IMG/VR virus record: IMGVR_UViG_3300027852_000015
Span: 1 to 44,092 of that record
From: a virus
Length of the DNA: 44,092 bases
Strand: one strand, 5' to 3'
In this document: piece by piece, positions 1-44,092 of the stretch
How the letters are laid out: each line of letters starts with the position of its first letter
Position numbering within the stretch: position 1 is the first letter of the stretch
Notes under the pieces: model-generated
Told to the model about the DNA's origin: nothing
What the model saw: only the letters and a program-made list of their open reading frames with translations
Databases searched by the model: none
Translations under genes and position numbers: made by a program

Positions 1-127
1 AGTACCGGCGTAGTTGCGTCCGCGTTAGGGGTAACAGACTCGGCTATATCTCAGTTATTAGCGGACGAGAATTTTGCCTCAGATGTACAGAAACTTAGAT
101 TTGATAGTTTACAGAAATCGACACAGC
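1..127. repeat. terminal overlap, copy A (identical to 43966-44092)
   Basis: Read base by base, the first 127 nt equal the last 127 nt, so the sequence closes into a 43,965-bp circle. Confidence 0.95.
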
Positions 128-573
128 TAGATAGTACTTATACAGATATAGAAGGTAAGCTGCTAGAGACACTGGAAGAGAACTTGCCGCTGATAAATAA
201 GCCTAGAGATATTCTCTCTGCTATTAATGTTATTAATGGGGCTAAGAGACGCGGCTTAGATTCGCCAGATAGCGGAGCGCTAGAGGCTAAAGTAGTGCAG
301 CTTACAATACCGGCAGCGTTGCAACAGAAATTTGTTGTTAATATAGCTAACCAGGTTACAGAGGTACAAGGTGACCAAATTAATCAGACACTTGTTACTG
401 CGACAGCGGGAGACTTAGATGAACTTGTTAAAGAGCACGGAACAGGGCAGCGAAAACAGTTGCTTGCAGGCAGCGGAGAGGCTAAGGGAGAAGGATCTGA
501 GGAAAGCTTCAGAACTGAAAGCGAGGCTCCTAGCGGGGGCGAAACTTGCTCGGCTCTCGCAGCAACCTTGTAA
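1..573 (+). CDS. terS: small terminase-like protein, 3' part (nt 1-127 duplicate the window end); the joined product is about 210 aa
   Basis: Frame 1 is open from nt 1 to the TAA at 571-573. The 184..573 track ORF is only the internal TTG-started tail of this gene. Confidence 0.55.
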   Translation, partial: STGVVASALGVTDSAISQLLADENFASDVQKLRFDSLQKSTQLDSTYTDIEGKLLETLEENLPLINKPRDILSAINVINGAKRRGLDSPDSGALEAKVVQLTIPAALQQKFVVNIANQVTEVQGDQINQTLVTATAGDLDELVKEHGTGQRKQLLAGSGEAKGEGSEESFRTESEAPSGGETCSALAATL

Positions 574-596
574 GTAGCTATATACGGATACTTTAG

Positions 597-2201
597 ATGG
601 CCAAGCTAACTCATATTGATAAAGCTATCGCAGAGATAGATCTCCCAGAAGGTGTGGAGGAGGATTTAGCGCATACTGCTGCGGCACAGGCACAGGACAA
701 TGAGGTAGCCTATAACTTAAATGAGGCCATAGCTTTAGCGAAGAGTTCTCCAGACTTCCTTGCTGGAATAGCTATGCCTACGATATTTGAATACTGTCTC
801 CCTCCGGTATTCTTGGCTATCTGGACTCTGCTTGTTGAGCTTATCCATAAAGATAGAGAGAACACGGAACTTATTGAGGAAGTTTTCGCAAGGCTAGCGA
901 TTGGATTACCTAGAGGGTTCGGTAAAACTACAGTAATTAAACTGTTTATTCTCTACACTGTACTTTATACAGATAGGCAATTTACTCTAGTTCTCTCTAC
1001 TACTGCTACTCATGCAAGGAATATCTTATCTGATGTTGCAGATATGCTAGACGAGCCTAACATTAAAGCGCTCTACGGAGACTGGCGCTTAGGCATGGAG
1101 CAGGATACTCAGGATGTAAAGAAGTTTGGATTCCGGGGGCGTAACATAATCTTAGCTGGTCTAGGTGCGGGCGGTAACGTACGAGGACTTAACTTAAAGA
1201 ACTCCAGACCTGACCTAATGATATTTGAGGACGTACAAACTAGGGAAGACGCAGATAGCCAGACAGTATCAGAGTCTCTATATAAGTGGATGATTGGTAC
1301 AGCGATGAAAGCTAAGTCTCCAAAGAGATGCTTAACTGTGTTTATCGCTAATATGTACCCGACTCCGTATTCGATACTTAAGAAACTAAAAACTAACTCT
1401 AACTGGGTTAAGTTTATTGCGGGAGGGATACTTGCAGACGGTAGCTCTCTCTGGGAAGACTTGCAGCCGATAGCGCAGCTTCTAGTTGAGTATAAGACAG
1501 ATATGGAAGCGGGACACCCAGAGATATTTATGTCTGAGGTACTTAATGATGAAAACGCTTCTGTTAATAACCTAGTTAACTTTAGTGAGCTACCTGAGTT
1601 TCCCTTCGAGGAAGGTGACATAGCAGAAGGTAAGTTCATAGTTATTGACCCTTCTAATGACAAGCACAACTCAGATGCTGTAAGTCTCGGCTATTTCGAG
1701 GTGCATGATACTAACAAGCCCTGTGCGATGGAGATAGTTGAAGGTAGATTCTCTCCCGGAGACACTATAAGAGAAGCGATTAAGCTCTGCACTAAATATA
1801 ATTGCCCTCTGGTTGTAATAGAAGCTAACGCATATCAATACTCTCTACTCTACTGGTCTGAGTTTATATGTCAGCAGCTAGGCATAGAAGGTATACAGTT
1901 TATAGATATATACTCTGGGCGGCTATCTAAGAACACAAGAATCCTGGATATGTTTAAGAGTTACAAGGCAGGTGAGATATTTGTGCATCCTTCTTGTAAG
2001 TCACAAGTTCATATGCAGATGTCAGGTTTTCGCCCTTTAAAGACAGATAACGTAGATGGTATATTAGATCTACTTACTTATGCGCCGAAAGTTGTTGAGA
2101 CTTATCGCCACCTAATGTCAGCGTATACAGTAGTAGGACAGCAGACTATAGCTAACGAAGCTTCTAATAGACCTGCACTTGCGGCTCTAAGCCCTTTCTA
2201 A
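597..2201 (+). CDS. terL: terminase large subunit
   Basis: Walker A GLPRGFGKTT, Walker B-like DLMIFEDV, and a C-terminal RNaseH-like nuclease region starting FIVIDPS. It sits upstream of the portal gene. Confidence 0.9.
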   Translation: MAKLTHIDKAIAEIDLPEGVEEDLAHTAAAQAQDNEVAYNLNEAIALAKSSPDFLAGIAMPTIFEYCLPPVFLAIWTLLVELIHKDRENTELIEEVFARLAIGLPRGFGKTTVIKLFILYTVLYTDRQFTLVLSTTATHARNILSDVADMLDEPNIKALYGDWRLGMEQDTQDVKKFGFRGRNIILAGLGAGGNVRGLNLKNSRPDLMIFEDVQTREDADSQTVSESLYKWMIGTAMKAKSPKRCLTVFIANMYPTPYSILKKLKTNSNWVKFIAGGILADGSSLWEDLQPIAQLLVEYKTDMEAGHPEIFMSEVLNDENASVNNLVNFSELPEFPFEEGDIAEGKFIVIDPSNDKHNSDAVSLGYFEVHDTNKPCAMEIVEGRFSPGDTIREAIKLCTKYNCPLVVIEANAYQYSLLYWSEFICQQLGIEGIQFIDIYSGRLSKNTRILDMFKSYKAGEIFVHPSCKSQVHMQMSGFRPLKTDNVDGILDLLTYAPKVVETYRHLMSAYTVVGQQTIANEASNRPALAALSPF

Positions 2202-2215
2202 GAGGTAATACCTTA

Positions 2216-4285
2216 ATGCAACCTTATCTACCTTCCGATAAAACACTGAAAGCTATCATAGCTTTTTATAGAGAGGCGAGATCTCTAAACGATAACCAGT
2301 GGAACTTACGCTCTCGCTTTGAAGATATAGATCGCTTATACATGAGAGAGCAAGATTACACGGAAGAGGAATGGAAAGCCGAGTTACATAATAAGTCAGG
2401 CGATTCCTCTAAGTTTCGTAATATCCAAGTTCCTATAGTTATGCCGCAGGTAGAGAATGCGGTAACTTACCAGCAATCTGTATTTCTAACAGGCTCTCCC
2501 ATATTTGGCGCAGTGGCGACTCCTGCCCATGAGGATGCAGCATTACAGCTAGACACAGTTGTCTCGGAGCAGCAACTTAAGTTTAATTGGGTACCAGAAT
2601 TACTAAAGACTCTGCGTAACGGATTTAAATATAACTTTGCTCCTATTGAGACTTCCTGGGAGAGGCAGATAAGTTACTCTCTTGGTGCTACAGGAAATGC
2701 GGCACAGGAGAAAGTTATCTACGAAGGTAATAAGCTTACCTCGCTATGTCCGTATAACACGTTCTTAGATAGCAGAGTATCTCCTGTTGATATCCCCAAA
2801 GAGGGCGAGTTTGCTGGCTACACTATGCGTAAGAGCCGAATCGCAACTAAGGCATTTATTGCTGCGTTACCTGTTTCTATTAACGTAAAAGATGCGTTAG
2901 AGACCACGACACCAGGAGGTACAGGCTCCACAGGGGAGGATGACTACTATACGCCACGAATTAACTTAGCCTCTATTTATGAGCTGGATCAGTTTGCGGG
3001 AACCGACTGGTATCAGTGGGCAGGGTTGCAAGACAAAAAAGGCTCTAAGATAGCTTACAGTAACTCCTATGAGATAACTGTTCTATACGGGAGAATCTTA
3101 CCTAGCGACTTCTCTATGACAGGGATTCCGGCCCCTAACACTCCCCAGGTCTGGAAGTTTATTATTGTTAATAGCCAAGTGGTTATTTACGCAGAGCGCA
3201 TGACTAATGTGCATCAGCTTATACCTATTGTATGTATGCAGCCTTACGAAGACGGTCTTGGATACCAGACTAAATCTCTGGCCTCTAACTTGGAGCCGTT
3301 TCAGCAAGTGTCTAGCGCGCTAATTAACTCCACTATTGCAGCAAGGCGCAGAGCTATTGGAGACCGGCTAGTATTTGACCCCTCTAGAATCTCTGCAGGT
3401 CTGCTGGATAGTGATGATCCTATTGCCCGTATACCTGTTAGACCCTCTGCTTTCGGTACACCTTTGGATCAAGCAGTTAAGGTACTGCCGTTTAGAGACG
3501 ACCAATCGCAACACGCTATGCAGTCTATGGGAATGCTAGAACAGCTAGCTAACAAGACCTCTGGACTTAACCCTGCGAGGCAAGGTAGCTTTGTCAAAGG
3601 TAACAAGACTCGGCACGAGTTCCAGGAAACTATGGGATACGCTAATGGCAGAGACCAGACTATTGCGTTAACCTTAGAAGGTAACGGATTCGGCCCAATT
3701 AAGCATCTAGTTAAGACTAATATCTTACAGTACCAAGGTGGAACAGAGCTATACAGCGCAGCTACAGAAGGAACAGTAGCTATTGACCCTGTTGCATTAC
3801 GTAGAGCGTCTCTGGACTTTAAGCTCTCTGACGGCCTGGCTCCTAGCGATAAGCTAATTGATGGAGATTCATTAGGCCAAGCGTTGCAGACACTAGCTCA
3901 GTCACAGGAACTGGCAGCAGGTTACAACTTAGCTCCTATGTTTTCCTATCTAATGAAATCCAGAGGGGCTAACTTAACACCTTTTGAGAAGACCCCAGAG
4001 CAGCAGGCATATGAGCAAGCTGTAGGAGCTTGGCAACAGACTGTTACCAGTATCTATGATAAGTTACTTAAAGCACAGCCTGAGATAGGGGTAGATGAGT
4101 TACAGAAAGCATTGCCTCCGCAGCCTACGCCAGATCAGTATGGATATGACCCTAAAGCACCTCCTAGCGCAGTAACTTCTACAGACGGTACTACAGTGAT
4201 GGGAAGGTATATGGAAACTGAGCAGACAGGAAAGCAAGCGGCCGCACCGCAAGCAGCTCCTACAGGAGGAGACACCAATGAGTAA
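2216..4285 (+). CDS. portal protein
   Basis: 689 aa, directly after terL and before the scaffold and capsid genes. The call rests on synteny and size; no motif was recognised. Confidence 0.7.
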   Translation: MQPYLPSDKTLKAIIAFYREARSLNDNQWNLRSRFEDIDRLYMREQDYTEEEWKAELHNKSGDSSKFRNIQVPIVMPQVENAVTYQQSVFLTGSPIFGAVATPAHEDAALQLDTVVSEQQLKFNWVPELLKTLRNGFKYNFAPIETSWERQISYSLGATGNAAQEKVIYEGNKLTSLCPYNTFLDSRVSPVDIPKEGEFAGYTMRKSRIATKAFIAALPVSINVKDALETTTPGGTGSTGEDDYYTPRINLASIYELDQFAGTDWYQWAGLQDKKGSKIAYSNSYEITVLYGRILPSDFSMTGIPAPNTPQVWKFIIVNSQVVIYAERMTNVHQLIPIVCMQPYEDGLGYQTKSLASNLEPFQQVSSALINSTIAARRRAIGDRLVFDPSRISAGLLDSDDPIARIPVRPSAFGTPLDQAVKVLPFRDDQSQHAMQSMGMLEQLANKTSGLNPARQGSFVKGNKTRHEFQETMGYANGRDQTIALTLEGNGFGPIKHLVKTNILQYQGGTELYSAATEGTVAIDPVALRRASLDFKLSDGLAPSDKLIDGDSLGQALQTLAQSQELAAGYNLAPMFSYLMKSRGANLTPFEKTPEQQAYEQAVGAWQQTVTSIYDKLLKAQPEIGVDELQKALPPQPTPDQYGYDPKAPPSAVTSTDGTTVMGRYMETEQTGKQAAAPQAAPTGGDTNE

Positions 4286-4556
4286 CGAAGACGTACTTAG
4301 CGAAGTACCAGTTGCTGGAGACCTATTTAAAAGCTACCAGCTAACTCCGGAGGTTATTGCATCTGGCTACACTTTCACCTCAGCCAATAAGGCTGTAATA
4401 CAGAACTTAATCTCAGCTTACGCACACGATCATATGCAACTAACGTTTGATCCTGCAGCACCAGAACTTGTGGCTATTCAACAAGCCTCAATTAGGGGCG
4501 CCATTGACGCTCTGTCCTATCTGCTTTCTGCAGACGAATCTCTAACTAAACGCTAA
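4278..4556 (+). CDS. hypothetical protein
   Basis: 92-aa ORF whose ATGA start overlaps the portal stop codon. Confidence 0.6.
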   Translation: MSNEDVLSEVPVAGDLFKSYQLTPEVIASGYTFTSANKAVIQNLISAYAHDHMQLTFDPAAPELVAIQQASIRGAIDALSYLLSADESLTKR

Positions 4557-4574
4557 TTAGCAAGGTATATTATC

Positions 4575-5285
4575 ATGGCACTTGAATCTTTCCGTAACAT
4601 CTTTAGCTCTACTCCTCCAGCAGCTGCACCAGATGCGGCCCAAGAAACTACCGTAACTCCCGTAGATCCTGCAGCTCCTGCCGATGAGCCAGAAGTTTCA
4701 CCTATGGATGCCTTAACTGCGCTATGGGAGACTGCTCCTGAAGGTACAGAAGATCCCTCGGCTACGACTAGCTTAGAGAGCTTAATTACTATTGACCCAG
4801 ATGAGATAGCTAAGACAGTAGGAGGCATGGACTTCGCTTCTGCTATTCCTGGTGACACATTTGAAGCTATTGGGGAAGGCGGGGAAGGCGCACAAAAGGC
4901 TTTCTCTAACGCGCTTAATACGGTAGCACAGCAAGTATTTCAACAGGCTATGATTGCTAACGCCACGCTGACTAAGCAGGCTCTAAGCAACGCAGTTCCT
5001 ACATTAGATCGTAGAGCTGAAGCTACATTAAAACGAACACAAGTTGCACAACAAGTTAGTGATGCTAACCCTGTGTTATCCCACCCCTCTTTCAAGCCTA
5101 TGATTAGTGCAATTGAATCGCAGCTTGTAGCTAAGTACCCTACAGCTACTCCTGCAGAGATTAGTGCCCAAGCTAATAGCTATTTTGCTGACTTTGCTGA
5201 CAAACTTAAAGCTCAAGATGCCCCGCAGGTTCCTGATACGGGAGTTAAGGCTCCTACAGATTTTAGCGGTTTTGAACTCACTTAA
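4575..5285 (+). CDS. putative scaffolding protein
   Basis: 236 aa, acidic, with an Ala/Pro-rich N-terminus, immediately upstream of the major capsid gene. Confidence 0.55.
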   Translation: MALESFRNIFSSTPPAAAPDAAQETTVTPVDPAAPADEPEVSPMDALTALWETAPEGTEDPSATTSLESLITIDPDEIAKTVGGMDFASAIPGDTFEAIGEGGEGAQKAFSNALNTVAQQVFQQAMIANATLTKQALSNAVPTLDRRAEATLKRTQVAQQVSDANPVLSHPSFKPMISAIESQLVAKYPTATPAEISAQANSYFADFADKLKAQDAPQVPDTGVKAPTDFSGFELT

Positions 5286-5320
5286 TGTACATAACGTACA
5301 CAACTTTTTAGGTATATATT

Positions 5321-6550
5321 ATGACTGCTATTTCCGGTATTTTTAACTCGTCCCAGTTCACTACTGATCTAGAGCAGAAATCTTTTGCTTCTATGATTAC
5401 TCGTCTGATGCCTAACGGCAACGCACCTCTGTTTGCACTAACTTCGCGGTTAGCAGCTAAGACAGCGGTACAGACTGAGCATGGTTTCTTTACCAAGACT
5501 ATGGTATTCCCTTCCTTTGATCTTACTGCTGACATTACTAACGCTGCTACAACTTTCACTGTAGCCGACTCCTCAGCCCTGGTGCCTGGGCAGATCCATC
5601 GCTTAGAAGAGACTGGCGAGAATGTTATTATTAACACTATTGTTTCGGCCACTTCTATTACCGTAACTCGTAGTGTTGGTAGCGTAGCTGCTGCGGCTGT
5701 TAGTATCGGAGCTGGTATCTCCGAAGCCTACCAAGTTGGTAACGCTTTCGAGGAATCTTCTGACCGCCCAGTTGCGCTATCTGTGCAGCCTGTTCGTATC
5801 ACGAATCTCACTCAGATCTTCCGTAATACTTGGGCATTGTCCGGCACCGCGGCAGCTACGCAGGTTATTGCAGGCGAAACCAATATCGCAGAAAACCGTA
5901 CAGATTGTGCTGCGTTCCATGCCGGTGATATTGAGAAAGCTTTGTTCTTCGGCCAGAAGTCAGAAGGTACTCGTAACGGTAGCCCCTTCCGCACTATGGA
6001 CGGCTTACACAATATTGTAAGTAACCTGGCCTACTACCCTGCATCTTACTCTGTACCTAACGTAAGTGTTGCGGGTGCTACTACCAATTACAGCCAGCTG
6101 GTAGGCTACCTTGATCCTTTGTTTGATCAGTCTACTGATCCTAAGGTAGCCAATGAGCGAGTGCTGTTCTGCGGCGGTAAGGCAATTAACGTTCTTAACG
6201 AAGTCGGTCGTCTGTCAGGTCAGTACGAGATTGTTAATGGCATGACTGACTTCGGTTTGCAGTTTAGTTCGTTTAAGATCCCTCGTGGAACTTTCCGTAT
6301 GGTTGAGCATCCTCTGTTTAACACTAACGCTCACTGGTCTTCAATGGCGATGGCAGTAGATCTCTCTACTTTCGCTACTGCTTACCTAGGTGATCGTAAG
6401 ACACAGAACCGCGAGTTTAACCAGAACGGTACTCCTGTTGACAGCGGCATTGATGCGGTAGGTGGAACACTTACTACTGAGATGACTTGCGAGATTCGTA
6501 ACCCACCCGCTAACGGTATTATCACCGGCCTCACTGCTGGCGTTGCTTAA
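5321..6550 (+). CDS. major capsid protein
   Basis: 409 aa, in the position after the scaffold gene. Arg codons are almost all CGT/CGC, whereas most genes here use AGA, which suggests high expression. A small hairpin follows the stop codon. Confidence 0.8.
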   Translation: MTAISGIFNSSQFTTDLEQKSFASMITRLMPNGNAPLFALTSRLAAKTAVQTEHGFFTKTMVFPSFDLTADITNAATTFTVADSSALVPGQIHRLEETGENVIINTIVSATSITVTRSVGSVAAAAVSIGAGISEAYQVGNAFEESSDRPVALSVQPVRITNLTQIFRNTWALSGTAAATQVIAGETNIAENRTDCAAFHAGDIEKALFFGQKSEGTRNGSPFRTMDGLHNIVSNLAYYPASYSVPNVSVAGATTNYSQLVGYLDPLFDQSTDPKVANERVLFCGGKAINVLNEVGRLSGQYEIVNGMTDFGLQFSSFKIPRGTFRMVEHPLFNTNAHWSSMAMAVDLSTFATAYLGDRKTQNREFNQNGTPVDSGIDAVGGTLTTEMTCEIRNPPANGIITGLTAGVA

Positions 6551-6567
6551 GCCTCGATCTTTCCTCT

Positions 6568-6583
6568 GGAGCAAGGACGCTCC
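6568..6583 (+). terminator. weak hairpin after the capsid gene (GGAGC-aaggac-GCTCC)
   Basis: 5-bp GC stem followed by gccttctt. There is only a short T tract. Confidence 0.25.
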
Positions 6584-6619
6584 GCCTTCTTAACTGTTAC
6601 ACTACTTGGATTACTAAAC

Positions 6620-7066
6620 ATGGCTATTCTACCTCTATTTAAAAACCGTAAAGGCTCAGTCAACCTTGTTACTGACAAAGGTTACCGAATTAACTTTGCT
6701 CAAGGTGTATACCACACAGCAAACAAAGAGCACATTGAGTATCTAGAAGGACTCGCAGAAAATAATGACTGCGGAGTTTATATTGACCCGGACGAAACAG
6801 AGATTAATACTGAAGAGCAGTCTCCAGAAGCTCGACTACGCGCTAAGATTAAAATGGAGATCGAAGCTGAGTACCGTTCTGGTATCCGACCTATCCCTAA
6901 AGTAGAAGATAGCACCTCAGAGCAGGCTAACCTAGCTTCCAGTGCTCAGACTGCAGCTCAGGCTTCTGGACGGTCTAATCCTGCGCCAGTTAAAGCTGCT
7001 AATGTAACAGGTGACCCTGGAGCTGCTATTAAAGCTGCAATGGCTAAAACACCTGGCGCACAGTAA
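6620..7066 (+). CDS. hypothetical virion protein (Ala-rich C-terminus)
   Basis: 148-aa ORF in the structural block. Confidence 0.55.
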   Translation: MAILPLFKNRKGSVNLVTDKGYRINFAQGVYHTANKEHIEYLEGLAENNDCGVYIDPDETEINTEEQSPEARLRAKIKMEIEAEYRSGIRPIPKVEDSTSEQANLASSAQTAAQASGRSNPAPVKAANVTGDPGAAIKAAMAKTPGAQ

Positions 7067-7102
7067 CTGGTCAGCTATTAAATACTTAAGGAGGCCGCAC
7101 AG

Positions 7103-7699
7103 ATGACTTTTGCTGAGATAGTAGCCGCAGTTACAGCTATCACCAATAGACCTGATCTAGCTAGTTCTATTGAGTCAGCTGTGCAGGCCGCCACCCTTAA
7201 AGCCCATGCTTCTGACTACTTCTTTAGGGATCTAGTAGAGGTAGCAGTAGAGTTTGACGAAGCTAGATATATCCAGACTTTTGACCCCTTGCAGGTAGTG
7301 CCTACATACAGGCAAGTTAAATATATAAGACTTTGGGAAGGTGGCCTTGCCGGTACTTACGGTAAATTCCTAAAGCATATACACACAGAGAACTCAGTAG
7401 ATAATTACGGCGCATCTAAGCTTGATGTGTTTTATATGGCCGGAGCCTATTTGCAGCTTAGAGGTGTATCCCAAGTATCACAGGTACTTTTCGGTGCCTA
7501 TGTTAATCCAGTTGTAGCTCCTACAACGTCTTATAGCTCCTGGATAGCAGACTTACATCCTTACGCAATTATTAATGAAGCAGCTAGACGCATATTTGTC
7601 TCAGTTGCGTATCCAGAGCAGGCAGCGGCTATGCAGCAGCTTGTAGCAGAGGACTATAGAAGTCTTATGATCTCAAATGTAGATACTGTACCATCCTAG
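7103..7699 (+). CDS. hypothetical structural protein (possible head-tail adaptor)
   Basis: Strong AAGGAGG ribosome-binding site. The functional guess rests only on position after the capsid gene. Confidence 0.4.
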   Translation: MTFAEIVAAVTAITNRPDLASSIESAVQAATLKAHASDYFFRDLVEVAVEFDEARYIQTFDPLQVVPTYRQVKYIRLWEGGLAGTYGKFLKHIHTENSVDNYGASKLDVFYMAGAYLQLRGVSQVSQVLFGAYVNPVVAPTTSYSSWIADLHPYAIINEAARRIFVSVAYPEQAAAMQQLVAEDYRSLMISNVDTVPS

Positions 7700-7714
7700 T
7701 AGGAGCTGTAGATA

Positions 7715-8536
7715 ATGGCAACAGAAGCTAATTTATGGACTCCAGGTGAGGCTGGCCCCGCAGGCCCAGAAGGTCCCGCAGGCCCTACAGGAAGTGTATG
7801 GTATACAGGCTCAGGTATCCCTAGCCCCGGTGCTTACCTAGTTAACGATTTTTATTTAGATACAGCTAATGGTAATGTATATAAAAAGATAGCTATTGAT
7901 ACTTGGGTTCTGCAGGCTGTATTAGTGGGAGCTTCCGGAGCTACTGGCCCAGCTGGCCCCTCTGGCCCGGCAGGAGCTACTGGAGTCACAGGAGCTATTG
8001 GGCCTATTGGGCCTACAGGTGTTCCAGGCACTTCCACCGCTATACTACAGGGAGACGGAGCTCCTGACGATGCCCTAGATGGTATTGAGGGTGACTACTA
8101 TATAGATGCTCTGGTAAGCGATCTTTACGGCCCTAAAGTCGCCGGTGTTTGGCCTCTGCCTCCAGTAAGTCTCTTAGGCTCCGGGGTAGAGGCGCTACTA
8201 GTTGACTATAGAATTCTAGGTCAGATTGTAGACTGGGCAGGTGCCGTAAGTATGGATCTAGGCGCGGGTAATACAGCACAGCCTACCTTAACAGGAAGTG
8301 TAACTGGTGTCACTATTACAGGCTGGCCCCCAGCAGGCAGAGAAGGTAAGCTGGTTTTATATATTGAGCAAGGCGCTACTGCCTACTCTGTCACTGGTTG
8401 GCCAGTTGCTGTTAAGTGGGTAGGAGGCGTAGAGCCATCCCTCTCCACTGTAGACGGCGAAGTAGATATTATAGTGCTTACCTCTATTGATAACGGCGTC
8501 ACCATTATAGGTGCTCATATTGGAACAGCCTCATAA
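7715..8536 (+). CDS. collagen-like triple-helix repeat protein (fibre)
   Basis: Two G-X-Y runs: GEAGPAGPEGPAGPTG and GASGATGPAGPSGPAGATGVTGAIGPIGPTGVPG. Confidence 0.8.
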   Translation: MATEANLWTPGEAGPAGPEGPAGPTGSVWYTGSGIPSPGAYLVNDFYLDTANGNVYKKIAIDTWVLQAVLVGASGATGPAGPSGPAGATGVTGAIGPIGPTGVPGTSTAILQGDGAPDDALDGIEGDYYIDALVSDLYGPKVAGVWPLPPVSLLGSGVEALLVDYRILGQIVDWAGAVSMDLGAGNTAQPTLTGSVTGVTITGWPPAGREGKLVLYIEQGATAYSVTGWPVAVKWVGGVEPSLSTVDGEVDIIVLTSIDNGVTIIGAHIGTAS

Positions 8537-8831
8537 CAAAATCCATCCGGAGCGCGATTTGGACAAGCATATAACGGTCTCTACAGGGGCGGCTCAGGCT
8601 CTTACCCAGGTAGGCGGAGTCACAGCACTTTCTAGTGGTCTAGTAGGCTGGTTAACTGAGAACCACATAATTATAACATCTGCAGGGATATTAGTAGGTG
8701 TTCTTGTAGGCTTAACAGGTATCTATGTACAACTATCTAAGTCCAGGCTGGAGAATCAAGAAGCTCGACTTAGGATAAAAAAGCTAAAGAAGGAGGGCCA
8801 GGATGGGAATACTAAGCATACTGACAGGTAA
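8511..8831 (+). CDS. single-pass membrane protein, holin-like
   Basis: One hydrophobic helix (IITSAGILVGVLVGLTGIYV) followed by a charged tail (RLRIKKLKKEGQ). An in-frame TTG at 8559 preceded by GGAG may be the real start. Confidence 0.45.
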   Translation: MLILEQPHNKIHPERDLDKHITVSTGAAQALTQVGGVTALSSGLVGWLTENHIIITSAGILVGVLVGLTGIYVQLSKSRLENQEARLRIKKLKKEGQDGNTKHTDR

Positions 8832-9177
8832 CACTTCCGCTGCCTCTAAAGTAATAGACGCAAGTATTAGCGGGATAGATAAGCTAGTTCTTACTGAGGA
8901 AGAGAAGTTAGACTACAAGAAAGATATACAGAAAATGTATCTGGAGTTTGTAAAGATCTCTGCCTCTGAGAGCACAGCCCAGAGTGTATCTCGCAGACTT
9001 ATATGTCTCCCTGTTGTATATGTATGGCTCTCATTAATTATAGCTTTCACAGTTCTTAGTGTGTTAGGCGTAGAAGGAGCTGCGGCGGTATCTGATGTCA
9101 TTGAGTCTATGAATGTGCCAGCTCTTGCTGCTATCGGGTTTTATGTAGGGCGTCACATGATAACAGGGCGTAAATAA
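8803..9177 (+). CDS. holin-like membrane protein (resembles the DUF3154 / GTA 3-TM holin family)
   Basis: The N-terminus MGILSILTG...IDKLVLTEEEKL followed by hydrophobic segments matches my recollection of that family. AAGGAGG ribosome-binding site. Confidence 0.5.
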   Translation: MGILSILTGNTSAASKVIDASISGIDKLVLTEEEKLDYKKDIQKMYLEFVKISASESTAQSVSRRLICLPVVYVWLSLIIAFTVLSVLGVEGAAAVSDVIESMNVPALAAIGFYVGRHMITGRK

Positions 9178-9201
9178 ACAAGTAATTCATAGGAGCCTAT
9201 T

Positions 9202-9624
9202 ATGGCAGCTTATAACAAGTTCGAAGATTTTGTATTGCAGTTAGGCAGAGGCGTTCATCAGTTACATGCGGCGGGTCATACCTTAGAGGTGTATCTATCT
9301 AATGCTGTACCTAGCGCCTCTCTGGACAGCGTAAAAGCTGACCTTGCTGAGATAGCTACAGGTAACGGTTACACCGGCCCAGAAGATATTGTCAATGATT
9401 ACACAGAGGCAGCAGGTACAGGAAGTCTTACAGGCGTGGATGTGGTTATTACCGCTGCTGGAGGCTCTATTGGCCCCTTTCAGTATGTAGTGCTGCATAA
9501 TACTACGCCTGCCGCACCTCTTGATCCTCTAATAGCTTGGTGGGATTATGGCTCAGCCGTAACTTTGGCGGATGGCGAATCTTTTACTATTGACTTTGGC
9601 GCTACTGTAGCAACTCTTACTTAG
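9202..9624 (+). CDS. hypothetical structural protein
   Basis: 140-aa ORF with an AGGAG ribosome-binding site. Confidence 0.6.
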   Translation: MAAYNKFEDFVLQLGRGVHQLHAAGHTLEVYLSNAVPSASLDSVKADLAEIATGNGYTGPEDIVNDYTEAAGTGSLTGVDVVITAAGGSIGPFQYVVLHNTTPAAPLDPLIAWWDYGSAVTLADGESFTIDFGATVATLT

Positions 9625-9629
9625 GATAT

Positions 9630-9905
9630 ATGATCATGGCACAGCATAACAAAGATAAGTACCCTGAAATCTGGGCAGCTTTTGAGAGAGCTAAAGCTAA
9701 AAAAGCGGCGTTAATGGAGGAGCGTAAACCTTTTCTAGATAAGATGAACGAGCTGCATCGACAGAAAGGCCTGTTACAGGTAGAGCTAGACAGTTTAGCT
9801 GCTTTTGCTTATAAAGATGTAGAAGAGCTCAGAGAAGTTAGCTCAGAGATCTCTAGGCTAGCTAGGGCTATGGGCAGTAAGTCTATGGCAGCCCCACTAA
9901 ACTAG
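9630..9905 (+). CDS. hypothetical coiled-coil protein
   Basis: 91-aa ORF, charged and helical in character. Confidence 0.55.
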   Translation: MIMAQHNKDKYPEIWAAFERAKAKKAALMEERKPFLDKMNELHRQKGLLQVELDSLAAFAYKDVEELREVSSEISRLARAMGSKSMAAPLN

Positions 9906-9946
9906 AGCGCCTACCGCACTGAATAAGCCCTGCAGAGGAGGTTTTA

Positions 9947-10471
9947 ATGCCAATAGTTAATTCAGAGATTGTTACAGACCGCCAACAGCGCGGTGGTATG
10001 CGTAAAATCAGGCAGAAGTTCACCGACCATTTAGGTGACGACCATTTTCGGCAATTTATTGAATCCGCTGACTACGATGCTGTGGCGGGCCTTATAGTTG
10101 GAGAGGCTCTGGTGCTTGCTGGACTGGTTGAGCAGGAAGTACAGCAAGCTATCAAAGATTATGAAAACGGCGAAGACCCCCTTCACTACGAGGCCAGCTC
10201 AAACAACTGGCAGCAGATAACACCAGAGTTTCAAACTTGGGATGAACTAGCTGCACCAGTGTTGGTACACTTCCTCGAAAAAGAGAATCGCAACGACCTC
10301 GCAGTTATTGAGAGCACAATAATAAGGATAAGTACGCAGGATAAAAAAGCGCTCCTCGGTATGACCACTAAGGAAGTGAGCGCCGTTAATGGTGATATAC
10401 AAGCTGCAGTGAATGCCATTGCTGAGCTTGCTTTGTACAGCCCGCATTTTGTTGGGGGAGAGAAAGCCTAA
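9947..10471 (+). CDS. hypothetical protein
   Basis: 174-aa ORF with a GAGGAGG ribosome-binding site. Confidence 0.6.
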   Translation: MPIVNSEIVTDRQQRGGMRKIRQKFTDHLGDDHFRQFIESADYDAVAGLIVGEALVLAGLVEQEVQQAIKDYENGEDPLHYEASSNNWQQITPEFQTWDELAAPVLVHFLEKENRNDLAVIESTIIRISTQDKKALLGMTTKEVSAVNGDIQAAVNAIAELALYSPHFVGGEKA

Positions 10472-11838
10472 TGTCTTATTACTACGTAAAAAATGGCGGA
10501 ACTGCTACTGGGGATGCAGGCAGGTCAGCAACAAAACTGACTACATCTTTTTCGACAATGGGAGACTCTGCCTACTACGACAGCCTTTATGATGTGTTTA
10601 CAGGTGGAGTCCCAACTACAGCCCCTGTTGCTGGTGATACTGTCTGCGTCTCTAATTTGCATGATAAGACATACACCGTTTCCACAGTGGTAGGTATTAT
10701 ATCTGGAGTGCCTGTATTCAGTGTTGATGATAACGCTGCTAGTTCTTACGTATCCGGCGCATGGGAGCGGACTGTCGCCGCTGTTAATCTAACCCCATTC
10801 ATGACGGCCACAACAGAGCCTAGCTATATGCACTCTAAGGGCGTGTCGTTTCAGTGCGGAAACGATTTGTTTGTACGTATGAAAAACCGGGAGTCTTTGA
10901 TAGAAGATTGTCAGTTGTGGAGTACTAATAAAGATATTCTGCATAACCACGATGGACAAAGAAGTGTATACAAGGCTGTAGAGGTTAAAATCTCAGACCT
11001 GAACGACGCTTTTTTGGTCGGAGGTGCCTCTGCTGTAATGTTTAGCGGATGCACTTGGATGCAGGATAACAACGCTTTGTTAACGAGCGCCGGGGCAGGA
11101 GGTCTGAGAGCCATATTCAATTCATGCGACTTGTCGTTATGCACTAATGATATAGTTGATAACACTGCTGTGGGATATAACATTGCTGATATAGAGTTGA
11201 ATAGATGCAAGATCGGCGCAGGTTTGGTCGGTATTTCAGGTGCTAGCAAATACACACTAAAGAACAAAGGAATTCGCTTTTCATCATGTGATGTTGGCGA
11301 TGGCTACCACTACTTTAGGCATGAGCAAGAGTTCGGAATGAATAGTGAGGAGACTTCAATTTACCGCACGGACGGAGCAACTTACGACGGGACGAACGGG
11401 TTTAGTGTAGAGTTGATTTCAGAAAGTTCCGCTAATCTCGCGTCACCGTGTTATGCCGAGCTAGCCTCCCAGTATATAGATACTGACGACTTCACAACAA
11501 CTGTAACTGTAACGGTGCATTTTGCAGTTGATGGATCAACGACTGCTCTCAATGATGATGAGTTCTATATAGAGGTCAAATACCCAGACGGAGCAGATAA
11601 TGCGCTTGGGGTGGTATCTAGCACCAAGGCGAAGCCTCTAGCAGTTGGTGCTGCGCCGGTAACAGAGGCTGGTTTGTGGGCAGGACTGGGCGGCACAAAT
11701 AAGCAAATGTCTCTCAGTAAAGAGCTTACTATAGGGACTACGGAGGGAACTATAGCCAGCGGCTTGGTAGAGGTGAAAGCATACTTAAGCAAAGCAAGCC
11801 AAGTAGCCTTTGTATGCCCGCAGGTTGAGTTCAGCTAG
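10471..11838 (+). CDS. putative tail fibre or tailspike (possible beta-helix)
   Basis: 455 aa with periodic short segments (FNSCDLSLCTND, LNRCKIGAG, FSSCDVGDG) that resemble parallel beta-helix rungs. The start is coupled to the upstream stop (TAATG). Confidence 0.4.
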   Translation: MSYYYVKNGGTATGDAGRSATKLTTSFSTMGDSAYYDSLYDVFTGGVPTTAPVAGDTVCVSNLHDKTYTVSTVVGIISGVPVFSVDDNAASSYVSGAWERTVAAVNLTPFMTATTEPSYMHSKGVSFQCGNDLFVRMKNRESLIEDCQLWSTNKDILHNHDGQRSVYKAVEVKISDLNDAFLVGGASAVMFSGCTWMQDNNALLTSAGAGGLRAIFNSCDLSLCTNDIVDNTAVGYNIADIELNRCKIGAGLVGISGASKYTLKNKGIRFSSCDVGDGYHYFRHEQEFGMNSEETSIYRTDGATYDGTNGFSVELISESSANLASPCYAELASQYIDTDDFTTTVTVTVHFAVDGSTTALNDDEFYIEVKYPDGADNALGVVSSTKAKPLAVGAAPVTEAGLWAGLGGTNKQMSLSKELTIGTTEGTIASGLVEVKAYLSKASQVAFVCPQVEFS

Positions 11839-13055
11839 TGGCCTCCAAAACAGTGAGACTGGTGCCTGGCATTGGTCTTGTTGTTGAGACTAATACCGTA
11901 GCGACTGAGCTATACCCCGGCGGGTTTTATATCCAGCCAAGTGTAAGTGGTATAACAGCAACAACAACAGGAACGTCTACAGCAAGTATTACTGAGGCTG
12001 AGGTAGTCACTGGCGGGAAGACTACAATCATCACTATAACTGGGGATACCCTAGTTGCTCATGGCGCAGCATTTAATCACCTCAGACAAGATATAATCGA
12101 TGGTTGCACCTCAGCTCAGAGTGAGCTATTAGGCTGGAATAACGAAGTTCGTGATAGCGAGTCGGTAGCTTCTGTGAGCAGGACAGACGACAATACTATT
12201 ACGATTACGTGGAGTGCTGCACCTAACTATGACATAACGGCACAGGAAGCAATTACAGTAACGATACCCGCAGCGGTGCTAGTAAATAGTCTTGTAGATG
12301 TAGTAGCCTCCCCTTCCTTTACTGTTGACCCTGTAACTAACTATGATATAGAGGCGCTACCAGGTAGCTATACTTTATTAGGTACCTCTGCAGCTCTTCT
12401 CTACTCCAGAGAGGTAGCGCTAAACTCTGGCATTTATACGCTCTCCGGCACTGCGGCAAGTTTAAGCAGAGATTCTAGGCTAGCTGTAGATTCAGGTAGC
12501 TATAGCCTGCAAGGGGCAACTGCGGAGTTAATAGCTGCGTTTGTTTTGGCAGCTACAAGTGGCAGTTATGCAGTAAGCGGAAGTCCTGTAGATTTTCTTA
12601 CTAGCTATATATTAGAGCTGCAGAGCGGCAGTTATAGTACAGTAGGGCAGAGTGTAGGATTACTTAGGGATTTAGTAGGCTCTGCAGATGTTGGTGCTTA
12701 TTCGGTTACAGGAACCGCAGCAAACTTAATTGCCACCTCAGATCAGACACTCTCAGCAGCTTCTGGTGCTTATATACTAACAGGTTCACAAGTTGCGCTC
12801 ATAAGAGATGGCCTTATAGGAGCTGCTTCAGGCTCTTATGCGCTATCAGGCAGTGACCTAAGTCTGGTTATAGGGACTATATTAGAAGCCGCCACAGGTA
12901 GCTATTCTATTACAGGGGAGCAGGCAACCTTACTAAAATCCGTACTGGTTTCATTAGACTCCGGTACCTATACTACTACTGGTTATAATGCCGCCTTGGG
13001 ATACTCTGGCGAGGTCATCCAGGGTTATGTTATGGCAATGTTATTGGGGTTATAG
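11838..13055 (+). CDS. fibre-like protein with ten tandem 22-aa repeats
   Basis: GTG start overlapping the upstream TAG. The C-terminal 221 aa are repeats of xxxSGSYxhxGxxAxLhxxxhh. Confidence 0.6.
   Translation: MASKTVRLVPGIGLVVETNTVATELYPGGFYIQPSVSGITATTTGTSTASITEAEVVTGGKTTIITITGDTLVAHGAAFNHLRQDIIDGCTSAQSELLGWNNEVRDSESVASVSRTDDNTITITWSAAPNYDITAQEAITVTIPAAVLVNSLVDVVASPSFTVDPVTNYDIEALPGSYTLLGTSAALLYSREVALNSGIYTLSGTAASLSRDSRLAVDSGSYSLQGATAELIAAFVLAATSGSYAVSGSPVDFLTSYILELQSGSYSTVGQSVGLLRDLVGSADVGAYSVTGTAANLIATSDQTLSAASGAYILTGSQVALIRDGLIGAASGSYALSGSDLSLVIGTILEAATGSYSITGEQATLLKSVLVSLDSGTYTTTGYNAALGYSGEVIQGYVMAMLLGL
12354..13016 (+). repeat. intragenic tandem repeat, about 66-nt period x 10
   Basis: Units of 21, 22 or 24 aa run from ALPGSYTLLGTSAALLYSREV to SLDSGTYTTTGYNAALGYSGEV. 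Confidence 0.85.
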
Positions 13056-13541
13056 ATGCCAGCCACCACAGTTGTTATCGGTAATGTAGCCACTATCTGG
13101 GATCATAAAGATAGAGGCGCAGGAGAACCTGGGGAGCCAGGAGAAGGCGAGAGTGGAGGTTTTGGCACAGTCTATCTTACCTCTACTTTATACCCTTTGT
13201 ATGAGCTGGAGTATTTAGATTCAGCTCCCGGTATACGTAATGCCTCTTTCTATTTAGCGCCTGTAGATAATGTAGATAGCGGTCCGGCGATTTTATCCGC
13301 AGCCTTGATAGACAGGATAATTACTTATATTAATCCCGAAGAGGTGCTAGATTCGGCAATAGCCCTTACTGAGGCCTCGCTAGTTTCCATAATTGTGCCT
13401 TATGTGGAGCCTCCAGAGCCTTTAGACTCCTCCCCTGCGATACTCTCTGCTCTGCTAGATATAATAGTAATCACCCATATACAGCCGCTGGACGATCTTA
13501 TAGACTCCGCACCTGCTATAACCTCTGTACTACTAGCCTAG
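13056..13541 (+). CDS. repeat-containing protein (DSxPAILSALL motif, about 4.5 copies)
   Basis: 161 aa. After a GEPGEPGEGESGG segment come ~25-aa repeats LDSxPAI(L)SA(L)L..II.T.I.P. Confidence 0.55.
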   Translation: MPATTVVIGNVATIWDHKDRGAGEPGEPGEGESGGFGTVYLTSTLYPLYELEYLDSAPGIRNASFYLAPVDNVDSGPAILSAALIDRIITYINPEEVLDSAIALTEASLVSIIVPYVEPPEPLDSSPAILSALLDIIVITHIQPLDDLIDSAPAITSVLLA

Positions 13542-13550
13542 GATACTTAT

Positions 13551-14444
13551 ATGAAATGCCCTACAATTGAAACAACTCTGGCGGGCAGGTACAAGCTAGA
13601 GATTATAAAGCCTGATGGAACAGCAGAGCTGGCTGTAGATTGGTTTGATAACTTAATAACAAACGTTGGGCTCGATATGCTCAGCGGGGATATAGCAGAA
13701 TATCAAAACCCTTTTCAGTATTGCTTTGTAGGCACAGATAATACACCTCCTAGTGTACTAGATACAGATCTGCTTGGATTTGTGGCGCAGGAGAACAGTG
13801 TTACGGCTGCGGCTTCCTATAGCATCTTACCTCGTTATTACAGCCGGGTCTATACCTATACTTTCGATATAGGGGCGGTTGTAGGGAATATGAGTGAGAT
13901 AGGTGTTGGAGGTCTAAACCTAGGGACCCGCCGAGCGTTATCGCGAGCTCTTATTAAAGACGGCGTAGGTAATCCAACTACTATTACAGTTGCGGCAGAC
14001 GAGGCCCTAAGAGTCTCTTACGAGATACGCTTTAACATACCTACCGCAGACTACCCTTTTACTGTAGACGGCTATGATTTTGTGGTAAGGGTTGCCCGTG
14101 CAGCTACTGCCGATTACATCTACGGTAATTATATGAGATATGCTACCATAGGCTATCCTAGGGCCTACGATGGAGCGGTAGGGGCTACCATAGATGACGA
14201 GCCGGCAGGTGTACAGTATGAACTAGGGAGCACTTTAGATGCATATGTCCCTGGCTCTTATACTAGAACAGGTAAACTAACTGCGTCTCTTACCCAAAGT
14301 AATGCTATTATAACAGCCTTTCGCTGGGGGTTTGGTGCCCATACCTGGCAGTGCTCGGTGTCCCCAGGTATGGACAAGGACGGCACCAAAACTCTGGAGT
14401 TAGGAGTTAGATATACCTGGGCAAGAGAGGGCGAGCTTCCATAA
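13551..14444 (+). CDS. hypothetical tail-associated protein
   Basis: 297-aa ORF in the fibre gene cluster. Confidence 0.55.
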   Translation: MKCPTIETTLAGRYKLEIIKPDGTAELAVDWFDNLITNVGLDMLSGDIAEYQNPFQYCFVGTDNTPPSVLDTDLLGFVAQENSVTAAASYSILPRYYSRVYTYTFDIGAVVGNMSEIGVGGLNLGTRRALSRALIKDGVGNPTTITVAADEALRVSYEIRFNIPTADYPFTVDGYDFVVRVARAATADYIYGNYMRYATIGYPRAYDGAVGATIDDEPAGVQYELGSTLDAYVPGSYTRTGKLTASLTQSNAIITAFRWGFGAHTWQCSVSPGMDKDGTKTLELGVRYTWAREGELP

Positions 14445-15220
14445 TGGCTATCCCAGAAGACAGACTGTCTACAGTAGTGCACGCCGGAGATGAGACTTAT
14501 ATCTGGGGTAAGGAGGCTGTTGGGCAGAACTGGGCAGCTGACTATGAGATGGGAGGTATAGCTCTTAATGATCCCTCCGAAGGCCATCTTTATCAGCTCT
14601 GGCTAACTAGAATCTCCTCAGATGGGACACAGCTGTTAATTAGTGCTCCCTCGGTTCCTGAGACAGTTCTGTATACAGGAGTAAATCTTACTGAGGTCTC
14701 TTGTAGCTTTGATCAGAATATGAGACCTAGTTTTGCTTATGTAGAAGATGGCGTAGCTAAGTTTGACTGGTATAATACGTTAACCGCCCAGAGAGAGCTA
14801 ACAGTTCTAGGCGCAGACGTAACTAACCCCAGAGTCACACTGGATGATAAGAGACCCTCTCAGTTAGCTGCTAATGATGTATTACTGTTTTATGTCAGAG
14901 ACCGCACGCTTTATATGAGAAGGCAGAGAGATCGTTATAACCCTGAGATGTTACTGGGGGCTATACCGGCAGAAGCTAACTATTTAAATATAGCCGCAAT
15001 GGGAACTAATTTAAGGCTGCTGTTTGAGTTTTTAACTGTTGCAGGAACTTCCTTAACTGCTACGCCTGTGACTCCAGCAGCTGCAGAGTTGATGCCAGAC
15101 ACCGCCTATGAACCTAACACTATCTGGAAGCCTACTGAAGCTCCTGGAATACCAGAATTACCAGAATTACCAGAATTACCAGAGTTGCCAGAATTACCAG
15201 AATTACCTGGGTTACCGTAA
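14444..15220 (+). CDS. hypothetical tail-associated protein with a C-terminal (PEL)n tail
   Basis: 258 aa ending PGIPELPELPELPELPELPELPGLP. Its ATG overlaps the upstream stop (TAATG). Confidence 0.6.
   Translation: MAIPEDRLSTVVHAGDETYIWGKEAVGQNWAADYEMGGIALNDPSEGHLYQLWLTRISSDGTQLLISAPSVPETVLYTGVNLTEVSCSFDQNMRPSFAYVEDGVAKFDWYNTLTAQRELTVLGADVTNPRVTLDDKRPSQLAANDVLLFYVRDRTLYMRRQRDRYNPEMLLGAIPAEANYLNIAAMGTNLRLLFEFLTVAGTSLTATPVTPAAAELMPDTAYEPNTIWKPTEAPGIPELPELPELPELPELPELPGLP
15143..15214 (+). repeat. 9-bp tandem array (ccagaatta and variants), 8 units
   Basis: Units start at 15143, 15152, 15161, 15170, 15179, 15188, 15197 and 15206, and five are identical. They encode PGI-(PEL)6-PGL. Confidence 0.9.
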
Positions 15221-15233
15221 TAGGAGAAGCTAA

Positions 15234-15584
15234 ATGAAAAAGCGCACACTGGGACAGAAACAGCGTAAGTTCGCTTTGATGGTATCTGAGCTAATTAACT
15301 TTGCTTATGTCAGAGGTTATGAACTTACCTTTGGCGATGCCTATAGAGATCCGAGGGCCTTTGGGAGAATAGGCCAGAAGCTCCCAGGCTCGTATAGCGC
15401 AGCTAAGTCTCTCCATAAATACCGCTTAGCCATAGATTTTAACTTATTCAAAGACGGTAAGTACCTAACAGAGACAGAGGACTATAGAGAGCTAGGAGAG
15501 TATTGGATAAGCATTGGAGGTACCTGGGGAGGCAAGTTTCGAGATGGTAATCACTTCTCTCTTGGACATAATGGACTTAAATAG
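15234..15584 (+). CDS. peptidase M15 (VanY-type zinc peptidoglycan peptidase): endolysin or virion-associated hydrolase
   Basis: H-x6-D (HKYRLAID) plus a distal His (DGNHFS), with overall resemblance to small phage M15 endolysins (YELTFGDAYRDP...WGGKF). No signal peptide. Confidence 0.85.
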   Translation: MKKRTLGQKQRKFALMVSELINFAYVRGYELTFGDAYRDPRAFGRIGQKLPGSYSAAKSLHKYRLAIDFNLFKDGKYLTETEDYRELGEYWISIGGTWGGKFRDGNHFSLGHNGLK

Positions 15585-15600
15585 GCAATAGGTAACTGAG

Positions 15601-17199
15601 ATGGCAAAGTCTTCCCAGATAGATGTTAGATTAAATACGCAGGGAATGCATATACCTCTGAGGGAGCAGGAGGTAGGCAGGAGCGTGGTAAACCCTGCCA
15701 CCGATCTAGTTTTTATTCCTGATGTCAACACAGAGTCAGATGTACCAAAAGATCGCGGAGTTATAGGAATAAAGTATGCACACAATGTAATGCCGTCTAC
15801 TTATGGGTGGCGTAGTATCTCTTATCTAGAGAGTGTAGCAGATCCGGCTCTAGGCTCCGGAAGCTTTACGCGTATAGTACCCATAGCCGGGGCTGCAGTT
15901 ACAGGAGGTAGTGTAAGCGCATCTGGGATAAGAAGCTACCTAGGAGTATTCTATAACGGCTCTAACTCCGTATTATACTACCTAAATGCTGGAGGCGCTT
16001 GGGCTCCTGTATCTGGTGTACCTACTTTGAGCTCAGACGCAGTAGTATCTGCTGCTTATATTAATGGCGTATCTTATATATCAATCCCAGGCCACTCTGT
16101 CTACGTAATAGATCTAACTTCTGGCGCTCTAACCGAGCGGCCTCTTACCAGTCTTAATATGTCTGACATAAAAGGTGCAACCTCAGCTTATGGTTACCTT
16201 ATTGTATGGACTGTAAACCGAGTTCTATGGTCGTCCTCTGTAGATGTAGAGGATTTCACTCCATCAGATACCAGCGGGGCAGGTGGCGGCGCTGTACAGG
16301 AAGCCTCTGGGGATATCATATACTGTGGCGAAGGTAGATTTGGGTTCTTTGTTTATACCAGATCTAACATAGTGTCAGCTTTATATACAAGTAATGCCAC
16401 CTTTCCCTTTGAATTTATAGCGCTTGCAGGCAGCGGCGGCATTTATAGCCCTGACCACATAGCCAAAGGTACTGTAGCTGCAGCTTCATATGCGTACTCC
16501 TCCTCTGGTATCCAGAAGATAACTCAGCAAGCTGCTACCACTACGCTACCTCATATCTCAGACTTCTTAGATAACTCTTATTTCGAAGACTTCGATACAG
16601 TTACCGGTGTATTTAGCTCAACCACAGTTGGCAGCACTGGGATGAAGAAAGCTATCCAGACTGTTGCAAGTCGTTTTGTTGTCCTGTCTTACGGAGCTGA
16701 TATCTCAGCACCTTTTACTCACGCACTTGTTATTGACACTCAGCAAGGAAGAATGGGCAAACTAAAGATAGATCACGTAGCTTGTGTAGACTTTTTTGAT
16801 CTGTCTTTAAGTAGCGGCCTAGATAGTAATAGCTCTTTGGCGTTCCTGGGAGCTGAAGGTAGTATAAAAGCCGCTAATTTTGATACGGAGTGCGCTGGCG
16901 TAGATGCCGTAGTGCTTATGGGGGATCTGACTTATGCACACGGTAGTATGGCCCAGTTGCAGGAAGTAGAGGTAGAGAATGTATGTGCGGGAGCTGGCTT
17001 CTCTATGTATACTCTGCCTACCTTAGATGGCAGCACCTTCGAACCAAAGCAGGATGGCTATGTCAGGCAAGAAGATCTAGTTAAACCTCTGCGTAGATTC
17101 CTATTCTCTTCTGTAGCCAAGTCCCATACCTTAGTATTTGTTGGAGGCTTTGAGCTTAACACTGTTGTAGCCAGAATTACTAGAGCCGGGAGATACTAG
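15601..17199 (+). CDS. hypothetical structural protein
   Basis: 532-aa ORF in the late block. Confidence 0.6.
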   Translation: MAKSSQIDVRLNTQGMHIPLREQEVGRSVVNPATDLVFIPDVNTESDVPKDRGVIGIKYAHNVMPSTYGWRSISYLESVADPALGSGSFTRIVPIAGAAVTGGSVSASGIRSYLGVFYNGSNSVLYYLNAGGAWAPVSGVPTLSSDAVVSAAYINGVSYISIPGHSVYVIDLTSGALTERPLTSLNMSDIKGATSAYGYLIVWTVNRVLWSSSVDVEDFTPSDTSGAGGGAVQEASGDIIYCGEGRFGFFVYTRSNIVSALYTSNATFPFEFIALAGSGGIYSPDHIAKGTVAAASYAYSSSGIQKITQQAATTTLPHISDFLDNSYFEDFDTVTGVFSSTTVGSTGMKKAIQTVASRFVVLSYGADISAPFTHALVIDTQQGRMGKLKIDHVACVDFFDLSLSSGLDSNSSLAFLGAEGSIKAANFDTECAGVDAVVLMGDLTYAHGSMAQLQEVEVENVCAGAGFSMYTLPTLDGSTFEPKQDGYVRQEDLVKPLRRFLFSSVAKSHTLVFVGGFELNTVVARITRAGRY

Positions 17200-17201
17200 C
17201 T

Positions 17202-17798
17202 ATGGCGTATAAGTCTGACACAGATATAGGAATAGGTATAGCACCTGATTTGGCACCTGAGCATGATGCCTTATATCCAGCTATGCAGCCTGTATATAAC
17301 GCGTTGCACATATTAAATGCAAGGCTAAGCGGCTTTGCTGGCGGCGCTTTCGCTCCTCCTACGGTAGAATCCTCCCCTTCGGCTGGGTTCAGTCTCAGAC
17401 CCGACTCCTTCTGGGCACCCTGCACAGAGCAGACAGTAGTTAATAGGATTGTTCATATACGGGATGGAATATGGAGCATTGGCGCAGGTTACGGAGGTAT
17501 ACAGATTGGCGATCCGGACAGCTCCTCAGCGTATAAACGTAACCGCGCAGTTCACTTTGGTTATGTAATAGAAGATCCGGTGATTCACGAAGGTAAGCGT
17601 ATGGCCCATATAGCCTGGCCGCCTTTTATTCTGGATTCAGAGGGTATAACTTCTGGGCCTTTGTACATAGGAAAGCGTATATACGTAGACGGTAATGGCA
17701 TACTAATGGTACCAGAAGATAGAAAGAATGAGGATGTGGCGGTAGGTCTCATAGTACGAGACGACGCAATCTTAATAACTAATCTACTGCCTTGGTAG
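17202..17798 (+). CDS. hypothetical structural protein
   Basis: 198-aa ORF that starts 3 nt after the upstream stop. Confidence 0.6.
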   Translation: MAYKSDTDIGIGIAPDLAPEHDALYPAMQPVYNALHILNARLSGFAGGAFAPPTVESSPSAGFSLRPDSFWAPCTEQTVVNRIVHIRDGIWSIGAGYGGIQIGDPDSSSAYKRNRAVHFGYVIEDPVIHEGKRMAHIAWPPFILDSEGITSGPLYIGKRIYVDGNGILMVPEDRKNEDVAVGLIVRDDAILITNLLPW

Positions 17799-17802
17799 TT
17801 TG

Positions 17803-17836
17803 CAGGCTAGCTCTCTCTTAGCCCTGTAGCTATAAT
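17803..17836 (+). promoter_or_regulatory. hairpin (CAGGCTA...TAGCCCTG) followed by TATAAT in the only sizeable late-block gap
   Basis: The stem is 17803-17809 paired with 17819-17826 (one bulge). TATAAT lies at 17831-17836. There is no good -35 box. Confidence 0.25.
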
Positions 17837-17868
17837 TCACTTAATATTAGCACACTCTGGAATCTCTC

Positions 17869-18774
17869 ATGGCAGACATAAGCGATCTGACTAATCTAGC
17901 CTCTGCAATAACTACCCTGCAGGGCGGCAAGACTAAAAATAAGCAAACCACCCAGACTGATGTATCTGAAGCTGGGGTAACAGAGCTACTAGACCAGATA
18001 CTATCTGCTCCAGGTGGGGTTAAAGATATCGGCGCCAGTGCTAGACGCGCTGGTATCTATGACGATACTACTTCGGATTTGCTTCTAGGTGAAGCATATG
18101 CTAGCGCAGCCAATAAGGCGGAACTTGCAAGATCTCCTACTACAGTGCGTGGGGAGGTACAGGCCCCAGGAGCTGATATGGCATCTCTGGCAGGTACTCT
18201 AGCTCTTACTACAGCAGGTAATACCTTATTTAAGAAGCTTACCGCAGATACAGCAGCCACGGCCGGTGCTAATCTAGTAAGCGGGACAGCTCCCGCAGCT
18301 TCTTCAGCTGTTTCTGCGGCTTCATTAACAGGCGGCGCTCCTGTGGTAGAAGGTGTTGGAACTATAGCAGGAGGCGTAGGAGGGGTAGGAGGCGTAGGGG
18401 GCGTAACTCTCGGTACTGTGCCAGAGGCTGCAAGTCTTGCTGGCACTAATGTAGCAGCGGGCGCTGGAGAGGGCATAGCCTCTGGGGCTGCAGGGGCAGG
18501 CGCCTCTACCTCAGGTTTAGCTTCTAGCACTAACTTAATTAGTGGCGCAGGCGGGTTAGTAAGCGGCCTGCTACAGGGTAAGGATGGATCACAGGAGCCT
18601 GTATCTTTGGCTGCTACTGCTGGCATGGGCTATGCTTACGGAGGCCCGTATGGAGCTTTGATCGCAGCTGGCGGACAGCTTGTAGGTGGATTACTTTCTG
18701 GCTCAGGTTCCTTCAGCCCTGTTAAAGGTATTAAGACTGGTATTAAGTCTATCGGCAAAGTCTTCGGATTCTAA
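17869..18774 (+). CDS. Gly/Ala-rich internal-virion or ejection-like protein
   Basis: 301 aa of low complexity, with a (GGV)4 run from a 9-bp tandem at 18370-18405. It is the first of three genes of increasing size at the end of the late block. Confidence 0.5.
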   Translation: MADISDLTNLASAITTLQGGKTKNKQTTQTDVSEAGVTELLDQILSAPGGVKDIGASARRAGIYDDTTSDLLLGEAYASAANKAELARSPTTVRGEVQAPGADMASLAGTLALTTAGNTLFKKLTADTAATAGANLVSGTAPAASSAVSAASLTGGAPVVEGVGTIAGGVGGVGGVGGVTLGTVPEAASLAGTNVAAGAGEGIASGAAGAGASTSGLASSTNLISGAGGLVSGLLQGKDGSQEPVSLAATAGMGYAYGGPYGALIAAGGQLVGGLLSGSGSFSPVKGIKTGIKSIGKVFGF

Positions 18775-18785
18775 GGTAACTAGCT

Positions 18786-20582
18786 ATGGGAAACATAGAT
18801 TTCAACTCTATTATGGAAGAGTCCGCAGCTCAGGCAGTTAGTAGCCTAGAGTCTGCGTCTCAGATAGCTGCGCTCCAGAATAAGAGAGCGACTCATGCAA
18901 ATAACCAAGCCGCTGCTTTAGAGACTGCGGCAAGTTTAAAAGCTAGCTCTGACTCTGATGCTGACTTGGCTATGATGCACGCGAAAGCTAATTCAAATAA
19001 GATTGCCAGAGACTTTGGCCTTGATACAGTTAATGCTAACGGGATTATGTCTCAATTAGCTAAGGCTTATAATGCAACTTCTCAGTCATACTATGCGGCA
19101 CAAGCTAAGGTAGATGAAGTTGAGCGAGGCAGTGACCTCCTAGCTAACCCTATGGGCTGGTTTAAAGACATGGTTATAGGGGATGAGATCAGAGCAGATA
19201 GAGATGCAATCGCAGGTAAGAGAGATCAGATAGCTAAAGATCTTGATACAATTAATAAGCTTGTCCAGAAAGACACAGCAACTAGAATGGCTCTGGCTGA
19301 GACTTCTAACGCAGATTCTATAAGAGACAAGGCGGAAGCAGCTGAGACTCTGGCATTTGCACAGGCTGAGGAAGCTAGATCTAATGCAGCAGGCTATGCT
19401 TCTGTAGGGCTTAAGGTTCTAAGAGAATCAGGATCTGAAGCATTCAACAATAGACTTGACATGTTTAAGTTGCAGCAAGCTAACCTAAGACATGAAGACC
19501 AGATGGCTATGCAGAAAGCCAGCTTGGATCAGAGAAAGAAAGAGCTAGAGAAAACTAACGGAAAAGAGGCAGCCAGAACTGCGACAGCTAACTTGGTAGT
19601 AGACTACCGAGATAAGCTGGGCCTGCCTGCGGCCTCTGTTGACATAATTAAGCTTAATATGGATAAGAATAGCGAGCTTGGTGCTATATTCCGTAGGCAG
19701 GCTGAACTAGGTCTACAGTCTTCCGACTCTCAGAGCTTAACTATAGGCACATCTCCTGGGGACTCCTATATGAATGCAGTGGAGTTTGGCTCAGACTTAG
19801 AGTCTCAGGTTGGCACAGAGCAATATGACAGGTTACAAGAAGCTCAGCGTCTGGTTAACGAAGCGGCCGCAAGCATAGGAGGCCAAGCAGGCACAGAAGC
19901 TGCAGCCAACGCAGCTAACTGGGGACTTACTAAGCAGGCAGTTAAAACCAGATCTGGTATTGCCCACGCTCTCTCAGCTGCTCACGGAGAGTTACAGGCC
20001 AAAGCGGATCTTAACTTTGCTTCTAAGCCTTTAGATGTAGATGGCATGCTTGCCACGGCTCCTGGCTTAGCTTATACAAGAGTATTCCAGCAAGTTATCT
20101 CTCCTACTGTGGAGGCTACAGATGCAGATATTACGCTGGATAAGATACTCTCTGGGACTGCGGAACTTTACGCGTCTGGGGAACTTACAAGCTCAGAGGC
20201 TGCGAAAGAGCTGAGAGCTATAGTAAGGCTAGCTGTGGATCAGGAGAATGCAGCAGGTGATAGACTTATTATGGGAGCTAAGCCGCTTAATAATAAGAAG
20301 CTGGAAGTAGTTGTGTCGCAAGGTAAGATATTGCCGTCTGTTAGCTTTGGTATGCCTACGCTGCCGGAACGCCCTGGATCTATAACAGAAGCGGCCAAGC
20401 TTGGGGCAGCTACTGTAGCTAAAGGTGTAATCCCTGGGCTTCATTTTGCTAAACTAGGTAAGACAGATAAACATGTTAAAGTCGACCTGCTTAATCCTAC
20501 AGGAATCGCTACTTACCTGGCCTCTTATCGTGCAACTAAGCTGGCCTCTGATCTAGAACTAGCCAGAACTAAGCAAGACTAA
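18786..20582 (+). CDS. Ala-rich coiled-coil internal-virion or ejection-like protein
   Basis: 598 aa. The call rests on position and composition only. Confidence 0.45.
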   Translation: MGNIDFNSIMEESAAQAVSSLESASQIAALQNKRATHANNQAAALETAASLKASSDSDADLAMMHAKANSNKIARDFGLDTVNANGIMSQLAKAYNATSQSYYAAQAKVDEVERGSDLLANPMGWFKDMVIGDEIRADRDAIAGKRDQIAKDLDTINKLVQKDTATRMALAETSNADSIRDKAEAAETLAFAQAEEARSNAAGYASVGLKVLRESGSEAFNNRLDMFKLQQANLRHEDQMAMQKASLDQRKKELEKTNGKEAARTATANLVVDYRDKLGLPAASVDIIKLNMDKNSELGAIFRRQAELGLQSSDSQSLTIGTSPGDSYMNAVEFGSDLESQVGTEQYDRLQEAQRLVNEAAASIGGQAGTEAAANAANWGLTKQAVKTRSGIAHALSAAHGELQAKADLNFASKPLDVDGMLATAPGLAYTRVFQQVISPTVEATDADITLDKILSGTAELYASGELTSSEAAKELRAIVRLAVDQENAAGDRLIMGAKPLNNKKLEVVVSQGKILPSVSFGMPTLPERPGSITEAAKLGAATVAKGVIPGLHFAKLGKTDKHVKVDLLNPTGIATYLASYRATKLASDLELARTKQD

Positions 20583-20606
20583 GCTAAACCTAACTGAGAC
20601 TTTACT

Positions 20607-23600
20607 ATGGCAACTGAATCTGAGATGTACGATAGCGCACCTGACTGGCTTAAGGCTGCAGATAACCATAACATATCTGACTCAGGTGGCTCTTTCTTCT
20701 CCTCACTGGGTAATGCACCAGAGTTTCTTACTGTCTCTGCGATCTCCGGCCTAAACTCCTTATATAACTCTGGCGTAGCTGTAGCCAATGTATTTAATGA
20801 TGAGCTGAATCAGATAGAGCAGAATGATACAGGGGAATACATAGCTGACTATGACGAGGACTTAGGGGAGTATTATAAAAAGAACCAAGATAGCGCGGAT
20901 CTCCTAGGTTTTATAGCTACTTCTTTTATTCCTGGAGGTGCCGCAGTTAAGGGAGTTAAAGCGCTACAATCCGGGGCTAGAGCTACGAGAGCTATGCAGG
21001 CAGGCTCTATAGGCGGAGGCATGTCTAGGGCCACAGGCTTACTGGTTCCGCAGGCACAGCTACAGGTCAGGAAACAGGCGGCTGATTATGCTTCCCGTAA
21101 TGCGGTATGGAAACTTACTGACGCTTCTACTCTTAAACTAATAGCAGGCGGCACAGCTCAAGGTGCCTTAGAGGGTATCGCATTCGAATCTGCTGTAATG
21201 GCAACTATGTTTAAAGCTCCTATGTTTGAGGACATGGATGCTATAGATATGGTTAAGAATCTAGGTATCGGAGTCGCATTCGGCGGCGTAGCCGGTGGTA
21301 TCTTAGATGGAGCTAAAGGTTATTTTGAGGTCTCCTCTCTACTCAAAGCAGCTAAAGGCAGAAAGAGTGCGCTTGCCACTAATGGTCACATAGTTCAGGG
21401 GCACAAGTTCCGTAATGCAGATGATATTATCGCCGCGGATGACGCTATTAGTTCGATCTCTATGAAAGATCCTGATGGCGTAGGCCGGATAGTTAAGCCT
21501 GTTACACCTGAGGAAGTTCTTGATTTAAAACTTGCCAATAACGAAACTGGTTATAGTATCTCACCGGAAGCAGTAGAGGCAGAGGCTGCGCATCTTACTA
21601 AGACTCGTGGTGATAATCTTAAGATGCTGGAGAACGAGAAGCGCAGAGCTATAAGGAATCTCCAGACTGGGGACAAAGGCGGCGCGGCTACTAAAGGCTT
21701 GGATAACACAGATAATTTCGGCAATCATGTAGCTGATATATTCGCTAAGCTCGAAGGCACTAACACCTATAACTTCTTTGATAACATGCAGGAGTATACC
21801 AGAGCCAAAGGTGTGTCTCTGTTTAATCGCAAAGTATCTGCTATAGCTAAAGACCGTAAGCTAAAAAAGTCTGAGGCAACTAAGCTTGCAGGAGAAGATA
21901 CTACCTCTTTTGTGCAGCTCCACAGCGGCGGCATCGGTAATGTTATGGAGTCTGGGACAGCTATGCCTGGAGGTCTGAGACTTGCAGATAGAGCTACGCC
22001 TAAGCAGGCAGCTAAATTCATAGACCGCCAGTCATTTAGCTTGGCTCGGCCTGTAATCTCAGGTGCGGTACGTAATCCTAATGAGATAGAGGCAAGACAG
22101 ATCTGGGCTGCAGGTCTACCTACTGCTGCACTACAGAAAACTAAGCTGGTTAATGTTGGTGACTTGCCTCTTATGCGAGAGCTAGTTAAGCGTAAGATAA
22201 CTGGCACTCTTATTGATTTCGGTCAGGGAGATGTTAGGCAGATATTAGATACTAAGCAGCTGGAAGATATCTATACAACTGCGCAGACTGACCTGTTTGA
22301 ATCTCTTATAGAGAAGAAAGCTACCACGCATTTTATGGAGCTGGCTACTGATATAAGACAGGATTTTATTGAGGGCGTAGCTAAGTATTCAGATGACGCA
22401 GATATGTCTAAGAACTTCTCAGCTCAGGAGAGTTATGCAGCAGAGCTATCTACTCACACTGGCACACCTATAGATGCGTTAGATCTCCATTCTGTTCCCA
22501 AGTTCATGAAAGCTTCTTATAGACCTAATGTAACAGATGAAAGCGGCAATGTCCTAAGAGGTATGCAGGCTATTAAGTATCAGGAGCTAACTTATCAGGC
22601 ATCTGCGAATCGAGCTACTGCAGGCTACTTCGGTGCTTATGATGACCTGTTCCTAGAGTATAGTGAAGATGCTATGCGGAACTCTTGGATGGGAGGTTCT
22701 GGCCAAGGCAGGTTCACTAATGCAGGCGGAAGCTACGGGTCTACTGAAGCTATAACCTCAGCTAACGGAAATATATTCTCAGAGGCTAAGAAGTTTAAGA
22801 TTGAGCAGGTGCACGCAGAGTTTGATACGCATCTGCAAGCACTGGTAAGCAACCCAGAAGATGCTCTACGCTGGTCAGTAATTAATGAGATCGTGGCTAA
22901 TCATGGAGAGAAGTTTGTGCTTAATGCGGATGGCACAGCTTTAGTTCCTAGGAAGATACGAGACTGGGAAGCTGCGATAGAAGGCGGAGCTGATATACCT
23001 AAGCCAGCTTTGATGGAAGGTACACAGGAGTTTATTGAGCTGCCTTCGGTAGCAGTGCAGGATCTAGCCAAGCTTCATATCAAACGCTCTGCCTCTGTTA
23101 ATAAGCATATGGGCAGACTCGCAGCGGCGCAAGGTAATGAGAGCCGTAAGTTTGGGGATACTTTCTACCCAGTACGCAGAGATCCTAAACAGTTTAAGCA
23201 CGTAGCATTTGTCATTGACCCTAAGCTATCAGGCGTAGGTCATAAGAAAATGATTATGGCTAGAACTGGCGAGGAGCTAGATAAGCTTATAGCTAAAGTC
23301 CCGCCTCAATATAAGACAACTACTCTTACTCAGTCTGATGAGTTCTTCCAGGCTAAGGGAGATTGGATGTATGATAGATCATTACACGAGAATTATTTAG
23401 ACGCAGACTTACAGTCGGCAGGTATCCGATCTAACTTTTTCCCCGATACAGATCCGCAACGTATAGCAGATGATCTCTTACAGCATCATATAAGACAAGA
23501 GCATACTGTCTTGCGTGAAGCTATGGCAACCAAGTTCCAGAAATTTATTGGAGAGATGGAAAAGCAAGGTAAGTTATTTGCAACTGAGCACGGATCTAGT

Positions 23601-25499
23601 ACAGATCACATATCTAAGCTCTCGGTCTCTACTACAAATAACCCTTACATGGCACAGGTTAAGTCTCTGTTTGATATATCTAGGCTAGAAGATGCCCCAG
23701 ACTGGTGGCTCTCAGTTAACCAGCAGCTAGATAAAAGCGTATCTCAGATCTGGAATAAAGCTACTGAGATCTCTCACTCAGCTAAGTTTGCGGAACCAGA
23801 GAAACTGGATCAGATTAATGCGGTATTTGAGGAGGCGGGATTTAAGTCAGCCTACTACGATGCAGCTCTTAACACTTTGGCTAATAGTCGTATACCTCAA
23901 GGAGTCTTGACTAAGTTTGTACGTAAGGCTAACGCATTCTTAACCAATACAGTTCTTAGACTTGATGCATTCAATGCTTTAAATAATAAGCTCGGTAACT
24001 TAGTTATTATGAGTGCTGAGATGTCTTCTCTTATCAAAGCTATTAAGACTGGAGATGAAGGCACAGCAGGTGAGTTAAGTAAGTTAATGGATCTGGCTGT
24101 TCCAGGAGGTGAAGGTGCCAAGATACTTTCTCCTACAAAACTTATATCTAATTCCTATAAGCTTCTTCACGGCAAAGACTCAGCAATTCTGTTTGACCAG
24201 TTATCTAAGCACGGTCTTGTACCTGAGATGATGGATCAGTATCGTAAAGGTATTGATGCCATGACACTATCTGGGACCGAGACAGTTAAGGATATGTCTA
24301 AGAGATCTGCACAGCTAGGTAAAGTTATGACAGACTTTGCTGAGTGGGGAGCTAAGAAGTCAGGTAACGAATGGTCAGAGAAAATGAACAGAGCTGTGGC
24401 TGCAGTTACTATGAAACAGATCACAGACTTAGCAGTTAAAGCCGGGCACATAACAGAGAAAGAGTCTTGGTCTTATATCAACACTTTTGTCTCCAGACTT
24501 AACGGAACCATACGCGCATCTGAGCGACCTCTTATGTTTCAGGGGCCAATAGGGCAAGCTATGGGACTATTTCAGTCTTACCAGCTTAACTTAATTCAGC
24601 AGACTCTTAGGCATGTAGGAGAGAGTCGAGGTAAGTCTCTTGCTATTATGGCAGGGATGCAGACTTCTATCTATGGAGCTAGCAGCTTACCTGGATTCCA
24701 TTTTATTAATACATCTCTTGTAGGTAACGCATATGGAAACCTTGAGCACAAAGACTTATATACTGGATCTTCTGATATCTTTGGTGACGAAGGTGCGGAG
24801 TGGCTTATGTATGGCGCTCCTAGTAATATACTTAATGCTTCTTTATATACTCGGGGTAATACCAATCCCAGGACATGGCATATTGTACCTAACCCCACCA
24901 ATCCGGGGGACTTACCTTTTATATCAGGTATAGCTAAAGCTACTTCTTCTGTATTAAATGCGACAAAGAAAGTAGCGGATGGCGCCCCTGTATTTGAGTC
25001 GTTCTTAGGGGCTGTTGAGCATCTAGGTATCTCAAGACCGCTTGCAGGTCTGGCTGCTTCTGCCCGAGGCATTACTAACGAAGGTGTAGCGTTCACTACT
25101 CAGCGTAGCGGTAACTTCTTATATGAGAATGATTTGTTGTCTCTCACTACGTTATCCAGATTAGCTGGAGCTAAGCCTTTAGATGAAGCTGTAATGCAGA
25201 ATATGTTTTATAGGAATCGAGGGTATGAAGCTAAGGATAGAGACAGAAGAATGCAGCTAGGAGAAGCTATAAGAGCCTCAATGGTAGGAGGTGGGGATGT
25301 AGATCAGGAAGCTATCGGGGATTTTGCGGAGGCTTATGTAAGGAGAGGAGGCAACCAAAAACAGTTTAATTCATACTTTGCTAATCAGTATGTTAATGCA
25401 ACTACCTCCCAAGCAGCTCAGATGGCGGAAGGTCTTAAGTCCCACAGAGCTGTTGAGATGCAGAAGTTACTTGGTGGAGCTGATTCGTTAGGTGATTAG
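20607..25499 (+). CDS. giant (1630 aa) internal-virion or DNA-ejection-like protein
   Basis: It is the largest gene and the last of the late block, analogous in position to T7 gp16 or P22 ejection proteins. No catalytic motif was recognised. Confidence 0.45.
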   Translation: MATESEMYDSAPDWLKAADNHNISDSGGSFFSSLGNAPEFLTVSAISGLNSLYNSGVAVANVFNDELNQIEQNDTGEYIADYDEDLGEYYKKNQDSADLLGFIATSFIPGGAAVKGVKALQSGARATRAMQAGSIGGGMSRATGLLVPQAQLQVRKQAADYASRNAVWKLTDASTLKLIAGGTAQGALEGIAFESAVMATMFKAPMFEDMDAIDMVKNLGIGVAFGGVAGGILDGAKGYFEVSSLLKAAKGRKSALATNGHIVQGHKFRNADDIIAADDAISSISMKDPDGVGRIVKPVTPEEVLDLKLANNETGYSISPEAVEAEAAHLTKTRGDNLKMLENEKRRAIRNLQTGDKGGAATKGLDNTDNFGNHVADIFAKLEGTNTYNFFDNMQEYTRAKGVSLFNRKVSAIAKDRKLKKSEATKLAGEDTTSFVQLHSGGIGNVMESGTAMPGGLRLADRATPKQAAKFIDRQSFSLARPVISGAVRNPNEIEARQIWAAGLPTAALQKTKLVNVGDLPLMRELVKRKITGTLIDFGQGDVRQILDTKQLEDIYTTAQTDLFESLIEKKATTHFMELATDIRQDFIEGVAKYSDDADMSKNFSAQESYAAELSTHTGTPIDALDLHSVPKFMKASYRPNVTDESGNVLRGMQAIKYQELTYQASANRATAGYFGAYDDLFLEYSEDAMRNSWMGGSGQGRFTNAGGSYGSTEAITSANGNIFSEAKKFKIEQVHAEFDTHLQALVSNPEDALRWSVINEIVANHGEKFVLNADGTALVPRKIRDWEAAIEGGADIPKPALMEGTQEFIELPSVAVQDLAKLHIKRSASVNKHMGRLAAAQGNESRKFGDTFYPVRRDPKQFKHVAFVIDPKLSGVGHKKMIMARTGEELDKLIAKVPPQYKTTTLTQSDEFFQAKGDWMYDRSLHENYLDADLQSAGIRSNFFPDTDPQRIADDLLQHHIRQEHTVLREAMATKFQKFIGEMEKQGKLFATEHGSSTDHISKLSVSTTNNPYMAQVKSLFDISRLEDAPDWWLSVNQQLDKSVSQIWNKATEISHSAKFAEPEKLDQINAVFEEAGFKSAYYDAALNTLANSRIPQGVLTKFVRKANAFLTNTVLRLDAFNALNNKLGNLVIMSAEMSSLIKAIKTGDEGTAGELSKLMDLAVPGGEGAKILSPTKLISNSYKLLHGKDSAILFDQLSKHGLVPEMMDQYRKGIDAMTLSGTETVKDMSKRSAQLGKVMTDFAEWGAKKSGNEWSEKMNRAVAAVTMKQITDLAVKAGHITEKESWSYINTFVSRLNGTIRASERPLMFQGPIGQAMGLFQSYQLNLIQQTLRHVGESRGKSLAIMAGMQTSIYGASSLPGFHFINTSLVGNAYGNLEHKDLYTGSSDIFGDEGAEWLMYGAPSNILNASLYTRGNTNPRTWHIVPNPTNPGDLPFISGIAKATSSVLNATKKVADGAPVFESFLGAVEHLGISRPLAGLAASARGITNEGVAFTTQRSGNFLYENDLLSLTTLSRLAGAKPLDEAVMQNMFYRNRGYEAKDRDRRMQLGEAIRASMVGGGDVDQEAIGDFAEAYVRRGGNQKQFNSYFANQYVNATTSQAAQMAEGLKSHRAVEMQKLLGGADSLGD

Positions 25500-25769
25500 T
25501 TAGCCTAAATCTACCCAATCCTCAGCCAGCATATCCGTCTGCGAAGCCAGCCAGCCTGGTTGCATAGAACCCGCAGCAGTGAACATATCAATATGCGGAT
25601 TGATATTAGTTGGCTCAGTGATACCAGCTTTGCTGTATGGCGTATTAGCCACAGGTCGCACGCTGTCCGAGCCTGGCACCAGTATTAGCCACATGCCTTT
25701 GCCATTCCACCCTTCTCTGGCTACCTTGTTTCCTGCTTTCATTGCTTCTATTGCTTGTCCAAAGTTCAT
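25500..25769 (-). CDS. DUF2829 family protein (Tad2-like candidate anti-Thoeris sponge)
   Basis: MNFGQAIEAMKAGNKVAREGWNGKGMW ... GWLASQTDMLAEDW matches the DUF2829 hallmarks. I prefer the ATG at 25769, which has a GGAGA ribosome-binding site 7 nt upstream, over the track start at 25790. Confidence 0.75.
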   Translation of the reverse strand: MNFGQAIEAMKAGNKVAREGWNGKGMWLILVPGSDSVRPVANTPYSKAGITEPTNINPHIDMFTAAGSMQPGWLASQTDMLAEDWVDLG

Positions 25770-25816
25770 AACATTTCTCCGCACCGTCAAAGGTGGCGCA
25801 TACCTATAAGATTAGG

Positions 25817-26092
25817 TTAAATTAATTCAGAAGGTGAGCTATAAGAGGCTGCGTTCACAGCTCCACTCTCGTAAGCTTCTACTAGGTCGCCTAGAATCGC
25901 AGCTTCCTCCAGCTCATTTATAGCTATATGTTCGGTAAGCTCGGCTCCGCTCTCAAGGCTATAAAGACGTATCATACCTATCTCATACTGATCCCCCAGG
26001 GCAGGAACTACTGTAGCTTTAGCATTTACTGTAAGGCCATTAGATAGGGTGAATTCTATCTCTGCTCTCATATCAGGTTTGTTAGCGCGCAT
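25817..26092 (-). CDS. hypothetical acidic protein
   Basis: 91-aa ORF. Confidence 0.6.
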   Translation of the reverse strand: MRANKPDMRAEIEFTLSNGLTVNAKATVVPALGDQYEIGMIRLYSLESGAELTEHIAINELEEAAILGDLVEAYESGAVNAASYSSPSELI

Positions 26093-26093
26093 T

Positions 26094-26636
26094 TTAGTTA
26101 CTCTCCTTCTCGCCTAGTATTTGATATGCGGTTATGTTGCTGCCGGCTCTTTTATCGTGTGCCCATCGCCAGTTTATGCTGCTACCGTGCCACCTATTAC
26201 CAGCATACACCCTATACTCACACCCTTCTGGTATAGGACACTCACCGCCGAACCAAGGCTGAGGCGGGTTTTCTATTACTCGGTAGCCGCTCCACCTTAC
26301 CTTATCAACTTCAGACGATAAAGATGTGGCCCCGTCGTTGTAAAAACAGCCGTTACCCACAGAGTATCTCTTGTATTTTATGCTGGGGTCCTCCCACACC
26401 TCGCACAGTATGTCTTTAGGTAGTACAGGGCGTTTTTTAATTAAGCTCGAACTTGTGCCTGCGCTCATAGGTGCCGACCCATCCTCCAAATAAAGCGCTG
26501 GAGACCATCCGCCACCATAGCTAACTTCTGCAATTATCGGGTATTCCTGCTCTGGGTGGTATGCAAGGATATTGACCTCATTTCCCGCTTTGTTCTTACG
26601 CTCAAACTGCGCTTTGATCTTATCTAGTTCGTTCAT
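26094..26636 (-). CDS. hypothetical protein (Trp/Gly-rich C-terminus)
   Basis: 180-aa ORF with no recognised motif. Confidence 0.6.
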   Translation of the reverse strand: MNELDKIKAQFERKNKAGNEVNILAYHPEQEYPIIAEVSYGGGWSPALYLEDGSAPMSAGTSSSLIKKRPVLPKDILCEVWEDPSIKYKRYSVGNGCFYNDGATSLSSEVDKVRWSGYRVIENPPQPWFGGECPIPEGCEYRVYAGNRWHGSSINWRWAHDKRAGSNITAYQILGEKESN

Positions 26637-26660
26637 GCTACCTCTCCTTTCTATCTTTAC

Positions 26661-26924
26661 TTAGTTTAATAGTATAGGCTTAAAATCACTTAACGGCCTA
26701 CGTCTGTCTTCTAGCTTATTCCTAAGCAACTTAAATAGCCCCTCGAAATCCGCATGAGTATAATAGCCATCTAGTACAACTCCCAGCTCCGCTGCAATCG
26801 TAGCAATTACCTCGCTAAAACTTACGCAGTCTTCACATAACTCCTGCAAATCTTGGTGATTAAGCAGCTCGCGCTTAAACTTAGTAAACTCCTCTGAAGT
26901 AAAATCAGTCATATTAGATAACAC
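26661..26924 (-). CDS. hypothetical protein
   Basis: 87-aa ORF. Confidence 0.6.
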   Translation of the reverse strand: MLSNMTDFTSEEFTKFKRELLNHQDLQELCEDCVSFSEVIATIAAELGVVLDGYYTHADFEGLFKLLRNKLEDRRRPLSDFKPILLN

Positions 26925-27474
26925 CTGAATTGATTAGTTTCATCAGATGCCGGTGCTGGTTAAGAGCATCACTCATAGCAGTGTGGGAGTTACTATATGA
27001 GGCTGGGACTCGATGCTTAAATAACTCTCTCACAGTTCTGAAATCTCTTAGAGAGTTATAGGGCCAATTAGGCTTAAGACCCTCAGACTTTAGCATATGC
27101 TCTAGTATAGGGAAGTCAAAGTTAATACCGGCTGCCCAGAGATTTAAAGTGTAGGTGCTATCTTCTGTAGCTAGATCAAGTAGAAAGAGAAGCTTCTCTC
27201 CCGCTTCCTTATGAGATATACCAGACAGCTCACAGTAAGACAGGTTAGATGCACGCTCTCGGTCTTGTTTATGCCAAGCTACAGTATCTGGGTTTATATC
27301 ATAGGTAGCACCTGGAAATGACGGCTCAATATCTATCTCATACACAACTTCTATTCCTTGGATATTAAACACTATCCCAATCTGGAATACATAAGCAGTA
27401 GGCTCTAGGCTAAGAGTCTCCAGATCTATCATTACATGCTTAATTGGTTTAGATTGTTTCTTTTGTAGTTTCAT
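26914..27474 (-). CDS. DEDDh-type 3'-5' exonuclease
   Basis: ExoI MIDLETLS, ExoII AAGINFDFPIL, ExoIII HTAMSDALN (H-x4-D). Confidence 0.75.
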   Translation of the reverse strand: MKLQKKQSKPIKHVMIDLETLSLEPTAYVFQIGIVFNIQGIEVVYEIDIEPSFPGATYDINPDTVAWHKQDRERASNLSYCELSGISHKEAGEKLLFLLDLATEDSTYTLNLWAAGINFDFPILEHMLKSEGLKPNWPYNSLRDFRTVRELFKHRVPASYSNSHTAMSDALNQHRHLMKLINSGVI

Positions 27475-27475
27475 A

Positions 27476-27829
27476 CTAGTTACCTTTTAATTTAGTTAAT
27501 AGCTTCTCTATCTTGGTTAAGACTTCAGGCGCTCTAACATAGCCACGGATCTCATATAGGTCTGTAATAACATCTTTATATAACTCATGCTGTAGGTAAG
27601 CTTTGGCCCCAGCTCTGGCGCTATCTAGTTCTACCTTATTGGCGGTAAACATAACAGCTATGTGGAGATGCATCTTATATTGATGCTGCAATGCAAACGA
27701 GGTTGGCATATTCCTGTCTAACTTACTAACGCTCTCTTCTATGCAAGCGGTCATAGGAGGCAGAGGTTGACCAAACCGCTTGCCTGTTCCGTAGCATTCC
27801 AGTAGCTTATCTAATTGACTTTCGCTCAT
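27476..27829 (-). CDS. hypothetical protein
   Basis: 117-aa ORF. Confidence 0.6.
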   Translation of the reverse strand: MSESQLDKLLECYGTGKRFGQPLPPMTACIEESVSKLDRNMPTSFALQHQYKMHLHIAVMFTANKVELDSARAGAKAYLQHELYKDVITDLYEIRGYVRAPEVLTKIEKLLTKLKGN

Positions 27830-27846
27830 AGTAACACCCTTTTAGT

Positions 27847-28224
27847 TTAGTTAATAGAATCGTTAGCATCCATTCTTTCCTCTAGCTCTTCGTCCCCAAG
27901 AGGGGCTAACTCCCACCTAAATCCAGCATAGATATTAGACTTTCTATATCTCTTACCTTTGCCCGCTCCTGCTGCTTGGTATATGCTAGCTATTTTTACC
28001 TTGTGCCCTTGCAGTTCCAAACCTATAGCAGCATCAGGGGCCGTAGGCCAGTGCTTAATTAAGTTACTTTCCAGATCCAGCTGCTTGCAAGAATTCTTAG
28101 CTCTTGGAGATCCTTTCTTTTGTGCTTTCTTTGATACCCTATAAGCTAGCTGAATGGCTGGCATTTCAGGAGACCCAGACTCTACAAGTAACTGGTTAGA
28201 AGCTAGTATATTAATTAGTAGCAT
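27847..28224 (-). CDS. small DNA-binding protein with a homing-endonuclease-type HTH (NUMOD/IENR-like) and no nuclease domain
   Basis: W-TAPDAAIGLEL...KIASIYQAAGAGKGKRYRKSNIYAGFRWE resembles the C-terminal DNA-binding modules of GIY-YIG and HNH homing endonucleases. Confidence 0.4.
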   Translation of the reverse strand: MLLINILASNQLLVESGSPEMPAIQLAYRVSKKAQKKGSPRAKNSCKQLDLESNLIKHWPTAPDAAIGLELQGHKVKIASIYQAAGAGKGKRYRKSNIYAGFRWELAPLGDEELEERMDANDSIN

Positions 28225-28450
28225 TATATAGACTCTCTATCAAGGCTCCCCTAGACTTGAATACGGACCTAGCAGCTCTGCGTAGACCTTCATTGTTGCC
28301 CCAACCTGCACCAACCTGGCTATTTACTAGATGGTAATAGACCTCCGTACTCTTCTTAGCCTGATCCATACTTTCCACCACAGCAAACACTACTTTCTGT
28401 GCAGGTTTATTGTTGCTGATAACCCAGACTTTGTCGTATACTTTAAACAT
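28211..28450 (-). CDS. hypothetical protein
   Basis: 79-aa ORF. Confidence 0.55.
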   Translation of the reverse strand: MFKVYDKVWVISNNKPAQKVVFAVVESMDQAKKSTEVYYHLVNSQVGAGWGNNEGLRRAARSVFKSRGALIESLYNATN

Positions 28451-28456
28451 AGCTTC

Positions 28457-28735
28457 CTAGCTCCCTCTTGTATCTTCAGCATTTAAGTCATCTTCCACCA
28501 GTTTTGTGTAGCCACTTATATCATGCCAGGAGTCTGCATAATCTGGGTCACCATTTAAAATCCTTCCTATCTTATGCGCTACCATTTCAAGACTCTCTTT
28601 CTTATCGTCAGATAATGTCTCCCAGTTTTTGCTGTCTGCCATAGCACGTTTAATATTCTGGGTGACTCTCGCATGTTCCGGAAACTCTCCGTAACGATTA
28701 CCCCGTTCTTGTAATGTCTTATCTATGCTAGTCAT
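28457..28735 (-). CDS. small helical protein, DUF1599 / MazG-related-like
   Basis: QERGNRYGEF ... HKIGRIL ... DSWHDISGY is the pattern I remember for small phage nucleotide-metabolism-associated helical proteins. This is a weak call. Confidence 0.3.
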   Translation of the reverse strand: MTSIDKTLQERGNRYGEFPEHARVTQNIKRAMADSKNWETLSDDKKESLEMVAHKIGRILNGDPDYADSWHDISGYTKLVEDDLNAEDTRGS

Positions 28736-28739
28736 ATCT

Positions 28740-29966
28740 CTATTCTCCTTCTATCTCTTCTCTAGTTAAATATCTATAATCTACCTTACTATCATACCGA
28801 ACTTCTAATGGAGCCTTATTAGCTAAGAATCCTTGCTCCGTACTTTGTATCTTACCTGCTGTAACTAGGTTCTTGACAATCTCACTTAGCTCATCTAGAT
28901 CACTAAGATCCGAACTCATCTTTTTCCATATATCTCCAAACGATATAGGTAATGTAGTAGCTTCGATTATCTGCAATACTTTATGAGTAGAGCCTGCGTT
29001 CCTAGCCTTGCCAAACTCCCCGTAAGCTTTAGGCATAAAATGCTCAGTATGGTGAAGTATGGTATTAGCATAAGTAACATCTTGCGCTTCTATTGTAGAA
29101 GATAACCTTGCAGCGGTATGGATTATAGTAAGTTTTATTAAATGCCCGAGTCTACGGTTTCCGTAATGGGCAAACCTTCCATCTTCCAGAGGTTTCCAAG
29201 TAAGATATATCTCATCCAGCAACTTCATAGCTTCGTCAGTCATATCTAATGGGCCGGTACAGTTACGCTTAATAGCTTGCAGATGCTCAACTAAGAATTC
29301 TAACTCTTCCTCTTTAGGTGCATCAGGGAAAGTTATCTTTCTATGTGTAGGCTCTGCGTATACAGCTATCATTCGGCTAAAAAATCCCTGCCCCATAACT
29401 TCAGGAGGGAAAGTGTTAGCGAAAGTAGTCTGAGTGTTACCGCCTAAGATAGTGATAGTAGGATCAGGTATCTCTACCGACACCCCGTTCTTAATCTTAG
29501 ACTTATATATACCTTCGTAATCCCAGAGAACTCCGAGAAGAGATACAAACTCTAAGATATTATTACCAAAGAAATCATTAAACTCATCTGCTGCTATGAA
29601 ACACTGAGCAGGTGCGCCAGTTAGTTCTATATCAAGCAGGCCGTTTAAGTCAGAAGCTCCTTCATCATCAGCGCCAGCTAAGTCTAAAAGAAACTTCTCT
29701 TTAGTTGTTTTCTCCGCCGCAAAATTATTGTATCCTGCTGTTCTTAGTATCTTAGCTGCGCGTTTTATCGCGGTAGACTTTCTTGTTCCTGGTGCGCCTA
29801 ATAACATTACATATAAATTTGGGTATACTTTAAAGTCTCCATGTAGAAAGTAAGCATCTCTGCCTATCCAAGCTCCTACGCCAGCTATAATTGACCAGCG
29901 CCTAAAGAATGTAGGTACTTCTGTACCCCCTGTTATATCTAAATAACGAGAGAAAAAGTCATTCAT
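28740..29966 (-). CDS. P-loop NTPase, VirE / SF3-helicase-like replication protein
   Basis: Walker A LLGAPGTRKST and Walker B CFIAADEF. The gene lies directly downstream of the DNA polymerase gene in the transcription direction and overlaps its end. Confidence 0.6.
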   Translation of the reverse strand: MNDFFSRYLDITGGTEVPTFFRRWSIIAGVGAWIGRDAYFLHGDFKVYPNLYVMLLGAPGTRKSTAIKRAAKILRTAGYNNFAAEKTTKEKFLLDLAGADDEGASDLNGLLDIELTGAPAQCFIAADEFNDFFGNNILEFVSLLGVLWDYEGIYKSKIKNGVSVEIPDPTITILGGNTQTTFANTFPPEVMGQGFFSRMIAVYAEPTHRKITFPDAPKEEELEFLVEHLQAIKRNCTGPLDMTDEAMKLLDEIYLTWKPLEDGRFAHYGNRRLGHLIKLTIIHTAARLSSTIEAQDVTYANTILHHTEHFMPKAYGEFGKARNAGSTHKVLQIIEATTLPISFGDIWKKMSSDLSDLDELSEIVKNLVTAGKIQSTEQGFLANKAPLEVRYDSKVDYRYLTREEIEGE

Positions 29967-32160
29967 TACCTCTCCAATATTTTCCGAGTCTGTCTAAATC
30001 TACGGGCACAGTCATAGCTCTGGTTATGCCCTTACAATCGGTAATGTCTACCGGGAATGTCATAAGTTCTTTAACTTTCTCGGCTAAGTCATCCCTGCCA
30101 ATGCGGGTTTGGAATAGAATTGAATCATGTATTTGTACCATAAGTTTGAAATCAGGGTTAAATGCAAGCTCCACAAACACTCGCTTAAACGCTATATCTA
30201 ATATCATTGCGTTAAGAGATTGTGTAACATGGGCTATGTAAGAATTTAAATCTAACTTTGACTTACTTGGATCGCCGAAACAGTAACGTGTCCAGCCGGT
30301 TGCACCTACTAACTTATTTGTCTTTCTTATATCGTTCTTGATTGAATTATAATAGCTTGATTTAACTACGGGGAATGCTTGCTTATAAGATAGAAGTAAT
30401 GCTTCACATACCTCAAGCAGTGTGTAGCGAGATGGAAGACCTAAGAGTCTCTGGGCTTTATATACAGCCTGTGCTCCCATAGTCTCTAGGAGAACTCTCG
30501 CTCCCATATTATAGTTAGCGCCGTGATTAACTCTCTTACCAAGCTGTCTCATCTCTTTAGTTACATCTTCGTAAGGTACACCAAAGAACATAGAGGCTTT
30601 ATATTTATGGGAGTCTACGCCGCTGTTAAATATCTCAAGTAAGTTCTTATCTCCTGAGCTATAGGCTACACCGCGATCCTCTGCCTGCGCATAGTCTGCT
30701 TCCCATAACTCAAAACCTTCATCAGCACACAGAGTTGCTTTAACATCTATGCCATCTTCAGGTTCTTTAGGTATATTCTGCATCTGTAATCCACACCAGA
30801 AGTGGTGAGACTTAGAAGCATTTCTGCCTGTATCAGTTCCGTGAGGGTTAAGAGAGTAAAGAGTGCGACCTAAGAACTCAGAGGAGTCTGCACCTGTCTT
30901 TAAATAGGTTGAGGTAAGTTTCCTAATACCTCGGTAAGAAAGAATCCTAGAAGTAAACCAGTCGGCAAGAGGATGTCTTAGGCCCGCAGCTACTAGAGAC
31001 TTCTCACTTGAATCCTCAGCTTCTTTAATGCCTAGGATATGCAGTAACTGTAGCACTTGCTTAGATGAGCTGGGATTAAAATTTGGGTAGCCTGTGCCTG
31101 CTTGCAGCTCTGCAAGTAACTCTTCCTGCTTACTCTCTCCTCTGGTTGCATGCTCTTCTAGCCTCTCTGGATCTCTCTTCATACCTCGCATCTCACACAT
31201 ATGAGAAGGAAAGTTAAGAGGAAACTTAGCTAGATAGTTTTTCTTAGCCCAGTCAGGTGTCTCAAGTAGCCAGGATAGCGCAGACTCAGCAGTTGCCCAG
31301 CAGTCTAACGCATTATATCTAAAATACTCTGTGCGATCTCCGGTACTAGCTAGGTCTTTCCAGTACATAGAGTCTCGCATAAGAAGCGAGGAGACATTGG
31401 CTAGATCTTTCGGTAACTCTGAATACCAACTGTGCATCATATTAACAGTGTCGTAATAATATCCCCACATAGGGGCACTGTATCTTGCAAAGTAACTCAG
31501 GTCATACTTACCATTCTGCATCACCTTAGGTACTTCAATCTTATTTAGTGCTCTCATTCTTGCAACTGCTGCCGCAGACTCCATAGGTATAACAAACCCC
31601 ATAGCTTTGCCTGTTGCTAGCTGTATGCCACAGTAACCTGCGCATCTTATCGCGGTGTTTCTTCTTACTGTTTCTATATCCACGCCTATAATATCAGACT
31701 CAGATAGAAACTTCTGTGCTTTATGGAAGTCAGTCCCTGTAGCTATCTCGATCCAATCAAACTCAGTAGCTACTCGCCACTTTTTAGGGCGTACCATTTT
31801 AGAGACATACCTACGGTTTAGGAAGTCCCCAAAACTCTTGCTAATTAACTGCTTCATTGGATGTACAAAGAGAAAGGTAAACTCTCCGTACTCTAGCATA
31901 GAGCCAGCATAGTTATTTATATTAGCTTTGGCTGCTCTGCCTTCAGGGAGAATTCTTTTAAGTATATCAAGACGAGTAGTTACCACATGCTTAACTCCGG
32001 CTTTCTTTAAGATTCCACAGAATCCTGCCATAGTGACTATCTCACCTGCAAATACCTTAGACTTAATACCCCCTAAAGCTGGGGTAAATCTAGGTAGATA
32101 CGGCTTGTCTTCGTGGTTAATAGCGACCACAATACCTTTGGGTAACTCCCTGCTGGTCAT
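29959..32160 (-). CDS. family A DNA polymerase with a 3'-5' exonuclease domain
   Basis: Exo motifs VDIET, NGKYDLSYF and YNALDC. Polymerase motif A is DYAQAEDR, motif B is RQLGKRVNHGANYNMG, and motif C is QIHDS. Confidence 0.9.
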   Translation of the reverse strand: MTSRELPKGIVVAINHEDKPYLPRFTPALGGIKSKVFAGEIVTMAGFCGILKKAGVKHVVTTRLDILKRILPEGRAAKANINNYAGSMLEYGEFTFLFVHPMKQLISKSFGDFLNRRYVSKMVRPKKWRVATEFDWIEIATGTDFHKAQKFLSESDIIGVDIETVRRNTAIRCAGYCGIQLATGKAMGFVIPMESAAAVARMRALNKIEVPKVMQNGKYDLSYFARYSAPMWGYYYDTVNMMHSWYSELPKDLANVSSLLMRDSMYWKDLASTGDRTEYFRYNALDCWATAESALSWLLETPDWAKKNYLAKFPLNFPSHMCEMRGMKRDPERLEEHATRGESKQEELLAELQAGTGYPNFNPSSSKQVLQLLHILGIKEAEDSSEKSLVAAGLRHPLADWFTSRILSYRGIRKLTSTYLKTGADSSEFLGRTLYSLNPHGTDTGRNASKSHHFWCGLQMQNIPKEPEDGIDVKATLCADEGFELWEADYAQAEDRGVAYSSGDKNLLEIFNSGVDSHKYKASMFFGVPYEDVTKEMRQLGKRVNHGANYNMGARVLLETMGAQAVYKAQRLLGLPSRYTLLEVCEALLLSYKQAFPVVKSSYYNSIKNDIRKTNKLVGATGWTRYCFGDPSKSKLDLNSYIAHVTQSLNAMILDIAFKRVFVELAFNPDFKLMVQIHDSILFQTRIGRDDLAEKVKELMTFPVDITDCKGITRAMTVPVDLDRLGKYWRGNE

Positions 32161-32459
32161 AGGGAATCTCGCAGACGTGCCTGAGCTACTCTAGAGGCTG
32201 TCGCTGCGCGCTTCTGCCTCTTAGCTGTATTCTCTCTGTCTTTATACGCAATACTTAATACGTCATTATCATGAGCAGAGACACCGGCAGGTATATGCTG
32301 CATCTTGCCGCCTTTAGCTAGAAACCGCTCGGTGTCTTTCTTGTGCTGCTCAACTCTCTCAGCCTTAGTTAGCTCTGCAGGATAAGCTTTCGCATACCTT
32401 GCATACTTATCATATCTGTTTGTGTTTGCTTTTAGGTCTTCCTTACTTATATCTGACAT
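32157..32459 (-). CDS. hypothetical basic protein
   Basis: 100-aa ORF whose stop overlaps the polymerase start. Confidence 0.6.
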   Translation of the reverse strand: MSDISKEDLKANTNRYDKYARYAKAYPAELTKAERVEQHKKDTERFLAKGGKMQHIPAGVSAHDNDVLSIAYKDRENTAKRQKRAATASRVAQARLRDSL

Positions 32460-32484
32460 AGCTTACTCACTTAATTTTGGTTAG

Positions 32485-32515
32485 ATAAAAAGGGTAAAAG
32501 CCACATCCTTGTGGC
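32485..32515 (-). terminator. rho-independent terminator after the 149-aa gene
   Basis: On the minus strand: GCCACA-agga-TGTGGC followed by TTTTACCCTTTTTAT. Confidence 0.7.
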
Positions 32516-32537
32516 AGAGTGTTACTTAGAGACTTAC

Positions 32538-32987
32538 TTATCTCATTGCGATCTCACCAGCGAAACCATTATACTTCTTAGTATCATCTTTCTTATCAAC
32601 ACGAATCTTCAAAGTACCTACGATCTCAGCGCCTTCTGACTCTTCCATAGTCTGTCGAGCAGTCTCGCCGCCACAGTGCTCAGCCAGCACAGAGATAATC
32701 TCTTTAAACTGGCCCTGCCCCATAGTATTAGGAGTTCCGTCATCTTTCAGAAGCAAGAACGCAATGTCACTTGTCTTACCTACTTCCGGTGGCTCTTGGC
32801 TAGAATCCGCCATCTCAAGAGTCTCTAATACTTTAAGACCCATAATAACAGCAGGCTTGCCATTAATATCTTTGGTATCCCAAGTAATAGCCAGTGCGTG
32901 AGTGCCAGCGGGGATTGGCTCAAATGCTTGCAGATCAGCTAGCTCATCAATACTATCATCTAACAGGTCAAAGTTTACATCAGACAT
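32538..32987 (-). CDS. acidic hypothetical protein (possible ssDNA-binding partner of the recombination module)
   Basis: 149 aa with a very acidic N-terminus. It has its own terminator and a 119-nt upstream gap. The functional guess is from context only. Confidence 0.3.
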   Translation of the reverse strand: MSDVNFDLLDDSIDELADLQAFEPIPAGTHALAITWDTKDINGKPAVIMGLKVLETLEMADSSQEPPEVGKTSDIAFLLLKDDGTPNTMGQGQFKEIISVLAEHCGGETARQTMEESEGAEIVGTLKIRVDKKDDTKKYNGFAGEIAMR

Positions 32988-33106
32988 AATTACTTACTCT
33001 CTTTGGTTGTCTTACTAATTTACTAGAAGCAATTAAGCTTATAGTTCTTGGTGCTGCTAATCACAGGAAGCAGCGGGACTGTTGAAACTTGTGGAGACTT
33101 ATCTCC

Positions 33107-33904
33107 TTATTTAAACAAATCAAATAATTCTGGCTTCTCTTTGTCTTCCATAACAGTCCCAGACCTACTGCCTGTGACTATGCTATTCTTATAGGCTGTA
33201 CTTGAAGCTGCTTTGTGCTTCTTATTAGTTACTTCACAGTAAACAACCTCACCAAAATACTTGGCTGAGTTACGAGAGAAGTTCTGTGTCCCAGCTGTAG
33301 GAACAATCTTCTCCTTACCGTCTACCATAGTTACTCCAGTCTCATGCGATATACACACCACATTATACGGCGCATTCTGGACATAAGATAGAAAGTTATC
33401 TAACACATTGCCAAGCTTAGCCCAGTCGTCAAACTCAAACTTGTAGTCATCCGGTTTATTTCTTGCTATGTTAGCTTTAGCAGAGGAAGTTAGCTGAGTT
33501 ATTGAATCAAATACTACTGCTTGATCCTGTCTCAGCTCGTTAAGACACACTCTGGTGACTTCCTTGCCTTCCTTAGCTGTCTTTGTTTTTATGTCAAAGC
33601 ATTTAACACAGTTAACTTTACCGTGCTCTTCGCATATCCAAACCTCTGCGCCTTTAATAACTTTGAGGCAGGTCTCTACTGCAATCGGATACCCTTTAGT
33701 ATCTGGTATCGCAAGCATTTCAATATTAGCTTTGTCTTCAGGGGGCAATTTAAATAGTGTATCTCTGCCATTCTCCAAATCAAACCAGATCAGTTCCTTA
33801 TGTTTAGCTAGACCGCCAACAAGCTCAGTCTTACCCGACTTAGGTGGCCCATATACAAGAACCCTTTTAGTCTTGGCTGCTTCCATATCTGTCATCTTAG
33901 CCAT
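33107..33904 (-). CDS. AAA_24 / Sak4-like RecA-fold ATPase
   Basis: Walker A VLVYGPPKSGKTE, a size of 265 aa, and adjacency to the PD-(D/E)XK nuclease. It carries an extra Cys cluster CEEHGKVNCVKC. Confidence 0.65.
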   Translation of the reverse strand: MAKMTDMEAAKTKRVLVYGPPKSGKTELVGGLAKHKELIWFDLENGRDTLFKLPPEDKANIEMLAIPDTKGYPIAVETCLKVIKGAEVWICEEHGKVNCVKCFDIKTKTAKEGKEVTRVCLNELRQDQAVVFDSITQLTSSAKANIARNKPDDYKFEFDDWAKLGNVLDNFLSYVQNAPYNVVCISHETGVTMVDGKEKIVPTAGTQNFSRNSAKYFGEVVYCEVTNKKHKAASSTAYKNSIVTGSRSGTVMEDKEKPELFDLFK

Positions 33905-34911
33905 TACAGTAACTCCTCTAGCGGTATCTCAAAACTGTAGTCTGTATCTTCTGTCATATCACACTCTCTTAGCGGCTTCATTAAACCCTCTGTATCTAAC
34001 TGGCATAGATCCATATACTCACAAGGTCTGCCGAAATCTACACAGGCGGAACCTTGCATCGGCCATATACCATAGTTACCTTCTTGCTGCACCAGTCTCT
34101 CAACTGTCTGCACATCCCACATACGATCTCGCAACCACAGCGCTCTCTGGTGCATAGTCTTAGGGAACTCAAACTCTTCGTATCTCTCTAGCTTAGTCAT
34201 ATAGATTTTATATAACACTTCATAAGCAGAAGAATCAGGCGCTATTTTATCCAATACTACAGAATAGCCTAGTGCCTGAGCTGAATTCTTATACTGATAA
34301 TGGTTAACCCAAGTGCCGGAGCTAGATTTAATCTCTAAAACTACCAGCTCTCCAGTCATAATGTTTCGTAATACAATATCCATAAAGCCACGGTAAGTAT
34401 GGGTAGTTAGCTCACCGGGTAGCGAGAGTCTGAAACTTAACTCAATCGCATGCTTACCATGCCAAGATGCTACCTCATACTCAGACATATCTCCATCTTC
34501 TAGTGCAGAGCCAAGTATGTTAATAGCTTGAACTAATAATGCGAAAGACTTTTTCTGTTTCGGATTCTCGTCTAAGAACTCTACATCCCACTCTAAGAAC
34601 GCAGCAAATATAGCTTTAGTCTTATCTCGATGAAGAAAGTACTCTGCAATGCCTACACCTAAAGCAGAGCCAAATGCGAAAGTTACATTGGTTGACTGGT
34701 CTAAGGTCTTGGAAGTATTAAGGCATTTAAGCTGGTACTTTCTTGGGCACTTATGGAGTAAGTTAGAGGAGGAATAAGATGTTCTTGTGTATCTTGGATC
34801 AATCTCCCCTTTGTCTAAGCACAATAGAGGTGAGTACGAAGCTTTCTCGGCTTCTGTATATGGAGTATCTAGAAGATCTATAATGTCGAGGCTGCTATCT
34901 AAATCGGACAT
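33904..34911 (-). CDS. PD-(D/E)XK Cas4/RecB-like exonuclease
   Basis: N-terminal CPRKYQLKC, the core D...ExK (FMDIVL...LVVLEIKSS), a Q..Y motif (QYKNSAQALGY), and C-terminal Cys residues CVDFGRPCEYMDLC. Confidence 0.75.
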   Translation of the reverse strand: MSDLDSSLDIIDLLDTPYTEAEKASYSPLLCLDKGEIDPRYTRTSYSSSNLLHKCPRKYQLKCLNTSKTLDQSTNVTFAFGSALGVGIAEYFLHRDKTKAIFAAFLEWDVEFLDENPKQKKSFALLVQAINILGSALEDGDMSEYEVASWHGKHAIELSFRLSLPGELTTHTYRGFMDIVLRNIMTGELVVLEIKSSSGTWVNHYQYKNSAQALGYSVVLDKIAPDSSAYEVLYKIYMTKLERYEEFEFPKTMHQRALWLRDRMWDVQTVERLVQQEGNYGIWPMQGSACVDFGRPCEYMDLCQLDTEGLMKPLRECDMTEDTDYSFEIPLEELL

Positions 34912-35159
34912 TTGCGTGCCCCTCCGAAACTTGATGACTTGGAGGTTTTAGGTGACTGCTTCTCCTCTGCATCCTTCCGCAGCTTCAGCTCTTTGTGAAT
35001 CCAAGCTAGTGCTAGGTCTCCCGCTGTCATAGGCTCCCAAGCTGGGCACCCGTTTTTATTTAAAGTAACTGTGTCCTCATCTGCCTCAGGTACGAAGCTG
35101 CCCCCTAAGTCTCCATAGATGTCATCAAATATCTCTAGCATAAGATCTGGATCACTCAT
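34899..35159 (-). CDS. hypothetical protein, paralogue of 35152..35379
   Basis: Shares IYG(D/E) and NKNG.P...PMT.GDLA.A with the neighbouring gene. Confidence 0.6.
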   Translation of the reverse strand: MSDPDLMLEIFDDIYGDLGGSFVPEADEDTVTLNKNGCPAWEPMTAGDLALAWIHKELKLRKDAEEKQSPKTSKSSSFGGARKCPI

Positions 35160-35379
35160 CTGACTTCTCCTTATTTATCTCAAATATAGCATACGCAAAC
35201 GCTAGATCCCCCTTAGTCATAGGAGGGTAGTAAGGGTCTCCATTCTTGTATAAGACTATGACAGGCTCATCGCCAGTTCCGTATTCAGGCTCTTCCACAG
35301 CTAGAGAGAACCTAGGATCGAACTCTCCATATATGTAGGTAAACAGGCGTTCCATCTCACCGCTATCTGCGCTACTCAT
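35152..35379 (-). CDS. hypothetical protein, paralogue of 34899..35159
   Basis: Same shared motifs as its neighbour. The C-terminus is EKSDE. Confidence 0.6.
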   Translation of the reverse strand: MSSADSGEMERLFTYIYGEFDPRFSLAVEEPEYGTGDEPVIVLYKNGDPYYPPMTKGDLAFAYAIFEINKEKSDE

Positions 35380-35575
35380 CTGACTTCTCCTGCTCTGCTT
35401 CTGCGTCAGTTATTAATGCCAGTGCTTTAACTAGGCAAGGCTTACACATTAGCAGGCCCATATCATCTTGATCTAGTCCATCACCAACTAATACCAAATG
35501 ATCTCCCGGGTTTTTATGCTTCTGGCAGGTGCCGCATACGGCTACGTTACAAATAGTCAATAGTGCCATTCCCAT
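35372..35575 (-). CDS. Cys-rich zinc-ribbon-like small protein
   Basis: C-x4-C-x2-C ... C-x2-C (CNVAVCGTC...CKPC). The C-terminus is EKSDE. Confidence 0.5.
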   Translation of the reverse strand: MGMALLTICNVAVCGTCQKHKNPGDHLVLVGDGLDQDDMGLLMCKPCLVKALALITDAEAEQEKSDE

Positions 35576-35589
35576 ATCTACTTACCTCT

Positions 35590-36120
35590 TTATTTACTTA
35601 ACTTAATTGCTGTAGCAAATGCTACCTCTAACCAGCTTGGATGAACTTTAAATGCTGTTTGTAATCTACTGAATTCGTAAGCTAGACTAGATTCTGCATG
35701 TCTCCCTTCGCAGCCTCCGCAGTAATCTCTTATTCTTGCCTGGCTTAACTCTCCCCAGTAAGCACCACAGAGACATACATCAGGGCCGGAAAGGTCTGGC
35801 TTAAATCTCCCAAGTTCCGTATCTTCACACTGCCCAATTAGATTCTTGCCTAAAGACTTAGCCTTTTTCATGTAATCTATATACATATTATGGCGATCAT
35901 TAAGGTAGAACAGAGCGAATAGCACTAAGTCAGCCTCTCTCTCTGCAAGAGTTCTCTCACCTACTAGGTATTGCGGAAGAGTTTTTGCTGCCCTTGATTT
36001 GGCAGGGAACTGGGTACCGCAGGAATCACAAGAGGTTCCGCTATAGGTCTGCTGCTGTGTAGGTTTTCTTTTTAGCTCTTGTAGCTTTCTTTTTAGTTTT
36101 AGCTGTAGTGATTGTGACAT
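35590..36120 (-). CDS. Cys-rich protein (putative zinc-binding)
   Basis: CDSCG, CLCGAYW and CGGCEGRH, with a Lys-rich N-terminus. Confidence 0.5.
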   Translation of the reverse strand: MSQSLQLKLKRKLQELKRKPTQQQTYSGTSCDSCGTQFPAKSRAAKTLPQYLVGERTLAEREADLVLFALFYLNDRHNMYIDYMKKAKSLGKNLIGQCEDTELGRFKPDLSGPDVCLCGAYWGELSQARIRDYCGGCEGRHAESSLAYEFSRLQTAFKVHPSWLEVAFATAIKLSK

Positions 36121-36325
36121 CTGAGTGAACCTCTAACCCTTTAACAATTCCTGCTATCTCTTCCGGCTCTAAGATAGTGACAATCTCAGGCTCCTCTCTT
36201 AATACTTTATGTATATCAGATAAGATATTAGCAAAATTCGGCAAAGATTGATCCAGAGCTTCTTGTAACTCTGCCATTTGGGTTCTTACTTTGTCTAACT
36301 GGAACTGATTAATTTCTGTGCTCAT
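36041..36325 (-). CDS. hypothetical protein with a Lys-rich tail
   Basis: 94-aa ORF whose last 80 nt overlap the next gene in another frame. Confidence 0.5.
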   Translation of the reverse strand: MSTEINQFQLDKVRTQMAELQEALDQSLPNFANILSDIHKVLREEPEIVTILEPEEIAGIVKGLEVHSDVTITTAKTKKKATRAKKKTYTAADL

Positions 36326-36360
36326 ACTTTTCTCTCCTATTTAAACTTCTCTAACTTAAA

Positions 36361-36636
36361 TCACTTTGCTTTATAAGTAAACTTAGAAGGTATACTGTCT
36401 TTCCATTCAATACGAATAAATAGCAATGTACCCACTGAGTTGTACCTAATAACATAACTCTGCCCTCTCTCTACCGCTTTGAATCTGTATAAAGAATCTC
36501 TTGCAGACTCTCTACGTAACGCTTGTAACAGAGACTTATGAGATTCTCTTGGTAACTCAAGCTGTAAGAACTCTTTAGTCTTTAGATCATTCCAGAGTTT
36601 CTCATATTTTCTTTCTTCTGACTCTGGCGCTGACAT
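36361..36636 (-). CDS. hypothetical protein
   Basis: 91-aa ORF. Confidence 0.6.
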   Translation of the reverse strand: MSAPESEERKYEKLWNDLKTKEFLQLELPRESHKSLLQALRRESARDSLYRFKAVERGQSYVIRYNSVGTLLFIRIEWKDSIPSKFTYKAK

Positions 36637-36676
36637 ATTAAGCTCTCTATCTAAATCATTTAGGTTTGGGGCATAA

Positions 36677-36710
36677 GAAAGCCCTACACATTTTACCGCA
36701 TAGGGCTTTC
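36677..36710 (-). terminator. hairpin terminator after the 202-aa gene
   Basis: 10-bp stem GAAAGCCCTA / TAGGGCTTTC with a 14-nt loop. On the minus strand it is followed by TTATG, a weak U tract. Confidence 0.5.
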
Positions 36711-36739
36711 TCAGTTACATCTTATTGCTTAAGCAGGAT

Positions 36740-37348
36740 TTATAAGCTGTCAGCAGTCACTTTAATAGACAGCAGCTCTTCCAACTTAGCAGCGGCCCAA
36801 GTACATACACGCTCGTTACGCTCAAGAACTTCAGGAGATACGCCGTCTACGAATGCGGCAAGCTGAGACTGCAACACAGTAAGAACATCATTATCACCAG
36901 CAGCTCGCTTGAAGCGCTCAACAAACAGAGAAGCAGCAGCTTGAACTCGTGCTACATCTTTACCTGTAAGCTCAGGCATAACAGCAATATAATCAACAGC
37001 AAAGACTTCGAGATCGTCTTTAGACAGTACGTTACGGTCAGCCTTGGGAATGTGAGCAATGTAAGCAAGAGACAGTTTGCCTTGCTCTTCTAATGCAGCG
37101 GTCTGCTCTGCGCCAAAGTCTTTGTCGTTAAGAACATAGTTACGAACTTGGTCAACAACGATACCTTGCACAGTATCAACAATCATGGCTCGCAATACAG
37201 CATCTTCGCCAGTAAGAGCTTCGATAATACCGTCAACGGTAGGGGCGCTATGCTCTACAGATACAGAAGGGCGCTTGTAGCCGTCTTTAGTGCGGAAGTG
37301 GAAGTCAGAAGTAACTAATGTAATAAATGCAGATTGTGTAGATGTCAT
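36740..37348 (-). CDS. early protein of unknown function, VTADSL-tail family (paralogue of 42439..43119)
   Basis: 202 aa with its own promoter and terminator. Arg codons are CGT/CGC as in the capsid gene. The C-terminus is ...KVTADSL. Confidence 0.65.
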   Translation of the reverse strand: MTSTQSAFITLVTSDFHFRTKDGYKRPSVSVEHSAPTVDGIIEALTGEDAVLRAMIVDTVQGIVVDQVRNYVLNDKDFGAEQTAALEEQGKLSLAYIAHIPKADRNVLSKDDLEVFAVDYIAVMPELTGKDVARVQAAASLFVERFKRAAGDNDVLTVLQSQLAAFVDGVSPEVLERNERVCTWAAAKLEELLSIKVTADSL

Positions 37349-37430
37349 GGTAGTATCCTAATTAAAAAGAAAAGTTAAAGTTAAATAAGCAGTAATTTAA
37401 AAGCCGGCTGCTTCCCCCGACTGGACTGCT

Positions 37431-37459
37431 ATAATCTCATATAGATTGGAAGGCGTCAA
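37431..37459 (-). promoter_or_regulatory. sigma70-type early promoter P1 (TTGACG-17-GATTAT with TGn extended -10)
   Basis: Minus strand: TTGACGccttccaatctaTATGAGATTATAG. It sits about 80 nt upstream of the ATG at 37348. Confidence 0.65.
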
Positions 37460-37487
37460 GGCCGAATTTCTATAAGAGAGTTTTGTA

Positions 37488-39323
37488 TTAAGAATCTATC
37501 TTAGGCTCTGACGAGACCAATAACGATACTTTCGCAGGTCTCTCAGACTGCCCGGCTTTCGTAGTCTTTAAGTTCTTGTCAAAATTAGCCAGTTTCTCTT
37601 CTAAAGTATCTCCCGGAACTCTCTGCGATACCAGACCTTTCACAAACATATCTGGCTCACATATAATATAAAGCTCCTCAGACGCTCTAGTTACAGCTGT
37701 ATAAATAAGCTCTCTGAATAACATAGATTGCTGAGACTTGTGAGTTATAAAAAACACTCTGCGGTACTCAGAGCCTTGCGACTTATGTACAGTTATAGCA
37801 TACGCTAGATCCATAGCATTAATCTCTCCTGAGCCTGTTAGTTCAACAGACTGTTCCAGAGACTCTACATAGACAGTTATTTTATGCGAGGCTTCCCTAG
37901 ATACCTTAGCACCTTCTTGTAGATGCGACTCCATGTTAGCAAGTATTGAGTCTGCATCATCTACGGCCGCAGCCCCATGGTTGGCCACAATTATCTCTGG
38001 ATCTGACTCAACTCCGTTATAAGACATTGTAGGAGAGGGAGGTCTGGGATGTTTCCCGTAATAAGCTCCATTAGTCTCTATGTTAGTTATAATTGCCTCT
38101 GATTTATTATATAAGACTTTGTCCCCAATTCGCAGATACTTCTTAGCAATTCCCGCATATATCTCCCATACAGCTTTCTTAGTTGGATTAGTCTCTATCT
38201 GTGCTAGATGGGAAGCTATTGCATCATTCATCATAACTGTACCGAATGACTTATTGAAAGGTGTAAGTATCACATCTGCGATAGGATCATAAGCACCTGA
38301 GTCTATTAGTTCAGGGAGAAACTTACACATTACTCTGCAAGCTGCAACTTCTGAGTGCGCTTTCTTCCAAGGCCGTATGGTTACATTACCGTGCTCTCCT
38401 ATCTCTGCGTAATCTTGCAGACTATCTGATCTAATAATCTTGCCTTCTCTCACTCTCGTAGCTAGGCGTATAATAGGAGACTGAAGAGCTTGGCGATAAA
38501 TATGGGTAAGTTCCACAGTTGGGCAGCCAAGTTGCATAGCCCAGACAAATATGGATTTACCAAACACAGGAGGTAACTGGTTAATATCTCCCATAATTAT
38601 TATCTGTTTCTTTGAGGTAAGAGCCGCAGCCAAGAGATTCCAGAGTTCCACAGATACCATAGTTGCCTCATCTATGATAAGTATAAGAGGCATTAATGGA
38701 TTCTCTGCGTCGCGCTTAGGTAAGAATTCCATTGAGGTAATATCTTTGCCAGTTTCTAAGTCATAAGTCGAGGAAAATACCGGCTCAAACTCTAACGCTT
38801 TGTGGATAGTTATACAGTTACCTCGTAGGTCTTCAGATAGCGCATGTTTAAGATTCTGCACAGCTTTGTTAGTAAATGAGACACAAGCTAAACTGGGAGT
38901 TCCAGGTTTTAGATGCTTATGTGGTGCAGATATAGGAGGCACTAAGTTATTAGCCATTAATGCGTTAACTATGCCTTTAACTGTGGTGGTTTTACCTGAG
39001 CCTGCTGGGCCTGTTATGACACAAGACTTACCGGAGAGAACTAAGTCTATAGCTTGCTGCTGTTTCTCATTGTAAGGAATTGAGCCAGAGTTTTTAGCTG
39101 CGGACTCTGCCTCTAGTTCTTTCCGAGTCTCAGCCGCTATCGCAGAAGCTAGTTCCGCAGGAGAGGTCACTGGAACTCCGCCTGTTTCTTTATTTCTATC
39201 TAAGACTCCTTGGGATTTAAGTAATTTGGATAGTTTCGCTCTCGCCTGTTTCGCTCTAAACGATTTAAGCTCTGCTGCTTTTCGTTCTGTCTCTCTATCT
39301 AAGTTTCTATCTAAGTCTGTCAT
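37488..39323 (-). CDS. SF1B (RecD/Dda-like) DNA helicase
   Basis: Motif I GPAGSGKTT, motif II LIIDEATM, motif III GDINQLPPV, motif V VHKSQGSEY, motif VI YTAVTRA. Confidence 0.85.
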   Translation of the reverse strand: MTDLDRNLDRETERKAAELKSFRAKQARAKLSKLLKSQGVLDRNKETGGVPVTSPAELASAIAAETRKELEAESAAKNSGSIPYNEKQQQAIDLVLSGKSCVITGPAGSGKTTTVKGIVNALMANNLVPPISAPHKHLKPGTPSLACVSFTNKAVQNLKHALSEDLRGNCITIHKALEFEPVFSSTYDLETGKDITSMEFLPKRDAENPLMPLILIIDEATMVSVELWNLLAAALTSKKQIIIMGDINQLPPVFGKSIFVWAMQLGCPTVELTHIYRQALQSPIIRLATRVREGKIIRSDSLQDYAEIGEHGNVTIRPWKKAHSEVAACRVMCKFLPELIDSGAYDPIADVILTPFNKSFGTVMMNDAIASHLAQIETNPTKKAVWEIYAGIAKKYLRIGDKVLYNKSEAIITNIETNGAYYGKHPRPPSPTMSYNGVESDPEIIVANHGAAAVDDADSILANMESHLQEGAKVSREASHKITVYVESLEQSVELTGSGEINAMDLAYAITVHKSQGSEYRRVFFITHKSQQSMLFRELIYTAVTRASEELYIICEPDMFVKGLVSQRVPGDTLEEKLANFDKNLKTTKAGQSERPAKVSLLVSSEPKIDS

Positions 39324-39333
39324 AGCAAGTTAC

Positions 39334-40404
39334 CTATTTAACTCCATAAGATTGTTTCTGCTCTTCAGTAAGAGACTTAATCCAGATAAGTTTCGCAGAG
39401 ATATAACCCTGTAATGTAGGAAACTTTCTCTTGTCTGGTTCACCTGGATGTAATGGTTTAGAGGGTTTCTTAGGTATTGAGGCAGGTGTCGCAGCTCCAT
39501 TCTCAGATCCATTCTCTGTCTCTCCTAACAGATCCCCAAGTAACGTCTCTGCCTGCGCTGCTTGCTTAATCTCTTTCAATCTAACCGGAGATTTAAACTC
39601 ATCTAACATAGACTTAGCAGTGCGTAACCTTTTAAATAAAGCAAGAGAATGTATTGATCCAATATCTATGCTAGACTCACAGTGCTCTATAAGCTCATCT
39701 ATGTCACCTATAGTTATATCCACAGAAAGTATATCTACTGGAGACTCGAAACTAAACAATTGGGAGATAATAGTTTTCCAGTGGTCTCTCAAAGTAGTAG
39801 TTTTGCCTCCTAAGAGATTCACAGAAGTAGACGGGAAGTTACCTACGTCAGATGCCCACTCTGCCATTAAGCCTGGTAAGAGTTTCTTATTCTTAGCGCC
39901 TGCCATTGCTCCGCGTAAGATACCTAAGATAGTCTCTTCTGCTGGGTCTCTCATATAAGAGGCAGATAGAGAGGCAGAATCCAGATCTAAGTCATCTTTA
40001 TAAATTGAGCAAGAATTTAACTCAGACTCTACCGCATCTAAGTAATGATGTAGATTCTCTAGTTTACAGTTATCTGAGGTAATATGATACTTGGGGAGAG
40101 AATCTATATCTTTATCAGTGTATCTCATTGCAAGAGCTGCTAGTTTCTCTCCATTTTTGCGCCACATTGGGACACAAACTTGCTCTCTTAGTGGCGCATT
40201 CCAGATAACTGGAAACTGTTTAAGTAACGCACACCCAAATAGATGGAGATCCGCAGGAGCCAGTTGCCCTACTGTGAATCTATCTAAGTTTTGCATAATT
40301 AGCGCTTGGATAGGTAACTGGAACATTGGGTGCGGTATCTTACCGTGTCCATTACCTATGTTAGTTTTATACGATACAGCACTATAAGGACAGTATAGTT
40401 TCAT
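39334..40404 (-). CDS. hypothetical protein (candidate replication initiator or helicase loader, from position only)
   Basis: 356-aa ORF directly upstream of the helicase gene. No motif was recognised. Confidence 0.6.
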   Translation of the reverse strand: MKLYCPYSAVSYKTNIGNGHGKIPHPMFQLPIQALIMQNLDRFTVGQLAPADLHLFGCALLKQFPVIWNAPLREQVCVPMWRKNGEKLAALAMRYTDKDIDSLPKYHITSDNCKLENLHHYLDAVESELNSCSIYKDDLDLDSASLSASYMRDPAEETILGILRGAMAGAKNKKLLPGLMAEWASDVGNFPSTSVNLLGGKTTTLRDHWKTIISQLFSFESPVDILSVDITIGDIDELIEHCESSIDIGSIHSLALFKRLRTAKSMLDEFKSPVRLKEIKQAAQAETLLGDLLGETENGSENGAATPASIPKKPSKPLHPGEPDKRKFPTLQGYISAKLIWIKSLTEEQKQSYGVK

Positions 40405-40574
40405 TTGTTAGATTCCTCTTGTAGCTCCTCCAATTCCAGCTTCTCTTGCTCAATAAGCTTATTAAGTCTATCTAACGCTATCTCATTACTTATTATTAAG
40501 ATAGATAAGATAGTGAAACAGCTAATTAATACCACAACACTGCCCAAGCTTACATAAAACTCTAAATCTGACAT
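40401..40574 (-). CDS. 57-aa membrane/coiled-coil mini-protein (MSDLEFYVSLGSVVVLISCFTILSILIISNEIALDRLNKLIEQEKLELEELQEESNK)
   Basis: Not in the ORF track because it is under 60 aa. It has an AGGGG ribosome-binding site, a stop TGA that overlaps the ATG of the 356-aa gene (ATGA), and one clear TM helix. Confidence 0.5.
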   Translation of the reverse strand: MSDLEFYVSLGSVVVLISCFTILSILIISNEIALDRLNKLIEQEKLELEELQEESNK

Positions 40575-40579
40575 AGTCT

Positions 40580-40717
40580 CTAGCCCCTTAACCAGTTTAT
40601 TACTTTACGCTCAAAAGCCTGCCATTTAGGTGACATAAACATACAAGTAAATCCTATGTAACATATAACTGTGACTGCGATAACCAGTAACTCTTCTAAT
40701 ATCTCTAAATCTGACAT
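40580..40717 (-). CDS. 45-aa membrane mini-protein (MSDLEILEELLVIAVTVICYIGFTCMFMSPKWQAFERKVINWLRG)
   Basis: Not in the ORF track. GGGAG ribosome-binding site. Its first 15 nt (ATGTCAGATTTAGAG) are identical to the neighbouring mini-gene. Confidence 0.45.
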   Translation of the reverse strand: MSDLEILEELLVIAVTVICYIGFTCMFMSPKWQAFERKVINWLRG

Positions 40718-40813
40718 ATCTCTTACTCCCTTATATCTCTTAGTTTCTTGGATCTCTTAGATCTGTACCCTGTTAAACTCATTTATACACTTAAATAAAT
40801 ATATAACTATGGG

Positions 40814-40842
40814 ATTGTCTCATAGTCTAGGGGAAATGTCAA
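40814..40842 (-). promoter_or_regulatory. sigma70-type early promoter P3 (TTGACA-17-GACAAT with TGn)
   Basis: Minus strand: TTGACAtttcccctagacTATGAGACAATC. It lies upstream of the mini-genes, the 356-aa gene and the helicase. Confidence 0.55.
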
Positions 40843-40880
40843 GAAGTTTTTCTCTTCTATCTTAGATGGAGATCTATAAC

Positions 40881-41186
40881 TTAGAGATCAGAGAGTTGCT
40901 TTTCTAGTCTCTTCTCTATCTCAGCATATTCTCTATCTGCTTTCTCTTTAGCAACTCTAGCTGTTTCTAGTCTACCCTCTAGCTCAGCTTTCTCATCTTC
41001 TGGTAACATTCGCAGCTCTACCTCTATAATATCTGAGATCCTTCTGTATCCGCTACCTGACTCTTCTATCCAAGTATCTGCCCAAGTTACCATTGGTGCT
41101 GAATTAGGAGTCAGTAAGTTCTTATACATTGCGATTTTTACTTTCGTAGTTTCTGGGCTAGTCTCAGTTTGCATATCAGTTTGCAT
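40881..41186 (-). CDS. hypothetical protein
   Basis: 101-aa ORF with a coiled-coil C-terminus. Confidence 0.6.
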   Translation of the reverse strand: MQTDMQTETSPETTKVKIAMYKNLLTPNSAPMVTWADTWIEESGSGYRRISDIIEVELRMLPEDEKAELEGRLETARVAKEKADREYAEIEKRLEKQLSDL

Positions 41187-41207
41187 CTTAGTATTTCCTT
41201 TAAGTAT

Positions 41208-41267
41208 CTGTAAGCTGAGGTATAGGAGAGCTGTAAGCTTGGGTATTGGTAGCCGATATTGGTAGCC
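41208..41267. repeat. two pairs of short direct repeats in an intergenic gap
   Basis: ctgtaagct at 41208 and 41231; tattggtagcc at 41244 and 41257. Confidence 0.8.
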
Positions 41268-41297
41268 TACCGCTTCGCAGGTCTCTTATAAACTCTC

Positions 41298-41795
41298 TTA
41301 TAAAATCCGCATCATAAATGAGTTAAGTATCTCTTCCTCTTCCTTAGATAGCCCTTCTTTCTTATTAGCTTTAGACGCTACCACTCTTTCTAGTAACTCT
41401 GCGGAAAGCTTCTCTTTAGCTTCTCCCATACTCTCACATCTATTATAGATTTTTGTCGCATCTATGAGTATCTGAGCTGCCTCAGCCTTCTTACTCTCTT
41501 CTGCCTCTTTCGCTGCCCCAGCCGCAGACACTGCATAAGCCGGTGCTGCAATCTCTGCATCTATCTTATAGGCTAACATAGCTAACCTTGAGTGAACTTT
41601 CTCTATAATATAAGAGAAATCATCAGATACTTCTCTCTCTTCTCTCGGTATCTTTAGTAGCTCTTCTGTTATATTCTTTAAGCAACGTATCTCATCTGCA
41701 GAGAATTGCGGCCTATATTTAGCCAAAGGCGCAGACCTTGCCGATCTAGGCTCTAGTTTAAAGTCTTTTAGCTTAGATTCTTTTAAGTCTGACAT
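41298..41795 (-). CDS. hypothetical protein
   Basis: 165-aa helical ORF. Confidence 0.6.
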   Translation of the reverse strand: MSDLKESKLKDFKLEPRSARSAPLAKYRPQFSADEIRCLKNITEELLKIPREEREVSDDFSYIIEKVHSRLAMLAYKIDAEIAAPAYAVSAAGAAKEAEESKKAEAAQILIDATKIYNRCESMGEAKEKLSAELLERVVASKANKKEGLSKEEEEILNSFMMRIL

Positions 41796-42082
41796 AGGAA
41801 TGTATCCTGTTAAGTTTGTAAGATATGGGTTGAGGGGTCAATGTCGCGGCGTCGAAAATGGCACGACAATGCGACATCATACCCCCGACCCCCTCGACCC
41901 GTCAACACCTCGACCTCACCTCCTATCTGCCTTAACCTCTATCTCCCATATACCTCTTACCTCTTATACTCTATATCTCCCTTATTCTATCTTAGATACT
42001 CCTTTCTTTTATGGATTAGCCTCTATTTTTTGACCCCACTAAAATATTAATATATAAATAAAATCTATAACTTAGAAGGGCA

Positions 42083-42116
42083 GAGATAGCTAGAGACTAT
42101 GAGATAGCTAGAGACT
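42083..42116 (+). repeat. 16-bp direct repeat gagatagctagagact x2 (18-bp period), with a partial third copy
   Basis: Copies at 42083-42098 and 42101-42116, followed by cagagact at 42119-42126. Confidence 0.85.
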
Positions 42117-42165
42117 GGCAGAGACTAGGAGAGTGTGGGAGATAGATAGATAAGGGAGTAAGATA

Positions 42166-42202
42166 GGGAGGGGGAAAATGGGAGGGATGAGGGGAGGTGG
42201 GG
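42166..42202 (+). other. G-quadruplex-forming motif (six G3-5 runs with loops of 1-5 nt)
   Basis: GGGaGGGGGaaaatGGGaGGGatgaGGGGaggtGGGG. It lies inside a 94-nt C-free stretch (42126-42219). Confidence 0.7.
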
Positions 42203-42385
42203 ATGATTTTTTGTTTTGTCGTGTTGTCGTGTCGCCGCGTCATTTGCGACAATTTGACAATCAATCTGTGAGTCTCTATTTCTATAACTTTCTATTTCTG
42301 TCAGATACTTACCCTAGAAGGTCGTTGCGAAACTGCTCATTCTAGCTCTGTAACTTAACTAGGTGTAAACTTTTCTTTAGGCATT

Positions 42386-42420
42386 AAAAAACCCGTAACT
42401 GAATTAACAGCTACAGGTTT
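42386..42420 (-). terminator. rho-independent terminator after the 226-aa gene
   Basis: Minus strand: AAACCTGTA-(14-nt loop)-TACGGGTTT followed by TTTTTAATG. One G:U pair in the stem. Confidence 0.7.
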
Positions 42421-42438
42421 AAGAGTCTAAAGAGTCTC

Positions 42439-43119
42439 TTATAAAGAATCAGCCGTAACAGCGGTAGAACTAAGAGCCAGCTCATCAATTAACTTAACAG
42501 TCCAATTAATACTTTCTGATACTTCAGCATACTCAACTAATATCTCCTCATCATCTGATTCAGCGACAGCTTCTAGTAACTGCGTAATTGTCTCACCTAC
42601 AACTTGTAAAGCACCAACATTATTAAGAATCGGTTTCATCCTTAACCCAATAATAGTGCCACCGGCATTAGCTTTTGCAGCTTCCTTGTCTAATAGCTTC
42701 TCTGCGTATTTAGCGTAGAATTTGCCAGCGGCTTCGAGAGTCTTATTAGTTACTGCTCTAGTTCTTGTGCCGGTTGATGCCAGGTGGGCTGCCAGTTTCT
42801 CTACTGTAATATCTGATACTTCCGGCTTATATTCCCAGTCTCCCGCTTTAGCTGCAATCAGCTTCTTGCCATATTGCTCTAGTGCTTCATTAACTACCGC
42901 GACTAACTCTGCTGACGCTTCCTGGCTTACTTCCTTATAAGAAACAAATGACCATTTCACAGTATCTCGTTTCTTACCAAAATGTGGCGATGCCTTATCA
43001 GTTACCGCCTTAAAATGAGATACTACTTTCACCTGCTCAACGGTGTTAGCTGTGTTAGCTGTGTTAGCTGTGTTAGCTGTATTAGTTTCGTTTAACTCTA
43101 CTGAATTTAAAGCTTCCAT
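42439..43119 (-). CDS. early protein of unknown function, VTADSL-tail family (paralogue of 36740..37348) with an N-terminal (NTA)n repeat
   Basis: 226 aa. The C-terminal half aligns loosely with the 202-aa protein and ends ...AVTADSL. A terminator follows the gene. Confidence 0.65.
   Translation of the reverse strand: MEALNSVELNETNTANTANTANTANTVEQVKVVSHFKAVTDKASPHFGKKRDTVKWSFVSYKEVSQEASAELVAVVNEALEQYGKKLIAAKAGDWEYKPEVSDITVEKLAAHLASTGTRTRAVTNKTLEAAGKFYAKYAEKLLDKEAAKANAGGTIIGLRMKPILNNVGALQVVGETITQLLEAVAESDDEEILVEYAEVSESINWTVKLIDELALSSTAVTADSL
43043..43087. repeat. 9-bp tandem array gtgttagct x4 plus one degenerate unit
   Basis: Units at 43043, 43052, 43061 and 43070 are identical, and the unit at 43079 is degenerate. 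On the minus strand they encode NTANTANTANTANT. Confidence 0.9.
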
Positions 43120-43138
43120 AACATTTCCTACCTATTTA

Positions 43139-43179
43139 GACTTACTTACTTTGAATGGCATAATTGCCGACTTACTTAC
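43139..43179. repeat. 11-bp direct repeat gacttacttac flanking a small GGCA..TGCC hairpin
   Basis: Copies at 43139-43149 and 43169-43179. A related cttacttacc lies at 43457-43466 in the leader of the first early gene. Confidence 0.75.
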
Positions 43180-43203
43180 CTTACTACTTAACTCCTCTCT
43201 CTC

Positions 43204-43443
43204 TTACAACTCCAGCCCTCCCGCTTTCGCTATCATCCCACCATTAGAGTTAAAGTGAGTTTCAGAGACAATATCTAGCCTATTTAGCCTAGTCTCAAAC
43301 CTTACACGCCACTTACTATTAGTCTGTGCTTGCCACTCCGTTTGTGTAGCTTCTACCATGGCCGCCTCTTCCCTGGCCGCCTCTTCCCTCATCTTGTCTA
43401 TTACAGCCTGTAATCTAGCCTCTTGCCTATCAAACATGCTCAT
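43204..43443 (-). CDS. hypothetical protein, first early gene
   Basis: 79-aa ORF 29 nt downstream of the predicted P2 start site. GGAAGG ribosome-binding site. Confidence 0.6.
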   Translation of the reverse strand: MSMFDRQEARLQAVIDKMREEAAREEAAMVEATQTEWQAQTNSKWRVRFETRLNRLDIVSETHFNSNGGMIAKAGGLEL

Positions 43444-43478
43444 TTCCTTCCCTTCCCTTACTTACCTGATGAGCCATT

Positions 43479-43507
43479 ATAATCTCATATCTCCCCCACC
43501 TTGTCAA
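43479..43507 (-). promoter_or_regulatory. sigma70-type early promoter P2 (TTGACA-17-GATTAT with TGn; TATAAT overlaps it)
   Basis: Minus strand: TTGACAaggtgggggagaTATGAGATTATAATgg. It lies at the head of the minus-strand block. Confidence 0.7.
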
Positions 43508-43624
43508 CCCTTGCGTCTCTTATAGCTTAGTTTCTACCTCTAACTCCTATACCTAGTTAACCTAACTCCCTAACCTTATATAACTATAAGATATAAAAAT
43601 CGCTCGTCGCTACGCTCCTCAAAG

Positions 43625-43653
43625 GTCAAAGTCAAAAGATAAGGTCAAAAGAT
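43625..43653 (+). repeat. three GTCAAA(AG) direct repeats
   Basis: GTCAAA at 43625, 43631 and 43644. The 10-mer gtcaaaagat occurs at 43631 and 43644. Confidence 0.8.
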
Positions 43654-43709
43654 CTAATGCGTTCGCAAGCTCACTAACTCTCGTAAAAGACTCTAAACAC
43701 TAAGTGCCG

Positions 43710-43727
43710 GGGGTGGAACCCCTTTTT
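43710..43727 (+). terminator. short GC hairpin plus T5 (GGGGT-gga-ACCCC-TTTTT) in the divergent control region
   Basis: Read directly from the sequence. The stem is only 5 bp, and it is unclear what it would terminate. Confidence 0.35.
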
Positions 43728-43905
43728 CTATCTTCGAGCCTCCGTATATCCTAAGCACTCTCTCTAATTTTTCTAAGAAATTTTAGCTATTTAAGAGGCT
43801 GCAACTTACATAGATAGAGATAGCCCCTAGAAAACTTTGCGCCCTAGAGAGTTCTGCTACTTATGTTAAGCTATTCATAGAACTTAACTGAGATTGCAGA
43901 CATTT

Positions 43906-44092
43906 ATGAGCCGGGCCAAAACTAGAACAGAAGAGAGAGCGCTGGAGTTATTAGGCCAAGGTCTCAGTACCGGCGTAGTTGCGTCCGCGTTAGGGGTAAC
44001 AGACTCGGCTATATCTCAGTTATTAGCGGACGAGAATTTTGCCTCAGATGTACAGAAACTTAGATTTGATAGTTTACAGAAATCGACACAGC
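43906..44092 (+). CDS. terS: small terminase-like DNA-binding protein, 5' part (continues at nt 128 after circular closure)
   Basis: ATG at 43906 is in frame with the overlap. The N-terminus MSRAKTRTEERALELLGQGLSTGVVASALGVTDSAISQLL looks like a helix-turn-helix. It is the first gene of the plus-strand block, immediately before terL. Confidence 0.55.
   Translation, partial: MSRAKTRTEERALELLGQGLSTGVVASALGVTDSAISQLLADENFASDVQKLRFDSLQKSTQ
43966..44092. repeat. terminal overlap, copy B (identical to 1-127)
   Basis: Exact duplicate of nt 1-127. It lies inside the terS reading frame. Confidence 0.95.

Follow-up and report, generated by a model that had tools for sequence, protein, structure and literature searches.

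The window (the whole stretch of viral DNA analysed, 44,092 nucleotides) carries on its minus strand two genes whose products end in the same hexapeptide, VTADSL. One encodes gpA, the A-type protein, of 202 aa (positions 36740–37348), and the other gpB, the B-type protein, of 226 aa (42439–43119). An earlier reading of the letters alone (the sequence-only reading) had placed open reading frames of these lengths at these positions, and both are present. In gpA a basic N-terminal β-hairpin (FxFR...GYKRP.V) is followed by a helical body and a low-confidence C-terminal tail; gpB has the same topology and a low-confidence N-terminal region with a (TAN)n repeat. The gpA gene is located 139 nt downstream of a gene for a Dda/RecD-like SF1 helicase (37488–39323, minus strand; PHROG 325, E 3e-70; Pfam AAA_19, AAA_30 and UvrD_C_2), which is the conserved upstream neighbour of A-type genes and a candidate partner of their products. 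The gpB gene lies behind the first early promoter, with a gene for a 79-aa protein placed between them (43204–43443, minus strand) that is also found in the near-identical contig L083 and has no family match. Both gpA and gpB are on the arm opposite the capsid gene, 30–37 kb away from it.

Each gene had been described as standing in its own promoter-to-terminator unit, an arrangement borne out by an exactly shared promoter pattern and by a stable hairpin after each stop codon. The 29-nt pattern TTGAC[GA]-N14-TGAGATTAT has exact matches only at 37431–37459, upstream of gpA (minus strand; sigma-70-type with an extended -10, TTGACG-N14-TGAGATTAT), and at 43479–43507, upstream of the 79-aa gene and gpB (minus strand; sigma-70-type, TTGACA-N14-TGAGATTAT). 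Promoter-like sites overall are not above shuffles in the gpA/gpB region. The terminator-like hairpin after gpA (36674–36713, minus strand) is placed 27 nt past the stop and has a folding energy of -26.6 kcal/mol (z -4.8, 0/200 shuffles as stable) and a weak U-tail (UUAUGCC), and the one after gpB (42389–42420, minus strand; -24.3 kcal/mol, z -5.0, 0/200 shuffles as stable) is followed by the U-run UUUUUUAAU. A generic terminator scan listed neither of these hairpins, and Rfam revealed no structured RNA in the window. The capsid-like arginine codon preference ascribed to the 202-aa gene was likewise found: CGT or CGC accounts for 7 of the 10 arginine codons of gpA, with no AGR, and for 15 of 17 in the capsid gene. 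It does not extend to gpB (0/4), in keeping with a claim that had been made for the 202-aa gene only, and arginine in other genes is mostly encoded by AGA. Matching promoters, strong hairpins and, in gpA only, capsid-like arginine codons are sequence signatures consistent with high expression.

Direct comparison of the two proteins gives a weak similarity (BLASTP E 0.012, 25% identity over 118 aa, with the tail contributing part of the score). Profile comparison with hhalign yielded a probability of 89% and an E of 2.4e-6 over ~179 columns with the tail outside them in the first alignments, and 99.0% and 3.3e-18 with broader ones, while an HMM made solely of gpB-like proteins scores gpA at 60.5 bits. 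These values uphold the description of the pair as diverged paralogs. The similarity had been seen as a loose alignment over the C-terminal halves; it is confirmed as profile homology but, since it covers ~179 columns and is recovered by the family HMM, it spans nearly the whole length and is not restricted to those halves. On this profile evidence gpA and gpB are true remote paralogs of ancient origin, homologous over nearly their full length, with an identity of about 18–25% between their bodies.

The search for homologues of gpA returned 46 proteins, and the family as a whole has more than 230 metagenomic members (sequence clusters). The source name of one sequence from this search, P0034, offers Candidatus Macondimonas diazotrophica as a lead to the host. 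Both proteins show the signature of a superfamily that is defined in the present analysis and absent from any library, consisting of the hairpin motif FxF[RK]...G.KR..V, a central [KR]..R..[ST]K..LE.FA..Y block and a length of ~190–230 aa. Across 119 diverse family members only Phe36, Arg51 and Tyr135 (gpB numbering) and the region of the terminal Leu are (nearly) invariant. The AF2 models of gpA (pLDDT 87.9, 47 at the tail; pTM 0.55) and gpB (pLDDT 76; pTM 0.45) contain the secondary-structure elements in the same order, from the N-terminal β-hairpin through the helical body to the low-confidence tail, which is not docked in cis in either monomer. No match to the PDB was obtained with Foldseek for the two models (best E 0.35 and 1.2) or by sequence profile, and in BFVD Foldseek recovered a single unnamed homologue. 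Pfam, PHROGs and NCBIfam gave no match for gpA, gpB or their neighbours, nor any consistent match when the 119 members were scanned singly, in agreement with the sequence-only reading, which had left the function unassigned. No OB-fold or SSB domain was found in either protein by Pfam, PHROG, NCBIfam or PDB searches (by fold and by sequence), the AF2 models being made of a β-hairpin and helices. The family is phage-specific and in no database catalogue; gpA and gpB each combine a basic N-terminal β-hairpin with a helical body that is acidic, and end in a flexible hexapeptide. The pI values of gpA and gpB (4.7–5.0) are ordinary within their own proteome, and a role as an Ocr-like DNA mimic is unsupported.

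The related genomes with enough flanking DNA (loci that extend 9 kb or further upstream of the A-type gene) all carry exactly two copies at fixed places (37/37), with exactly one B-type gene 5.1–9.8 kb upstream of the A-type gene. The B-type copy marks the start of the early arm, with at most one gene between it and the early promoter, at the end of the genome that adjoins the terminase genes. The A-type copy comes directly after the Dda-like helicase in all relatives and heads the exonuclease/Sak4-like recombination and PolA replication genes. Genes for a Sak4-like AAA_24 protein, a PD-(D/E)XK nuclease, a DUF3987 primase and a 356-aa protein (39334–40404) are present in the window, which has no recognisable SSB; among the large proteins of the early arm only PolA is basic (pI 8.9). 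The two-copy layout, which lay beyond the view of the sequence-only reading, is by comparison of these loci universal and ancient within the phage group. This is a group of uncultured phages with genomes of roughly 42–47 kb and an SU10-type capsid, the capsid protein of the present phage belonging to the SU10 family. Among 50,697 phage records, no match to cultured phages was found by megablast of the early arm or by tblastn of gpA and a distant A-type protein. The DNA polymerase is ~30% identical to its best matches, in Aeromonas phage P5, EBPR podovirus 3 and the Pseudomonas 119X/PaP2 group.

A closer inspection of the two tails shows that the same peptide is written differently in each gene. 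The tail codons of gpA (GTG ACT GCT GAC AGC TTA; 36743–36760, minus strand, adjoining the TAA stop at 36740–36742) and of gpB (GTT ACG GCT GAT TCT TTA; 42442–42459, minus strand, adjoining the TAA stop at 42439–42441) differ at four of six positions, with Ser drawn from two codon families (AGC and TCT), so that identical C-termini encoded by different codons are indeed present. Relatives were found in related phages and retain the tail: among the close relatives of gpA, 42 of 44 match [IVLM][TS]A[DE]x[LI]-COOH, with the consensus [IV][TS]A[DE]xL. In relatives 39–96% identical to gpA it is the best-conserved segment, while its codons turn over synonymously, the final Leu being encoded by TTA, CTG, TTG, CTA, CTT or CTC. 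An Asp at position -3 is present in 43/44 A-type proteins and in 43 of the 73 B-type representatives (clustered at ≤50% identity), which end in a hydrophobic residue (Leu, Ile, Met, Phe or Val) in 66 cases and have Ala at position -4 in 41. The terminal Leu is found in 43/44, 52/73 and 111/115 members of three subgroups. The earlier proposal that selection acts on the peptide holds, since the tail is near-invariant in relatives despite synonymous change that includes six Leu codons, and comparison of codons and peptides shows it to be under strong purifying selection.

The more distant half of the A-type family, which the sequence-only reading could not see, has another tail, L-φ-x-N-L, and the family contains these two tail types together with clade-specific variants. 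The tails of gpA and gpB co-vary in a global permutation test (z 5.2), significantly at the clade level only. Tree-aware tests give a weak signal or none (partial Mantel r 0.16, p 0.016; nearest-neighbour 17 versus 16), and one locus, L081, pairs VTADSL with VTADAL, a counter-example to strict matching. The two tails thus do not match strictly genome by genome, and the claim of a parallel Ala-to-Ser change was dropped on these grounds.

The same kind of tail is also present on proteins outside the family. Downstream of gpA, a small protein of 94 aa (fam5; 36041–36325, minus strand; fam5 HMM E 5e-26) has a helical N-terminal part, a basic linker and the tail ...KKKTYTAADL. It is not homologous to the gpA/gpB family (hhalign probability ≤1%), and the termini of its relatives at that position are ISAADL, ITADML, INADDL, MTADDL, VTAEML or VSAMDL, a similar tail being present in all relatives checked. 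Among the fam3 and fam5 tails are some with the sequence SIGSDDL or SIGLEDL. A small-terminase-like gene (TerS), whose N-terminal part is at 43906–44092 on the plus strand and which continues at 128–573 over the circular junction (a joined open reading frame, with a 127-nt terminal overlap), ends in ...CSALAATL. Its counterparts in relatives end in SALADAL, SLADSL, VTAEDL or SISVEDLL, so that the tail is similar in some genomes only. In proteins outside the family, tail-like hexapeptides are 9- to 34-fold enriched at C-termini with respect to internal positions and are concentrated in fam5 and a few other families. In the near-clade genomes 19 of 255 genes encode the tail, where 1.25 would be expected; every one of these genomes has it on the A-type, the B-type and the non-homologous fam5 protein, and some on TerS. 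In five further genomes with independently called genes it was found on the A-type and fam5-type proteins in 5/5, and on the B-type wherever that gene fell inside the fetched DNA.

These features may be explained if the tail serves as a docking peptide at the C-terminus, by which abundant early proteins are brought to one partner in replication, recombination or packaging, a proposal drawn by analogy to which we give a little less than an even chance. The sequence φ-[TS]-A-[DE]-x-L-COOH would then act as a short linear motif whose single acidic side chain, terminal Leu and free carboxylate plug into a pocket on a single common partner, in the manner of the C-terminal tips of bacterial SSB, T7 gp2.5/gp4 or T4 gp32. 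In this way several abundant, stoichiometric early proteins could be brought to the same DNA-replication, recombination or packaging machine. The most likely activity of the gpA/gpB body would be a putative nucleic-acid binding, suggested by basic residues that are conserved in both hairpin and helices and by the position of the genes. The phage helicase, the Sak4-like ATPase, the basic PolA and the large terminase would be the first candidates for the partner. Several findings count against docking of this kind. A single acidic residue and a terminal Leu set the tail apart from the SSB and gp2.5 tips, which are acid-rich and end in Phe; the distant half of the A-type proteins bears L-φ-x-N-L instead; the within-genome co-variation expected for a shared, co-evolving partner is seen at the clade level only; and gpB lacks the codon signature of high expression.

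The likeness to SSB-type tails that had been suggested stands as far as selection on the peptide is concerned, while the SSB mechanism stays an analogy, given a protein with no OB fold and a tail with one acidic residue and a terminal Leu in place of Phe. As in the SSB tips of Escherichia coli (DDDIPF) and phage HK620 (NDYPPF), a flexible peptide of about six residues at the C-terminus of a diverging protein conserves acidic residue(s), a terminal hydrophobic residue and the free carboxylate. In HK620 the last six residues of SSB are needed to bind the phage's own Sak4 annealase (PMC5928155). The proteins bearing the tail here likewise belong to a replication/recombination module and are predicted to be abundant, with the Sak4-like AAA_24 protein and the nuclease encoded nearby. 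They differ in lacking an OB fold and in having a single Asp and a Leu where the SSB tips have an acid run and Pro-Phe. In the genomes of distant relatives the A-type protein coexists with a separate protein ending in DDDIPF, which has no Pfam or PDB match and is called SSB-like from its tail alone, and this coexistence weakens the idea that gpA is the SSB of the phage.

In T7 the SSB gp2.5 and the helicase-primase gp4 have similar acidic, Phe-ending tails, and both dock on the T7 DNA polymerase. The parallel is that different proteins of one phage share one kind of tail, here the A-type, the B-type and fam5 (and TerS sometimes), but the T7 tails are long and strongly acidic and end in Phe, and no sequence or fold similarity was found between gp2.5 and gpA/gpB. 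The one hint that the tails here might dock on the phage DNA polymerase is the basic character of PolA. T4 gp32 works with the Dda helicase, and its C-terminal domain recruits replication and recombination proteins; in the present group the A-type gene always follows a Dda-like helicase. The end of gp32 was confirmed as ...DLDDLLNDL, acidic, Leu-rich and with a terminal Leu, and it resembles the L-φ-x-N-L tails of the distant A-type clade. The tail sequence checks out, but the gp32–Dda analogy was set aside, Dda binding residues 248–270 of gp32 and not its extreme tail (PMC11551737). In addition, gp32 is an OB-fold zinc protein with no homology to gpA/gpB.

The partner could also be the family itself, the tail docking on a pocket of a neighbouring gpA/gpB subunit, perhaps at the invariant Arg and Tyr. 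The proteins would then form homo- or hetero-oligomers or cooperative filaments, and the fam5 and TerS tails would dock on a gpA/gpB hub. The (near) invariance of Phe36, Arg51, Tyr135 and the terminal Leu region in the 119 members and the retention of both paralogs in 37/37 genomes agree with such self-association, and the pTM values (0.55 and 0.45) are low for the pLDDT, as if partners were needed for a compact state. Homologous pockets would, moreover, account for the clade-level likeness of the two tails. As the pocket is conjectural and the AF2 monomers show no tail docked in cis, we regard this arrangement as rather unlikely. Equally small is the chance we assign to gpA and gpB being host-takeover or anti-defence proteins whose tail docks on a conserved hub of the host, for instance the β clamp, RNA polymerase, RecBCD or a client of the SSB tip. 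The B-type gene, first or second behind the early promoter and by the terminase genes, is at a typical takeover position, both proteins are acidic and helical, and x-A-D-x-L is loosely like the clamp-binding pentapeptides, short and often C-terminal peptides on many unrelated proteins that share one hub, where x-[SD]-x recalls the Ala-Asp of the tail. Nevertheless, the clamp motif QL[S/D]LF requires Gln at its first position and a hydrophobic residue at both the fourth and the fifth (PMC3919608), and the phage tails have Thr or Ser at 1 (never Gln), Ala, Ser or Asp at 4 and Leu at 5. The acidity is ordinary for the proteome, a conserved host pocket predicts one invariant tail and not two types with clade variants, and the A-type gene sits within replication and recombination genes.

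Several unrelated early proteins with a short C-terminal motif of small residues ending in Leu might also be expected if the motif were a degradation tag by which a host protease clears them on schedule. Proteolytic control is common among phage early regulators (lambda O and CII, MuA). The ssrA-type tags of ClpXP, however, require a non-polar ...LAA-COOH and are blocked by acidic substitutions, whereas the Asp located 2–3 residues from the end is here the most conserved position after Leu. With gpA bearing the signatures of a highly expressed, stoichiometric protein and the small terminase, a late protein, carrying the tail in some genomes, a tag of this kind is improbable. A capsid-targeting role, by which the proteins would be packed in the HK97-fold capsid in the style of encapsulin cargo and ejected with the DNA, is very improbable. 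The targeting peptide of encapsulins, LTVGSL(R), attaches to the inner face of an HK97-fold shell (PMC11126975). It is likewise C-terminal, behind a flexible linker and on unrelated cargo, and is identical to VTADSL at 3/6 positions; the capsid protein of the phage is of the SU10 family, and the SIGSDDL and SIGLEDL tails lend some further likeness. The family consensus TADAL, however, agrees at 2/6 positions only, with a conserved Asp in place of the conserved Gly. Cargo genes would be expected to adjoin the shell gene and to be expressed together with it, whereas gpA and gpB are early-arm genes under sigma-70-type promoters, with 30 kb separating them from the gene for the capsid protein; the A-type gene keeps its synteny with replication genes, and TerS, a non-virion protein, can bear the tail. 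Just as slight is the probability that the identical tails arose by accident and have no function of their own, through shared ancestry, a recent gene conversion or low complexity, a view already disfavoured. Some shared residues are expected of paralogs, but the tail is identical between bodies of such low identity, is the best-conserved segment among relatives of gpA, and is borne by the non-homologous fam5 as well; recent gene conversion is disfavoured because of the four differing codons, including AGC versus TCT.

Docking peptides at C-termini, such as the SSB tip, the gp2.5 and gp4 tails and clamp-binding motifs, organise replisomes and are targets for drugs and engineering, and the present case adds a motif under strong selection, borne by proteins whose family has no known relatives. 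In a wider and more doubtful form of the docking proposal, the tail would be a C-terminal 'address tag' carried by the two paralogs, the small basic protein and some TerS, all of which would plug into one phage-encoded hub. If this were true, the exchange of factors for replication, recombination and packaging would take place on one platform, as in the client networks of the SSB tip or the sliding clamp, and motif and hub would both be previously undescribed. Should the partner turn out to be an ordinary one, for example the helicase, the result would still be a new protein family with a defined interaction motif. The partner of the tail could reveal the central hub of a wholly uncultured phage lineage and provide a first function for several of its conserved unknown genes.

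The two genes are confirmed on the minus strand, at 36740–37348 (gpA, 202 aa) and 42439–43119 (gpB, 226 aa), each protein ending in VTADSL. By direct BLASTP the two proteins are marginally similar (25% identity across 118 aa, E 0.012). Homologues numbered 46 for gpA in a large protein collection and, for gpB, four close ones plus 71 cluster representatives from a full HMMER scan. Profile–profile comparison of the two proteins gave a probability of 89% with the first alignments (E 2.4e-6, 179 columns, which take in nearly all of each protein but not the tail) and of 99.0% with broader alignments (E 3.3e-18), and gpA scored 60.5 bits with an HMM made from gpB-like proteins only. The AF2 models (pLDDT 87.9 for gpA and 76.3 for gpB) present the same order of elements, namely a low-confidence N-terminus, a beta-hairpin bearing FxF[RK]...G.KR, six or seven helices and eight low-confidence residues at the end. 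The paralogy proposed in the sequence-only reading is thus borne out by profile comparison, HMM and predicted structure, but its limitation to the C-terminal halves is not, the homology being full-length and stronger than had been noted. Residues 13–27 of gpB (window ~43042–43082), within the low-confidence N-terminus, form a (Thr-Ala-Asn)n repeat; P0047, a homologue 99% identical to gpB, has one unit fewer, so that the copy number of the 9-nt repeat varies between close relatives.

The identical tails are encoded by GTG ACT GCT GAC AGC TTA in gpA and by GTT ACG GCT GAT TCT TTA in gpB. The codons differ at four of the six positions and serine is drawn from two codon families, which argues that the identity is not due to recent gene conversion. 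Among close A-type proteins (39–96% identical to gpA) the pattern [IVLM][TS]A[DE]x[LI]-COOH is present in 42 of 44, most commonly as K[VI]TADAL. In the B-type proteins (73 representatives with mutual identity of at most 50%) the end is hydrophobic in 66; 41 have Ala at −4 and 43 have Asp at −3, positions being counted from the C-terminus. A distant A-type clade carries another, equally fixed tail, L-phi-x-N-L (phi, hydrophobic), with Asn at −2 in 108/115 and Leu at −1 in 111/115. Tail codons of near relatives change synonymously (TTA, CTG, TTG, CTA, CTT and CTC for Leu; all four GCN for Ala) and therefore selection acts on the peptide, as had been proposed. The C-terminal hexapeptide is strongly selected, and its low-confidence prediction indicates that it is probably flexible. 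The A and B tails of a genome co-vary in a global permutation test (z 5.2), but a partial Mantel r of only 0.16 (p 0.016) and a null nearest-neighbour test (17 vs 16) indicate that this signal is mostly clade structure, and fine-scale co-evolution is not claimed; in the related contig L081, for instance, VTADSL is paired with VTADAL.

A scoring matrix for the C-terminal hexapeptide, derived from the family, was run on 1,747 other proteins from related loci. Of their C-termini 2.5% reached the score, compared with 0.28% of internal positions; this 9-fold excess rose to 34-fold at a stricter cut-off. The tail-positive proteins are concentrated in few families, chiefly a small-protein family, fam5, whose member in the window (36041–36325, minus strand; family match E 5e-26) ends in ...KKKTYTAADL; hhalign detected no homology of fam5 to either gpA or gpB (probability ≤1%). 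In seven near-clade genomes the tail occurs on 19 of 255 genes, with 1.25 expected. Five further genomes with independent gene calls have ITADML, INADDL, VSAMDL, MTADDL and VTAEML at the end of the protein in the fam5 position, beside A-type tails such as KITADAL. The C-terminus of a small-terminase-like protein reads SALADAL, SLADSL, VTAEDL or SISVEDLL in certain lineages; in the window it is SALAATL. Each genome has a tail of this kind on one or more unrelated proteins. The PD-(D/E)XK nuclease (33904–34911) has an acidic, Leu-rich end, ...IPLEELL (LTLEDLL, DGDEML and ITLEELL in relatives), and about 46% of its family have L or I as last residue; these ends may be looser variants of the theme.

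Gene order is conserved across the 77 related viral contigs, and eight more, that were compared. TerL and TerS share one orientation, and from the B-type gene onward the genes lie on the other strand: the B-type gene, a 320–370-aa protein without known family, a Dda-like helicase (37488–39323, minus strand, in the window), the A-type gene and a family of ~90 aa (fam3), followed by fam5, the PD-(D/E)XK nuclease, an AAA_24 (Sak4-like) protein, PolA and a DUF3987 primase. Only in distant clades is a DDDIPF-ending protein inserted between fam3 and fam5. Wherever the sequence extends 9 kb or more upstream of the A-type gene (37 loci), there is in every case exactly one B-type copy, 5.1–9.8 kb upstream, and no third family copy, so the duplication is older than the whole group and both copies have always been kept.

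Several other features of this region were observed. The 356-aa protein at 39334–40404 (minus strand), which in these phages invariably lies directly upstream of the helicase gene, has a strongly conserved N-terminus (MKLYCP.S..SY.TNIG.GHGK..HP.F.LP) and no family match; it could be a helicase loader or replication initiator. The 643 bp following gpB (41796–42438) are without a convincing ORF or Rfam match, are CT-rich on the minus strand, and contain iteron-like direct repeats GAGATAGCTAGAGACT (three copies at 42082–42132) and several imperfect inverted repeats. Other short tandem repeats occupy the equivalent place in contig L001 (4432–4460 and 4859–4922), and the segment could be a replication origin or regulatory region. 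Directly upstream of PolA, a 100-aa basic protein (32157–32459, minus strand) ending in ...ARLRDSL scored 27.8 bits against the SutA RNAP-binding domain, below the cut-off of 29.3, and the same weak match has been recorded for the near-identical contig L083. Downstream of its A-type gene, L081 encodes a 135-aa protein (18437–18844) with a precomputed Pfam match to PF21825 (Sequestin), of which no counterpart was noticed in the window.

The pattern TTGAC[GA]-N14-TGAGATTAT, including an extended −10, occurs exactly only upstream of gpA (37459–37431) and of the 79-aa gene preceding gpB (43507–43479). The hairpins after gpA (−26.6 kcal/mol, z −4.8) and gpB (−24.3 kcal/mol, z −5.0) each beat 200 of 200 shuffles; generic promoter and terminator scans gave no enrichment in the region and missed both hairpins. 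The shared promoter and strong hairpins agree with the earlier placement of each gene in its own promoter-to-terminator unit. Intergenic gaps of the early arm, the minus-strand block with gpA, gpB and the replication genes, hold a third copy with two mismatches (40842–40814, minus strand) and a further sigma-70-like site (41876–41905, minus strand), so that the arm seems cut into several short units for host RNAP; no phage RNA polymerase was seen. The capsid-like Arg codon preference ascribed to gpA was recovered (CGT/CGC 7/10 and AGR 0, against 15/17 CGT/CGC in the capsid gene; chiefly AGA in the helicase, polymerase, portal and terminase genes), gpB having 0/4. gpA thus bears signatures of abundant expression.

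A family profile built from 119 diverse members (cut-off E ≤ 0.001) matched 120 proteins of 199–254 aa, 115 of them new clusters. All are metagenomic, with source names either 'hypothetical' or plainly spurious, and none has a Pfam domain. The family had no match in Pfam, PHROGs, NCBIfam, PDB sequences or PDB folds, a single unnamed homologue in BFVD and no homologue found in cultured phages. gpA and gpB are ancient paralogs that occupy fixed genomic positions and belong to an uncatalogued family. Nucleotides 1–127 of the window are identical to the last 127 (43966–44092), which makes it a circular assembly and a complete genome of ~43,965 bp; the small-terminase-like gene (210 aa, plus strand, with an N-terminal HTH-like segment) crosses the junction (43906–44092, then 128–573). 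The capsid and portal proteins belong to SU10 families and the DNA polymerase reaches only ~30% identity to any cultured phage, and the lineage is deeply uncultured. The sole host lead for the group is the A-type homologue P0034, named in NCBI as a protein of Candidatus Macondimonas diazotrophica, a gammaproteobacterium, and matched by contig L009 (IMGVR_UViG_2887000654_000007, ~40.5 kb), a genome-derived IMG/VR entry.

The reading favoured here, at somewhat below an even chance, is that the tail is a docking peptide for a common partner and the body binds nucleic acid. A pocket on that partner would accommodate the single acidic residue, the C-terminal Leu and the free carboxylate. Nucleic-acid binding is the best guess for the body because basic residues are conserved although the protein is otherwise acidic, and because of the position adjoining the helicase. 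The last six residues of the phage HK620 SSB are needed to bind its Sak4 (PMC5928155), a direct phage precedent for docking; the window genome has a Sak4-like protein, and a recognisable SSB was not found. It is unlikely that the family is instead its own hub, assembled by tail in pocket. A host hub as docking site, serving takeover or anti-defence, is likewise improbable; the tails lack the clamp motif. A degradation tag is less probable still; the conserved Asp speaks against an ssrA-like tag. VTADSL does resemble LTVGSL, but an encapsulin-like capsid-targeting peptide is very improbable for genes that are early and distant from the capsid gene, and a shared tail without function of its own is hardly to be expected.

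If the docking reading holds, the tail would act like the C-terminal tips of bacterial SSB, T7 gp2.5/gp4 and T4 gp32. gpA and gpB are nevertheless not SSB-type proteins, lacking an OB fold and having another tail chemistry, and in distant relatives the A-type protein coexists with the separate DDDIPF-ending protein. The latter (~105–160 aa, in contigs L013–L076, e.g. L043 11113–11457 and L022) lies between the A-type and fam5 genes, ends in DMDDDIPF/Y, the canonical type of SSB tip, is without Pfam or PDB match, and is absent from the window and its near clade. The checked tip of T4 gp32 (...DLDDLLNDL) resembles the tail of the distant A-type clade; T4 Dda binds gp32 at residues 248–270, not at the tip (PMC11551737). 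The earlier interpretation is supported as far as it was stated and its observation confirmed: what we infer is a shared C-terminal docking motif on a family without a matched fold, a solid lead, easily tested but unsurprising.

Follow-up and report, generated by a model that had tools for sequence, protein, structure and literature searches.

The window, that is, the whole stretch of DNA that was analysed (44,092 nt), holds the complete 44 kb genome of a phage, whose largest non-coding stretch spans positions 41796–42438. This gap is flanked by two minus-strand genes, coding for proteins of 226 aa (42439–43119) and 165 aa (41298–41795), and the operon from the 165-aa gene leads into replication genes for a 356-aa protein, a Dda-like helicase, PolA and a DUF3987 primase-helicase. 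As the preliminary description stated, no other gap is larger: the one at 25500–26093 holds a 91-aa ORF starting with ATG, and the divergent region is only ~460 bp after counting a 210-aa TerS that spans the ends of the window. The plus-strand ORFs of the gap (41800–42033 and 41841–42050), taken in the same description as artefacts, are not genes, with arm indels of 20, 17 and 16 nt in comparison with the closest relatives, L014 and L015. A small minus-strand ORF (41810–41908) preceded by a perfect AGGAGGTGA Shine-Dalgarno was also discarded; it overlaps the promoter, and its version in L014 is shorter (29 codons) and has a weaker Shine-Dalgarno. No tRNAs were found. The 165-, 226- and 356-aa families had no match in Pfam, PHROG or PDB, and AlphaFold models of the 356-aa and 165-aa families compared with Foldseek matched no known fold and gave no informative match; likewise, no DNA-binding fold was found in the proteins adjoining the element, and no DNA-binding domain was identified in the DUF3987 protein. 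The gap contains the following features:

41796–41836, minus strand: 5′ leader and ribosome-binding region of the 165-aa gene, assigned from sequence; ATG at 41795
41837–41875, no strand: outer box cluster on the downstream-gene side, with TGTCGC, CGACAA, GCGACA and GTCAA, just 3′ of the −10; 92% identical in L014/L015
41876–41915, minus strand: G-run block (GGTCGAGG twice) and predicted sigma70-type promoter of the 165-aa operon; −35 TTGACG at 41905–41900, −10 TATGAT at 41881–41876
41916–42019, minus strand: second arm, pyrimidine-rich on the plus strand and purine in gene orientation, with a 65-nt G-free run (41930–41994)
42020–42080, no strand: AT-rich core, a putative DNA unwinding element; CCCTTCTAAGTTATAG and TTTTAGTGGGGTCAAAAAATAGAGG on the minus strand, together with an AT tract
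42081–42116, no strand: iteron-like direct repeats, GAGATAGCTAGAGACT twice at 18-bp spacing; a third, degenerate copy extends to 42132
42117–42215, plus strand: distal and middle purine-rich arm, purine-rich on the plus strand and pyrimidine in gene orientation, with a 94-nt C-free run and G-runs at 42166–42202
42216–42259, no strand: outer box cluster on the upstream-gene side, with TTGTCG twice, TGTCGC, GCGACAA and TTGACA; 86–89% identical in L014/L015
42260–42382, no strand: spacer with AAGTTAYAG boxes at 42282–42290 and 42348–42356 (minus strand) and short tandem repeats
42383–42420, minus strand: intrinsic terminator of the upstream 226-aa gene, with a 13-bp stem, a 6-nt loop and a U6 run

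Positions 41837–42259 form a real, imperfect dyad of ~420 bp, composed of a pyrimidine arm, an AT core and a purine arm. The polarity of the arms is as first described, with a pyrimidine fraction of 0.72–0.76 on the left and 0.12–0.26 on the right, and the core (42025–42074) has a GC content of 16%. The G-free run, initially placed at 41930–41984, continues to 41994 and is the longest in the genome, as is the C-free run at 42126–42219 (94 nt; the runner-up has 37 nt); additionally, the switch from pyrimidines to purines at ~42037 is the strongest in the genome, with a score of 0.49 (6.8 sd; second best, 0.27). In a gapped alignment of the left arm with the reverse complement of the right arm, 140 of 180 aligned positions were identical, which corresponds to z = 4.1–4.7 against shuffles keeping local composition; therefore, the proposed symmetry is real, but it is imperfect and to a good part compositional. 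The match between arms also exceeded shuffles in five lineages (z = 4.3–6.4), and arms scored 81.8 against their own partner versus 50.4 ± 15.2 against the arms of other clades. Compared with L014/L015, the arm at 42117–42215 shows 84–85% identity plus indels, and that at 41916–42019 ~85% identity. The purine strand of the latter is rich in Shine-Dalgarno-like GGAG/GAGG/AGGA motifs (9.1 per 100 nt vs. 1.2 genome-wide). The G-quadruplex assigned to the right arm held only in part: using as definition four or more runs of at least three G with loops of 1–7 nt, there is a canonical motif at 42166–42202, the only one on the plus strand, but it is not conserved, being absent from the closest relatives L014/L015 as well as from L003/L004, and located in the opposite arm in L007, L010 and L025.

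By nearest-neighbour calculation, no duplex in the genome is less stable than the core, whether over 40, 60 or 100 bp (−37.7; mean −53.1, sd 3.8), and the core is likewise the minimum in L003, L004, L010 and L024, and tied in L007; within the locus, it is the least stable duplex in every relative. Similarly, the syntenic early gap of 119X, a more distant phage, contains its stability minima at 60 and 100 bp, and that of Aeromonas phage P5 contains the genome-wide minimum, by about 5 sd. The core is 93–98% identical in L014/L015, and its core motif is kept in all lineages. The perfect palindrome reported at its centre (ATATTAATAT, 42044–42053) is present in the window, and these 10 bp are lost in L014/L015. 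On the plus strand, the core also contains a promoter-like TTGACC (42030)-N17-TATAAA (42053), and TAAAAT (42040).

The 16-bp direct repeats are as described before, with GAGATAGCTAGAGACT at 42083 and 42101 and nowhere else in the genome. Together with the degenerate copy, they show spacings of 18 and 10 nt and lie on one side of the core only; the repeat region is 97% identical in L014/L015, whose flanking genes are 80–86% identical. The other lineages have their own direct repeats of 14–21 bp, in two copies with spacings of 14–46 nt, at −44 to −102 from the core. The outer GTCAA (41837) and TTGAC (42254) were both found, and so was the clustering of CGAC/GTCG motifs at the ends, where the two end clusters contain seven of the 24 copies of TGTCG[CT] in the genome (expected, 0.44). 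These boxes are essentially restricted to the element, and the remaining promoters of the genome lack them. The box sequence differs from lineage to lineage, with 3–7 copies mostly in opposite orientation on the two flanks. Half of the six genomic copies of AAGTTA[CT]AG are within the gap, and related TGTAA-N-TTACA palindromes are present again in the gaps of L003, L007, L024 and L025.

The element has a terminator on one side and a promoter on the other. The terminator hairpin has a predicted RNA folding energy of −21.4 kcal/mol (z = −5.25), and an equivalent hairpin plus U-run follows the upstream gene in L003, L004, L007, L010 and 119X. The promoter of the 165-aa operon, TTGACG-N18-TATGAT (41905 to 41876, minus strand), has 10 of 12 matches and is the only strong promoter match; the outer TTGAC boxes do not behave as the outward-facing −35 elements of the previous proposal. 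The promoter of the operon is the top PWM match in the window, L014, L015 and L003; a −10, often extended, is found at the equivalent place in all lineages, and the promoter block is 92–98% identical in L014/L015.

At least eight other relatives, all metagenomic, have the same architecture in this syntenic gap, amounting to nine loci in four divergent lineages. Across lineages, the flanking proteins show 25–37% identity and belong to conserved families, and the position of the gap is therefore syntenic. The shared order of parts is terminator, inverted lineage-specific boxes, pyrimidine arm with direct repeats of 14–21 bp, AT core carrying TTTTAGTGGGGTYAAA, purine arm, G-runs plus promoter, and inverted boxes, while no sequence similarity is left between lineages outside of the core. 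The element is strictly syntenic and retains its dyad architecture across these lineages. At closer range, iterons, core and promoter are 92–98% identical to those of L014/L015, compared with 80–86% for the flanking genes; L001 and L002 are the same phage and are not informative for comparison. A similarity search at the DNA level against 50,697 phage records retrieved no close relative, as was the case with single-protein scans of IMG/VR, and a scan of IMG/VR with a DNA pattern gave two chance matches, both in coding DNA. Scanning 185,579 genomes by protein profile and core motif returned none, or 24 chance matches lacking the arm polarity.

From its architecture, the element is most likely the replication origin of the phage, built for bidirectional initiation, although we hold this reading tentatively. 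It is supported because the core is the least stable part of the genome, repeats and inverted boxes flank it, synteny is kept, and the neighbouring genes are less conserved than core and iterons; also because the element is framed by a terminator and a promoter and adjoins the replication module. Next to the repeats there is a putative AT-rich unwinding element, as in iteron origins, seen as the stability minimum both in the window and in relatives. Genes on either side are mostly co-directional with forks departing from this area; counting against an origin, the skew profile tracks the direction of transcription and does not single out the site of the element. The origin had already been suggested in the preliminary description, and what stands of it is the architecture (AT core, iterons and inverted boxes) and its conservation, but these come with neither an initiator-like protein nor a DnaA box: searches of Pfam, PHROG and PDB sequences and Foldseek recognised no initiator among the 165-, 226- and 356-aa proteins, and the box TTWTNCACA is absent from the gap, with a single copy in the genome (at 16932). 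An initiator of an unrecognised type is possible. Iteron arrays usually contain at least 3–4 copies of 17–22 bp, roughly in helical phase. Against the origin, there are 2–3 iteron copies here, at an 18-bp spacing that is out of helical phase, and on one side only; besides, a regulatory region or a packaging site would likewise be consistent with a stretch that is AT-rich, repeat-rich and protein-bound.

In an origin of this kind, a phage protein would bind the box arrays and/or the iterons, and could then stress or loop the ~400 bp between boxes until the core opens. Strands made outward from the core, whether from primase primers or from RNA starting at the core promoter-like site, would be copied from a pyrimidine template; given the polarity of the arms, the outward product would be purine-rich, and C-free on one arm. 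Hybrids of purine RNA and pyrimidine DNA are unusually stable and might favour leading-strand priming by the family-A polymerase in both directions, and the box cluster over the promoter could couple occupancy of the origin to expression of the downstream operon. A symmetric, transcription-primed version of this model is not supported, because the promoter-like site of the core is predicted in the antisense direction only. It is also conceivable, but unlikely, that strand polarity itself constitutes a new origin mechanism, in which outward RNA and primers would all be polypurine, copied from a polypyrimidine template and C-free on one arm, with the boxes only gating access and no classical initiator involved. 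The polypurine RNA, having few Rho-loading sites, would form hyperstable hybrids to be extended both ways by the family-A polymerase; hybrids of this type serve as polypurine-tract primers in retroviruses.

The promoter-like site in the core matches in the antisense direction only, at the same place and orientation in every lineage, and could instead be a host-type promoter that fires on the plus strand into the right arm, producing a purine-rich, largely C-free non-coding RNA. The 5′ part of this RNA would consist of repeated GAGAUAGCUAGAGACU units; the RNA would serve as a regulator or as a protein sponge, and the remainder of the element would be regulatory DNA. We deem this somewhat improbable. 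Every lineage has the site in the same place and orientation, as TTGACC-17-TATAAA in the clade of the window and TTGTTA-17-TAAAAT in that of L007, with hexamers that are invariant within each clade and a 17-nt spacer that varies in sequence but is constant in length; moreover, conservation is highest in the promoter and in the initial ~60 nt of the presumed transcript, which comprise the iterons, and GGA and Shine-Dalgarno-like motifs are enriched 5–8 times. However, the −10 in the clade of the window (TATAAA) lacks the key final T, the assignment of −35 and −10 is non-homologous between clades, and AT-rich DNA readily yields −10-like hexamers. There is no conserved terminator either, since the U-run in the clade of the window is not preceded by a hairpin and is missing in L003 and L007, and no Rfam match was found. 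An antisense RNA also leaves unexplained the second arm, which is equally purine-polarised yet promoterless.

Less probable is that the gap is an early-to-middle control region, where a phage regulator would bind the two box clusters, 380–420 bp apart, and bring them together in a loop, with repression or activation of the promoter of the 165-aa operon as the outcome; the role of the AT core and polarised arms would then be that of a flexible or curved loop, or of a platform for nucleoid-protein binding. Consistent with this, one of the clusters lies over and just 3′ of a well-predicted promoter in all lineages, the other is an inverted copy without a −10, the boxes differ by lineage, as operators do, and the promoter block is conserved at 92–98%. 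Nevertheless, the most conserved and least stable part would be left unexplained in the middle of the loop, along with the iterons and the extreme strand polarity, the boxes are at no other promoter of the genome, and the adjacent proteins match no DNA-binding fold.

We give rather little credence to a packaging site or genome terminus, with terminase cutting in the core (a cos, a pac or the boundary of a terminal repeat), the boxes as sites for the small terminase and the arms as the ends of the linear virion DNA. The linear records of Pseudomonas phages 119X, PaP2 and PaMx33/35/41/43/46 start and end at one point in the core of the syntenic gap, 25 nt from the common motif GGGGGTTAAAAAA, and circular assemblies continue straight across this point; the later records, however, may merely copy the PaP2 start. 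Arrays of short repeats also surround the cut site in the concatemer junction of T7 and in the pac site of SPP1. Contigs of several relatives break within the gap; these breaks, however, are at differing positions and look like assembly failures, and a common physical end was discarded, given that L017–L019 end at different positions. Furthermore, at least nine independent contigs span the core without a break, the terminase genes are ~1.7 kb away with early genes between, and the Sf6-like annotation of the PaMx41 small terminase suggests a headful mechanism with no fixed ends. A PaP2-like phage is reported only as "terminally redundant" (PMC13348215), and our search of the literature on termini or origins of 119X/PaP2-like phages found only the Shea announcement.

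Pairing of the arms into a long structured RNA, as the preliminary description had alternatively suggested, or into a single-stranded DNA hairpin is very improbable: a single strand folds into a long hairpin, as DNA with −70 kcal/mol (z = −6 against global shuffles) and 146 consensus pairs are predicted across three relatives, but global shuffles destroy arm composition and controls keeping it locally give a z of about 4, broken pairs are about as many as compensated ones, the arms differ in length by unmatched indels, a terminator lies upstream and a promoter inside the 3′ arm, and the RNAalifold covariation term (+3.03) lends no support. Mismatches between arms show no G-U bias on either strand (50 vs. 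58) and are mostly transversions (167); Rfam gave no match at the gathering threshold and, with permissive settings, chance-level matches at the terminator only. A telomere-resolution site was also discarded, as the 10-bp central palindrome is not conserved in L014/L015 and no protelomerase-like protein was found.

No replication origin is known for the whole of this podovirus-like group with PolA, a DUF3987 primase-helicase and a Dda-like helicase, which includes the cultured Pseudomonas 119X/PaP2 group, some of whose members persist as episomes. A precisely delimited, conserved candidate, with its core motif, iterons, lineage boxes and adjacent promoter, makes the question of the origin directly testable. 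If our reading is true, the element would be a compact and portable origin module with built-in specificity determinants, and the polarity of the arms, if functional, would represent a new design principle for bidirectional initiation.

Several known systems share parts of this organization. The telRL site of N15-type linear-plasmid phages is also a large dyad in a phage genome, and phages related to the 119X group are able to persist without integration, as episomes (PMC13348215); in our case, however, the central palindrome has only 10 bp and is lost in L014/L015, and we found no protelomerase-like protein. The terminal repeat of T7, with its SRL and SRR arrays, and pacL-pacC-pacR of SPP1 are, like the element, non-coding regions of several hundred bp with strand-asymmetric short repeats around a central site and the first early promoter coming next, whereas here the arms are inverted instead of direct, and the 119X record has no detectable terminal repeat. 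In origins primed by transcription or R-loops (the T7 primary origin, T4 oriF and oriG, ColE1, and mitochondrial OH/CSBII), a promoter-like site also adjoins an AT-rich unwinding region; additionally, our phage has a family-A DNA polymerase, and the predicted RNA is G-rich and purine-rich, of the type that forms persistent hybrids. Unlike them, it has no phage RNA polymerase, the promoter is predicted and in one direction only, and the G-quadruplex is not conserved.

In the origins of lambdoid phages and iteron plasmids (ori-lambda, P1, pSC101 and F), direct repeats of 16–19 bp adjoin the least stable AT-rich stretch, as they do here, there is purine/pyrimidine strand asymmetry beside the melting region, and sites related to the repeats overlap a nearby promoter, as in Rep autoregulation. 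Conversely, our element has 2–3 repeats at 18-bp spacing, lacks DnaA boxes and is neither in nor beside a recognisable initiator gene, and those origins have no counterpart of its symmetric, oppositely polarised arms of ~150 bp or of its inverted box arrays 200 bp away to either side. Dyad core origins are known from eukaryotic viruses (HSV-1 oriS and oriL, SV40 and papillomavirus), in comparison with which the element is about 3–10 times larger and comes with no recognised UL9-, LTag- or E1-like origin-binding protein; yet they likewise have an AT-rich centre between inverted initiator-binding sites, which are putative in our phage, a layout suited to the head-to-head loading of two helicases.

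The gap at 41796–42438 is the largest non-coding stretch of the genome, as proposed in the preliminary description, and the non-coding element that it contains is real, conserved and not described before. On the plus strand, the left arm is 72–76% pyrimidine and the right arm 74–88% purine, with a 50-bp core of 16% GC. The C-free run at 42126–42219 (94 nt) was confirmed, and the G-free run spans 41930–41994 (65 nt); both are the longest of their kind in the genome. The pyrimidine-to-purine switch lies 6.8 sd above the genome distribution, the runner-up being around half as large. The dyad is also real, though imperfect: in a gapped alignment as an inverted repeat the arms are identical at 140 of 180 positions (z ~4 against shuffles preserving local composition). 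Likewise, the 16-bp direct repeats at 42083 and 42101 (iterons) are exact copies found nowhere else in the genome, and TGTCG/CGACA boxes are concentrated in both end clusters.

An exact 127-bp terminal overlap (bases 1–127 and 43966–44092) shows the window to be a complete genome, 43,965 bp long, assembled as a circle; the circle junction is spanned by L001, a contig from a different sample. Structural genes occupy the plus strand (about 0 to 25.5 kb) and replication and early genes the minus strand (26 to 44 kb), including those for a family-A polymerase, a DUF3987 primase-helicase, a Dda-like helicase, a PD-(D/E)XK nuclease and a Sak4-like annealing protein. The polymerase shows only 28–32% identity to its nearest cultured relatives, from Aeromonas phage P5, EBPR podovirus 3, Polaromonas phage Tiera and the Pseudomonas 119X/PaP2 group. 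The gene in the small-terminase position (210 aa) starts at 43906 and is split by the window ends; the 129-aa ORF at 184–573 is therefore a truncated reading of this gene. The 226-aa protein encoded upstream of the gap has an N-terminal tandem ANT/NTA tripeptide repeat (43030–43075; NETNTANTANTANTANT), with one unit (9 nt) fewer in L001, whose sequence is otherwise 99.8% identical.

In the orientation of the flanking genes, both on the minus strand, the parts are arranged as follows:

42420–42383, minus strand: strong intrinsic terminator of the upstream 226-aa gene
Next: spacer, then the first box cluster
First arm: C-rich start, then T/A/C-rich, with the iterons at its end
After the iterons: AT-rich core, carrying TTTTAGTGGGGTCAAAAAATAGAGG
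Second arm: purine arm, with G-runs at its end
41905→41876: promoter, the best sigma70-type match of the region (TTGACG-18-TATGAT), embedded in the G-runs
After the promoter: second box cluster, inverted in orientation with respect to the first
Last: 165-aa gene leader and start codon

This order places the element in the slot between a terminator and a promoter. The sequence GGGGTCGAGGGG (41892–41915, minus strand), which precedes the −10 of the promoter of the 165-aa operon by about 20 bp, is kept across clades that otherwise share little there (the window and contigs L007, L010, L024 and L025), and is a possible activator site. In the L007 clade this sequence takes the place of a −35 and is accompanied by an extended-type −10 (TGGTATGAT or TGGTATAAT). 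A 32-codon GTG ORF (41810–41908, minus strand) lies inside the purine arm, overlapping the promoter, and is preceded by a perfect 9-nt Shine-Dalgarno sequence, AGGAGGTGA. Its counterpart in L014, one of the two closest relatives, is shorter (29 codons) with a weaker Shine-Dalgarno, and no equivalent was found in more distant lineages; this ORF is probably fortuitous.

Loci from relatives were collected from contigs with homologs of the 356-aa protein encoded downstream of the gap (eight, 40–51% identity) or of the 165-aa protein (twelve proteins matched by the family profile), and by a profile search with the upstream protein family. This yielded eight further full instances (L003, L004, L007, L010, L014, L015, L024, and L025), all with a part order identical to that of the window, and four partial ones (L016–L019). 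The flanking proteins form two conserved families (25–37% identity), and the gap is therefore strictly syntenic. In each of the six loci that were scanned, the strongest pyrimidine-to-purine switch was that of the element, and the arms were reverse-complementary beyond local composition in five lineages (z 4.3–6.4), matching the partner from their own clade (81.8) better than arms from other clades (50.4 ± 15.2). Each lineage has outer boxes of its own (TGTCGC; TGACG/GTCA; CCGACA; ATGGTTTTATGG; GTGGCA/TTCCAC), those on one flank mostly facing the opposite way to those on the other, and the direct repeats are also lineage-specific (14–21 bp, 44–102 bp from the core). Identity to L014 and L015 is 92–98% in the iterons, core and promoter block, 80–86% in the flanking genes and about 85% in the mid-arms. 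The mid-arms also have indels (20, 17 and 16 nt), which show that the plus-strand ORFs in the gap are artifacts, as had been suspected.

In contrast to the outer boxes, AAGTTAYAG and CTGTAA(C/G)TTACAG (a TGTAA-N-TTACA palindrome) boxes are common to all lineages, with several copies in or around the element (42065–42073, 42282–42290, 42348–42356, and 41807–41816 in the window; also in the gaps of L003, L007, L024, and L025). In the window clade and in L024, one of these boxes adjoins the AT core. A conserved factor of the phage or the host might bind them.

At 40, 60 and 100 bp, the core has the lowest nearest-neighbor duplex stability of the whole genome (−37.7; mean −53.1, sd 3.8). It also ranks lowest in L003, L004, L010, and L024, and ties for lowest in L007. 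In phage 119X, the 60- and 100-bp stretches of lowest stability fall within the syntenic gap, and the least stable site of Aeromonas phage P5, by about 5 sd, is in the gap behind its first two early genes. An easily melted site at this place therefore predates the polarized arms, which only the metagenomic clade has. The P5 gap (32860–33155, 295 bp) combines a terminator with a promoter-like TTGACA site and a TA-rich tract, the last of these being the least stable duplex of that genome; it is possibly a simpler counterpart of the element, without polarized arms.

The best reading of the element, which we put forward tentatively, is a putative bidirectional replication origin. Architecture, conservation and synteny sustain this earlier proposal; its mechanism is what we infer. 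The putative unwinding element has the lowest stability of any site in the genome and iteron-like repeats adjoin it; inverted, lineage-specific arrays of putative binding sites flank it, one overlapping the promoter of the operon that continues into the replication genes; and iterons, core and promoter block are more conserved than neighboring coding DNA, in a syntenic position. A phage protein would bind the box arrays and iterons, the core would then melt, and synthesis would proceed outward in both directions, on pyrimidine templates because of the arm polarity, giving purine-rich primers or RNA. The chief weakness is that no initiator-like protein was recognized: the 165-, 226- and 356-aa families have no recognizable domains, and structure models of the 356- and 165-aa families matched no known fold. 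The 356-aa family (39334–40404, minus strand) is always encoded immediately in front of the Dda-like helicase. It is rich in invariant Cys, His and Trp residues (C5, H20, H25, H54, W68, C242, H252) and has no detectable homolog of known function or fold (model pLDDT 68.6).

A promoter-like site inside the core points in the antisense direction in every lineage, its hexamers being conserved within each clade and its 17-nt spacer variable. This would fit transcriptional activation, and equally supports an antisense purine-rich RNA gene driven from the core, an unlikely alternative overall. An operator or looping control region, somewhat more doubtful, would account for boxes and promoter but leaves the conserved, unstable center unexplained. 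A packaging or terminus site appears less probable still. The one striking lead for it is that the deposited linear records of 119X (positions 1–40 and 43336–43365), PaP2 and PaMx33/35/41/43/46 all have their two ends at a single point of the syntenic core. This point lies 25 nt away from GGGGGTTAAAAAA, which the window core also carries and which occurs only once in the 119X genome. Circular records (20Aug470, FBPa48) read straight through this point, roughly 12 nt at the junction being variable, and it may represent physical termini or an unclonable spot. However, one PaP2-like phage is described only as terminally redundant (PMC13348215), the PaMx41 small terminase is annotated as Sf6-like, and contigs of relatives break at differing positions. 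Metagenomic contigs (L016–L019, L026–L029) very often stop inside the gap, a pattern suggesting that short-read assembly fails at the low-complexity or strain-variable arms.

Pairing of the arms into an RNA or single-stranded DNA hairpin is highly improbable, and with it the long structured RNA once considered, since the consensus fold lacked covariation support (term +3.03) and arm mismatches showed no G-U bias on either strand (50 vs. 58; transversions 167), the high z of the single-sequence fold arising because shuffles destroy arm composition. A known RNA family and a DnaA-box origin were also rejected, as were a telomere-resolution site (the closest relatives have lost the 10-bp palindrome, and no protelomerase was found) and a conserved quadruplex, the G-quadruplex motif being present in the window but not conserved in relatives.

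The element resembles known origins in its AT-rich unwinding core, iterons, inverted putative binding sites and adjacent promoter; its 150-bp, oppositely polarized arms are unusual.
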